A stretch of DNA of 64,000 nt. Origin: Eledone cirrhosa. Lineage: Eukaryota. The notes beneath the pieces are model-generated. The model was given only the letters and a program-made list of their open reading frames with translations, was not told the origin of the DNA and searched no databases. Made by a program: the position numbers and the translations under genes. Every line of letters begins with the position of its first letter. The first letter of the stretch is position 1. The stretch is from positions 14,198,001 to 14,262,000 of the forward strand of contig OZ024746.1 in the NCBI GenBank assembly GCA_964016885.1, read 5' to 3'. Positions 1-64,000 of this stretch are shown piece after piece.

Positions 1-672
1 TACATACATATACATACATATGTACATACATGTTTTGTGGAAATATTTTATTTCTTGAAGTCATTTGAAATTATTACAGAGCTATTTCTTTCAAATTTAA
101 CACGTTCTTTCTTTTGTATAGATTAACAAATTGAAATAGTCTCAGAACAACTGAAAATAATTCTCTGAAAAAAAAAGGAAAGAAAATCATCCAGAATAAA
201 ATTGGAAAAATATATTTGTGTTGTTAAGTAAAGGGAAAGAAAAATATTCTGACCAGTTTTTTTAATGTTCTCAATTTGCATGGAAGCTTGGGAGGTACAT
301 ATCGCTAATGCTAGCATATATTTTATATGTAATTTTATTGTGGATTGAATTTGCAATATGTAAAAGAATTTTTATAACTATTAAAATAAATTTAGAAAAC
401 CAAGTAAAATGTATTTACGCTTTCAATAATAACAAAGAAATGTCAAAAAATAGCCCAGTTCTTTAAAAAGAATCCATTCTCGAGATGAAGCGCCCCGTCT
501 TAACGTTTAAGTGTCTTTCAGTTATATGTTTTGTGGTGTTAACTCATCTAAAAGGATAGCAATGTGTCGTTAAAGAAAGGTTACTGTGGCCATCTATATC
601 AAATAAAAGGAGTAAAACTGGAATGTTTTGTCTGAATTGTAATAAACATCCCATACACAACATATATAATAT

Positions 673-785
673 AATTGTTTCTACTTTGGGCACAAGGCCA
701 GTAATTATCTCAGTGTATTACTGGTACTTTATTTTATCAACCTCGTAAGGATAAAAGGCAAATTTAACCTCGACGGGATTTGAAC
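673..785 (-). mobile_element. tRNA-derived Deu/Nin-domain SINE, 5'-truncated
   Basis: Reverse complement of the SINE body and tail at 1101-1292, ending at the B box. Confidence 0.85.
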
Positions 786-816
786 ACAACATATATAATA
801 TAATGATCATTCTTTT

Positions 817-819
<3 letters not shown>

Positions 820-863
<44 letters not shown>

Positions 864-865
864 AC

Positions 866-898
<33 letters not shown>

Positions 899-1022
899 CG
901 TGTGTGTGTGTGTATGTGTGTGTGTGTGTGTATGTGTGTGCGTGTGTGTGTGCGTGCGTGTGCGTGTGTGTGCGTGCGTGTGCGTGTGTTTCTGTGTGTT
1001 TATGTGTGTGTGTGTTTGTGTA
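820..1022. repeat. (TA)n-(TG)n compound microsatellite
   Basis: Direct reading. Confidence 0.95.
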
Positions 1023-1100
1023 TCCGTAGGCGCGAAAAGGAAAATGGAAAACAGTGCTCAATTGGAAAGGGAGCAGAAATATTATATTATTTATTTATGA

Positions 1101-1292
1101 GGGCGGTGGATTGGCAGTATCGGTAAGGGTCGGACGCCATGCTTTGAAGCATAGAGTTACCTCCCTTTATGATCTGAGTTCAAATCCCGCCGAGGTTAAC
1201 TTTGCCTTTCATCCTTACGGGGTCGATAAAATAAAGTACCAGTAATGCACTGGAATAATTGCTGGCCTTGTGCCAAAAGTAGAAACAATTAT
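1101..1292 (+). mobile_element. Full-length tRNA-derived SINE (Deu/Nin-type central domain)
   Basis: A box TGGCAGTATCGG, B box GAGTTCAAATCCC, central GCCTTTCATCCTTACGGGGTCGATAAAATAAAGTACCAG, tail GTAGAAACAATT; flanking TTATTTATTTATG repeat (TSD-like). Confidence 0.9.
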
Positions 1293-1726
1293 TTATTTAT
1301 GTTCATACAAGGAACAAAGGTTTCAAGAGCCAAATTTAACCGTACCTCCAGAAAACAAGAGGCATCAAAATAGGGACTTTTCTTCAAGCTTTATTACGAG
1401 TGTATAGATTACGAAAACACAAACATGTGTTTGGTCTCAAAATTCAAATTTACAGCTTGGACTTGTTTTCCTTTGTGTTATTACGTTGTTGTTGTTTTTC
1501 GTAAACAAGCGTTCTTAGCAAATTTTACTCTTAATGGTATTTTATAAAATCGTAATAGCGCCTGAAGAAAGGTCACTAATTTGATACCTCTTGTTTTTGG
1601 GGGGTATGGTCAAATTTGGGCCTTGAAACCTTGGATAGCGCCTTTATTCTTTCGCTTGTATAAACATAAATAAATAATACAATATAATATAATATAATAT
1701 AATATAATATAATATAATATAATATA

Positions 1727-1771
<45 letters not shown>

Positions 1772-1971
1772 TATGGTAGAAAGTCGATTTCTATTGTACA
1801 GTGTTCTAATGTATGTATATATATATGTATATATATATATGTATATAATAATGAGGGTTGACGGACCCAGCATATTTATCAATGCCAGTACCGGTTGTAT
1901 CTCAGCGCACTCAATGGGCAATGTAAGATACATTACCAGAGTATACACATAGTTATTTGCCTCAACACAAC

Positions 1972-2288
<317 letters not shown>

Positions 2289-2325
2289 AAAGGATAACAA
2301 GGACTCCTTCATTACATTTATTGGT

Positions 2326-2412
2326 AGGTGACGCGCGTTTCGCCACTGATCAGCTCAAGGTTCGATCTGTATCGATCTTACCCGAATCAATAATCGGCAG
2401 CTCGACGGACCC
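2326..2412 (-). ncRNA. Degenerate type I hammerhead-like motif
   Basis: Minus strand: GGGT-CCGTCGA-long stem II-GAAA-CGCGCG-TC-ACCT, then AATAAA. Confidence 0.6.
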
Positions 2413-2574
2413 TTTAAAATGCTATAAGAAAATGAATACATGCTATGTGATAAAGTCAGAAGTTCATGAGTTGGACAATATGAGTTGTTTTGATTGGTGG
2501 AAAAGATCATAGGGATGTATTGGCCTGTAGTGTATGTGGGGGTGGATGTGATGATAAGATGGTGGTGACGGTCG

Positions 2575-2607
<33 letters not shown>

Positions 2608-2619
2608 TCATTTTCATTC

Positions 2620-2951
2620 ATTTCATTTTACATCCGCTTTTCCCTGCTTGCAAGGGTGGGACGGGAACTGATTCTGGCTTGATTTCTACAGCTGGATGCC
2701 CTTCCTAACACCAACCTCATTTACAGTGAGTGGTGGGTGCTTTTTTTTCCGTGGCGCCTCCACAACCACTTTGCAGTGGAATGATAGGGACCCGAGTCCT
2801 TATCATCTAGTAAACTGGATCATGAGTAAACTGGAGCAATGTGAAATAAAGTGTCTTGCTCAAGGAAACAACACATCACCCGGTCTGAGAATTGAACTCA
2901 CAACCTTTCGATTGCAAGGCGAATGCTCTTACCACTAAGCCATGCGCCTCC
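2620..2951 (-). mobile_element. CORE-type tRNA-derived SINE
   Basis: Minus-strand head TGGCTTAGTGG...GAGTTCAATTC and CORE-like TCCTTGAGCAAGACACTT. Confidence 0.75.
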
Positions 2952-3271
<320 letters not shown>

Positions 3272-3298
3272 AGAATGCTTTGCAGCTGGCTTTCAAAT

Positions 3299-3337
3299 AC
3301 TGCTGACATTAACGTTTCCTCTCAATTCTTTCGGAGG
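3299..3337 (-). ncRNA. 3' half of a hammerhead-like motif
   Basis: Minus strand: CTC..GAG-GAAA-CGTTAATG-TC-AGCAG; no CUGANGA box. Confidence 0.35.
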
Positions 3338-3377
3338 TCGATTTTTTTTTTTTATGCTGTCCTTAAGTACCAAAGAA

Positions 3378-3458
<81 letters not shown>

Positions 3459-4002
3459 ACATGTAGCAAAACGGAAGAAAATGATAACGAGGGTAGAATT
3501 CTTTTTTAATTTAACGCAACAAGTGAAGTGGATTAGGATTTTTACATCCTCAATTATTATCTCATAGCGACGTGCGTAATGTGACTACACATTCAACATT
3601 AGTTGATATTTTTGGAAAAGTTAATGTTATTTTGATGGCTAGTATTGATCGTCTTTGGAATGTAAATAATTTAAATCTCTTAGAAATGATTAGGATGGAG
3701 AAGCTGAACATATAGGAAGTCATTTGTAATTTATTCATATCCTATCACATGGAGACATTAAGATGTTTTACTATCTTCTGATTGACATAATCAAATGAAA
3801 CACGCATAACACTATCATTGTATAATGCTCATATGCATATTCAATATGCGACAATAATATTTGTATATCGGTCTCTTATTTCAAGTAAAAGAAATACAAA
3901 TAATAATATGATTTTTTTAAAAATATTTTAAGCCAAATGACCATAATCAAAACATAATTTTAACATACTGCAGAGTTTTTTTCTTTTATTTCTTATTTGC
4001 AG

Positions 4003-4095
4003 AACTTATTTTAAAGAGATACTCGCTTGATTTTATTCATCATCAAGCTGAATGGATTGAGACTGTATTTTATAACTACATTACAGTCTGGGTTG
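4003..4095 (+). CDS. Candidate internal coding exon (93 nt, phase 1-1), product unknown
   Basis: Pyrimidine tract + TTGCAG acceptor, G|GTAAGT donor, open frame LILKRYSLDFIHHQAEWIETVFYNYITVWV. Confidence 0.4.
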
Positions 4096-5469
4096 GTAAG
4101 TATAAGATTCGAAACACCATGGATCTATTACACATCATACTTTCTAATTACTGTTAGAGTAGGCTATGTTATACCTATCCTTGCAATTCGATGGGTTTGA
4201 ACTATTGTGAGTGGGGGATTCACTGTCATTTTTTTCCTGTTGTTGATGTGGGTATCTTCTCCATCATGTTATCTCAAACTGGGCTATGGGAAGGACTTTC
4301 TTATGATTCCACCATCTTGTTTGGTACTACCCTAGCAGCAATAGCATCTGTGATTTGTTGGTTTCCTGTTCGTAAGATTTTTGAAGAGGAAGAAACTTTT
4401 ATATAACTTTTATTATCGCACGTGTAGCAACTATACTTTCTGACCTAAATGGTCGGTTCCTGCGTTTTCATTTCAGCACCTGCTACACTGTCAAATTCAA
4501 ATACTGTTTTGTGCTTTTTAGGGTTATGAAGGGCTGTATTTCTATGGTGAACCAATTGTAAATATATCACTAAATGTTACGTCTATATCACCCCCTTACC
4601 CACAATGCACTACGAAGTCAACATCGTTACCAATGTCCTCAAAGGTGACACGTGTTTCTCTGTCACATGTGGCGGGGTTCGTTTACGGGCAGGTATACTC
4701 AAAATAAAGATCCTAATGAAAGGCCAAGAGAATGTCAAGTGGATTGCGACTGTAGAAGGATTGCTGGGCTAAGAGTATGAAAACATAAAGGCCGCACTTC
4801 CAGTTAATTAGCAGTTAAACCTCACCAAATATGTAATTTTTCCCAGTCTAATGTTGGATACGTTTCCGACAGACCTTGCATATTAGACATCTGCACAGTT
4901 GAATAGTATTTTCTATGCATTATATACTACGTGTATGTGTTCCTTTGTGTATGTCTGTGGAGGTCTTGTTAGTACTTGTATGAGTATTATTCTAGTGAAC
5001 AGATTGTTTTATTAAATGTTGACAATTGTTTAAGTTTTGAAGTGTTTTTGTTTTTGTCTGAAAGATGTAAAGCAAATGTAAAGCAAATGTAACAATGTTT
5101 TGTGGGTTTTTTAATCTCTAAAATGACTTTCTTTAGTTTCAAAACCCAATCTCAAATAAAGTCACTTGTCAGACAAGTATAGCTCCAATATTATTAATAC
5201 ATAACATTGTTGCAGATTATTTTGAAAAATGTGAGGTGTATATTTGATTAAATTCTTAGGCCTCTATAAATGATTCCTTAAAGCCACATACAAAGGTGTT
5301 TGTTGCTTATAACTAGAAATGAATGTTAGAAATATTCAGATATAATGCATACAAAAATTACAATGATGTATCTGCAATTATTCCCACGTGACGTTGTGCT
5401 CTTTTGTAAATATCAGTTGAATTATCAGTAGCCTAAGAGAGGGAGAGACGGGGGAGGGATTGAATAAGT

Positions 5470-5474
5470 GAGAA

Positions 5475-5555
<81 letters not shown>
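5470..5555. repeat. (GA)n microsatellite
   Basis: Direct reading. Confidence 0.95.
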
Positions 5556-5556
<1 letters not shown>

Positions 5557-6539
5557 GGGGTATTGAATAAGTGAGTGAGTGAGAGAGAGGGAGAGAAAGG
5601 TTTTGAGTGGAAGAGAAAGGGTGAGTTGGTGGTAGAGAGTAAGTGAGAGAGAGAAAAAGTAATTTAAAAGGCAGTAAAAATACCTGTATTTTAGTTTAGA
5701 AAAGAAAATTCATAAAGAACCTGAGGAACTGTTCTGGTATAACGGATTGAACGTTTTAATAAAAGAAAGTGAGTACAAACGTATTCAGTTCCAATATTTG
5801 TTCTATAATGAAAGTGAAAATTATATCAGTAGAAGTTTGCTAACACACAACATATAAATATGACTCTTAATAATATATATTCACTCGATTTCCCAAACCG
5901 TAAAACCATTTAAAGCCAAACAATAAGATGAGAGAAAACTGATAATACATCAACTATAGAAGCAAGATATCAGCTATAATGGAAGTACATTCATTGAACG
6001 TACTAAAGGTAAGGATTGGTAGTTGCTGGTATAAAATATCCACATGAATGAAACAAAGAAAAATATTAACTAATGTAAAGCTTATATTTCATACTAGAAG
6101 AGGTTTAGTTTCAACAAATGAAACAGTAATATAGATGACAATAATGACAAATCACCATCAGCTTTTAAAAAAGCTGCGACAATCCTTAATGTAAAATTCA
6201 TAAAATGCTGTAGAATCATATATATATATTTAAAAGATCCAGGTTATTAATTGAATTTAGTACTGTCGACTTGAGCTTATAATTAGATTATAATTAGAAA
6301 CATACTCCTACAGTTCTCTATTTGAAACTACTTCTTTAAACGAAGATCATACACAATATCCATTTAGTATGAAACCAAACGATGAACAAAAGATTATCGC
6401 ATTACGTTACAGATAATACACGGTTGGTTAACTATGCTACATACTAATGTGCAGATACTAATAATTACCAAGTAATTGAATAAGAATAAAAACAGAAATA
6501 GTAGATTAAACCTAACAATCTGGAAAATACCAACTTAAT

Positions 6540-6945
6540 TAATTCTAATTTAAGCACAGGGCCAACAATTTGTGGAGAAGGGAAAGTTGCTTGACTGTGC
6601 TTGACTGGTACTTTATTTAATCGACCGAAGTGGTGTTTTAGGTAAAGTTGACCTAAGTGGGATTTTAACTCCGAAATTAAATTAAAACGCCCGAACACAT
6701 AATAGCTCTCCGTCGCTCTAATGATTCTGCCAATCCCCCACCCTTATAATGGTTTCTAATTTAGACACAAGCCCAACAATTTAAGGGGAAGGGGAATTCT
6801 ATTAATATCGATCCAAGTACTTAACTGTTTCTTTATTTTATCGACATCGGAAGGATGAAAGTTAAAGTTGAACTCGGCGGGATTTGAACTCAAAACATAA
6901 ACGTCAGTAAATACCTCAAAGCATTTTGTCCGATGCTCTATGGCC
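6540..6945 (-). mobile_element. Two adjacent older copies of the Deu/Nin SINE
   Basis: Two diverged matches to the SINE body (about 6540-6745 and 6746-6945). Confidence 0.75.
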
Positions 6946-7129
6946 CTTAGTAAATCTATTTCAAAACGCCGTTTTGGTACACTAGAAATATAATATATTC
7001 AATTTAAATGTTTCCTCAACTCTGAGATGGAAGGTAACCCTCTCGTGTTTTTCACAGATCGTTTGATACATATTCCTAACAGACACATGAACATTGACAG
7101 TGAGGGAAAACAATGGAGCATCATATTTA

Positions 7130-7292
7130 ATAATTGTTTCTACTTTAGGCACAAGGCCAAAAATTAGCCGAGTGCATTACTGGTGCTTTATTTTATCGAC
7201 CCCGTAAGGATGAAAGGCAAAGTTAACCTCGGCGGGATTTGAACTGAGAAAGTAAAGGACTATAACTCTATGCTGCAAAGCATGTTGTCTGT
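7130..7292 (-). mobile_element. Deu/Nin SINE
   Basis: Match to the 1101-1292 sequence. Confidence 0.85.
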
Positions 7293-8028
7293 GGTAATAA
7301 TGAATATATGAGGCGTAATTGTATGAAAAAACAAGCAAACTTAGAAAATGGAAGAAAAACTTATAATAATAAAAATCGATAAAGACAAGATAGAGAACAT
7401 ATGTAAATATAAAAGCTCATTTTCCTATATCCAGACGTGACGCAGTTACAACGTTATCGTCAAAGTGAGAGTCAACTGAGACATAAGAAAATATCCGAAA
7501 TTGTACAGGAAAAAGATATTACAACTTTTGAAGATTATTGTCTGTTTTATAGAAATAGAAAAGAAAAAGAAAAGAAATAAATAAAACTAAATGAACATTT
7601 CAAAAGGTATAAAATACTACATAATGAAATGCTAGAGACAGTAGAAAAAAAGTTTAAGCGCAAGTTATTGAATATGGTTCAAGCTTATATCAGCAAACCA
7701 ATCTGATATCCTATATATCAGCGAGGGAGTAAAATAAACAACAGAACTTGTGATGGAATATAAAATAAGGGAAAGCCGATATTCGTAACATAGTATAGTA
7801 CGATAGTAGAAACAACTAAGAGAGTTGATCCTTTTTCTTAAATGGAACCATATCACACTGATCTGTGTTCGAATGTTACCACTGTGTTTTCATTTAAATT
7901 TTATTTACACCAATTATATATTGCGTCTTCAATTGACTCTTGATAGCCTATGTATAAATGTGGTTTCCTGTTTTATTGAACAGGATTATCAATGATGATT
8001 GTGTTATTAATATTAATTTTATTCGACA

Positions 8029-8948
8029 CTAGCAGCACTACCCAGCGTTGCCTGGGTAGGTAAAATAATATCTGCTTTGATGAAAAGGTGTTGATCTTAG
8101 TGTTTTCTTGAAAATTGATCGTAAGGTGTAGCAAATGGCGAAATGTTGAGTGAAATCGTATGGAATATGTGGGAGGTGGAAAAATTCGTATTTTGAAGAG
8201 TTAAACGGCTGCCAAGCTGTCTCTGAACAAAAAATGCAAAGTGTAAAGCTACTATAAGATGTGCAATGATAGGTTCTATCGTAGTATAAAAGTTGAACCA
8301 AATAAATTGATTTATGTGTGGGATGGAGCCGAAGTTTCGAATTTGAACGAAATCGGTTGAAAAATGTGGGAGCTAGAGCCGACAAGGCGAACATTTGAGC
8401 AAAAAGGTAGTATTTTCGAATATTTAAGCGGCTGTCACGCCGTTCCTGAACAAAAAATCCAAAATGTAAAGCCACTTTAAGACGTGAAATAATCAGATTT
8501 AGCGTAGTGTAAAATTTGAACAAAGTAGGTTGATTAATATGGTAGCTAGAGCCGAAAAAGTGGAAATTTGAGTCTAAAAGTGGTATTTTTGAATATTTAA
8601 GCGGCTACCACGCCGTCCCTGAACAACAAATGCAAAATATAAAGCCATTGCAGGATGTGCAATGATAAATTCTATTTTGCTTTAAAATTTGAACGAAATC
8701 GGTGGCAAAATGTGGGAGCTAGAGCCTAAAATCTTATTGACCCCCCCCTATCGATTTTTATCTGCAGAATGACCCTGGAATAAAAGAACGATACGCTGGT
8801 ATATAGAAAACACTCCCCGATGACTATTCTATGGGCCTGTAAAGTTTCATAATAATCGGTCGTAAGATGTAGGCCCCTATAGGCAATACACAGACACACA
8901 GACACACAGACAGACACACACACATGCTTAATTTTATATATATACAGA
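8029..8948 (-). mobile_element. Non-autonomous Helitron
   Basis: Minus strand starts TC and ends in hairpin ACCCAG-GCAACG-CTGGGT + CTAG, inserted between A and T; internal ~180-220 bp repeats at about 8201, 8423, 8596; second copy at 57696-58500. Confidence 0.8.
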
Positions 8949-8974
8949 TGTTATTGGTATTATTTGTCTGAAAA

Positions 8975-9163
8975 GGGCGGTGAATTGGCACTATCGTTAG
9001 AAGGTCGGACGTCATGCTTAGCAGCATGGAGTTACGGGCCTTTACAATCTAAGTTCAAATCCCGCCGAGGTTAACTCTACCTTTCATCCTTACGGGGTCG
9101 ATAAAATAAAGTACCAGAAATGTACTGGGTAATTGCTGGCCTTGTGCCAAAAGTAGAAACAAT
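8975..9163 (+). mobile_element. Deu/Nin SINE
   Basis: A/B boxes, body and tail. Confidence 0.88.
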
Positions 9164-9309
9164 TAGTTGTTTGAAATCATGGTTTCGATAAATAATTAAT
9201 ATAAATTTCTTACATTGGCACAGGACAACGTATTTGATTAAATCGACTGGCTCTTTAATGTATCAACTCCATATAAAAGAATGAAAGTTAACATTGACTA
9301 CTTTCCAAG

Positions 9310-9650
9310 AAAAATATCTTGGACATTAGGATTGTGTGAGTAGAAAATAGAAGGGAATATTTTAAAAAGCTGCAAAAAGTAGATTATAAAATAAATTGAG
9401 GGATTCAGCTCAACAGCACAAGACCAGGCCCTATGGAGAAAGTGAACCAGGAGAATATTAGATAAGCCAGACTATTCACCCAATTTAGAATGTAGAACGT
9501 AACTAATTAAACTATAGCTCACATAATTTCAGTATGCTCATAGTTGAAAATATGTACAAAAAATGCAGACAATAAAATAGCGACATTAATTCACTGGCGT
9601 GTTTGCAGGAAATTTAGCTTTCTATGCGCGGAAAAACTCTATGATACTTT
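9310..9650 (+). mobile_element. Decayed fragment of an RLE-type (R4/Dong-like) LINE
   Basis: Remnant AQDQAL...TIAHIISVC...IATLIHWRVC parallels the 53700-53990 segment. Confidence 0.55.
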
Positions 9651-11584
9651 TATGGGGACACATGAATGGTCAAGAAAACAAGGGAGATTACTATTCAGAA
9701 ACTCAGGATCTTTGTTGGTAGTATCGGATGAAATGAAAATGCGACGCTGTTTGCCTGATTGCAACTTCACTTTACAATGTTTTGCTCCCTAACTTCATTA
9801 CTTCCCACAGGAAAAAGAAATTGTATATTTTTCAATAGATCTCGTATGTAATACTTTACAAAACATCAGTATATGTCTATGCTGTCTCATCTGCAGTTAA
9901 GATAACGTATATGAATGACTTTTCTGTCAGTTGATGAGAGTATCTAATCTTCAATATCTAACTAAATAGATTATTTCATCTCATGAGATCTGTATATCTG
10001 AGAGTGGAAGCATTCTTATCAACCTCTTCAAACAAAATTATTTTTAATCGGAACACATTTTTACCCAGCTAACTTTGCCCTCGAGACAGCTATAAGTTTT
10101 GTTCCTCCTCTAAATACCATCAGGTAAAATATATTAGATATCGGTAAAATGCTTTATTTAATATAATATAATTCAGTTTTCCAGGAGACTTTCTATTTAC
10201 TATCATTCAGCATTTAATCATAAAAATATTTCTCTCACTATTTTAATGTATTTCTGTTTAAAGAAATAAAATTAAAATAAAAAAAGTATGCAAGGCCTTT
10301 CTACATGTGTTCGAAATATAAGAAAACAATTCTGTTTCATTTCTATTTTCAGAATATATTTAATGTAATTACTTTTATGTTAAACCGATATTTGAAACTA
10401 TGTATTGAAATCGCTGCTGGGAATGTCATTAAGCGGAAGGAAACATTTGTATTCTATATAATACTTCTCTTAGAAATTGTACCTGTAGCATTGGCGAAGT
10501 TTGTATTAAATAATTGGAAATTCAAACGAAAAGATTCCTCGCGAAGTAACTAAAAATAAAATAAAATACTAAAAATAAAACAGGAAAATAGAAGTTTTGG
10601 AATAAAGGAAATTCATAAAAAAATTCTCTTGTCAGTTATATTGCTTTCTACGTTTGACAGCAACTGCTATGAAACGTCGATCATTGTTATTGAAATATTT
10701 CCTTCAACTTTCCTTCGTTGAAATAGCATCTCTGCTATGAATTTTGTCTTTAATGAAACTTCATTTCAAGGGGAAAATGCCTTTGAAACGCCTCAATATG
10801 CACATCAATATTAACGTCCTGTTTCATTAAATTGTTTGAATTCCTATTAAAAACGTGTTTTGTGAATAATTTGCGCAGTTAAAACCTGGATATGTTGAGT
10901 GGGATCTAGTAAATCTCTGGCTGAAAGGAGCAACATGAATTCCACTTTATCCGTAATGACTTGTTTAAGAGTAAAATAAATTCTCTCTTCATGTTTTACA
11001 TGCTTGACACGACCGGTGCATAAAATTTAGTGTCAACTTATACATAAAGATCATTAGCCTTGACAAGACATTCAAAACATGGAATTAAAGCCAATATATA
11101 ATGTGTAGGGATGATCTCATTATGTTAATAATTTTGTCGTTTAGAGATGTATTTCTCTCCGGATGGATGAAATATATCTGAACATCACTCCTCTGCTTAA
11201 CTTTCGAAATGAAATGCTTTCTAGGACTGGAGAATGCAAAAAAGAATTCAGTGCAGTTTGTTTTGAACGTCATAATAAAGAAAAATTTGGTTTAATGAAT
11301 TATGTCACATATTTCTTAAAGATAATCTTCATTATTTTATTTTCATAATATTGCCGACATCTGTAAACTAAAACAGTAATAGAGAACATTGTCAAATATT
11401 ATTTAATATTTTAAATTAAATAGTGCGTCTCCATACCTACAAATGTTTGAACTATAGTTTATGGGTTCGTTTCTCACGCAAGCTGATGACCATTTTTTCC
11501 ATTCGTAGAGGGAGGAGCTCATTCGCCCTGGTATTTGACTATTTTCTGTAGACAAACATGCGTCTTCTAAACAAGCGTGATCGT

Positions 11585-11905
<321 letters not shown>

Positions 11906-12134
11906 TTACTGAGTGTTTTTTAAGCTCAATGCAGAGCTGTTTTATATATATATATATTTACACCAGTCCAGCCTCCTGTTGTTTTATTTATAATAATTAA
12001 CTCCGTATTAGCACCACCAACTACACAAACGAAGACGGGTGAACTGCACTACGTTGAGTACTCTCCATAATATTACATCAAGATTGACCATACGGAATGA
12101 CCAATTCTACCCAGTGGCGAACCAACAAACCTAA

Positions 12135-12179
<45 letters not shown>

Positions 12180-12264
12180 GGAAAATTTGAACAGGAACAA
12201 AACAGAGAGGCAGTACAACGAATGTTTATTAATTTCACGCTCTTGAGAGTGGGGTGGTTGTGGG

Positions 12265-12346
<82 letters not shown>

Positions 12347-12963
12347 ACACAAACATGCATGCACCCATATATGCATAGATATAAAAAAGCGTAATTCCAA
12401 TAAGATCATATAATGGATCTTTGCTCACACGAAAATGTATTTACCGATACATGAATGCTTTTATATATGGTGTGTATACGCAACTAAATTGTGTTGTATC
12501 CCCATACATCTGTATTTAAATGGTAATATATGCATGGCATGCGCTCTTCCTCTCACGGAGCGAAGCCTATCACTGTATGCATTTTGCAGATCAGCGGTTA
12601 CAATCATTGAAAGCAAATAACCTGTGTACAAGTATAATAAATTCGATGAATCCTAAAATGAATACAGAAAAATTTGCTGACTCGGGTCTAATTATTTACA
12701 TGTGCTTGAATCTGTGCATATCCAATATTAAATAACATAAAATTAAGATTTAAATGTTCTTCATATTAAAGCACACAGGTCCTTTCACAAAACCATACAT
12801 ACTCCTTACATGTCCTTACCCGATATTTATAAGATACTTTAGGGGAACTGACTGTAATTGTTGTTATTTACTGCGCTTGAACATCCTACATCTATGAATC
12901 TATATATATATATATATATTCTTACATAGTCTTATGTGCTAATGGTATGTATATATATATATA

Positions 12964-13228
12964 TATTTATTAAAATAACAGATTAAAGTTTAAGCAAAGA
13001 ATCGCTGCTTTCACCCTTAACGGGATCTTCTGAAACTAGCAAAGTCAATCTGTAAACGCATTGACTTTGCTAGTTTCAGAAGATCCCGTTAAGGGTGAAA
13101 GCAGCGATTCTTTGCTTAAACTTTAATCTGTTATTTTAATAAATATTTGCTCTACGGTTCTTATATATTTGATATATATTTATCCTTATCGAGCCCTCTT
13201 TGGATTTTAGTCTTCAAATTTATTATTA

Positions 13229-13235
<7 letters not shown>
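12964..13235 (+). mobile_element. HHR element family B, fold-back palindrome with 3' tail ending in (TA)n
   Basis: Arms about 12964-13049 and 13060-13146; tail TCTTCAAATTTATTATTATAACTA shared with 16041, 29700, 31860, 49175. Confidence 0.8.
13072..13122 (+). ncRNA. Hammerhead-like motif with CAGAAGA (U4A) core
   Basis: AGTTT-CAGAAGA-TCCCGTTAAGGGT-GAAA-GCA..TGC-TT-AAACT; mirror copy 12987-13037. Confidence 0.65.
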
Positions 13236-13293
<58 letters not shown>

Positions 13294-13349
13294 AAATGTT
13301 CGCTCTACATGGCTGAATACAATAAATGTAATCTGAGTTTTTCGAATAT

Positions 13350-13782
13350 TAATAATAACATTCGATTCGTTTGCAATTATGCAAACAAGCCTCAATTTTA
13401 TAGCCATGTCAGTGAATGAACCCTTCCTTCTTGCTCTTCATATTTGAATTTGGCAAAGCCGGCCATTTATCGCTCGTATACAGGAAACTGACTGGCCAGC
13501 CTTATAATATGCAGATCTGACTGATCAGCCAGTCTGCTAATATGCAAATCAGGCCAATCAGTCACTGTGTATTTTTGAAAATAGCATATATTTTCACAAG
13601 CTCTGACAGTTTGGCAGGTGAACAGTGAGCTGTACTGATGAAGGGTGATACCCAGAAACATTAGTGTCTGCAATTCTGTTCACATGCCAACACAAGAGCA
13701 AGAATGAAGGGTTCATTCTACTGACATGGCTCTAAAATTGAGACTTGTTTGCATAATTGCAAACGAATTGAATGTTATTATT
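13350..13782 (+). mobile_element. Penelope-like terminal remnant with inverted 3' segment
   Basis: Inverted repeat about 13350-13438 / 13694-13782 enclosing an HHR. Confidence 0.7.
13619..13682 (+). ncRNA. Type I hammerhead ribozyme, canonical core
   Basis: TGAACAG..TGTA-CTGATGA-AGGGTGATACCCA-GAAA-CATTAGTG-TC-TGCA..CTGTTCA; GUC site at 13666-13668. Confidence 0.85.
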
Positions 13783-13788
13783 TGGAAA

Positions 13789-13980
13789 GGGCGGTGGATT
13801 GGCAGTTTCGGTAGAGGGTCGAACGCCATGCTTTGACGCATTGAGTTACGGCCCTTGCCATTCTGAGTTCAAATCCCGCCGAGGTTAACTTTGCCTTTCA
13901 TCCTTACGGGGTCGATAAAATAAAGTACCAGTAATACACTGGGATAATTGCGGGCCTTGTGCCAAAAGTAGAAACAATTA
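13789..13980 (+). mobile_element. Deu/Nin SINE, full length
   Basis: A/B boxes, body, tail. Confidence 0.9.
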
Positions 13981-15809
13981 TTTTAGGTTATTCCCTTTTT
14001 TATTCATAACCTTAGGACCGATACAGCAACACTTCTCTATATCTTATTTCTCTGAAACGGAGTCACCTGCTCGAAATACAAGTCCCTTTAGCTCGCCTTG
14101 GCAAATCAACTTATTGAATCTGTTATGGTCATATAGTTCACAGGGAACTTCATTGTAATTTACTACAGAATTTTAACGTTAAACAGAATACTCTATATAC
14201 ATGTGATGCCAAGTAGACAGTTTTGCAGTTAATCTGCTTCTGAAAGGAATTCATTGTCTTTAAAGTTTCAACTGGAATTCAAAACTATGTCATTAACTGG
14301 GTATTTCAATCTTTTCCCCAGTGCATACATAGCCATCCAATTAAATTGGCATAATACCTTAACCCATGAAACGATTTTATCTGCCAATTATATTTGAAAG
14401 AATTCTATTCAAATAGAGGCAATGTCTCAGCATCTATTTTCTGAGTTTAAATTTATATTCATGCTTACATGATTTTGGTTTGGAATTTCAGGTCAATTAA
14501 GTGAACATCCAATTATTGAGAAATCGTTTAAGCGAATTTAAAACTTAAAATCGGTATTGCTTAAAACCCTATTTACTTATTTAGTAAACTTTATAAGTGT
14601 GACAACTCCCAAGTTTGCTTTTGGGTCTTTTTATATTAATTTTATTTGGTGGTAGAAAACGTGTTTAAATGAATGGAATAATCTTAAATGTGTTACACTA
14701 ATATTGGTAGTTAGGAAAAGAAATTTCGAGAATAGTTATATCTGGCTGTGTTAGATGGTGTCCATTTGGCTGAAGGGCATACGTATATAACTCGTAATTG
14801 TCTCCAGTTCTTGGTAAGATAATAATTCTCACCTGTCTCATTCAGATGATAACGCATTGAAGTATTGAGTTTGCGCGACTCTTTATTGAAGCACTGAAGA
14901 AACAAACAATTGAGAATGCACAGATTGATTCTTCTCGTATGATTATAAAGATACTGAAGGCAAGAAAACTACAAATTTTTAGCATCTTATTTAAATATCA
15001 TATGGAAGAAACGTATCAATTCCAAGTTGTAGAATAGTTTAAAAATGAAAGAATTCATATTGCTTTTTACTTTATTTTTCTTTTAGCGTACTATTTTGAG
15101 ACGCATATACAGAGTATAAAAATTATTTGATAAATATCCTCATATTTTTTATACGAAAGAAGTATAAAATATGGACACGTATGAACACATATTACGTTCA
15201 ACATTTATTTCTGTTATTCCCCATTAAAATTGGATATTACACAGAGAAATGAATCACTCATTATAAGGGTTTTTCAAACAATTTAGCAGTTATGTGTTTC
15301 ACTATTTGCGATATTAAAGAGTCGATTTGTTATCATTTTACAACTTTCTACTTTACTTTTCCATTTTTTTTCTTATACGACACCTCTTTACATTCTGTCT
15401 TTCTCTGTCACAAAACCTAAGAGAAAATTAACTACTGCCATTGCTGTTATACTTAAGGCATTCAACTGGAAAAAAAACGAATTGTTATTCCCTCCCGGCT
15501 AAATATGAATAGGATGATGTAGAAAAGAAATCCACACAAATAATTGTATATAACTTCTAAACGAATAAATATTAAAATATTAATATAGAAGCGAGGTCGT
15601 TGAAGCAAGTGCATGTCAATTTGTAAGTGTAATGTCAATTTATGTTATCAGTATAATGTACAAACGAATATAGTAGGCACTGGGCAAATTGTGAGTAATT
15701 ATATGTGTATATATATAAATGTATATATATTGAGTGTTTGAGGTACGGGGACCTGGAATAGCACAAATCAGTGTAGTACTCGATACAGGGTATAATGTTG
15801 AGCAGGTAT

Positions 15810-16866
<1,057 letters not shown>

Positions 16867-17001
16867 GAAAGTGATATTTTATTTTACAAAATGAAAAATA
16901 ACCGAGGTGTCCTACACGAGGGAAAGTATAAAGAAAAAAAGATGAAATCGAAAATGCAACTGGAGTCTTATTTTAAAAAAAATATATATATTTATTTGGT
17001 T

Positions 17002-17039
17002 CCTTTACCGCTTTCGCAGTTCTTCTGCTTTTCAAAAGT
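17002..17039 (-). ncRNA. Hammerhead with U3-A8 core variant (family C)
   Basis: Minus strand: CTT-TTGAAAA-GCAG AAGAA CTGC-GAAA-GCGG-TA-AAGG; sister copy at 41610. Confidence 0.65.
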
Positions 17040-17168
17040 AGAGTTGGAATGGAGGGTCTGTGGTTTTTCTCATATTATATATAAGTTTATCCCGGGTTCA
17101 ATCGGGGGTAGCCACAGTAATTAAGGTACTCAATACAAATCAGAGTATAAATATTTAATACAGAAAGA

Positions 17169-17215
17169 CTTCTACAAGACTAGAACTGTTTCATTCGGGA
17201 GAAATCATCAGGAAG
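17169..17215 (-). ncRNA. Type I hammerhead ribozyme
   Basis: Minus strand: CTTC-CTGATGA-TTTCTCCCGAAT-GAAA-CAG TTCTAGTC TTG-TA-GAAG. Confidence 0.75.
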
Positions 17216-17312
<97 letters not shown>

Positions 17313-17369
17313 CATATATATATAAATATAAATATATATACATAATATATATCTATAAAGTTTATTTAA

Positions 17370-17648
17370 ATAAAGATGGCGTAAATATACAATACAACAG
17401 GAGGAACATAATAGCACCACTGTCGATGTTGCAGATGTGCAACGAAAGAACTTTGTTAGACTATATATATGTGTTTATATCTATATTATATCTGTATTTT
17501 TGACCGTTGGTCAGTCAATGGTAAACATTGAGGACCGAATGAATTAACTGATATAAAAGATACAAAAGCGAAAACCAACCAAACAGTGAGTGTGTTCTGT
17601 TATTAATTCTGGCAATATTATTACAACAATATGACCCTCCCCAAGTAT

Positions 17649-17655
<7 letters not shown>
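17370..17655 (+). mobile_element. Diverged relative of the 35691-36660 HHR element
   Basis: Shares AAGATGGCGTA, CTGTCGA-TGTTGCAGATGTGCAAC-GAAA-GAACTT (17420-17453) and terminus ATGACCCTCCCAAGTATAACAA-(TA)n. Confidence 0.65.
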
Positions 17656-17729
<74 letters not shown>

Positions 17730-17831
17730 AATGAAGTAATTCCATCGGAAAAGTCCAGGAAAAAAGAGTGCTCTATGTAGGCAACAGAGCTTAATTATTA
17801 TTATTATGTAATAAACAACATAAGGCAATTA

Positions 17832-17891
17832 TTCCATTTACCAGTGGTTTCTTAAAAGCAAAAGGTTTTGCTTTCAATCGTCAGAACGAAA
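17832..17891 (-). ncRNA. Type I hammerhead ribozyme, canonical core (family D)
   Basis: Minus strand: TTTCGTT-CTGACGA-TTGAAAGCAAAACCTTTTGCTTTTAA-GAAA-CCACTGG-TA-AATGGAA. Confidence 0.85.
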
Positions 17892-17999
17892 AAATCCTGG
17901 TTTGTTTATTGAATTTGGATTACAAAAACAAAAATGCAATCTATATGAAAGTGAGGCTGGAGAAGGGAGAAGGAAAGGAAAAATAAAATAAAATAAAAC

Positions 18000-18700
18000 T
18001 ACGCATGCAAACACACACACAAAAAACCCCAAAAGCATACTTACACACACATACATATATACATATATATATGTACGCATACATATATACATATACACAT
18101 ATATATAAAACGTACACTTACATACACATACACATATATACACACATATACACATACATACATTAATACATATACACACACGCACACACACACATACACA
18201 CACACACACACACAAACGTATACACACACACATATATATATGTACATATATATATATATGTATACATATATATATACATATACACACATACACATACACA
18301 CACATACACATGTGTGTGTACAAGCATACACATACACAAACATAGCCATACACACACACACATATATACACACATACATACATTCACACAAACATACAAA
18401 ACGTACATACATACACATACATGAATACACTCCTCTACATATTCACACACGCAAATAAATATAAGAAAAAAATATATATATATTAAAAATTTTTGACACC
18501 GATACATGACCCAGCTAACAGGACAGACACGCGTGGTAAGTAATACACACAAAAGCACGTATACATACGTACGAAATAGTAAACACATACACACACTCTC
18601 ATACATAAATATACATAAACAAATACAAAAACACATACATACACATACATACACAAACACGCACACGTATACAATATAAACACACACACACACATAATAT

Positions 18701-18733
<33 letters not shown>

Positions 18734-18956
18734 CATATATATACAAAAATATAAAAATATAAACGCACACATACACACACACACACATATACGTAAACAC
18801 ACATATACATACATAGCTAAACAATTATACACATGCAAATACGTATATATCAAAAACACGCACAACCAAATACAAATACACACACACACACAACCACACA
18901 CACACACAACCACACACACACACATACATAAAAAAATAATAAATACACACACACAT

Positions 18957-19040
<84 letters not shown>

Positions 19041-19105
19041 ACACATACGTACATATACACATATGCATTCACATATACACACACATATACATGTGTGTAT
19101 GTGTA
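18000..19105. repeat. Long degenerate CA/TA low-complexity tract
   Basis: Direct reading; lies between two copies of the family D HHR segment. Confidence 0.85.
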
Positions 19106-19240
19106 AAACTCAGTATTAGAAAAGACAAATGAACCTTACATAAACGTATATATAGTAATAAAGTAATAAGGCAACATAAGGCAATTATTCCATTCACCAG
19201 AGGTTTCTTAAAAGCAAAAAATATATATATATATATATAT

Positions 19241-20460
<1,220 letters not shown>

Positions 20461-20504
20461 CACAAAAAAGAGAATCATTGTTGCGACGAAAGGAATTTAT
20501 TGGA

Positions 20505-20595
20505 CATATTACAATTGTTTCTAGGGTGACCAGCTCGAGGCACGATCGATGTGATGATCAAACCTGACTCTGAAATCGCTCGGTCCTCGGATACG
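20505..20595 (-). ncRNA. Hammerhead with CCGAGGA (U4C) core and long stem II (family E)
   Basis: Minus strand: CGTAT-CCGAGGA-long insert-GAAA-CAATTG-TA-ATATG then AATAAA; flanked by a short inverted repeat 20457-20494 / 20616-20653. Confidence 0.65.
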
Positions 20596-21604
20596 TCTCG
20601 ATTCTACGAAGCAGATTTTCCTATTCGCAAAACTGATTCTCTTTTTTCTGTGAGGGCATCGAGTGCTCATACTGCCTACCGCATACGGACGCTTTAAGCC
20701 TTCAACACCAATTATATATATATATATGCACCAAAAGATCTAAACCAAAGTAATCCGCAATGTTAGGCAATTCGGTCTGTTATTATCTTATGTCGTGCTT
20801 GTAAATGCACAACAGGCAAGCGTATTACTAAAGAAAACGTTTTTGTTTAAACAGAGTGCATTCCACAAGATCTGCGGTCGGGGATCGTGTAAGCATGTCG
20901 AACACCAGCTGGCAACCTGAATACACTTATCTTGCTAAGATGCCTTCAGTACACTTGTACGTGCAATCTGAGATTGTGGTCTAATACTGTATCTGGTACA
21001 TTTCACTCTTGAATGTATTTGTAATTGTATAGCATCGTGTAATAAATGTTCATTTGTTCTTCTTTGACAGTGAAATAATAATACAGAATCTCATTGGAAT
21101 TAGAAATTATTCACGAATTCCGAAATATTTATTATTTAATTTTTTCTGTGCATCTTTTTTGTCGCGTACTTAGCCTTTATTTAATTTATAGATTTCCTTT
21201 TCCTTTCCTCATCTTTCTATTTTCCGCAAATTACATTGTTTCATGTATGAGAACATTATAGTATTACATCAGATTATCACTTTAATTTCATTATATTACA
21301 CACTTCTTTAGATGTAGATTACATGATATTTCCAAAAATGCTGAATGTATTGATGTATCAATAGTTTCTTAGCACAACCAACAGAAGCAAAATTCAAGTG
21401 AACGAATTTAGGTTATTGGTTTTAGCAAACAATTTCAAACGCTACGCTAAGCCTTTCATTAATTATCACTTATGTTTTTATGTATGTGACATAGCTGAAT
21501 ACATTTTAACTTCACACCTATTCAATCCACCCCAGCTCTCAGTTTATGTATTACAACTTGAAATTGTTTTGGTAGTAGTTTTATTATGACAGCCAAGATT
21601 CAAG

Positions 21605-21805
21605 AGTGGTAGATTGGGAGTATCGGAAGAGCGTCGAACAAGATGCTTCGAGGTTGCGCCAAATTTCAAATCCCACCGAGGTTAACTTTGCCTTTCATCC
21701 TTACGGGGTCAATAAAATAAAGCATCAGTAATGCACTGGGGCCGATTTAATCGACTTTCCCCTCCCCTAAAATTGTTGGCCTTGTGCCTAAATCAGAAAC
21801 CATTA
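21605..21805 (+). mobile_element. Deu/Nin SINE, older copy
   Basis: Diverged head, conserved body and tail. Confidence 0.8.
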
Positions 21806-22445
21806 TGACTGACAACCAAGTGTAACAGAGTATTTTATCTATAGTTATTTGGGTGGCTACCTCTTTAAGTATTATAAACAAAATTACCCGTCTCAAAAAA
21901 AAAACTACACACAAAAAACCTACTCGTACGTACCCATGAAACACAAAAAAATTCGAACACACACACACACACACAAACACACACTCAAACGTACATACTC
22001 ACGTAGATAGACACAATACAAAAACAAATCCCATACACACACACGCACACACACTCACGCGCACGGGCATACACCAAAAAAGCCCCAAAGAACTCACAGA
22101 TGCAGGCACACCAGTGTGCATACACCAATAATATAAGATTCAGAAACACGCACCTGTAGGCATACACACGCAGACAGAAGCAATAATCCACACCTACCAC
22201 CCCAAACCTCTTAACACTCTTTTCCAAACTCTCTCGCTCCTTCTCTCTCTCCCCCTCTCTCCTTCTCTCTCTTCCACCTCTCTCCTTCTCTCTCCCAGTC
22301 CTCAATTGTATGACGTAGAACTATTTTTTCAACTATATATATTATATATATATAAATGAAAGTAGAGAAATTAATGTGAGCAAGAAGCCAACAGTATTTC
22401 ATAATATATAAGTGACTATAACGTCAAAATGGAAAATAATATATA

Positions 22446-22519
<74 letters not shown>

Positions 22520-22534
22520 CTATATATATATATG

Positions 22535-22594
<60 letters not shown>

Positions 22595-22599
<5 letters not shown>

Positions 22600-22988
22600 G
22601 TGGCCCTTATTTTTCAGCTTTCTAAAAGTTTAGCTCCCACCCTATCTTGTTTCAATTAACAAAAAAAAAACAATCTATGTAAAACCTTAGCTCAAGCGGA
22701 CCACTGCATGGCGACGGTCATCGACCGTGAAATTTTGAAGTTTTCGCCCGGAAAGTCATTTTTTCAGATAAAAACTTTTTATCTCTTATATAATTTTCTC
22801 TTAAATTAAAAACTTGTTCAGACTTATTCTTGGTATTAGAAGGATAAGTGATAATAAATATAATGGGGAACGCAACTTGCAAAGCTGGGGACAGAGCGAA
22901 GTTATGGGGCAAACATCTATTTTTTCGCTGTGGGAGCAGCAAAATTTTAACTTTCGGAAACAATTATCCATTGCTAAGGCCACCCTAA
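22595..22988. mobile_element. MITE-like element with TTAG(A/G)GTGGCC TIRs (possibly hATm-related)
   Basis: TTAGAGTGGCCCTTA ... TAAGGCCACCCTAA terminal inverted repeats. Confidence 0.6.
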
Positions 22989-23344
22989 TATACATATATC
23001 CGTATGTGGTTGACAGCTGAGAGAAATGAGTACTCGGTATTGAGTAAAAATATATATATATACATATATATATGTATATATATGATATGTATATATATAT
23101 ATACACTCTTCTTACTCTCCTTGCTTTCATATTTCTCCTTGCTCCCCTTTTCTCATTGTATTTGTATATAAACAAGTACATAGATACAAGGAGAAAGAGA
23201 GAGCAAGGAGAAACGGAGAGTAAAGAGAGCAATGAGAAAATGAGAGCAAGTAGAGCAATGAGAACAAGGATAAAGGAGACCAAGGAGAGCAATGAGTAAA
23301 GGAGAGCAATGATAAAGGGAGAGCAAGGAGAGCAAGGAGCGGTT

Positions 23345-23640
23345 AAGGCAAATATTGCTCAAGTTATGCTGGAAGCAGATAAAGCTGAAAAAATCAACTG
23401 CACCAAAATGAATTTTCTTCCTGTATAAACATCGAGTCTTTTGTAACTCCTGGTACAAAAACTTTCTTCACGAGGTTTTCTATCAGCACCGATTTCCTCG
23501 ACAAAGAACATGGAAGGATGATCCTGGTCACAGAAAGAGGTGTCAAACTCATTCAGGATTACAATAACATTCTCATAAAATATGAAACTGAGAAACAATT
23601 TGTTTTACAGATCGTTACCGAAAACCCAACTGCCACTAAA
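23345..23640 (+). mobile_element. Decayed DNA-transposase C-terminal fragment (hATm-like)
   Basis: Frameshifted remnant ERGVKLIQDYNNILIKYETEKQFVLQIVTEN; superfamily assigned from memory. Confidence 0.5.
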
Positions 23641-23657
23641 TCCTCTCTTATGCAAAA

Positions 23658-23843
23658 ATAATTGTTTCTACTTTTTGGCACAAGGCCACAATTACCCAGT
23701 GCATTACTGGTACTTTATTTTATCGACCCCATAAGGATGAAAGGCAAAGTTAACCTCGGCGGGATTTGAACTCAGATCATAAAGGGACGTAACACTATGC
23801 TTCAAAGCATGGCGTCCGACCTTCTACCGATACTGCCAATACA
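23658..23843 (-). mobile_element. Deu/Nin SINE, full length
   Basis: Consensus match; TSD-like GCAAAAATAAT on both sides. Confidence 0.9.
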
Positions 23844-24245
23844 CCAAGCAAAAATAATGTTCAATATTCATTGTTCAGTGTTCACATTATGTTTTTGATT
23901 CTATAGAAATTATTGTTGTAAATAAAAATGCGGTTCTCTTATAGAAGTTGTGTGGTTTATTAAGAAAACTTAATATTTCTTAAGTTGTTCATGTTATTTC
24001 AGGAATTTTTCAAATTAACTATTGGTAAATTTGATTCAGAATGTTTTTAAACATTGCTGGGGTTGCCTGGATGTGTCCACATAAATTTCTCTAAGAAGAA
24101 AAAAGAAAATGGTCGAGATAAGGAACAGTATACCGCTTTTGAACTGAATTAATCGTTGCGTATACTATGTTCCAACTTCAAGGCGTTTCAGGTTCGCCTA
24201 AAAGTTGCCCGATTTATCTGAAATTTTGCAGACCCCGTGTTTTTG

Positions 24246-24565
24246 TCGGCTGTGCGAATGATCTAGGCATCGTCTCTATGTGTTGGTATTTTAACGATAG
24301 TTATAGCTCTGGTTAATCCAAACTATTGAGCCCTCTGCCACACATGTCGAAGATTGTTTATCATTATTTCGTGGGCCGAGATTCTGATTCTCGATTATTT
24401 ACTTATATATATATAATCGAGAATCAGAATCTCGGCCCACGAAATAATGATAAACAATCTTCGACATGTGTGGCAGAGGGCTCAATAGTTTGGATGAACC
24501 AGAGCTATAACTATCGTTAAAATACCAACACATAGAGACGATGCCTAGATCATTCGCACAGCCGA
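24246..24565. repeat. Near-perfect palindrome (~150 bp arms) centred on a putative HHR stem II
   Basis: The central hairpin GTGGGCCGAGA...TCTCGGCCCAC is followed directly by GAAA-TAATGA-TA (24441-24452). Confidence 0.7.
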
Positions 24566-24841
24566 AAAAAAACGACCTGGAAAATTCGGGTCACTCAAAT
24601 AATAAACTAATAAATTAATAAATTAAATGAATGTAAAAACTCACCCGGACCCGCTAGAAGGATGTTAAATTCTAGCTGTTTGGGTTTCTGCAGTTTCTTA
24701 ATCAATTACTGTCAGTCCACATAAAAAATATATCTGACTATATATATATATATATTTAATAAAGGAAATAAAACAAACGCAGGGATGCAAAAATGCACAG
24801 TTATATTAGATTCACGCTTATATATATTATAAAGATTCGGG

Positions 24842-24933
24842 ACGCTACGATTGAGCTCTTGTCGTTTCACCAGCTAGTTCCAGACTTTTTACCGAAGGGC
24901 TTCGCGGTTAACTGGCTGTATAATCAGGGGCGT
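24842..24933 (-). ncRNA. Degenerate hammerhead-like motif
   Basis: Minus strand: ACGCCC-CTGATTA-..CAGCCAGTT..AACTAGCTG..-GAAA-CGA CAAGAGCTCAA TCG-TA-GCGT. Confidence 0.55.
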
Positions 24934-25056
24934 AGTTTGTCCATTTAACGGTATACATTATTCATCCAATTGTAAATGTTCTAACTAGTTTCCAACTGGT
25001 TCTCTGCTGATTGCTGATTTATATAGATATAAATAAATAAATATATATATAAATAA

Positions 25057-25234
<178 letters not shown>

Positions 25235-25948
25235 TCAAAAACAATTATCCCGCAGACACTGACATAATTTTTAAATGCGTGGATGAGCAAGCAACTATAT
25301 ACATGAGTGAATGATTAAGATAATGTAAGACGTAGTCATGTTTCTATGCGTATATGTACGAGTATGTGATTAATTTTATTAATGGCAAAAGAGTACATGA
25401 ATAAGTGACTAGATATTCATAGCTAAATTACTTTTACAAGAGGGGGAGAATGGTGACGTCTACTCGACAAATATTTGCTACATTTACATAATTGCAAATC
25501 GCCGGTTTCGATTTCCATATATTGGTAACCACGGCAAGCGTGACTAATTCTAGAATTAGTCATGCTTACCGTGATTAACAAATAGAATGAGATTATTTAT
25601 GATAAAGTAGTAAAAACAAGATCTACTCTTAAGTAAATGATTTGTTGCTAAATGTGTAACCTATTTATATTATATCTTTGACATTTTATCATTGCTTCAC
25701 ACATTTTAAAATAATATACCAACTTGTTTTCAATTACTGATTTCGTTACAGATAACTTTTTCATACTACACTTCTCACCCTTTCTCTCTCTTCTCTCCCT
25801 CTCTTGCTTTCTCTCTCTCTCTCACTCTCTCTCTCTCACACACACACATGCACACTCATACTTAAATATATATATATATATATATAGTAATAATTATTAT
25901 TTTCAATTATGTAAATGTAGCAAATAATAATTATTACTAAATAATAAT

Positions 25949-25999
25949 AGTTTCAGAAGATCCCGTTAAGGGTGAAAGCAGCGATTCTTTGCTTAAACT
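25949..25999 (+). ncRNA. Family B hammerhead-like motif (CAGAAGA core)
   Basis: Same sequence as 13072-13122. Confidence 0.65.
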
Positions 26000-26016
26000 T
26001 TAATCTGTTATTTTAA

Positions 26017-26083
<67 letters not shown>

Positions 26084-26189
26084 AAGCAAGAGAAGGAGAG
26101 AAGAGAGAGAGAGAAATAGAGAAGGGTGAGAAGTGTAGTATGAAAAAGTTATATATATATACATATATATATATATGTATCGATATATA

Positions 26190-26820
26190 ATATATCCGAA
26201 TATAGTTGACGGCTGAGAGAAGAGGATAAAATACAGAGTTGTGTTCAAATCATTTAATAGCTGACAATCGTTTCTTCCAAACTTTCGTTTGGAATCATCG
26301 CAGCATTATCAATGTGTGTACATATAATTAACCTTCAATTTTAATACATTAACATATTTGCTTATCATACAGTATTTATTTATTTATGTATTTATCTATA
26401 TATGCATAATACCTTTACTTATTTCCTTCTCATATATATGACTAACGTATGTGCACTTTCTACACTCTTGCATATGTACTGCTAATGTACTCTTTCTTTC
26501 TCAATGCTTCTTTCTCAATGCCTCTTTAATTATTAGACTATTTTCTTGTCGCATGTATTCCACTCTGTCGCATGTATTCCACTCTGTGCTTTTAATTTTA
26601 ATTTGAAATTTTGTACAATTCTCGTATAATATATGTCGCATCCAGTACACCCTGTAGATACGAAACTGTTGCTCACAACATCAATATATATGTATCTATA
26701 TGCTTGTTCAGCTGAATAGGAGGTTAATTATATGTACAAACATTGATAATGCTCCGATGATTCCAAACGAAAGTTTGGAAGAAACGATTGTCAGCTATTA
26801 AATGATTTGAACACAACTTT
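26190..26820. mobile_element. Inverted pair of HHR-bearing termini
   Basis: Arms about 26236-26335 and 26720-26820. Confidence 0.75.
26748..26799 (+). ncRNA. Hammerhead with CCGATGA core
   Basis: AATGCT-CCGATGA-TTCCAAAC GAAA GTTTGGAA-GAAA-CGATTG-TC-AGCTATT; mirror copy at about 26256-26307 has GCGATGA. Confidence 0.7.
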
Positions 26821-27051
26821 GATAAGTGTCTAATTTATTATATATATATACATATATATATATGTGTGTGTGTGTGGTGTATCGACAGTACAGTTTCTGG
26901 TATGCAACCAAAGTCCAATTAAAGTGCACCAGGGTCGTGAAGATATAGGCTTTTCCAGAGACCCCTTAATGAAAGGACAAACTCTTGAATAGACCGCTAC
27001 AAGTGAGAAATTCTCGGAAGATAGAATTATCCCGGGACACCAAGCACATAT

Positions 27052-27132
<81 letters not shown>

Positions 27133-27134
27133 AT

Positions 27135-27216
<82 letters not shown>

Positions 27217-27375
27217 ATATGTGCTTGGTGTCCCGGGATAATATGTATTGAAGGCCTCTTTGTTTATTTTTTATAATTTTTCGGCTCTGTTATATTACAT
27301 TGAGCTATATCTTATACTGTCATTTCTATAATACGACGAGTGTGTTTAACTCCAACGCACTCTAGTATTTTAATT

Positions 27376-27434
<59 letters not shown>

Positions 27435-27532
27435 TCATGTATCTATGTGCCTGTGTATCGTATTATTATTTTGTCTCAACTCCCTTACAGTCGAGTGAAA
27501 TAGGGAGGGGGGGGGTCTTCTAGCAAATATAT

Positions 27533-27711
27533 TTGTTTCTACTTTAGGCACAAGGCCAGCAATCACCCAGTTCATTACTGGTACTTTATTTTATCGACCC
27601 TGTAAGGATGAAAGGCAAAGTCAACCTCGGCGGGATTTGAACTCAGATCGTAAAGGGACGTAACTATGCTGGAAAGCATGGTGTCCGACCCTCTACCGAT
27701 ACTGCCAATCC
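27533..27711 (-). mobile_element. Deu/Nin SINE, full length
   Basis: Consensus match; TSD-like AGCAAATATATT. Confidence 0.9.
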
Positions 27712-28065
27712 AGCAAATATATTACTCGCCAAACAACACTGTCAGAGGCAAATCACAGGTCAGAAATTCCAACGGAAACACACACTTACCAGTAAACAAC
27801 AAGATTGAGTGAACCACATTTCAAACGGATCAACATTTCAAAAAATGCCCTGTTCGTAAATATTTCTCAAATTTTCAATCATTTTCACCCTAATTTTAAG
27901 CAATTGTTTTATATTTTCTAATTGTTTTCTTCAGGTGTAAAACGAAAAAAGGTTGTTTACATGGTGTACACATACAGAAACACACAGGCACAAAGAGAGA
28001 GAAATATACAGAGAGAGAGGGGGGAAAGGGGGGAGAGGAAGAGAGAGAGGAAGAGAGAGAGAGAG

Positions 28066-28122
<57 letters not shown>

Positions 28123-28531
28123 TGCAAGTACACAAACTCACACACACACGGCGACACACAAACAAATGACAATAGATTCGCCGACTACAATTAATTCTAA
28201 AAGCTCTATATAAGAATGTTATGTTCAATAATAGTTTCAATACTTTTGCTTGATTATATGTTTGTATAATATACCTGAATTATCTATATGTTACACAATT
28301 GAATTGTGTCATATCAAATGCGTACCTCTAGTACAGTATATTAGACACAGGGATACTATAAACAAATTAGGAAGCAATTAATTTTCTACATGAAAGATAA
28401 CAATTCTAGAAATATTCAATAGTGTTATATTAACCGACTACGCTTTTAATAAGACACTTCTGGCATATCTATGGCTACATGGCAACGACAAATATTTTCA
28501 TATATATATATATATTATAATAAAATGACTA

Positions 28532-29086
<555 letters not shown>

Positions 29087-29087
29087 C

Positions 29088-29521
29088 CCCACCAAGTTTA
29101 CTTAGTGAGGAGAGTGATTTTGGACACCCTGCAGGAGAAAAAGCAAAACCTGACAAAGGGCGGAAGAACTCATAATAGTCAATGGCCATCCGAAAGTGTG
29201 TAAATACACATGTACCGCGCGGTTAAACCACTGGGAGTGAAGGACCCCTAGCCTTTGTCAGGGCATTCTTCTAGGAGAAGGAAACTGGGATAACTCCAAT
29301 ATAAAACCTGCGGCTCAGTAGTTACCGATGATGTTGATCTTTTCTTCTTTTCAAGTTATAGCTACTGTCGCTCAGAGAGTGGGATTGGCTCAGTGCACAG
29401 TCTTTCCTCACTTTAAAAAATATCTTCACGCACAGACATTGCACGATAGAATTAATTAATAATTATTAATAATGGTATATTGTGCAATGGTCATACTCGA
29501 TAACGAGGAGGCAGCCATCAT
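29088..29521 (+). mobile_element. RTE 5'UTR-like non-coding element, copy 1
   Basis: Homologous to 29995-30603; CTAGGAGAAGGAAA motif; shared end TACTCGA.AACGAG..GGCAGCCA.CA-(TA)n. Confidence 0.6.
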
Positions 29522-29542
29522 ATATATATATATATATATATA

Positions 29543-29739
29543 TTAAAATAACAGGTTATACGAGGTTGTGTGAAATGTGTATATAAGTACACATATTATA
29601 TATGCAAACATGTAAATATGTATTATGTACGTTCTTCATCTTCAAGTTTAAGCAAACAATCGCTGCTTTCACCCTTAACGGGATCTTCTGAAACCTTATC
29701 GAGCCCTCTTTGGATTTTAGTCTTCACATTTATTATTAT

Positions 29740-29745
<6 letters not shown>
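29543..29745. mobile_element. Rearranged family B element with an inserted local sequence
   Basis: Minus HHR motif about 29645-29695, plus-strand tail 29694-29745, insert 29557-29639. Confidence 0.7.
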
Positions 29746-29772
<27 letters not shown>

Positions 29773-29775
<3 letters not shown>

Positions 29776-29968
29776 CGGAGGAGTTGTGGTAAGGAACAAG
29801 ATGGACCATAACGCACCAGAGTACTCAATACTTAGGGTAGTAGAGTGGGTAATAGGAAAAAGTATGACCCCTACGGCAGAGCTCAAGCCGTTTCGACGGC
29901 TATTTCTGGACCAGAAATAGCCGACGAAACGGCTTGAGCTCTGCCGTCGGGGTCATACTTTTACCTAT
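29773..29968. mobile_element. Family A fold-back centred on HHR stem II
   Basis: Centre GACGGCTATTTCTGG-A-CCAGAAATAGCCGAC then GAAA-CGGC-TTGAGCTCT-GCCG-TC-GGGG. Confidence 0.8.
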
Positions 29969-29994
29969 ATATATGTGTGTATATATATATATAT

Positions 29995-30598
29995 CAGGTC
30001 ACCAGTTGGTGCTACTGGTAACATGTATCCCAGTTCAACCCGTCTCATGGTCGGGTCGTTGGCGACTAAACTGGCAACCCCACCAAGGTCTCTTGGTGAG
30101 GAGGGTGACTTTGGACATCCTGCAGGACTAAAAACAAAACCTGTCAAAGGGCAAAGGACCTCTTAAGAGTCAATGGCCATCCAAAATCACCGGGAGAGAT
30201 GACCCCTTAGCCTTTGTCAAGGCAGAATTCTAGGAGAAGGAAAACTCTGATATAACACCTGCAACTCTGATGGTATCCAATGATGTTGACTTGTTCTTCT
30301 TTTTGGTAAATATCATCTTGGTTAAGAGAGTGGGACTGGCTTTGTGCAGTGCCTTTGCTCACTATAAAAGCTTCACGGCACAGGCATTGCTTTATATCTG
30401 GAGATCTCTCTGCACTTGTCGTCACATGGTACCATGGGCCCAGCACTATGTGTCAATAATTGTCACAAGTATAGTGTTTGTACCAGAGTTTTCAAGTCGC
30501 TGGCTGGACTAAAAAGTCACGCTTGTTCAGCGCATCGGTAGGGGTTCTCCTACATGGATATAAAGTAGTGGCCGTACTCGAAAACGAGTTGGCAGCCA

Positions 30599-30603
<5 letters not shown>
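29995..30603 (+). mobile_element. RTE 5'UTR-like non-coding element, copy 2
   Basis: CTAGGAGAAGGAAAACTCTGA motif; bounded by (TA)n. Confidence 0.6.
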
Positions 30604-30652
<49 letters not shown>

Positions 30653-30942
30653 AGTAAAATGACAGGGGCCGAACAGGTGAATTTCCTTCAAAGATTTATT
30701 ATAGCAAACACTATGTAGATTTCAGTGGCCGGGGGGGGGGGGATACTATTTGAGAAAAACAACACGTATTTATTTTAGAGAAATGGTGGTCAGTGGGTAT
30801 GTTAGATCATAGAGAGGTTTAGAAAGGGTGGTAATTATTGTAAATTTTGAGTGGACATGTGTATGTGAGTGTGTGTGTATGTATATTGACTCTCTCCCTC
30901 AATATATATATATAAAGAGAGAGGGGAGGGGGGGTTAACTTC

Positions 30943-31239
30943 AATCGAGGTCAGTGTTGCAACATATGTACCTAACTTTATTGATTGGCATATTACAATT
31001 CGTTCGATATCGATCAGCTCAAGGTTCAATCATAATGACCGGGACCCAACTCTTCTTCCACATCTAATCAGATATCGATATCGAAACAATTGTAATATGC
31101 CAATAAAGTTTGTATATATGCTGCAGCACTGACCTCGATTCAGCTTAATCTATTTACACTCAGCACAATACAGCCGCCTTAACTCTGAAATATAACTCAA
31201 CACGAGACGGACCTCGTAACCGTATTAACTGCTTCCAAG

Positions 31240-31245
<6 letters not shown>
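30943..31245 (+). mobile_element. Fold-back element centred on HHR stem II, with 3' tail
   Basis: Arms about 30943-31013 and 31074-31140; GAAA-CAATTG-TA at 31083-31094 then AATAAA. Confidence 0.7.
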
Positions 31246-31298
<53 letters not shown>

Positions 31299-31387
31299 CT
31301 ATAACGAAGGAAATGTGGTAAGGAACCAGGTGGACCATAACGCACCAAAGTACTCGATACTTAGGGTAGTAGAGTGGGTAATAAGAA

Positions 31388-31720
31388 CGAATTGGTGTGG
31401 TAGAGACAGGTACACGTGTTATTAAAGTGTTTTACTCCGTCAATGCTCCGATATGTCCAGCTCCTGGTTGGGTTGTTATTTCTCTGAGGAACTGGAATCA
31501 TATCATATGATTTCAGTTCCTCAGAGAAATAACAACCAGGTGGTGGACACATCAGAGCATTTACGGAGTAAAACACTTTAACAACACGTGTACCTGTCTC
31601 TACCACACCAATTCGAAATGCCAGAAAGGGTCACAGCCAATGAAGGCTGTCACCGAAATATATATAGCAATACATCTTTAATAAACGAAGCCAAATCTTA
31701 AATATTTGACTTAATTACTT

Positions 31721-31730
<10 letters not shown>
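31388..31730 (+). mobile_element. Palindrome (31388-31615) followed by a degenerate HHR and 3' tail
   Basis: TGC-CAGAAAG-GGTCACAGCC AATGAA GGCTGTCACC-GAAA-TATATA-TA-GCA at 31619-31669. Confidence 0.65.
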
Positions 31731-31801
<71 letters not shown>

Positions 31802-31982
31802 TATATATATATATATTCATATATATATATATATATATATATACATACATATATATATATAGTAATAATAATAAATGTGAAGACTAACATCCGAAGAGTG
31901 CTTGATAAGGAATATATATATATAAATATATATAGAAACCGTAGAACAAATATTTATTAAGCAGCGATACTTTAATTTGTTA

Positions 31983-32061
<79 letters not shown>

Positions 32062-32411
32062 CAGAAGTTATTTACATATCTAAAGGCGTTATATACACAT
32101 CAAATGTGGAAGTAAAAGAGAAATGGATCTACTAATTTGCATACTTTTAGTGCTTACAGTGATAATTAATTTCAATAAATAATATTTCTTGCACTAAGGC
32201 AGCTGAACTATGCTACATGTAAATTCATCTCTACTAAACTGTACAGGATGTATACGAGGTTGTGTGAAATATGTATATAAGTACACATATTATATATGCA
32301 AACATGTAAATATGTATTATGTAAGTTATTCATGTTCAATCGAGACGATGAACATCTTGATTCTAATTCAAACAAGGTAATTTTCCCGTTAATATATACA
32401 TATAAATACAT

Positions 32412-32458
<47 letters not shown>

Positions 32459-32949
32459 GGGGGGGGGCGTATTTATATGTATATATGGTGGCTGCCAACT
32501 CGTTTTCGAGTACGGCCACTTATTTATATCCATGTAGGATATATGTGTGTATTTATATATATGTATGCATATGTGAGTGTGTGTCTGTGTGCAATAATTT
32601 GGGGAGAACTAACAGGAAATAAATGAGAATTAAAACAATAGATGTAAAAGCACAGTTGTTGAAGAAGTGAATTAAACAGTCAAATAATTCTGGTGATGAC
32701 ATTAAAAATAGAGATTCAGTAAACCTACAAATATGAAGAGATAATAGAAATATTTTAACATTGCCACTTTCCGACTTTATCACCCTTTTCTTTTCTGATT
32801 TTACAGCTTTGGTCATAAGATTTGTTTATAAGAATGCTTCTTGTTTCTATTGTATTATATCATTTCCACACCACTAATCATTAATTCCGAGAAGACATGA
32901 AACTTGACATGATTATTATAGCATTGTGTCAGAAAATCCTGATGTGTAT

Positions 32950-33009
<60 letters not shown>

Positions 33010-33079
33010 AACACGCCGTGTATCATTAGATATATATAATTCATATATTTCTATGTATACAACTACTTCGGAGCGAAAA

Positions 33080-33237
<158 letters not shown>

Positions 33238-33335
33238 TCGTTACCTCATCTTACAGCCCATTTTGCATTGTTTAGCCTTCTATCTCCTTTTCACATTATA
33301 TATCAAATCAAGCAAACTTCAACATTTTATTATAC

Positions 33336-33366
<31 letters not shown>

Positions 33367-33368
<2 letters not shown>

Positions 33369-33573
33369 ACGAAGGAAGTGTGGTAAGGAACCAGGTGGAC
33401 TATAACGCACCAAAGTACTCAATACTTGGGGTAGTAGAGTGGGTAATAGGAATCAGTAAGACCCCGACGGCTGAGCTCAAGCCGTTTCGACGGCTAATTT
33501 GGACGGCTAATTATGACCAGAATTAGCCGTCGAAACGGCTTGAGCTCAGCCGTCGGGGTCTTACTGGTTCCTA
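33367..33573. mobile_element. Family A fold-back centred on HHR stem II
   Basis: GAAA-CGGCT-TGAGCTC-AGCCG-TC at 33532-33554 with an inverted copy upstream. Confidence 0.8.
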
Positions 33574-33851
33574 TATATATATATATATACTCCTGAAAAA
33601 TGTCTTCAGCAGTTTCACTGTTTCTGTCTATATAAATTGTTATATTGAAAACCGGTGCCCGTTTTGTCGTGACGCCTGCCAACAGATTTTGAGACACCCA
33701 GACAAAAGAATAGGGTATATATATATATATATATATATATAGTATGTAAGTTTGTATTTTACAAGAAAGATGAAAAGGATTCGATAGCAACGTATAACAT
33801 ATGTATTTATCATATTATATCGAATAATATAATATCGAATAATATAAAACT

Positions 33852-34038
33852 GGTGGGAAATGGCAGTATCGGTAGAGCGTCGGACGCCATGCTTTCCAGC
33901 ATAGTTACGTCCCTTTACGATCTGAGTTCAAATCCCGTCGAGTTTAACTTTGCCTTTCATCCTTACGGGGTCGATAAAATAAAGTACCAGTAATGCACTG
34001 GATAATTGCTGGCCTTGTGCCAATAGTAGAAACAATTA
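33852..34038 (+). mobile_element. Deu/Nin SINE, full length
   Basis: A/B boxes, body, tail; TSD-like ATTATATCGAATAAT. Confidence 0.9.
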
Positions 34039-34232
34039 TATCGAATAATCTCTGTTGGTATTCTGGCTTGAGTGGACACCAAACAATCACGCGTAATAAC
34101 AGAGTTGACTCTCAATAGTACACACACACACACACAGAGACACACAGAGACACACAGAGACACACACACACATACACGCACACACACATACACGCACACA
34201 CCACACACACATACACACACATATATATATAT

Positions 34233-34448
34233 ATAGTTACAACAGTGACATAAACAGGTACTTAAGTTTCGTTAGTTTCTGGCCCCCAACTCATTTAGTG
34301 TTTTTCTTATGACAGGCTGAATGGGTTGGAGGCAGGAAGCCAACGAAACTTAAGTACCTGCTTATGTCACTCTTGTAACTATTTATTTTCAACTCATCCT
34401 ATGGACTGAGTGCTCTTACTCTTGGATATTTCTACCAACCTTGTACTA

Positions 34449-34452
<4 letters not shown>
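34233..34452 (+). mobile_element. Fold-back element centred on HHR stem II, with 3' tail into (TA)n
   Basis: Inner G-U-rich stem 34271-34344, GAAA-CTTAAG-TA at 34345-34356, outer arms near identical. Confidence 0.8.
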
Positions 34453-34525
<73 letters not shown>

Positions 34526-36014
34526 CTTGTGTGTATATATGTATGTATATATATGTATGTGTGTATATATATATATATATATGTGTGTATGTGTGTGTGT
34601 GTTCGTGTGTGTGTGTGTACGTGTGTATGTGTGTTTTTATATACACACATATGTAGTGAGAGATAGATAGCTAGATGTAGAGACTGAGAGAAAGGAAGAG
34701 ATATAAAGAGAAGCGAGAGTTATGTGTACCAATATAATATTCAACTTCTAACCTATATTCTGCAGCAATGTACCAACATACTAGAATATTACCCATTGTT
34801 TAAGATATGATACAAATAACATTCTAGAATAAACTTTTCATGATTTCATGATAGCAAATTATCTGTCAGTTGATCATGCAAATATCTATTTCTTCATACA
34901 TGCCAAATAATATAATATTGTTTCAGTTATGATTCTACAACTTGAATCTTGAAGGCAATCTGATGGTGTTCTTTTATATTAGGACTGCATTTAATGCCTC
35001 CTGTTTATTGATAGATGTTCTAAAGTAATTCAGCGCAAAAGAGTCATGTTATTTGTTAAAATCTTTGTTACAATTTTACAAATGTAATGATATTTCATGT
35101 GAGAATTCACATATATTATTAATGGAAAATTCGAGTTTCCATGAAATGTATCAAACTTTTATGTAAAAGTTGCTTTAAATGTAGTCTATGGTGCGTTATC
35201 CTGTTTGGTTGTAAACAAGATGAAATGAGTTTCGCAGATATAGCTGATGATATTTGTGTTGTGTGCAGCTGTCATTTATTTGAAAACTGAAAATCTCGTA
35301 TAGAATAAATCATTAATGTGTGTGCAGTGGAGCAGAAATATTGTCATGAGAAGAGTCAGTAAGGTTATACTACATAAATGCACAATTATATGTGTATGAT
35401 AGTTAAATGGAAAACAATACAAGTTACACGGAATAGAAATCAAATTTGCTAGTGGATATTTCTCTATGATGTCTTAAATTGAGTAAAAGTTCTTTGGTTC
35501 TGTGGCTATAACAATTTGGGGTGTATTGATAAATGAGTTCTGAACATCGGAAAATCAATTTTATGAACTAAATAAATTATTTATACGGGGTAAGGAGTTT
35601 TCTTCTTACAACACACATATATGTATATACATAGATATATACACATATATATTTATACATATATCTTTTACACACACACATATATATATATGGTTGTGGA
35701 ACCAACCAACCAACGGGAAATTTATAAATTCCTAAATTTATAAATTTAATTTATAATAAATTGAAGTGAAAGAAACTGGTGCGTGTGTTTCTTATTGGCA
35801 ACATGACCCTCCCAAAGTATAACAATATCGGTTTTAACACACGTTTTCAGATAAAGAATCTTTGTTATACTTTGGGAGGGTCATGTTGCCAATAAGAAAC
35901 ACACGCACCAGTTTCTTTCACTTCAATTTATTATAAATTAAATTTATAAATTTAGGAATTTATAAATTTCCCGTTGGTTGGTTGGTTCCACAACCAGACG
36001 ATTGTTCGTATATT

Positions 36015-36057
36015 GTCAAAGTTCTTTCGTCACACATTCTGTGACCTCGTCAGTGAC
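36015..36057 (-). ncRNA. Minimal type I hammerhead
   Basis: Minus strand: GTCA-CTGACGA-GGTCACAGAATGTGTGAC-GAAA-GAAC-TT-TGAC. Confidence 0.8.
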
Positions 36058-36463
36058 TGGGGATTCTTTTCTTTGTTTTTGTGCCTCTCCTTTGTTCTGG
36101 CCTACGCCATCTTGTTTTTGTGTGTGCTGTGTGCTTAGTTTGCGCATGTATTACATCCGGGTGTCTGGGTGTGTTTATATTTGTTTCTTTATTTGTTTAT
36201 TTACATGTTACTGATTGGTTGTTTGTTCTATGTGTGTGTGCGTTTTCATTTTGTCCTTAATTGTAAGTTGTGATGTTGCTATTCCATTCATGCTTTCTAT
36301 TTAATTTTGGTTGGAGTTCATTTATGTTTATTGCTTCTGTGATTTGTCTAAACATTGTATCTTTTCTGTGTGTAGATGCAAACTAAGCACACAACACACA
36401 CAAAAATAAGATGGCGTAGGCCAGAACAAAGGAGAGGCACAAAAACAAAGAAAAGAATCCCCA

Positions 36464-36506
36464 GTCACTGAAGAGGTCACAGAATGTGTGACGAAAGAAC
36501 TTTGAC
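36464..36506 (+). ncRNA. Minimal type I hammerhead
   Basis: GTCA-CTGAAGA-GGTCACAGAATGTGTGAC-GAAA-GAAC-TT-TGAC. Confidence 0.8.
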
Positions 36507-36665
36507 AATATACGAACAATCGTCTGGTTGTGGAACCAACCAACCAACGGGAAATTTATAAATTCCTAAATTTATAAATTTAATTTATAATAAATTGAAG
36601 TGAAAGCAACTGGTGCGTGTGTTTCTTATTGGCAACATGACCCTCCCAAAGTATAACAATATATA

Positions 36666-36709
<44 letters not shown>

Positions 36710-36781
36710 AACATGTATGACCCCGACGGCAGAGCTCAAGCCGTTTCGACGGCTATTTCTGGACTTACCACAATTCCTTCG

Positions 36782-36845
<64 letters not shown>

Positions 36846-36847
36846 TT

Positions 36848-37142
36848 CAAGATCCCCTTCGGTCATGAATGTTCATGGGTTTTGAACCCACGAAGATGCC
36901 CTCTGGTGCACTTGCCTGCGCTAGGTGTTTTGTGAAAAATCACCTGACGTCCATACATACCAGTTTCTCCTCTCCACACATCTGATGTTGTCTAGTCACG
37001 TCACAGGTCGTTTTTTTTTTGCAGCTGAATGAATTGGAATTTGGAGCAACGTGAAATATAGTGTCATGCTCAAGGACACGATGCATCACCCGATCTATCT
37101 CTGGGAATCATGAGTCTTTGTCCAACGCTCCAACCCTTTGAC
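36848..37142 (-). mobile_element. Older CORE-type SINE
   Basis: GGAGCAACGTGAAATATAGTGTCATGCTCAAGGACAC matches 2833-2870. Confidence 0.65.
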
Positions 37143-37238
37143 TATATATATCTCTCTCTATATATATATATATGTGTCCCAAGGCTCTGATACCATCAAC
37201 ACTATACACACAGAGCTGGCATATCTAAGAACTGACTA

Positions 37239-37294
37239 ACTGCCTGATGAGGTCATAGCCATTCAATGGCTATCATCGAAATATATATAGCAGT
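37239..37294 (+). ncRNA. Minimal type I hammerhead, canonical core
   Basis: ACTGC-CTGATGA-GGTCATAGCCAT TCA ATGGCTATCATC-GAAA-TATATA-TA-GCAGT, then AATAAA. Confidence 0.85.
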
Positions 37295-37335
37295 AAATAA
37301 AGGATTATGAGTTCATGCAATTGACTTATGTTTCG

Positions 37336-37405
<70 letters not shown>

Positions 37406-37412
<7 letters not shown>

Positions 37413-37876
37413 GTTAGAATATGTGTAATAAGGCCAAGACAATGCAGATATGGACATAGAAAAAAGAATGCAATAGTGAGAGATATTGATGAGAATTCGT
37501 CTTTCACCTTGAATTTATTTAAATGTCCTTAATTTTCGAGATAATATCTCTTCTTCAGAGGGAAGTAAAAGTCTCAGACCAGCGTCTTAAATTTCCAATG
37601 AAGCCATGCTGACCGGAAATAGTATTTCCGGTCAGCATGGCTTCATTGGAAATTTAAGACGCTGGTCTGAGACTTTTACTTCCCTCTGAAGAAGAGATAT
37701 TATCTCGAAAATTAAGGACATTTAAATAAATTCAAGGTGAAAGACGAATTCTCATCAATATCTCTCACTATTGCATTCTTTTTTCTATGTCCATATCTGC
37801 ATTGTCTTGGCCTTATTACACATATTCTAACGTTTATACCTCATTACACAATGCTTCAAGTGAACTATAACCTCCT

Positions 37877-37880
<4 letters not shown>
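37406..37880. repeat. Apparently perfect palindrome (~215 bp arms) with an HHR-like motif in each arm
   Basis: Centre 37622; CCT-CTGAAGA-AGAGATATTATCTC-GAAA-AT-TA-AGG at 37683-37717. Confidence 0.85.
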
Positions 37881-38352
<472 letters not shown>

Positions 38353-40064
38353 AATCAAAGTTGGCGTCTCTGAGGAATTTCCTTCAATGGCTTTTTCAAA
38401 TATAATCACGACTGATTTATATTTTCCTATGAATTTCTTTTATTAAATATTCTTCACTGAAGTATTTAGAGATGTTTGGGTGTTATGCGTATGTCGGACT
38501 TACTTTGTTTTGAATATGGAATTTAAGATGTTATATACGAACGGGTAATTTTGTTTGGATTGTAAAAGTTGCAGCAACAACAAGTGTTACAGTTACGTGT
38601 TTATTTGGTGTTATATTATAAATGGCTGGTAATAGGTGCTATATGTTGCATTGTTTGGTTTTGAAATGATATAGTTTTATTTATAGTTATTTACATTTCT
38701 GATTACTTTTAAATCACTTCTATCACTCACACCAGAATGACATGAATATTTTCTCCTCTTTCGTACAATCTTCAGACACATAATAAAACTATTTAGAAGC
38801 TATTATTAGGGTTGCTGCAATCTTACATTATTTTCGCTGTATACATTATTTTGTTCATCAGAATTTATATTTCAGAAGCTCTTCTCTTGGTATGATTGAC
38901 TTGTTATTTTCTTGTTAAATATTTCATTTTCTGCAGCGTTGTTTAGTATTACTTTTTAATCCCATGCTTTGTGATTTCACATTCTAATGTTTCATTGATT
39001 TTATCATTCCATAGGCATTTGTGTTAGCTTTTAACTTAATAGGTCTCACTGTGTTCTTGTGTTACTTTTGCTGTTTATTATTTTTCTTTAGTTCTATTAG
39101 TAGTGTTTTTCTGTTTATCTACGTTACTGACGTTAATGCTTGTCTAGCTAAGATTTCAATTACAGATAACGTATACAAAAGCCCATTCTTGAGGTAATTT
39201 CATGTTAGATTATATAAGAAAAAATAAAATTTAGTTAATATTCAAAAACTCCTGTCCCTACTCATTTTAAGGCAATTTTTCTTTCTCATTATATTGAGTT
39301 TAATATTACTAGTATTCTGAAACGCCTACATTATTTTGCTGAACACATTTTGTTTAAAACTAAATGATGTTTTAATAACTATAAATTCATTTCTGTAGAT
39401 GGAAAGTGTAGGGCAACAGATAACGTAAATGTTACTCTTTCAAATTGTGATATGGTTATGTATTTTAACTAGCAAATTAATACAGTCGTTTTCACGTAGT
39501 CACACAACGTCAAACCATACCGGATTAATAAGGATAAATATATTTTGTTCAATGAGAATGTGTTATTAACGTCATGATTTTCAGAATCGGCAGCAGCTGT
39601 TTCTGATTCCTCCGCCTCTCGTTGGAATAAATCGGATTAATCATATTATGGCCTCAACATCAATATAAATAATGTCATTAGAAAACCCTCTTTGGAGTTA
39701 CAAATGTAGATAATTTTAGTACATCACTTGTTTATATAAGCTTATAGCTGCTGAGGTATCGTTATGGTCATTTGAGAGTTTTAGTGAGCATACCTTTCCC
39801 AAACGAAATAATAGCGAAAATATGTTTTTGTTTTTACTGGAACCAAATACAGAACAGTGTGATGCCAGATACACGTGTGAACCATATAGGAGCTAATCCT
39901 TATATAATTGTTTTATTTATTACTCCATTTGTATAGACTGATTACACGAAGGCTAGGATTGATGAAGCGTAGTACGCAGTAAGGTAAATATTGCCTTGGA
40001 GACAGTCGATTGGGGGAGTCCAGAAAAGAGCGTCCCTATTAATTGTTCTATGTTATTGCCTCCC

Positions 40065-40100
<36 letters not shown>

Positions 40101-40122
40101 GGGAGGCAATCATATAGAACAA

Positions 40123-40251
<129 letters not shown>

Positions 40252-40607
40252 GAATATATATAAATATATATATATATATAGATATATATATATATATTCA
40301 TTTATATATATATATATATATATCATAAATCATGTCCTTAGAATTATTAGATAAGATATATACCATTTCCTCTCCCAATTAGCATAATTAACCATATAAA
40401 AAATCAATTAGACCAGGCTATAAGAATAAAGGCTCCTATGAAGAAATATTTGATAAATAAGCAAAAGCGGCCTCTTCGCGGTGACCCCAATAGAGTATTT
40501 ACCCAATATTTCAACAGCATGTAGAAACCGACTAAATATAATGTCAACCATACACAATTAGGTGTAAATTTAAACTTAGAAGAAACGTGTACATACCGTA
40601 ATTACAT

Positions 40608-40683
40608 CTCTACCATGGTTTCGTCCGTATTTTTAGATATCCTACTATTAAGGATGAACCTAGAGTAACAGACTCATCAGGAG
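40608..40683 (-). ncRNA. Type I hammerhead ribozyme, canonical core
   Basis: Minus strand: CTC-CTGATGA-GTCTGT...ACGGAC-GAAA-CCATGG-TA-GAG. Confidence 0.8.
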
Positions 40684-41019
40684 GCAAACTCAGTCGGACA
40701 GTTAATTTTCTAAAGCGATCGCGCCAAAAATAGATTCAAAAATGGCTAAGAATCGTGACGTGGCAGTGGTCAAGTTAGAAAGAATGTGATTAGTTGCTTA
40801 CGGCGGGTAGGCTGGTTGCTAGAAAGCGCACCCCAATATCGCCCAATTGCATCTTAACCCAACGGGAGATTATTAAATATAAAGCTTTACATATACATAA
40901 AGTCACAGATATATATGTGGCAACCGGTCACGTTGTGGCTCAATGAAGAATTAATAAATTAAATAATCAGAGCAATATATCATAAATCATGTCCTTAGAA
41001 TTATATATATATATATGTC

Positions 41020-41394
41020 TAATTATAGGTAAGATGCTTCCATAGGCGGTATGGCGGTTGAGCACTCTATGTTCCGACGGAGCAGAGTATTATAGGATGG
41101 AAAACGAAAAATCAGTGATGCATCGGAACTCGATTTATTGTGTGTTACAATTGTTTCCACGGCTAACAGCTCGAGGTGTGATCTGTGTGTGGATCGACCT
41201 GACTCTAGAGTCGCAGGTTCCTCGGACACGTCTATTGATTTCGGAGTATATCCTCTTTAGACGTGTCCGATGATCTGCGATTCTAGAGTCAGGTCGATCC
41301 ACACACAGATCACACCTCGAGCTGTTAGCCGGGGAAACAATTGTAACACATAATAAATTTAGTTCCGATGCATCACTCATTTTTCGTTTTCCAT

Positions 41395-41395
<1 letters not shown>
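41020..41395. mobile_element. Family E palindromic element with an HHR in each arm
   Basis: Arms about 41098-41233 and 41259-41393; terminus 41020-41075 related to 20655-20715. Confidence 0.8.
41263..41349 (+). ncRNA. Hammerhead with CCGATGA core and long stem II
   Basis: GTGT-CCGATGA-60 nt-GAAA-CAATTG-TA-ACAC then AATAAA; mirror 41142-41229 has CCGAGGA. Confidence 0.7.
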
Positions 41396-41489
<94 letters not shown>

Positions 41490-41609
41490 GTGAGGTTTTT
41501 TTTACAAAATAAAAAATAACCGAGGCGTCCTACACGAGTGAAAGTATAAAGAAATCTGTGGTTTTTCTCACATCTGTGAGAAAAACCACAGACCCTCCAT
41601 CTCAACTCA

Positions 41610-41647
41610 CCTTTTGAAAAGCAGAAGAACTGCGAAACCGGTAAAGG
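41610..41647 (+). ncRNA. Minimal hammerhead with U3-A8 core variant (family C)
   Basis: CCTT-TTGAAAA-GCAG AAGAA CTGC-GAAA-CCGG-TA-AAGG then AATAAA; within element 41484-41720. Confidence 0.75.
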
Positions 41648-41714
41648 AACCAAATAAATATATATATTTTTTTAAAATAAGACTCCAGTTGCATTTTCGA
41701 TTTCATCCCTTTTT

Positions 41715-41762
<48 letters not shown>

Positions 41763-41797
41763 ATATATATACATACATATATATATATTTTTTTTCT

Positions 41798-41867
<70 letters not shown>

Positions 41868-41885
41868 TTATTTTTTTATTTGTAC

Positions 41886-41954
<69 letters not shown>

Positions 41955-42385
41955 TGTATGTATGTATATATACGTAACAGGCTATCTACAAAGTGAAAAA
42001 CAAAAAGGTTTATGAAGGTATCCATCCTACTTTAGAGTTGCAGAAAGGCTCTGGCAGAATAGAGAAGGTGTATCGTTAACGGAGGCTAATCGAGCTCTGG
42101 TTCAGATAGGATATCCAGGTGGATAAAGATTAGGATGGTATCATGAACAAGGTGGGTAGACGCACTAAGACATTGGTTGAGAGGAATATATATCTGGATA
42201 TTGAAGAAGTAGCGATATCACATTAGTGGCGTATTTTCCCTGGGACTAGATACAGCTTTAGACTGGTTACAATTGTTGGGCAAAGGCAGATTCTATTAGT
42301 GTATGAGGCTGATCCGAGGTTTAGTGTTCCTACAAACTTCTCCAGTCAGTCTAACCTGACCGACACTTTTCTTCTTATATACATA

Positions 42386-42572
42386 TTTGTTTCTACTTTA
42401 GGCACAAGGCCAGCAATTACCCAGTGCATTACTGGTACTTTATTTTATCGACCCCGTAAGGATGAAAGGCAAAGTCAACCTCGGCGGGATTTGAACTCAG
42501 ATCGTAAAGGGACGTAACTATGCTGGAAAGCATGGCGTCCGACCCTCTACCGATACTGCCAATCCACCGCCC
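42386..42572 (-). mobile_element. Deu/Nin SINE, full length
   Basis: Consensus match. Confidence 0.9.
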
Positions 42573-43719
42573 TGCATATAAACCTTCTTTTTCTAAATAT
42601 GTAAATAATGTATTTACTTAGTCATGTACACTAATGTATCAGACTTGGCTCTGTAGTTAATATTAAGAGTATGTTGCTTAATCGATGTTCTTTACTCGTT
42701 TCATAATACTGTAGGAAATTCAAACAATTCGGTATTGACATAAAGTTGAATTAAGTGTCAAAGAGAGTTGAATTGTTGGTTGAAGATGTTGACAATCAAA
42801 GTAAATTTTCTGACTATATAGAAAACAGCATTTCTCGGCTTAGCACAAGAAAGGAGCTAGTTAGCACAACAGAACGCGCCACATGTATAACATATAAAAC
42901 TACACACATTGTAGAAAATGAGACAGCGGAAACTAGCACACAGACAATAAATAAGGTTACAAAACTAAGTCAAAATACAACATAACTTACCGTACAAAAT
43001 AAACATTACAGAAGATTAAAATGGTACACAATATAAATCTACCCAAAATCCAAACTGATATAGAAGTCAATTGAAATATCTATAAAAACATTAAACAATA
43101 CATAAAATTACTAAAAAAAAAACATCCCCTTCACCCTACATAGTTAACACACAACACAATAAAATCATGCATAATAACAGATCAATGTAAGAAAAACATA
43201 ACAGAAACAACGAAGAAAATGAATAAGGTGAACGTAACAAAAGCAATGAATATAAATTAACTTCAACAGCTGTCCAAGATAAGTAGGAACAAGCAGTTCC
43301 TTGAAAGAATATATTAATGCAATATGGCTCTGCAGGGAATTATTTTCCTAGAAACAAAATATCCAAATATGAATAGATATAATGATCTCATCTATTGAAT
43401 ATCATTGATAGTATCGAGGTCAAAGGTGATTGAATCTTAATAATGTCACATCGACATCAGCCAAACTCTACTTCAGAAGCTGGAGAGAAAGTATACTGCA
43501 TATTGTTGAAAACAAAATAAAGTGCTATCTCCACTTACCAAAATATAAAAAAAAGAGATCCGCCATAAAAAAAATGTTAAATAGGACCCCCACACCATCC
43601 CTACCAAATAGAAAAGAAAAACTAAATATATATAATAAAGTAGAAAACAAATGCATGACTGGGTATTTACAAATAAACAAACAAAGCATTGAATAATTTA
43701 CATTCTTGCACAATCGACA

Positions 43720-44900
43720 CAAAATAATCAAGTTGTCCAAATACTAACAAAATACATCGACTATGTCATGTCATATTGGAAAATAACTATATCAACACAG
43801 AGAGAAAGAAAATTAAAACTAACCATTTATACTTAAGAAGAAAGTCGTCCATCAGGTTCTATAATCTCCCTAATCTTTTGCCTAGATCTGACTCCATTAA
43901 CAAATCAATTGAATAAAACCACCAACGTTATAGTTGCTACAGAGAAACTCTAAACTCCCTGCATCTTCGATATATATTACTTTTAAAAGAATACTTATAA
44001 GGGATAATACCCAGTTGTAAAGCCTACTAAAATGAATCCATGAATTCAGCTAAGATATAAAAAGAATGGGGAAAATAGATAAATGTGTGCCAGCTACAAT
44101 ATAAGATGAACAAAAATTGAAAATATTAAATTAGATAAAACCACTGCAATAAGAGAATTAGACCTGTAGTAAACATGCAAATACTTATTAGTGTCATAAG
44201 GAAAGATGAGGAAGCAAAGAACAAGGAAAGAAATGCTCATCCTCTCAATCTATAGATTAAATGACTGGAAAATATCAACACCGTGAAAAGTGACTTAGAT
44301 ATGAATAAAACAAGAAAAGATTAAAAATCAAACGTAAAAACAAACTGAAATTCTAAAGTGCTCTAAAGAAAACAGAATGAAACGTCACTCCATGGGCAAA
44401 GCTAATGAAGTAATATGGAATGAAATCCAAATACTATTCAATATATATATAAGCCAAACGAAGGAACAGACAGATTACTGTTTCACGGAAACAATACCTA
44501 ACAACAAACTAAAGGAACTAAATTATGAAAACAAGATATTTAACAAATACAGACAATGCAACCAGTGCAATGAGATGGTTGACCAGATCATTCTTCAAAT
44601 ACCCAGTTCTTGCCAAGTCCGAGAATATTTACCAAAACATTCGGGTCAGTAGCTATTTTATTTCATTTATTTAGGGAGTGGGGTAATATTCTGGCACATA
44701 GACGTGAAAAGGGATAAGAAGTGATATAAGGCTTCACTAAAACAGTACTTGACAACGACTTGGACACACATATAGGACATCCCTGTCCTAACAAGAAGAG
44801 CAAAGTAAACCGTTCAGACGTAGTGAAAGTCTGAAATAAAATCGAAACAAACAAGACGTGCGGCACTGAGTATGATAAAAGGATTTGATGAAAATCTGAC
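43720..44900 (+). mobile_element. Heavily decayed RLE-type LINE
   Basis: A-rich strand bias; remnants resembling QG..ISLIFCL...PL (about 43850-43900) and a Cys-X2-Cys-like knuckle (QCNQCNEMVDQI, about 44555-44590). Confidence 0.45.
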
Positions 44901-47900
44901 AAACCACACGAGGGTTCGCCCCATTACTCACAGTCCAAAGAATAGTCTCACTAAAAGCAATCCACATTCAGCGCAAACACTTTCAATTTAATTACACACT
45001 ACAAATGATACGCTATCTCTACACACAATTCAAACCTTATATAGTAAACATCCAACTAAATAACACAATTGACGCAGCATATATCTATAGAATCTAAACG
45101 ACACTATATTATACAACACCTTGTCTACCCTTAATTAATCGATACCTGATACTATAACATCTACCACTCATGTATTTCGCATGGTATATCGCTACAAACT
45201 ATTCCTATAATACAACAGCATATATTCTACACAATCTAAAGACTGACATTAAATCAAACGGTAACACCAATCAAACAGTACATACGAAACACAAATGTGA
45301 CTAACAACTAAAATAACACAAAAATAAATAAAGCAAATACCACGACAATGCAAACTTACTGTAGTATACAAAGACAATTCTATTTTTCCCAAAGACAATG
45401 CAGAACACATCCCAGGGACACACATCTACATCTTGTGTTCCATTGGACACACATAAAATGGCTGAAACTATAATAATGATAAAAATTGTTCCTTGCCAAG
45501 GATTCAAAAGAAACCGGATTCGCTCTTAATAGTGTAATTCTGTCGATATCCAAATCTAAATGATAAAAATGCGAGTGAAAAGAAATGATACAGTATTGAA
45601 TCGAAAATATAGCCTGAAAAATACCTATTCATACTTATGGAAATAAATAAAGAACGGTCGAATGCACTAAAGCCGAAAGCAAACTTAATATTAAGAGAAT
45701 ATAATATTCCACAATATATTTCTCAAGTCTTTCACGAAAAATGTAAAAGAATCTATTATAAAAATATTTTTTGTGATTTGATTTCGTATGATACTTCTGT
45801 AGTGTTGTCTTCTACTTGTCAGTACTGCGAATTATTACATAAACGATGATATTATAATTGGAATAACTTAAAGCCCTAAACATACTTCAGAATCTTTATG
45901 TTTAAATTAATTACTTTAATAATATAATACCGAATATGATACTTTGGAACACTTCTTTAATGCAAGAACCTAATTTGAAACAAATACCAACAAAATATAC
46001 AGAAACATCAAGCACAATTTCATAATCCTAGATAATACACTAACATTAACACATTTTTCAAACATTGAGAGAAAATATTAGAGAAAGCGTTAATCACAGC
46101 CAAAGCACATAATGTATTGAAGGGAAAGAGATAAGAAAAATGCAATAACAGCATAAGCGTAGTCCTGTTATATCGGATAATGAATTCAAGAAGAGGAAGA
46201 CTGCGAACAAAGGGAAAGCTGCTAGAATTGACACGCTGTTCTTGAAACAACTAAAAATATTCATGGATTTGTAGTAATATAATTCAATCCTTTAATAAAG
46301 AGACCTGAATGAACAACTGACTGGTTACTAGAGGCTAAAACCTCATTGAATATTCAAAACAAAAACAGCAGGTAAATCTAAAGCTACGGCAAAACGAGCT
46401 GTTTATCGATAATATAAAATATTCCTGTATCTATACTTCATAACAAGCTAAGTGATCACCTATAAATTAATAATATCTTACCAGAGGAGAAGGGGTCTCA
46501 GATAGAGATGTATAGTATATTTACTATACTAGCTTTTTTTACATTTTGATTCACATGTCATCGGTGCTAACTTTGACTTTCCGAGTTCAATATAGTAAGT
46601 AGTCATCTAGATTAACTCAACAGTATGATCCTTGAGTTGCTTTCATTGAGTTCTCTCTGTGGCGACCATTCTAACCGAATACCTTTTCCCAGATACATTG
46701 CATTGCAGAAATTAAGAGTAAGAATTGGATGTATGAAACACACCAGTCTAGAAGTCATGGGATCAGACAAATATGTTAATATATTCTTTAAACATTACTG
46801 TCTCGTTATAATCGAATACATCACTCCCAAATACGTCTTATTTCTCTTAAATGTGTTGAACACGTTTATAGATTCGATACTTCCCGATCCCCTTCATATA
46901 AAAATCAACCAATGTATATGAATCGAAATTCCTTTTAAGTTAAGTTCAGTTAAGTAGAATAGAATAAAAATTCAGAAAAATCTTTGTTTTTTGGAGGTTT
47001 TCTTTTTAGAAATCTTTAAATAACAATGATGTAGGCTCATGGCTGACTAGAAATAAAGCACGGACCATTTTATTGTATTAAAATAATTTTATTTCTTTCA
47101 ATGTTTCATCTTTCGAAATATTCAAAAGTAGTACTGAAAATCTTGTAACAATATTGTATATTTACACAGGGTATAAGATATAGTATAAGGAAATAGAGAA
47201 GTAACATGGGGAATAAATTAAACACAAAATATCTAAAGGAATTATTCAAAAGATAAATATAAATACGTCATTTTAAATATTATCACGTTCTTAAACTGTT
47301 TCTGGTTTTGACTTAAGATGTAAAAGTAGAATAGCATGAAAAAGCATTCATCGGAATATATATAGCTTTATATCGATAATTGGAATAGAAAACAAATACT
47401 AAGAACCAATCTTTTAGGTTATTATAATTCTTTTCACGTAATATAAGGTTAATTTTCTATTAAAATAATCATAAAAACTGCAGTATGTACATACATACAC
47501 ATATATGTGAGTGTGCGCGTCTATATATTATACATATATATATGTGTGTATGTGCGCTTGTATTTGCAAAAAAAAAAAGAGGGGGAAAACTATAGAAACA
47601 GATGAAAGAATATTGTGTCATTTCCTACTCTTAAAAAGAAACAAATATACGATATGATATTGATCAGAGCTAGTATAATGTTGGTAAATATTTTGTAATG
47701 GAAAGAACAAAGTCTACCTCCTTCAGCTTATAACAAATTTCCGTCCTATGTATGCTTTTATATGTACATATACATAAGATCGTGAAGGTACGTGTTTTAG
47801 TGGTTATGGAGTTCGTAAAGCCGTATGTTCTAAACCCAGTGCCAGTTTTTTTTTGGGGGGGGAGGGGGTCTAGAGCAAGAAAGAGATTTTGTTTCACATA

Positions 47901-47929
47901 TCTCGAGTCCACTCGTCTAATCAATGGGA

Positions 47930-48968
47930 AATAGGACTAAATTCGCTGAAAACTGGAAAAACAGCTGGTACAGACAATATTCCAGCAGAACTGATAAAAC
48001 GTGGAGAAGAGGTAGTGATTGGCGTTCTTAGAAGAATCTGCAACAAAATCTGGGAGACTGGAGAGTGGCCAACATAATAGACTCAGTCACTCATTCTGGT
48101 GGATTGGCAGAATTGGTAGAGGGTCGGACGCATGCTTTCACGCATAGAGTTACGGCCCTTGCCATTCTGAGTTCAAATCCCGCTGAGGTTAACTTTGCCT
48201 TTCATCCTTACAGAGTCGATAAAATAAAGTACCAGTACCAGTACCAGCTGGCCTTGTGCCAAAAGTAGAAATAATTATTACACTCCCCAAGAAAGGCAAT
48301 CTATAACAATGCCAAAATTATAGAACCATCTGCCTTATCAGTCCCGCAAGCACAGGAATGCTAAAGGTCATCCTGAACAAGCTGAAGTCAGAAGTTGATG
48401 AAATCATTGCGGAAGAGCAGGTTGATTTCCGTTGTGGAAGGAGCACTACAGAGCATATTTTCAATCTGAGAGTTCAGCCAACAGCAACAGGATCTTTACC
48501 ACGCATTAGTTGACTTAAGAAATCCCTCGACAGGGTGTGGCACAATGCGCTGTGGGCAATCATGAAGAAATATAACATAGGACAAAAGATCATCCACACA
48601 ATTCAAAAGCTGTACGCCAAGGCCTCGAGTACTGTATTTTCCTGATTATTGAACTGCAAAGAAAGATCCAATCAGTGGAGATGAGATGCTATAGAAGAAT
48701 CATGCCAATCTCCTATAAAGGAGCTTCGCAAAAGAACAAAGTGAGTCATTTTGAAGAGCTGCTGACTACGGTGAAGAGGAGGAAGCTGAGATGGTATGGG
48801 CTTGTAACAAGATCGGACAGACTGTCTAAGATAATTCTCCAAGGAATAGTGTGGGGAAAGAGAAGGCGGAGCAGACAGAGGAAGCGGTGTACAGACAACA
48901 TGGCTTCGTGGACAGGGAAGAACTTTACTATAACCCAAGCACTCGCATATGACCACCATAGATGGAGG
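47930..48968 (+). mobile_element. Decayed RTE-clade LINE reverse-transcriptase fragment with internal deletion
   Basis: LKTGKTAGTDNIPAELIK..ICNKIWETGEWP; LPKKGNL..CQNYRTICLIS; EEQ..FR.GRST; EMRCYRRI..RRKLRWYG. Confidence 0.9.
48098..48278 (+). mobile_element. Deu/Nin SINE inserted in the RTE relic
   Basis: Consensus match interrupting the RT frame. Confidence 0.9.
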
Positions 48969-49105
48969 TAGTTGTGTGTCTTATAAATGTGTGCATTTTC
49001 ATGTATACACTCTCAATATATAAACAATTATGCAGTCTCGGTTACCTTTATACTGCATATATACAGATATAAATGTATTGTCTTCTTCTGTTGCTTAGTG
49101 CGCAA

Positions 49106-49179
<74 letters not shown>

Positions 49180-49242
49180 ATAATAATAAATGTGAAGACT
49201 AAAAGGGTGAAAGCAGCGATTCTTTGCTTAAACTTTAATCTG

Positions 49243-49358
<116 letters not shown>

Positions 49359-50104
49359 CTGTGAAGCTATACTAAGGGTTTCGTGCCTAAGTGAACTTTT
49401 CAAACTATATAGAAATATGTATGCTCACATGAACTTTCGTATATTTAGATCTATATTCGTCTTAATATGGTTCATGCAAATGTGCATTTGGAACTTCTTA
49501 CTGCATCTTAACCGAATGTTTATATATTTGAACATTATTTCTTTATTAGATATGTATGAGTCAAATAGCTTACAGATATAATTACTATAGTATTGATGTA
49601 AACCATAAGTACACAATAAACATTAGAACATATTTATATACATACAAACGCTTGCATACTTAGACACATTGTCATGTAAAACAAATTAAAAGAATAAAAT
49701 CACATGCGGTAGCTATTGCTGATGTAATGTCGTCTATCATATTTTTGTTGAAAGGAAAACATTTTCTGTACTAATGATAAAGAATATACTATATAAATTG
49801 CTGTAGTGATTTAATCAGTGGAATATTCTATACAAAGAATGGCAGCATGAACAGTCTGTTAAAGAGTAAGAAGAAATGTTGCAACCATGAACACGATAAC
49901 AACGGCAGCCTTACAACACATAACTTTGTATTCATTCAATATTAACTTCACATATCAACATCAACTTCAACAATAGGCTCTCGAAAATAAGCCCACCAAT
50001 AATATTGACAAGAACAACATGTATTTATTAAATGTTTCTACATGAACGACTATTATATCATCGACACCAATAATAAAATAAGTACAATTTAAGTTAATAA
50101 TAAT

Positions 50105-50284
50105 AATTGTTTTTACTTTTGGCGCAAGGCCGGCAATTACCCCAGTGGATTACTGGTGCGTTATTTTATCGACCCAGTGAAGATGAAAGGCAAAGCCAAA
50201 CTTGGCGGGGTTTGAAATCAGAACGTAAAGAGCCGTAACTCTATGTCGCGAAGCATGGTGTCCAACGCTCCACCAATACTGCCC
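50105..50284 (-). mobile_element. Deu/Nin SINE
   Basis: Consensus match with (AAT)n tail. Confidence 0.85.
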
Positions 50285-50601
50285 TATAATGTATTAAAAC
50301 ATGGAAAACAAGTAAATGATTTGAAAGAGTTCTTCTCTGACTTCCTATATTGTTATATATGCTTATATGTTCATATATGCTTATATGTTCCTAACTCTTC
50401 GATTCTTTAAATAAACTAACCTCTCTTCTGTAATTCTGAAACTTGTAAATATATATCGAGTGCTTATTCAGCTAATATTTGAACGTTCTGTGTACACTTA
50501 TACAATACACGCACACTTACACACACTTACACACACTTACACACACTTACATACACACACTTACATACACATACATACACACACACGCACACACACGCAC
50601 G

Positions 50602-50694
<93 letters not shown>

Positions 50695-52242
50695 CTTCCC
50701 ATCTCCTTTTTCTCTGGAAACAAGTAATCTACGTAATTATATATCTCTTTTGATATGAGAAAAAAATAGGTTTTGAGTTAGTCTACTTCTTTGGGTGTTA
50801 GGGAAGTATTTTTTTTCTATCATATTTGACGAAAGGTTATCAATAATTATTTGTAAAGTGCATTGTTGTCTTCTATATTGTCACACATATATACAGCTAT
50901 CCTTTTACACACATATGTAATATCAACGTGTAATGTTTTAATAAGATATTGACGAAACACGTCTAAGATTGACTATACTTACGTTTTTGCTGGAAACGCC
51001 TTTGGTAAAAAGCATTATATTTATTACCTTTTTCTATTTCATTATTTGATGTTCCATGCATAGATATAATAAATCATTCGATTACACATCAAAGTTACTC
51101 AGGTCACGTACAATATAAATCGACGACCACTTTATGAGGAAGGACTAAAGCTGGAAATTCACTTACTTCTTTCCTGTAGGCGAATTTTCCAACCTGTAGT
51201 TTCTGTTGAATTATTTGTATGATGTTTGGGAACTTGAGAAGAGAAATGGAAAGTATTTCACGTTTCTACAAAAGCATTGGTAAGTACTTGAAAAGTTGTT
51301 TATAAGTCGATATGTTGAGATATACATGAAAATATTGACCTATTCGGTAATAATCATACAACCACTACAAGCGGATATATCTTTGAGATAATGTATGATA
51401 GAACAATAATAATGAGCTGGTTGTCTGATGAGGCGTGGAGAGGGCATCTATAATTCGAACAGTCTTAACTTTATATGATAGTATGCGAGAATAAGTCGAA
51501 TGCTTTATGACTGTTTCGTGAAGGAATACATTTTATTAAGTGCCGAGATAAAACGAAAGTAATAAATCGCTTTTCAGATGTCTGCTTTAATATTTACTAG
51601 TCAGAACGCTATAATGAGTAGAATACGGTTATATAACATGTAGGAGAACATATATTGATTAATTATACTGAATCAATAAAATATCCTTTTGTTCTTATTC
51701 TCATTGAAGTTAATTTCTTCATTGTTGATCTTTTCTGTTTGCTTTATGATAATGTTCAGCTTTTCGATATAATATGCAATGGGACAATGGGCAGGTCAGA
51801 GTATTGGATTGGAAGAAACATTAGGGTATCATATTAAATATCGTGTGGTGTTTATTCTGGCTATCTACATTCTAAGAAAAAATACAGCTAAAGACAACGT
51901 GGTGTTTCATCATTTTAGTGTCGATAGATAAAGTAGCCGTCAATGGCGGGAGACTAGCAGAGTACATTGTGTGGTGTATGTGATACCATGTATTATATTC
52001 TGCTATTTACAGTCAAATTTAGCCTGCAATATCACTAATTACCAGCTGAATCCGATATTTCCTTTCCCTTGAATAACATCAACGAGGAGGAGAATGGAAC
52101 TTTTTATGTGTGGACGACCAATGGTCTACCATGAGAATGCTTGAACAGGCCTGCGCCTGATAGAAGAACATTACAGATGTAACAGACACGACGGTAGCGC
52201 ATTGAAGGAAATGCATATTCAGGGGCGACCACACACACACAC

Positions 52243-52288
<46 letters not shown>

Positions 52289-52324
52289 ATGTGTTAAGTA
52301 TTTCTGTGAGAAAGGTAAAGGAAA

Positions 52325-52550
52325 GAAGAGTGCTCTATGTATAGATAGTACAGAGCTATTTAATTACACAATAAACAACACAATAAAATTATTCCATTAC
52401 CAAAGGTTTCAGGAGACTGGACGATCCTTACAGAAACATCCAGTTCGTTCATCTGATGAACGAGCTGAATGTTTCTGTATGGTTCGTCTAGTCTCCTGAA
52501 ACCTTTCGTAATGGAATAATTATATTGTGTTGTTTATTGTATAATTAAAT
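52325..52550. mobile_element. Family D palindromic HHR element
   Basis: Centre 52454; TTCAT-CTGATGA-stem II-GAAA-CCTTTCG-TA-ATGGA at 52448-52515; terminus AAGAGTGCTCTATGTA shared with 17764. Confidence 0.8.
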
Positions 52551-52658
52551 AATTGTTTCTACTTTTGGCACAAGGGCAGCAATTACCCAGTGTATTACTG
52601 GTAATTTATTTTATCGACCCCGTAAGGATGAAAGGCAAAATTAACTTCGGCGGGATTC
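52551..52658 (-). mobile_element. Deu/Nin SINE, 5'-truncated
   Basis: Body and tail match. Confidence 0.85.
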
Positions 52659-52679
52659 CAACCATACTCTTGACTACAA

Positions 52680-54660
52680 TAACAGATAAAATCTCACATG
52701 ATATGTTGCCTCATTCTTGGATCACCAAAAGCCTAGAGATCTTCAGGGTGGCAGATAACATCAGACAGTTGTTGAGCAAAAGTATGAAGTCCTGGAAAAC
52801 AGAGTTAACATCAGCTGGAGAATCCTTGGGAGGCGTGAAGATCAAGAGAGGTATCTTCCAGGGAGATAGTCTGTCCCCTCTGTTGTTTGTCCTTGGCCTG
52901 ATGCCCCTGACCATTATACTGCGAAAAGTGAGAGCAGGATACAAGTTGGGAAAGGGAGAGCTTACCATCAATCACCTCCTCTTCATGGACGATCTTAAGC
53001 TCTTCGGGAAGAGTTAGAAGGAGGTGGATGTACTTGTTGACACTGTCCGTATTTTCAGCAATGATATATGTATGCAATTTGGTATTAGTAAGTGTGGACT
53101 CCTTGTGATGAAGAGGGGTAAATTGAGCAGAAGCAACGGAATCCAGGTACCAACAGGTGAGATGATAAAGGAAATTGACACTGAAGAAGGATACAAGTAT
53201 TTGGGTGTTCTGGAGGCTGATGACATCATGAACAAAAAAATGAAGGAATTGATAAGATCTGAATACATTCGGAGAGTAAGGAGCGTATTAAAGTCACATC
53301 TGAACAGTAGGAATGCCATAAGTGCAGTAAATTCCCGAGCTGTGTCTATTATTAGGTACAGTGCGGGAATTCTGAGATGGAATGTTGCTGAACAAAAAGA
53401 AATGGATAGGAAGACTAGGAAGCTATTCACTATCTACAACATGTTCCACAAGAGGAGTGATGTCGATAGACTCTACTTAAGGATATCTGAAGGTGGAAGA
53501 GGTCTTATCAGCATAGAGGACTGTGTTCAGATGGAGAAAAACAACCTACACAAATACGTGACCGATAGTAAGGAGCCAATGCTCAGAATTGTACTGAAGG
53601 AGATGGCAATAGACCAGGGGATGTCCAAGGAGGAAATAACAACAAGGAGAAAGAGCAACCTTCATGAAAAATCCCTTCATAGTACCTTCTTTGAGAAAAC
53701 GGAATTCAGAGATCCACAGACATGGAACTGGTTGAAAAGAGGAGACCTTAAAAAGGCTACAGAAGGAATGCTAATGGCTGCGCAAGAGCAAGCCCTTAAA
53801 ACGAAGTGGCTGAAACACCATATTTACAAGGAGGAGGCTAGCCCACTGTGCAGGATCTGTGGATAGAGAGAGGAGACTGTGGCTCACATTGTATCCAAGT
53901 GTAAACACCTAGCCCAGACTCACTATAAAGGCTGGAGACATGATGTGATGGGAAGGGTGATCCACTGGCACCTATGTAAAGTAAACAATTTACCATATGC
54001 ATATGCAGATTTGTATATATGTATACTGTTTTTTTTTTTTTGTTTTGTTTTTATTATAATCAATGTGCTGTATTAACTGGCTTACCAATGAACACAGTGA
54101 ATTTATTTGCCCTAGGTGTGAGAAAGACACTCGGCATATATCTCGGAAACAATAATAAAATAAAATCAAAGTAATAATAATAATAATTGTTTCTAATTTT
54201 GGCACAAGGCCAGCAATTATCCCAGTGCATTACTGGTACTTTATTTTATCGACCCCGTAAGGATGAAAGGCAAAGTTAACCTCGGCGGGATTTGAACTCA
54301 GATCGTAAAGGGTCGTAACTCTTTGCTGCAAAGCATGGCGTCCGATTCTCTACCGATACTGCCAACCCAAGGGTGATCCACTGGCATCTATGCAAAGTAA
54401 ACAATTTACCACATTCTGAGAAGTGATATGAGCATAAGCCAGAGTCGATGATAGAAAACGATCAGGTGAAGGTGCTATGAGATTTTAGGATACAGACGGA
54501 CAAGAAGTTAGTACACAATAGGCTTGACCTGGTGGTTTTAGACAATGAAAAATGATCGTGTCTGATTGTAGATGTAGCCTGTCCATTTGACACGAGGGTG
54601 CAAGAAAACAAGAGGGAGAAAATTAACCAATACCAGAATTTGAAGTTGGAGTTGGTTCAG
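52680..54660 (+). mobile_element. Inactivated non-LTR retrotransposon with RT, CCHC knuckle and restriction-like endonuclease (R4/Dong-like)
   Basis: PHSWI, GIFQGDSLSPLLF, HLLFMDDLKL, YKYLG, GGRGL, AAQEQAL, CRICG..ETVAHIVSKC, RHD, DLVV..IVDVACPFD; in-frame stops at 53015 and 53864. Confidence 0.92.
54185..54368 (-). mobile_element. Deu/Nin SINE inserted in the LINE
   Basis: Consensus match, (AAT)n tail. Confidence 0.9.
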
Positions 54661-55364
54661 TCCTTTATACAGATATAATATCATCACCATATATGTAGAC
54701 ATATATAAGGCCATAGCAAGATTTTATACGTATATTTTACATAAACATATCGTATTTGTCCTCATATACACCTCTATCTTAAATCAAGCTATGTATTTGC
54801 TCTTTAGTGTATCTACCTGGTCTTTCTGTAATGTGTTTGTGTGTGTCTGTGTGGTATGTGCATACGTGTAATGCAGTATGTGTGTGTGTATGTATGATCA
54901 TGTTTATGTGTATGCGCCTCCGTATGTATTTACCTATACCACATATGTGGTGTGTTTCAGTATCTTTACATACATATATATACATGCATGTGTATGTGAA
55001 TGTACTCGCCCGCATTTCTATGCTTAACTCTATATCTGTCTCTGTGTCAATTCTTCGGTAGCCTACTACTTTTGCTTTCTATTGGTTGTGGGTTTATGCC
55101 TGTTTTTGCATTCCTGTGTATCTATCCCTATGTGTCATAATATTTTTAGTCATTAGTTTGATGGTTTGTTGGTATTCCATTGTTAAATAATAATAATGAA
55201 ATTATTGTGTACAGTGCTCAGGTGCACTACAATTCGTCAAAGGTGCATGTATAGTATAGAATAATATACAAATGTCAGGGAAGTGAATAGTGTATGTGTC
55301 ATTGTTGCTTTATATTGAAAGTGGTTTTAGTTTCTATAGACCATACTGTAATATTGTCAGTCGG

Positions 55365-55620
55365 TTCAAAACAAAGGCTCAAAATATCCCTTAATCGGAT
55401 ATACGGAAAAATCCCAAAGGTTAGTGCACAACTGATTGAACGCCGTGAAGGTTTACTGGTCACTGCTTCCGAGCAAAAGATGAAATCGCTTCAGACCTCT
55501 TGTGGGAGAACTCATCTACCAGAAAGCTTAGCTACCAGGAAACCATAACAAGAGACACTGGAATTGACAATGATGATCTACAAACCTTGATGGAAAACAG
55601 AGACTGTTGGCGTGAAGTGG
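55365..55620 (+). mobile_element. Decayed RTE 3' fragment
   Basis: IYGKIPKVSAQLIERR...TG....DLQTLMENRDCWR resembles 28670-28915. Confidence 0.6.
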
Positions 55621-57695
55621 TGTCTCCTAAAGGCAATGGATAAAGTATAAGATCTTATATAGATGAAATTATATTTATGTTTTGGAAGCAAATAACACCA
55701 CCTATATTTAGACCTCTCACCTCAAAATATGTGGTTTGAATTTTATAATTTCCCTCGAAAACATAACTTTCACATGTGCCAATCACTACCCACCTGGTGT
55801 AATTTACGTATTTACGTATTTACTTTCAATATGATGCAAACAAATATATACATTTAAATCGATTTGAAATTAATGGCTACCGAAAAAATTTACAATATAG
55901 TTGTATTACTCCATTTACAACTCAATTTCAGTAAGCCATCTTTTTTTAATATCAAACGTCTAATTATTTTTTCATTGGCAATAAAGTATATGCCTATTAT
56001 ATTGGTAATGACTGACTGCGCTTACATCAGCTTGATCTATAACAGATATCAGACGACAAGAAAATTGTAACATTTTAAGCGATAAATATCAAAAAGTCAA
56101 TATTTCACAGTTGAAAATAATAGTATATAATAGCAAGAGCCACGTTATAAAGGTAAAATGCCGATAATATCAGGATGCAATATGATTTCAAGTCTCGATT
56201 AAGCATTGACACTGCAATTATTCTACTACTATTCTGGAGAAAATGAAAATAAATCACAATTTGTATTTCCTTTCTGTTAAAATATAAGATTATCAGTCTA
56301 AGACCAAATGAAACTAATCATATTAAACAGTCATCCTTTTGTGGGAAGAGGGTTATTTGCTCCTTTATTCCTTTTAGTAAAAACGAGTTTATGTATTAAA
56401 CACAAAATATCATTTGGTCAAAGTTTATTAGAGTTAAGTTGCTAATGCTCTGAAAGAACCTATGAATACTTGTTTAGAAATAGAACTTTATATTCATTTC
56501 AACTGTATATTCAGAGAAATTTATCTGAAAAGGTTCATAGGTTACACATTGATACTGAATATAACATGATCTATAATTAAGTAATGGCTACCTCATAGGT
56601 TGGTTTCCTTGGGGATGGATTTGTTCACTTAATGATTAAATTTGTTCCTCCTTTTCTATTAATCAACGTCAGTTGGCCAGACATATCACTTAAGACGCTG
56701 TTTCAAAACGTAGGCAATGAAAGTAATTGAAACAAGAAATAGCATATATGAATAGTTAGAGAAAGAAAAAAATTGCCATTACACTATAATAGTTATAATA
56801 CTTAAAATATTCTACATTAGTCTATTGTTATGCTGTGAACTTTCCAACTTGAGAAAATTGGTATTTGTTGTTAATCGTTGAGACATTGTAATATTTTATG
56901 TGGTTTCCTATACTAGGTGAATAATCTTTGAATCTTAAAATTGGAGATTATAGTATTTTGTAATTTGTTAAATGTATTATGTTCTTTAACATCATTAGAG
57001 TTTTCACATGAGTTATAGTTTGAACTGACGAATGCTTACCGATATTCTGTGACACGTTTGTTCAAGCGTGAATAAAATGTTTATGGTGTATATTACTGAT
57101 AACTATTTTATCCGCCAGGAAGAGATTAAATGCACGATCTACATCAGTTATATTTGAACTCAGAATGTATGTAGAGGGAGGAATGAAACTGATCCTCGTA
57201 AGACAGATATATTGGTGCGCTATCTTTCCCGGCAGCTCACCAACTTCACAAGAGAAAATGTTCATAAAACAACAAATGTTTATTTCCTCACACGTACGAA
57301 TATTTATTGTATTAATATAGCTATTTTCGTATTTGTTTAATTTAATCCTATCATCCAAAACGCACCCTGCGCTTCACACCGATAAATTCTAACAACAGAT
57401 ACAAACTTAAAAAAAAAAACATTTTCTAAGCGAATATAAATGTAAACATTATTTCTCTTTAAACTATTCATAACATGAAAAGAGAAGGAAAATGACAAAG
57501 AATATAAACATATAATATATGAATAAATGAAATTTAACCTCTTCAAAATCAAGCCAAAACGAATAAAAATAGTTTCCAATGAAAATAGACAAATTTATTG
57601 AATTTGAGATTAATGATGTTAAAATATAGGAAAGAAAATTTCAAATGTTTATATTATTTTCTTTTCTGATATATCTTTCTCAAAGAATATATATA

Positions 57696-58500
57696 TCTGA
57701 ATATATATAAAATTAAGTATGTGTGTGTGTGTGTCTGTGTATTACCTATAGGGGCCTACATCTTACGACAGATTTTCATGAAACTTTACAGGCTTATAGA
57801 TTAGTCATCGGGGAGTGTTTTCTATATATCAGCGTATCGTTTTTTTTTTATTCCGGGGGTCATTCTGCAGATAAAAATAAGATGTTTGGCTCTAGCTCCC
57901 ACATTTTGCCACCGATTTCGTTTAAATTTTAAAGCAAAATAGAATTTATCATTGCACATCCTGTAATGGCTTTATGTTTTGCATTTGTTGTTCAGGGACG
58001 GCGTAGCAGCCGCTTAAATATTCAAAAATACCACTTTTAGACTCAAATTTCCACTATTTCGGCTCTAGCTCCCACATTAATCAACCGATTTCGTTCAAAT
58101 TAGAAACTTCGGTTCCACCTCACACATAAATCAATTTATTTGGTTCAACTTTTATACTACGATAGAACCTATCATTGCACATCTTATAGATGATCAAAGG
58201 CAAACCGATGGCCACTGACGTCGTCTGAGCTTTTAGTTGTGTATTTGATAATTCATCGGTTTCCAATCAAGTAGCGTAAGGAAATTTGGCTTAGTGTTAG
58301 AGGTAATTACCTCCCTCCCTCAGCATGCCCATTCGTCAGTCACCCGCGTTTCTCAGTGATAGAAGTCATCACCACCCTCCCCCGCATAGACTGTGTGTGG
58401 CCATAGATGAGTCATCGAGAAGCAGTCGCTAAGATCAACAACTTTTCATCAAAGCAGATATTATTTTACCTACCCAGGCAACGCTGGGTACTGCTGCTAG
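57696..58500 (+). mobile_element. Non-autonomous Helitron, second copy
   Basis: A|TC start, 3' hairpin ACCCAGGCAACGCTGGGT and CTAG|T end; homologous to 8029-8948. Confidence 0.82.
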
Positions 58501-58586
58501 TATATATGTTTATATATATATATGGGGGGGAGGGGCGCATTTGTATACGTGTGTTCGTGTCTGTATCAATGTTTATGTATAATATA

Positions 58587-59420
58587 TACGACGTTTGTCC
58601 CCAAAATAAGGGTACTGATGTCTTATTTAAATTTATATTAGACGTACATGAAATTACAAGTTATCTACTTCCATATACGACCCTTGGGACGTCACACAAC
58701 GGTTCCAACGATTTTCAATTGATCATAGCAGTACCGGAAGTCCTTTTTGTGAGTGTCCTAGCTCGTTGGTTACATAGTTTTGTATATTTTCCATAGTCCT
58801 AAAATGATAACCCTTTAACTTCGATTTAAACTTAAGAGGTAGAAATCACTCGAAACTAGATCTAGGCAGTTGGACGAATATGGAAGAGTGGGAATGTTTT
58901 TCTTCGCCAAAATTTCTCTAATTGAAAGTGATATGTAAATCGGCGCGTTATCGTGGGGCAGTACCCAATCTCCTGCAATGTCCTATCAGACTCGCTGGAT
59001 CCGTTTTCGATGTCATTCCAAGAAAGACATCTTTATAGAAGGTGCCATTAACAGTCTGTCTTCGAGGTAAATATTCTTTGTGAACAATGCCACGGCTATC
59101 GAAAAAAATGATAATCATCGTTTTCACCCAGGATCTGCTCATATGTGATTTTTTCGGACGAGGAGAATATTTTGTGTGCCACTCCTCATTTTACCGTTTT
59201 GTCTCTGGATCGTACTCGAAGACCCATGATTCATCCCCTTATTACTTTATCCAAGATATGTGGCTCAATTTTGAGTCTTTCTAGCAAAGCTTAACAAATT
59301 TCCAACTGGTTCGCTCTTTGCTCCAAAGACAAGTGTTTGGGGCACTAGCTTTGCACACATTTTTCGCATGTGCAAATGGTCTGTTAAAATTCTGTGAACT
59401 TTTGCAAACACCATCTCAGC
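58587..59420 (-). mobile_element. Decayed Tc1/mariner transposon
   Basis: Minus strand: EYDPETK...SRSWVKTMIIIFFDSRGIVHKEYLP..QTVNG.FY..V..HDNA; TA-TACGAC-type end at 58587. Confidence 0.85.
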
Positions 59421-60646
59421 TCGCAACACTTGCTTATTCTATTCAAAGGAACAACAGAGCTTGTTAGTATATTTTCTTCAATAATATATGATATCAGTTG
59501 CTTGTCTACCAACCTTGTTCCACTGAAAAGATGTGAAATATCCCTAAGAAAAAGATTGGCGTTACTTTCTTCAGGGTGAGTTTACATCCAGCTTGTTGAG
59601 AAACTCTTTTAAGTAGCTCAGTTTATTTTAGATATGAAGCTCAGTTTACAGACATATACACATTTTAATTTCAATGCAATGATTTAATAGTTTGTTCATT
59701 GATCGTGCTATCAATAGCCGTATTGCTTGACGCAAAAAGCCTTTTTTTTTTTTTTACAGAGCCATTTGTGATCGTGATATGTCTGCTGAATATTGATAAC
59801 TACTTTAGTTTTAGGTTGTCAACTGATGACGTCAAACAGCTAATATCAGTCATAAATATGTTCCAATTTTTATTTTAAAAAATACTTGTGGAACAAGGTG
59901 CACTGCTCCCAAATTATCATCTAAAACTGTTTATTTTTCTTTCTTAATGTTACATATCTCTTGAACATTACTGCTGAAATTAAAAGCTTGAATGTATTTT
60001 TGCTTTGTCCCCAGACAGTAAAGAGGCAACAATAATTGAAGCTGCAACTGTCACTACATTTATCACAAATGTGTTTTTCTATTTTCCGCTAGATGAATAA
60101 AAAATGATATTTCGCCTTTTTTGTTGCAAATATGGTTTACAATATAGTTTGTCAAAGGTTCTTTGATGATCAAGTAGCTTCAGCTAACTTTCAACCACAA
60201 ACTGGGTTACTGTATTAGCATCGTAACAGCAAATGTTGAACCTCATTTGGTGGCTGGTACCGTTGAGACTGGTTAATCTTTACCAATCCGTAATTATGCA
60301 AATCCTCTCCAATACAAATCATCCGCAATGCAAATTAAAGCAATGTCGAATATGGCATCTCTTAAGTAAACGATAACGCTAGTATTATGTTAGTTTACTT
60401 GAATATCAGCTACAGGCAATTGGGGAAGAGACTCCACATGTTTGCAAATGTTCTACAAAGAGGCTTCGGAGGTTTTGAATGTGATTGAGAAACATTTGCT
60501 TCCAAAATTGTTCTCCCCACTATTAACATTTTCTGGCAGGTGTTGCCTAAGAATATGTTTTCTAGAATAAAACAGATGTAACCATACACTGTTCGAATAT
60601 TGGCAACTGGTTTCGTCCGCTGACTTTATATGAAAGCATTCTTATA

Positions 60647-60870
60647 TACGAGGGAAAGTCAAACTTTATCCGCACTCTGGCACACCTTCTGACCAGAGAA
60701 ATCGGATCGCTGCTCTTTGTTCTTCCTTGGTGTATGTGTACACTGTAACAGCAGCAAGAAAACTGGTGCGATCAAGCTGAAACTTCGATCACGTAACCAC
60801 AATAGCACCAACTATAGGTATGCATGAGCAGAAGGCATTGTGATTAACCTAAATATATTTTATAGCGAAA
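60647..60870. mobile_element. Possible mariner-like terminal remnant
   Basis: TA-TACGAGGGAAAGTCAAA start; GCGGATAA-like complement near 60872; no ORF. Confidence 0.35.
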
Positions 60871-63800
60871 GTGAGGATAATTTTTCACTAACACTCATAG
60901 ATGAAATGAAATCTGCCGACTTTTCCAAAAGTGCAATCAAACCTATTGCTTTCAACAGGAACACATTTATTCCCTTCTGATCTTATTTGATGATAGAGAT
61001 GTAATATTACGGAATGTGAAAATAAAGAACACTGAGCGCTTGGCAAATTTAAAAAATATTAATATTTTCTATGGACATTTTCCTTTTGTATTATGTATAT
61101 AAAATATAGTGCAATATACTTTTTTTCCATTATCAAAATGGACACTGCGTTGTTAAGTGGATGGAAATCCTTGGTGTATTTTAAAAACAAAGCCTTGTTG
61201 CTCATTTGATCTCAATTTATATTTTCGGTAGTATTTTCTATCTTCAAAGCAAATGCAGCAACATAGAGACTTCGAGACACACAATAACCTCGCTACCGTA
61301 TGTTTATAAATAAACAGACGGTTGGCGATATTCACTTTCATGGCTTTCACTTGTATGAGGTTGTGTTTACATTAACAGCGATCATAAAACAAAACTGGTG
61401 CTGCTATTTATGTCTCTAGACTTATGAAGCCAACAAAATAAGTACCTGACTGAATTAAATGCACACAATAATCTATTAAAATTTCACCGTTTTAATTACT
61501 CCGTGAATTATATAAGAAACGTAGACAAAGACTTTTTAATGGTCTTCATGATAAACAAGAATTTTAGTTTTTATATTTTCAACATTTCTATAAAGATTAT
61601 TCTACCTGAATATGCAACATATAATTATCCATGAGAGGACCAGTTCGGCTAACCTCAACATCTAATTCCGTAATTTGTTGATGGTCATTGTGAAGCTTAG
61701 GCGCATTGGAATTTGGAGTCTCTTAAACTAAATAGTGGATCGGTACGAAATTTATACCGCAACGAAGAACCTTTACACAAAAAAAAACATTTCTAAACAA
61801 AGATTATTGAGTTTCGCTGTGGAGCTTATATGAAATCCTACGCTTGGAAATTGGTGTTTTATAGTTGTTTGTGATCACACATAGGTATTGTGCTGTGATA
61901 TTTAATCCTTCCAATTTTGCTTTAATCTGGAGCATCTAAGCCATTGTTGATTTTAACTTTAGCCCATGTCTCTATCTAACATTACAGGGCATTGGTTGTG
62001 GAGGGTTTTCTCTCTAGGGTCCGACCTGCTGGTAAATTTGCAACTGACTGAAAAATCATGGAATACAACACTCAACACAAAAATGTAGTTAGGCTATTTC
62101 AACTATGCTTTGCTAAAATAACAAAACGAATATTGTGTTAACTAAAATAATAGGCATAAAATATAATTTATATCAGTAAAATGAAAAAGTATTACCTGTT
62201 TAAATTAAGCTAAAATAACTAGAAGTTAAAAACACATACACAGTCTTTACTATTTTCCAAAGATTTTTACCTCCTTATACTATTTCATAAACGTCTCTTT
62301 GGCAGTAATTTGAATGCACTGATTATTGCATCGGTGATATTAACGCTAAATATGATATATATATACCTTATAATATGTATTAAATACCATTTTCATTGTT
62401 CGTATATTTACTTGCATAAATAATACAAAACATGCACATCTACACGCACACACACGCGCACATAACTATACATATATATGTACATATGTATAATGTAAAT
62501 AGAGTTATAATGAATGGCTTCTATTCATGTATATTTATGTATGCAAACACATCTACACATATACATAAGTGTATATATACCTGTGATTATGTATGTGTGT
62601 ATGTGTGTGAATATATGTGAATATATGTGAATACCTGTGATTATATATGTGTATATGTGTGTTTGTGCGCGCGCGTATGTGTGCGTGTGAGTGTATGTGT
62701 ATATATATATGTGTGCGTGTGTGAGTGTGTGTGTGTGTCCGTGTTAGCATGAATTTGTATTTACATCCATTCACATATTCCTTAACTAATACGCATATAT
62801 GCACTTACTTGTATATGCAACTAATATACAAGGAATCAGTTGAAGTTATATTTTGACAATTTTTTTTTATGGTGTATTTTACATCCTATCAAATCGTCTC
62901 ACCATATTTGGCATGGAACCCATTGGTATAGATGTTCAAGTACACCGGTTCTAGTTGTCAAAAATAAAAAATAAAATACATTGTTATAGCCAAATAGGAT
63001 AAAATAGCTTGAAGGTAAATGATAGAAACTATTTTCATAAACAACCTATATAATACATACATTTAACTTCATACACCATTTCATCAATGTTAAGATTCCT
63101 TAGGGCAAATATTTGGAATTACTCCGCTAAATAAGCTTTCAGAAAGATGTACTTCGAAAAGACAGAAAGAGTAAACACATAAAAACGCGCTGTGTTGGAA
63201 GAGAAATTAGTTTTAATGGTGTTTCGTTGAAATAAAGATATTTAGGTAATAACTAGTGCCAGAGAAAATATTTACTTATCTAAATGGGTTTACTATATTT
63301 ATTAATGTAACTTTTTATTAATATAACTTTTTATTAATGAAATCTTTCTCCAATAATTTTTATAAATGGATTTTGCTTTAAGTATATATAAGATATACAT
63401 TTGCAGATAAACAAGACATTAATTTTTTTTAGATGAAATATGATTACTTCTTTTTGTAGTTGTTTAGGCACAATCAGATCTAAATGAGCAGACCTATGGT
63501 CTAAGGCAATCTAAACATTGCCATTTCCTAATTTTTGTATATCAGAGACAACATTTTGGAATATATCCTTTTTTACTTAGCACTCCTGAGTGTGTTTTGT
63601 GGAAATGTTGCTGCTGCAGCTAGCAGCTCAAATGACCATATAAAGGAACTCGGCTTGTACTTAGCAGAGGTTGATTTAAACAACATTATTATAAAACTAT
63701 TATATCTAAATTATTAAAACATGTGTCGTTATTACAAAATACTAGTTTTTATCAATAAATTCTGACCAAAATTTTTAGATTATTAGCCAAAATCTAAAAG

Positions 63801-63915
63801 TTAAAGTATCAACAACTGATACAAGTAATAAATATCTACAGAAATATGTATACATATGTCCCAACATAAAACTATAGATTGTCAGTTGTATTATACATGC
63901 ACTCGAACCCATATG

Positions 63916-63948
<33 letters not shown>

Positions 63949-64000
63949 ACATATATGTATATGTATTGTAAGATCCTTTAGTATTGTGATGTAAGCATGC

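Follow-up and report, generated by a model that had tools for sequence, protein, structure and literature searches.

The closest described systems are the EN+ Penelope-like elements (PLEs). Their insertions comprise 5'-truncated copies, partial tandems and an adjacent inverted 5'-truncated copy, with an optional one-sided tail, (TA)n targets and a hammerhead in the pseudo-LTR, and the mechanism by which they insert is called undefined (PMC8557442, Craig et al. 2021; PMC2377424, Schostak et al. 2008; statements on these two accounts, as on PMC3846280 and PMC4209133, refer throughout to the excerpts of their text that were available). Penelope itself carries an internal Inr/DPE promoter (PMC2377424), and its head-to-head repeats, whose junctions contain palindromes, have been read as products of self-priming in an account that uses an antisense template, involves no ribozyme stem in the available excerpts, and describes Inr-like motifs in pseudo-LTRs (PMC3846280, Arkhipova et al. 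2013). The minimal hammerheads of PLEs are of type I, with a palindromic stem III, a long stem II and a U3-A8 core variant, and pairs of them on opposite strands lie 100-700 bp apart (PMC4209133, Cervera and de la Pena 2014). For PAc (Poseidon of Anolis), work in vitro showed that both strands are nicked and extended, that two reverse transcription start sites bound the tail, with no strand difference in their use, and that uncleaved RNA is the template of a protein predicted to be a dimer; the second-strand and junction steps are left open in that study, which contains no mapping of inversion points (PMC11167929, Frangieh et al. 2024).

The window analysed here is a stretch of 64,000 nucleotides from the 3.0-Gb, microsatellite-rich genome of Eledone cirrhosa, and its features are collected in the table below. 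The repeats of interest, assigned to families A to D, show the same architecture as EN+ PLEs, with inverted truncated copies, tandems, a tail, (TA)n and a hammerhead in the pseudo-LTR. Unlike in the available excerpts of PMC8557442 and PMC2377424, a fixed inversion point and a rule of one tail per pair were found, and the tail of family B is about 83 nt long, compared with 30-40 in those accounts. The first-pass annotation had described a palindrome at 34233-34382, which is real, as the window sequence from 34193 to 34422 is predicted to fold into one long hairpin; its outer arms, said to carry two mismatches, differ at 2 of the 34 bases compared. The inner arms had been taken for a wobbly, RNA-like stem II. 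They are instead a decayed inverted copy at the DNA level, near-perfect in the family A copies L002, L009, L014 and L027, and at the main site they differ at 7/27 or 8/29 compared bases. Five of the eight differences are A/G changes that give G-U pairs on the plus strand, and the other three comprise two transitions that give G-U only on the minus strand and one transversion. In 14 of 19 family A pairs, the inner arms diverge by 17.7% and the outer arms by 8.6%, the remaining five having been dropped for more than 12 inner differences, mostly register shifts; the contrast is therefore family-wide, and the window site is a stronger case of it.

The CUGANGA box and the 5' strand of stem I, reported as missing from the main site, are both present in its right arm. 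The core box there has one extra base, and for this reason the ribozyme was overlooked and a strict CUGANGA descriptor scan missed the site as well. This extra base occurs in most family A copies, with a canonical box in one subfamily, and sets them apart from the PLE minimal hammerheads as described in the available text of PMC4209133. A search with the right arm gave 55 matches from the 40 scored of 1,109 candidates, and a tight pattern gave 350. By eye, 24 of 30 pattern-anchored family A arms keep the box and stem I, and 47 of 60 box-bearing arms have their end within the T-rich tract that precedes the ribozyme or immediately 3' of that tract (a mixed and partly biased sample). (TA)n adjoins the outer side of the minus arm. 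The T-rich tract at 34300-34317, as in other family A copies, ends in an AG inside the 5' strand of stem I and resembles a splice acceptor, a feature of a kind reported for D. virilis Penelope (PMC4209133). The motifs of families A to D are candidate hammerheads placed in the pseudo-LTR as in PLEs, on the strength of descriptor-level matches. Scans with Rfam returned hairpin and microsatellite noise, with no hammerhead among the matches listed for the window (150 of 154) or among 93 matches at seven loci.

Table. Features of the window, with positions counted from its first base.
Feature	Position	Strand	Remarks
Family D pair	15826..15913		natural stem II and loop kept; box replaced by inverted arm
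Tail-to-tail pair of another repeat around central (TA)n	24240..24571		no ribozyme geometry seen
Family B head-to-head stub	29775..29967		1-nt spacer at centre; tail on minus arm
Family C pair	30948..31135		canonical hammerhead complete but decayed on minus arm; box at about 31063-31071
Family B head-to-head stub in (TA)n	33369..33576		tail-bearing arm minus, tail-less arm plus; ribozyme 5' half absent
Tail-less inverted arm, family A	34233..34299	-	reverse complement of element 3' end; decayed core box, without stem I 5' strand
Junction and palindrome centre	34300..34310		T-rich tract 5' of ribozyme
Whole type I hammerhead-like motif, family A	34311..34362	+	candidate ribozyme, read from sequence; conserved in copies
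Stem I 5' strand	34311-34316	+	part of main-site hammerhead-like motif
Core box	34317-34324	+	CUGANGA with 1 extra base; G in place of final A (A9) in this copy
Stem II	34325-34329 with 34340-34344	+	short hairpin 34325-34344; real stem II of main-site motif
GAAA	34345-34348	+	main-site hammerhead-like motif
Palindromic stem III	34349-34354	+	main-site hammerhead-like motif
UH; stem I 3' strand	34355-34356; 34357-34362	+	main-site hammerhead-like motif
Family A 3' end and one-sided tail, then (TA)n	34363..34451	+	tail from about 34385
Family B head-to-head stub	37909..38090		tail on plus arm; internal deletion in minus arm

A 24-mer of family B has 52,348 exact matches. EN+ PLEs have a single ORF that combines a reverse transcriptase with a C-terminal GIY-YIG endonuclease. 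A full unit at locus L186 contains an open frame of 786 aa in which RT-type (YRDD) and IY..YIG/CCHH-type endonuclease motifs were recognized by eye; the frame gave no Pfam family at E<=0.01 and no match to a solved structure at E<=1. The tail sequence continues into the ORF in 323 places, some of them in tandem arrays, and partial tandems or pseudo-LTR arrays occur with a period of about 3.5 kb. An adjacent inverted 5'-truncated copy with a one-sided tail is present, as are a Cys-rich linker and (TA)n flanks, features that the available text of PMC8557442 gives for the Neptune and Nematis clades, in which the linker lies between RT and EN. On these sequence features, family B is a Penelope-like element, probably of Neptune or Nematis type, and the earlier assignment of the elements as Penelope-like termini is borne out by the pseudo-LTRs and one-sided tails. 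Tandem full-length family B units were also observed at L264-L267 (C1, about 91.476-91.488 Mb), with a period of about 3,542 bp, and the L186 unit lacks about 430 bp of the 3' region. Uninverted family B copies carry a hammerhead with a U3-A8 core, in which stem II is bulged and the loop measures about 45 nt. The core variant is shared with the PLE minimal hammerheads, but the start proposed below for family B would split the ribozyme, unlike anything in the available text of PMC4209133. The expectation that uninverted copies keep stem I and CUGANGA 5' of the stem held for the 5' half, which 4,261 matches retain, with the U3-A8 variant as the core. A CUGANGA directly before the apparent stem of family B was rejected as the true core, as its 111 matches arose mostly by chance at junctions. 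The box of family C is canonical, with 311 intact matches when one mismatch is allowed. Forty random 10-kb stretches contained only seven family B arms, in five stretches, and sampling was therefore anchored on patterns.

The same geometry had been claimed for six further sites in the window. All of them are inverted repeats, but the geometry as described is found only at 15850. Nor do they represent unrelated families, since the sites at 29895, 33489 and 37927 all belong to family B. At these three the 5' half of the ribozyme is indeed absent, and what looks like stem II pairs the 3' strand with its own inverted DNA copy and not with the natural 5' strand; the pair around 33489 has its centre in the 3' part of loop II and a templated duplication at the junction. 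The plus arm of the family C pair begins in the 3' strand of stem II. Family D has six matches, namely an intact ribozyme (L382), the site at 15850, and four copies that begin in the 5' strand of stem II and in which no inverted partner was seen. Several other repeats lie nearby. The family of the tail-to-tail pair at 24240-24571 (L367-L381) consists of young, near-identical copies whose end lies next to (TA)n, in some cases after a short extension. At 37239-37294 on the plus strand, in another repeat flanked by (TA)n, the sequence matches the canonical type I hammerhead descriptor, with a CUGAUGA box and a palindromic, AU-rich stem III. A nested inverted structure at 35691-36659, with arms of 135 and 282 nt that are 99-100% complementary, is likely a recent, re-inverted insertion from another Penelope-like family. 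Further long inverted pairs that adjoin (TA)n, at 37406-37838 (216-nt perfect arms, 1-nt spacer), 16148-16808, 19237-19728, 41094-41397 and 12963-13146, are probably head-to-head stubs of other families. A tRNA-like short repeat at 33850-34010, with a similar copy in L056, is presumably a SINE.

Four features were observed directly: the identity of the elements, an architecture with a single tail, a fixed stop that is specific to each family, and microhomology and templated inserts at the junctions. The reading that we consider rather probable is that the palindromes are head-to-head, 5'-truncated PLE ends in (TA)n, in which the centre would mark the capped 5' end of the RNA and two cDNAs would have been joined. 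The endonuclease would nick both strands of (TA)n; one nick would prime at the far tail end of the RNA, and the other would prime the same RNA at an internal start site, 83 nt upstream in family B. Synthesis of both cDNAs would end at the Initiator-like A with which the RNA begins, often with a C added opposite the cap, and the 3' ends of the two cDNAs would then be trimmed and joined by microhomology. In family B the RNA start would lie inside loop II, and the stubs would lose the 5' half of the ribozyme as a by-product, while in families A and C it would lie about 25-35 nt 5' of the ribozyme, which would survive. In L1 twin priming, two target-strand primers likewise act on one RNA and the ends are joined by microhomology. 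The two arms of an L1 twin-primed insertion copy different parts of the RNA, whereas here a single 60-nt stretch is copied in both arms, which share one end point. The strand-specific start sites proposed here also differ from the absence of strand preference for PAc in vitro (PMC11167929).

The two arms of a pair are coupled, as indicated by the single tail and the shared subfamily. Among 91 pairs, 85 joined a tail to (TA)n, five a tail to another sequence and one two tails, and none was tail-less on both sides, so that 90 of 91 have exactly one tail; both arms belonged to the same subfamily in 51 of 53 pairs, against a random expectation of 0.32 (these samples, and the 71 junctions scored for spacers, include loci picked by junction-containing queries). 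The discordant pairs are L169 and L198. Such coupling would also be explained, tail and subfamily together, by a single cDNA that runs to the fixed stop and then primes a second arm from its own 3' end, by pairing with chance microhomology located a few bases further in and not with stem II; the second arm would end at an internal TA-like site. Many junctions have spacers of 3-6 nt with short templated inserts, fitting a local snap-back of the cDNA end; spacers of 4-6 nt and templated inverted inserts agree with such a fold-back, for which self-priming as proposed in PMC3846280 is a precedent. However, a copy made in this way cannot exceed its template. Of 69 rows, 19 (17 insertions) have a tail-less arm that extends 5' beyond its partner by 10 nt or more, and only five show the reverse. 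Spacers of 0-2 unpaired bases are also common (36 of 71 in a biased sample, and 14 of the first 22 loci listed, by eye), and the arms of L169 and L198 are of different subfamilies. We therefore regard folding back of a single cDNA as unlikely. Two primers on one RNA fit the coupling, the longer tail-less arms, the 0-2-nt spacers and the discordant pairs alike, and agree with the nicking and extension of both strands and with the two start sites bounding the tail of PAc in vitro (PMC11167929). In contrast to the antisense template in the available text of PMC3846280, the arm lengths and spacers, together with the extra G described below, favour two sense-template cDNAs that end at the RNA start. 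The templated inserts suggest joining by microhomology, with a brief local snap-back as a possible minor step. The central base was found in both orientations, which also speaks against simple fold-back. Homopolymer A/T runs were noted at the junctions of L314, L327, L330, L340, L158 and L061, which suggests untemplated A tailing of cDNA ends.

The point at which the arms stop was mapped in 101 family B arms from the first 15.5 Mb of C1, taking the first base of the 3' strand of stem II as position 0. The proposal that the cDNA stops near the catalytic core was confirmed, as 82 of the arms end at 0 to -17, with modes at -9 to -11 and -4 to -7; sixteen of the 101 seem to reach -13 to -17, which counts against the capped-start reading. 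Two more stop at -27 and -48, and the remaining 17 run past the whole ribozyme, most of the 16 distinct ones that were mapped continuing over hundreds to thousands of bases. Family B has its stop in loop II, families A and C upstream of the ribozyme. The A at -10 of family B falls in a match to TCAKTY, the Drosophila Initiator consensus. Reverse transcriptase copies a cap as an extra C, and an extra G, absent from the element, precedes the A at -10 in 1,275 family B cases genome-wide, against 469 with an A, a raw count in which some Gs can be templated from the partner arm. Among 100 rows listed, the excess was 84 to 16 (by eye, some loci counted twice), and inspection of 30 loci of each kind showed the extra base to be untemplated at 18 of those with G and 15 of those with A. 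Family C has an Initiator-like A about 35 nt upstream of the box; of the 15 arms extending that far, 10 have their end at this A and two more within 6 nt of it, with no clear excess of G before the stop (G 4, A 3, C 3). The boundary of family A is diffuse and lacks a clear Initiator. Five head-to-tail concatemers (L255, L256/257, L258, L259 and L261) restart at -7 to -13 without inversion, which makes the stop independent of inversion; their acceptor ends lie at about +190 to +245 in four and at +949 in one. Across L255-L283, concatemer acceptor ends concentrate between about +180 and +245, a position that may correspond to the 3' terminus of an abundant short RNA, and the restart of L280 coincides with the ribozyme cut site. 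In family B, starts at that cut site were not in excess, with 49 arms compared with 92 for a site 3 nt away, although this control is inflated by a subfamily variant.

Judged from these positions, the stop is likely the capped 5' end of the RNA, in keeping with the internal promoter of Penelope (PMC2377424). Two primers could also meet an internal barrier, such as a U-rich tract, a splice-acceptor-like site, a bound protein or a processing cut, and we hold this to be slightly less probable than the folding back of a single cDNA. In families A and B the stop coincides with a T-rich tract that ends in AG, where a weak rU:dA hybrid would form, and family A arms end at various points along that tract. 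ORF-long copies also pass the stop site: of 17 copies with ORF to the end of the fetched stretch, 14 (four of them in one tandem array) retain the complete ribozyme upstream and not one has its start at -10, so that the capped-start model needs a second, read-through RNA or homologous strand transfer. Against a barrier stand the excess of extra G, the stop of family C at an Initiator-like A without a long U tract, and the rarity of ends in the 30 nt beyond the stop (2 of 19 arms). Nor does any constant exon-like sequence precede the stop, and splicing at the AG was rejected on the same observation.

Mobilization of a few palindromic master copies, transcribed whole as non-autonomous elements, would account for the junction sequences that recur at many loci, but junctions are highly varied within each subfamily, the geometry recurs across subfamilies and partner arms are cut at many positions, and this origin is very improbable. 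The mechanism put forward by the first-pass annotation, in which the cDNA snaps back on stem II and primes the second strand so that the ribozyme fold sets the inversion point, is refuted as a general rule. It predicts a product in which loop II is retained whole and its natural 5' side is joined to the inverted arm. In family B, 12,869 palindromes have their centres within the final ~15 nt of loop II, in its 3' part, against none for a reversed control pattern, and this product occurs at a single locus; in family C it was found at none, against the 311 intact copies (one mismatch allowed). The main site lacks it as well. In families A and C the ribozyme is intact and the centre is found 5' of it, the box being kept in the family A arms counted above and in 23 of 30 family C arms. 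The clustering of centres in the stem II/loop II region is real in family B, but stem II is not its cause, and the predicted destruction of the ribozyme in the copy applies to most family B stubs and not to families A and C. The geometry at 15850 and the one family B locus agree with snap-back on stem II, but the stop of the other family D copies falls in the 5' strand of stem II anyway, so that at 15850 stem II may only lend microhomology. The probability left to this mechanism is lower still than that of master copies. It had also been presented as undescribed; self-priming had already been proposed for PLE junction palindromes (PMC3846280), while its placement at stem II was not found in the available text. 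Assembly or amplification fold-back, which perfect young palindromes resemble, deserves almost no credence, since the arms differ in length, tail and point changes, the symmetry ends at (TA)n, raw short reads from three independent runs (which carry the same species label and contain up to 76% of the words sampled, but may come from another species than the assembly) contain opposite-strand joints at L186:3545-3562, in the 3' part of loop II, and a 76-nt short-read contig equals 34253-34328 with 0 differences, though with only 29 bases to the right of 34299 it is a borderline bridge. A pile of read ends at L186:3556 is probably a RAD restriction cut and was excluded as evidence.

The element type and architecture are thus known, and the reading of the insertion mechanism as two joined cDNAs appears to be new. 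PLE inversion points at stem II or at a transcription start, and the one-tail rule, were not found in the literature searched, which lay outside subscription papers, and the supplements of PMC11167929 and PMC4209133 may hold junction or core-variant data that bear on this novelty. How the tandem and inverted ends of PLEs form is described as an open question in PMC11167929 and in the available text of PMC8557442. More tentatively, and with somewhat less than even confidence, a PLE dimer would nick both strands and start a cDNA at each tail end, both running off the cap, and in family B a capped RNA of about 200-250 nt starting in loop II would template most of the tens of thousands of insertions; the palindrome centres would then be a fossil map of transcription starts, and the tandem and inverted forms would come from one process. 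The tens of thousands of young stubs yield rules that are testable in the existing in vitro system, namely one tail per pair, the same template, a fixed stop and an extra G. If this reading is true, junctions would reveal the start sites of PLEs from genome sequence alone, and the loss of the ribozyme in stubs would be a by-product of promoter position and not of the fold.
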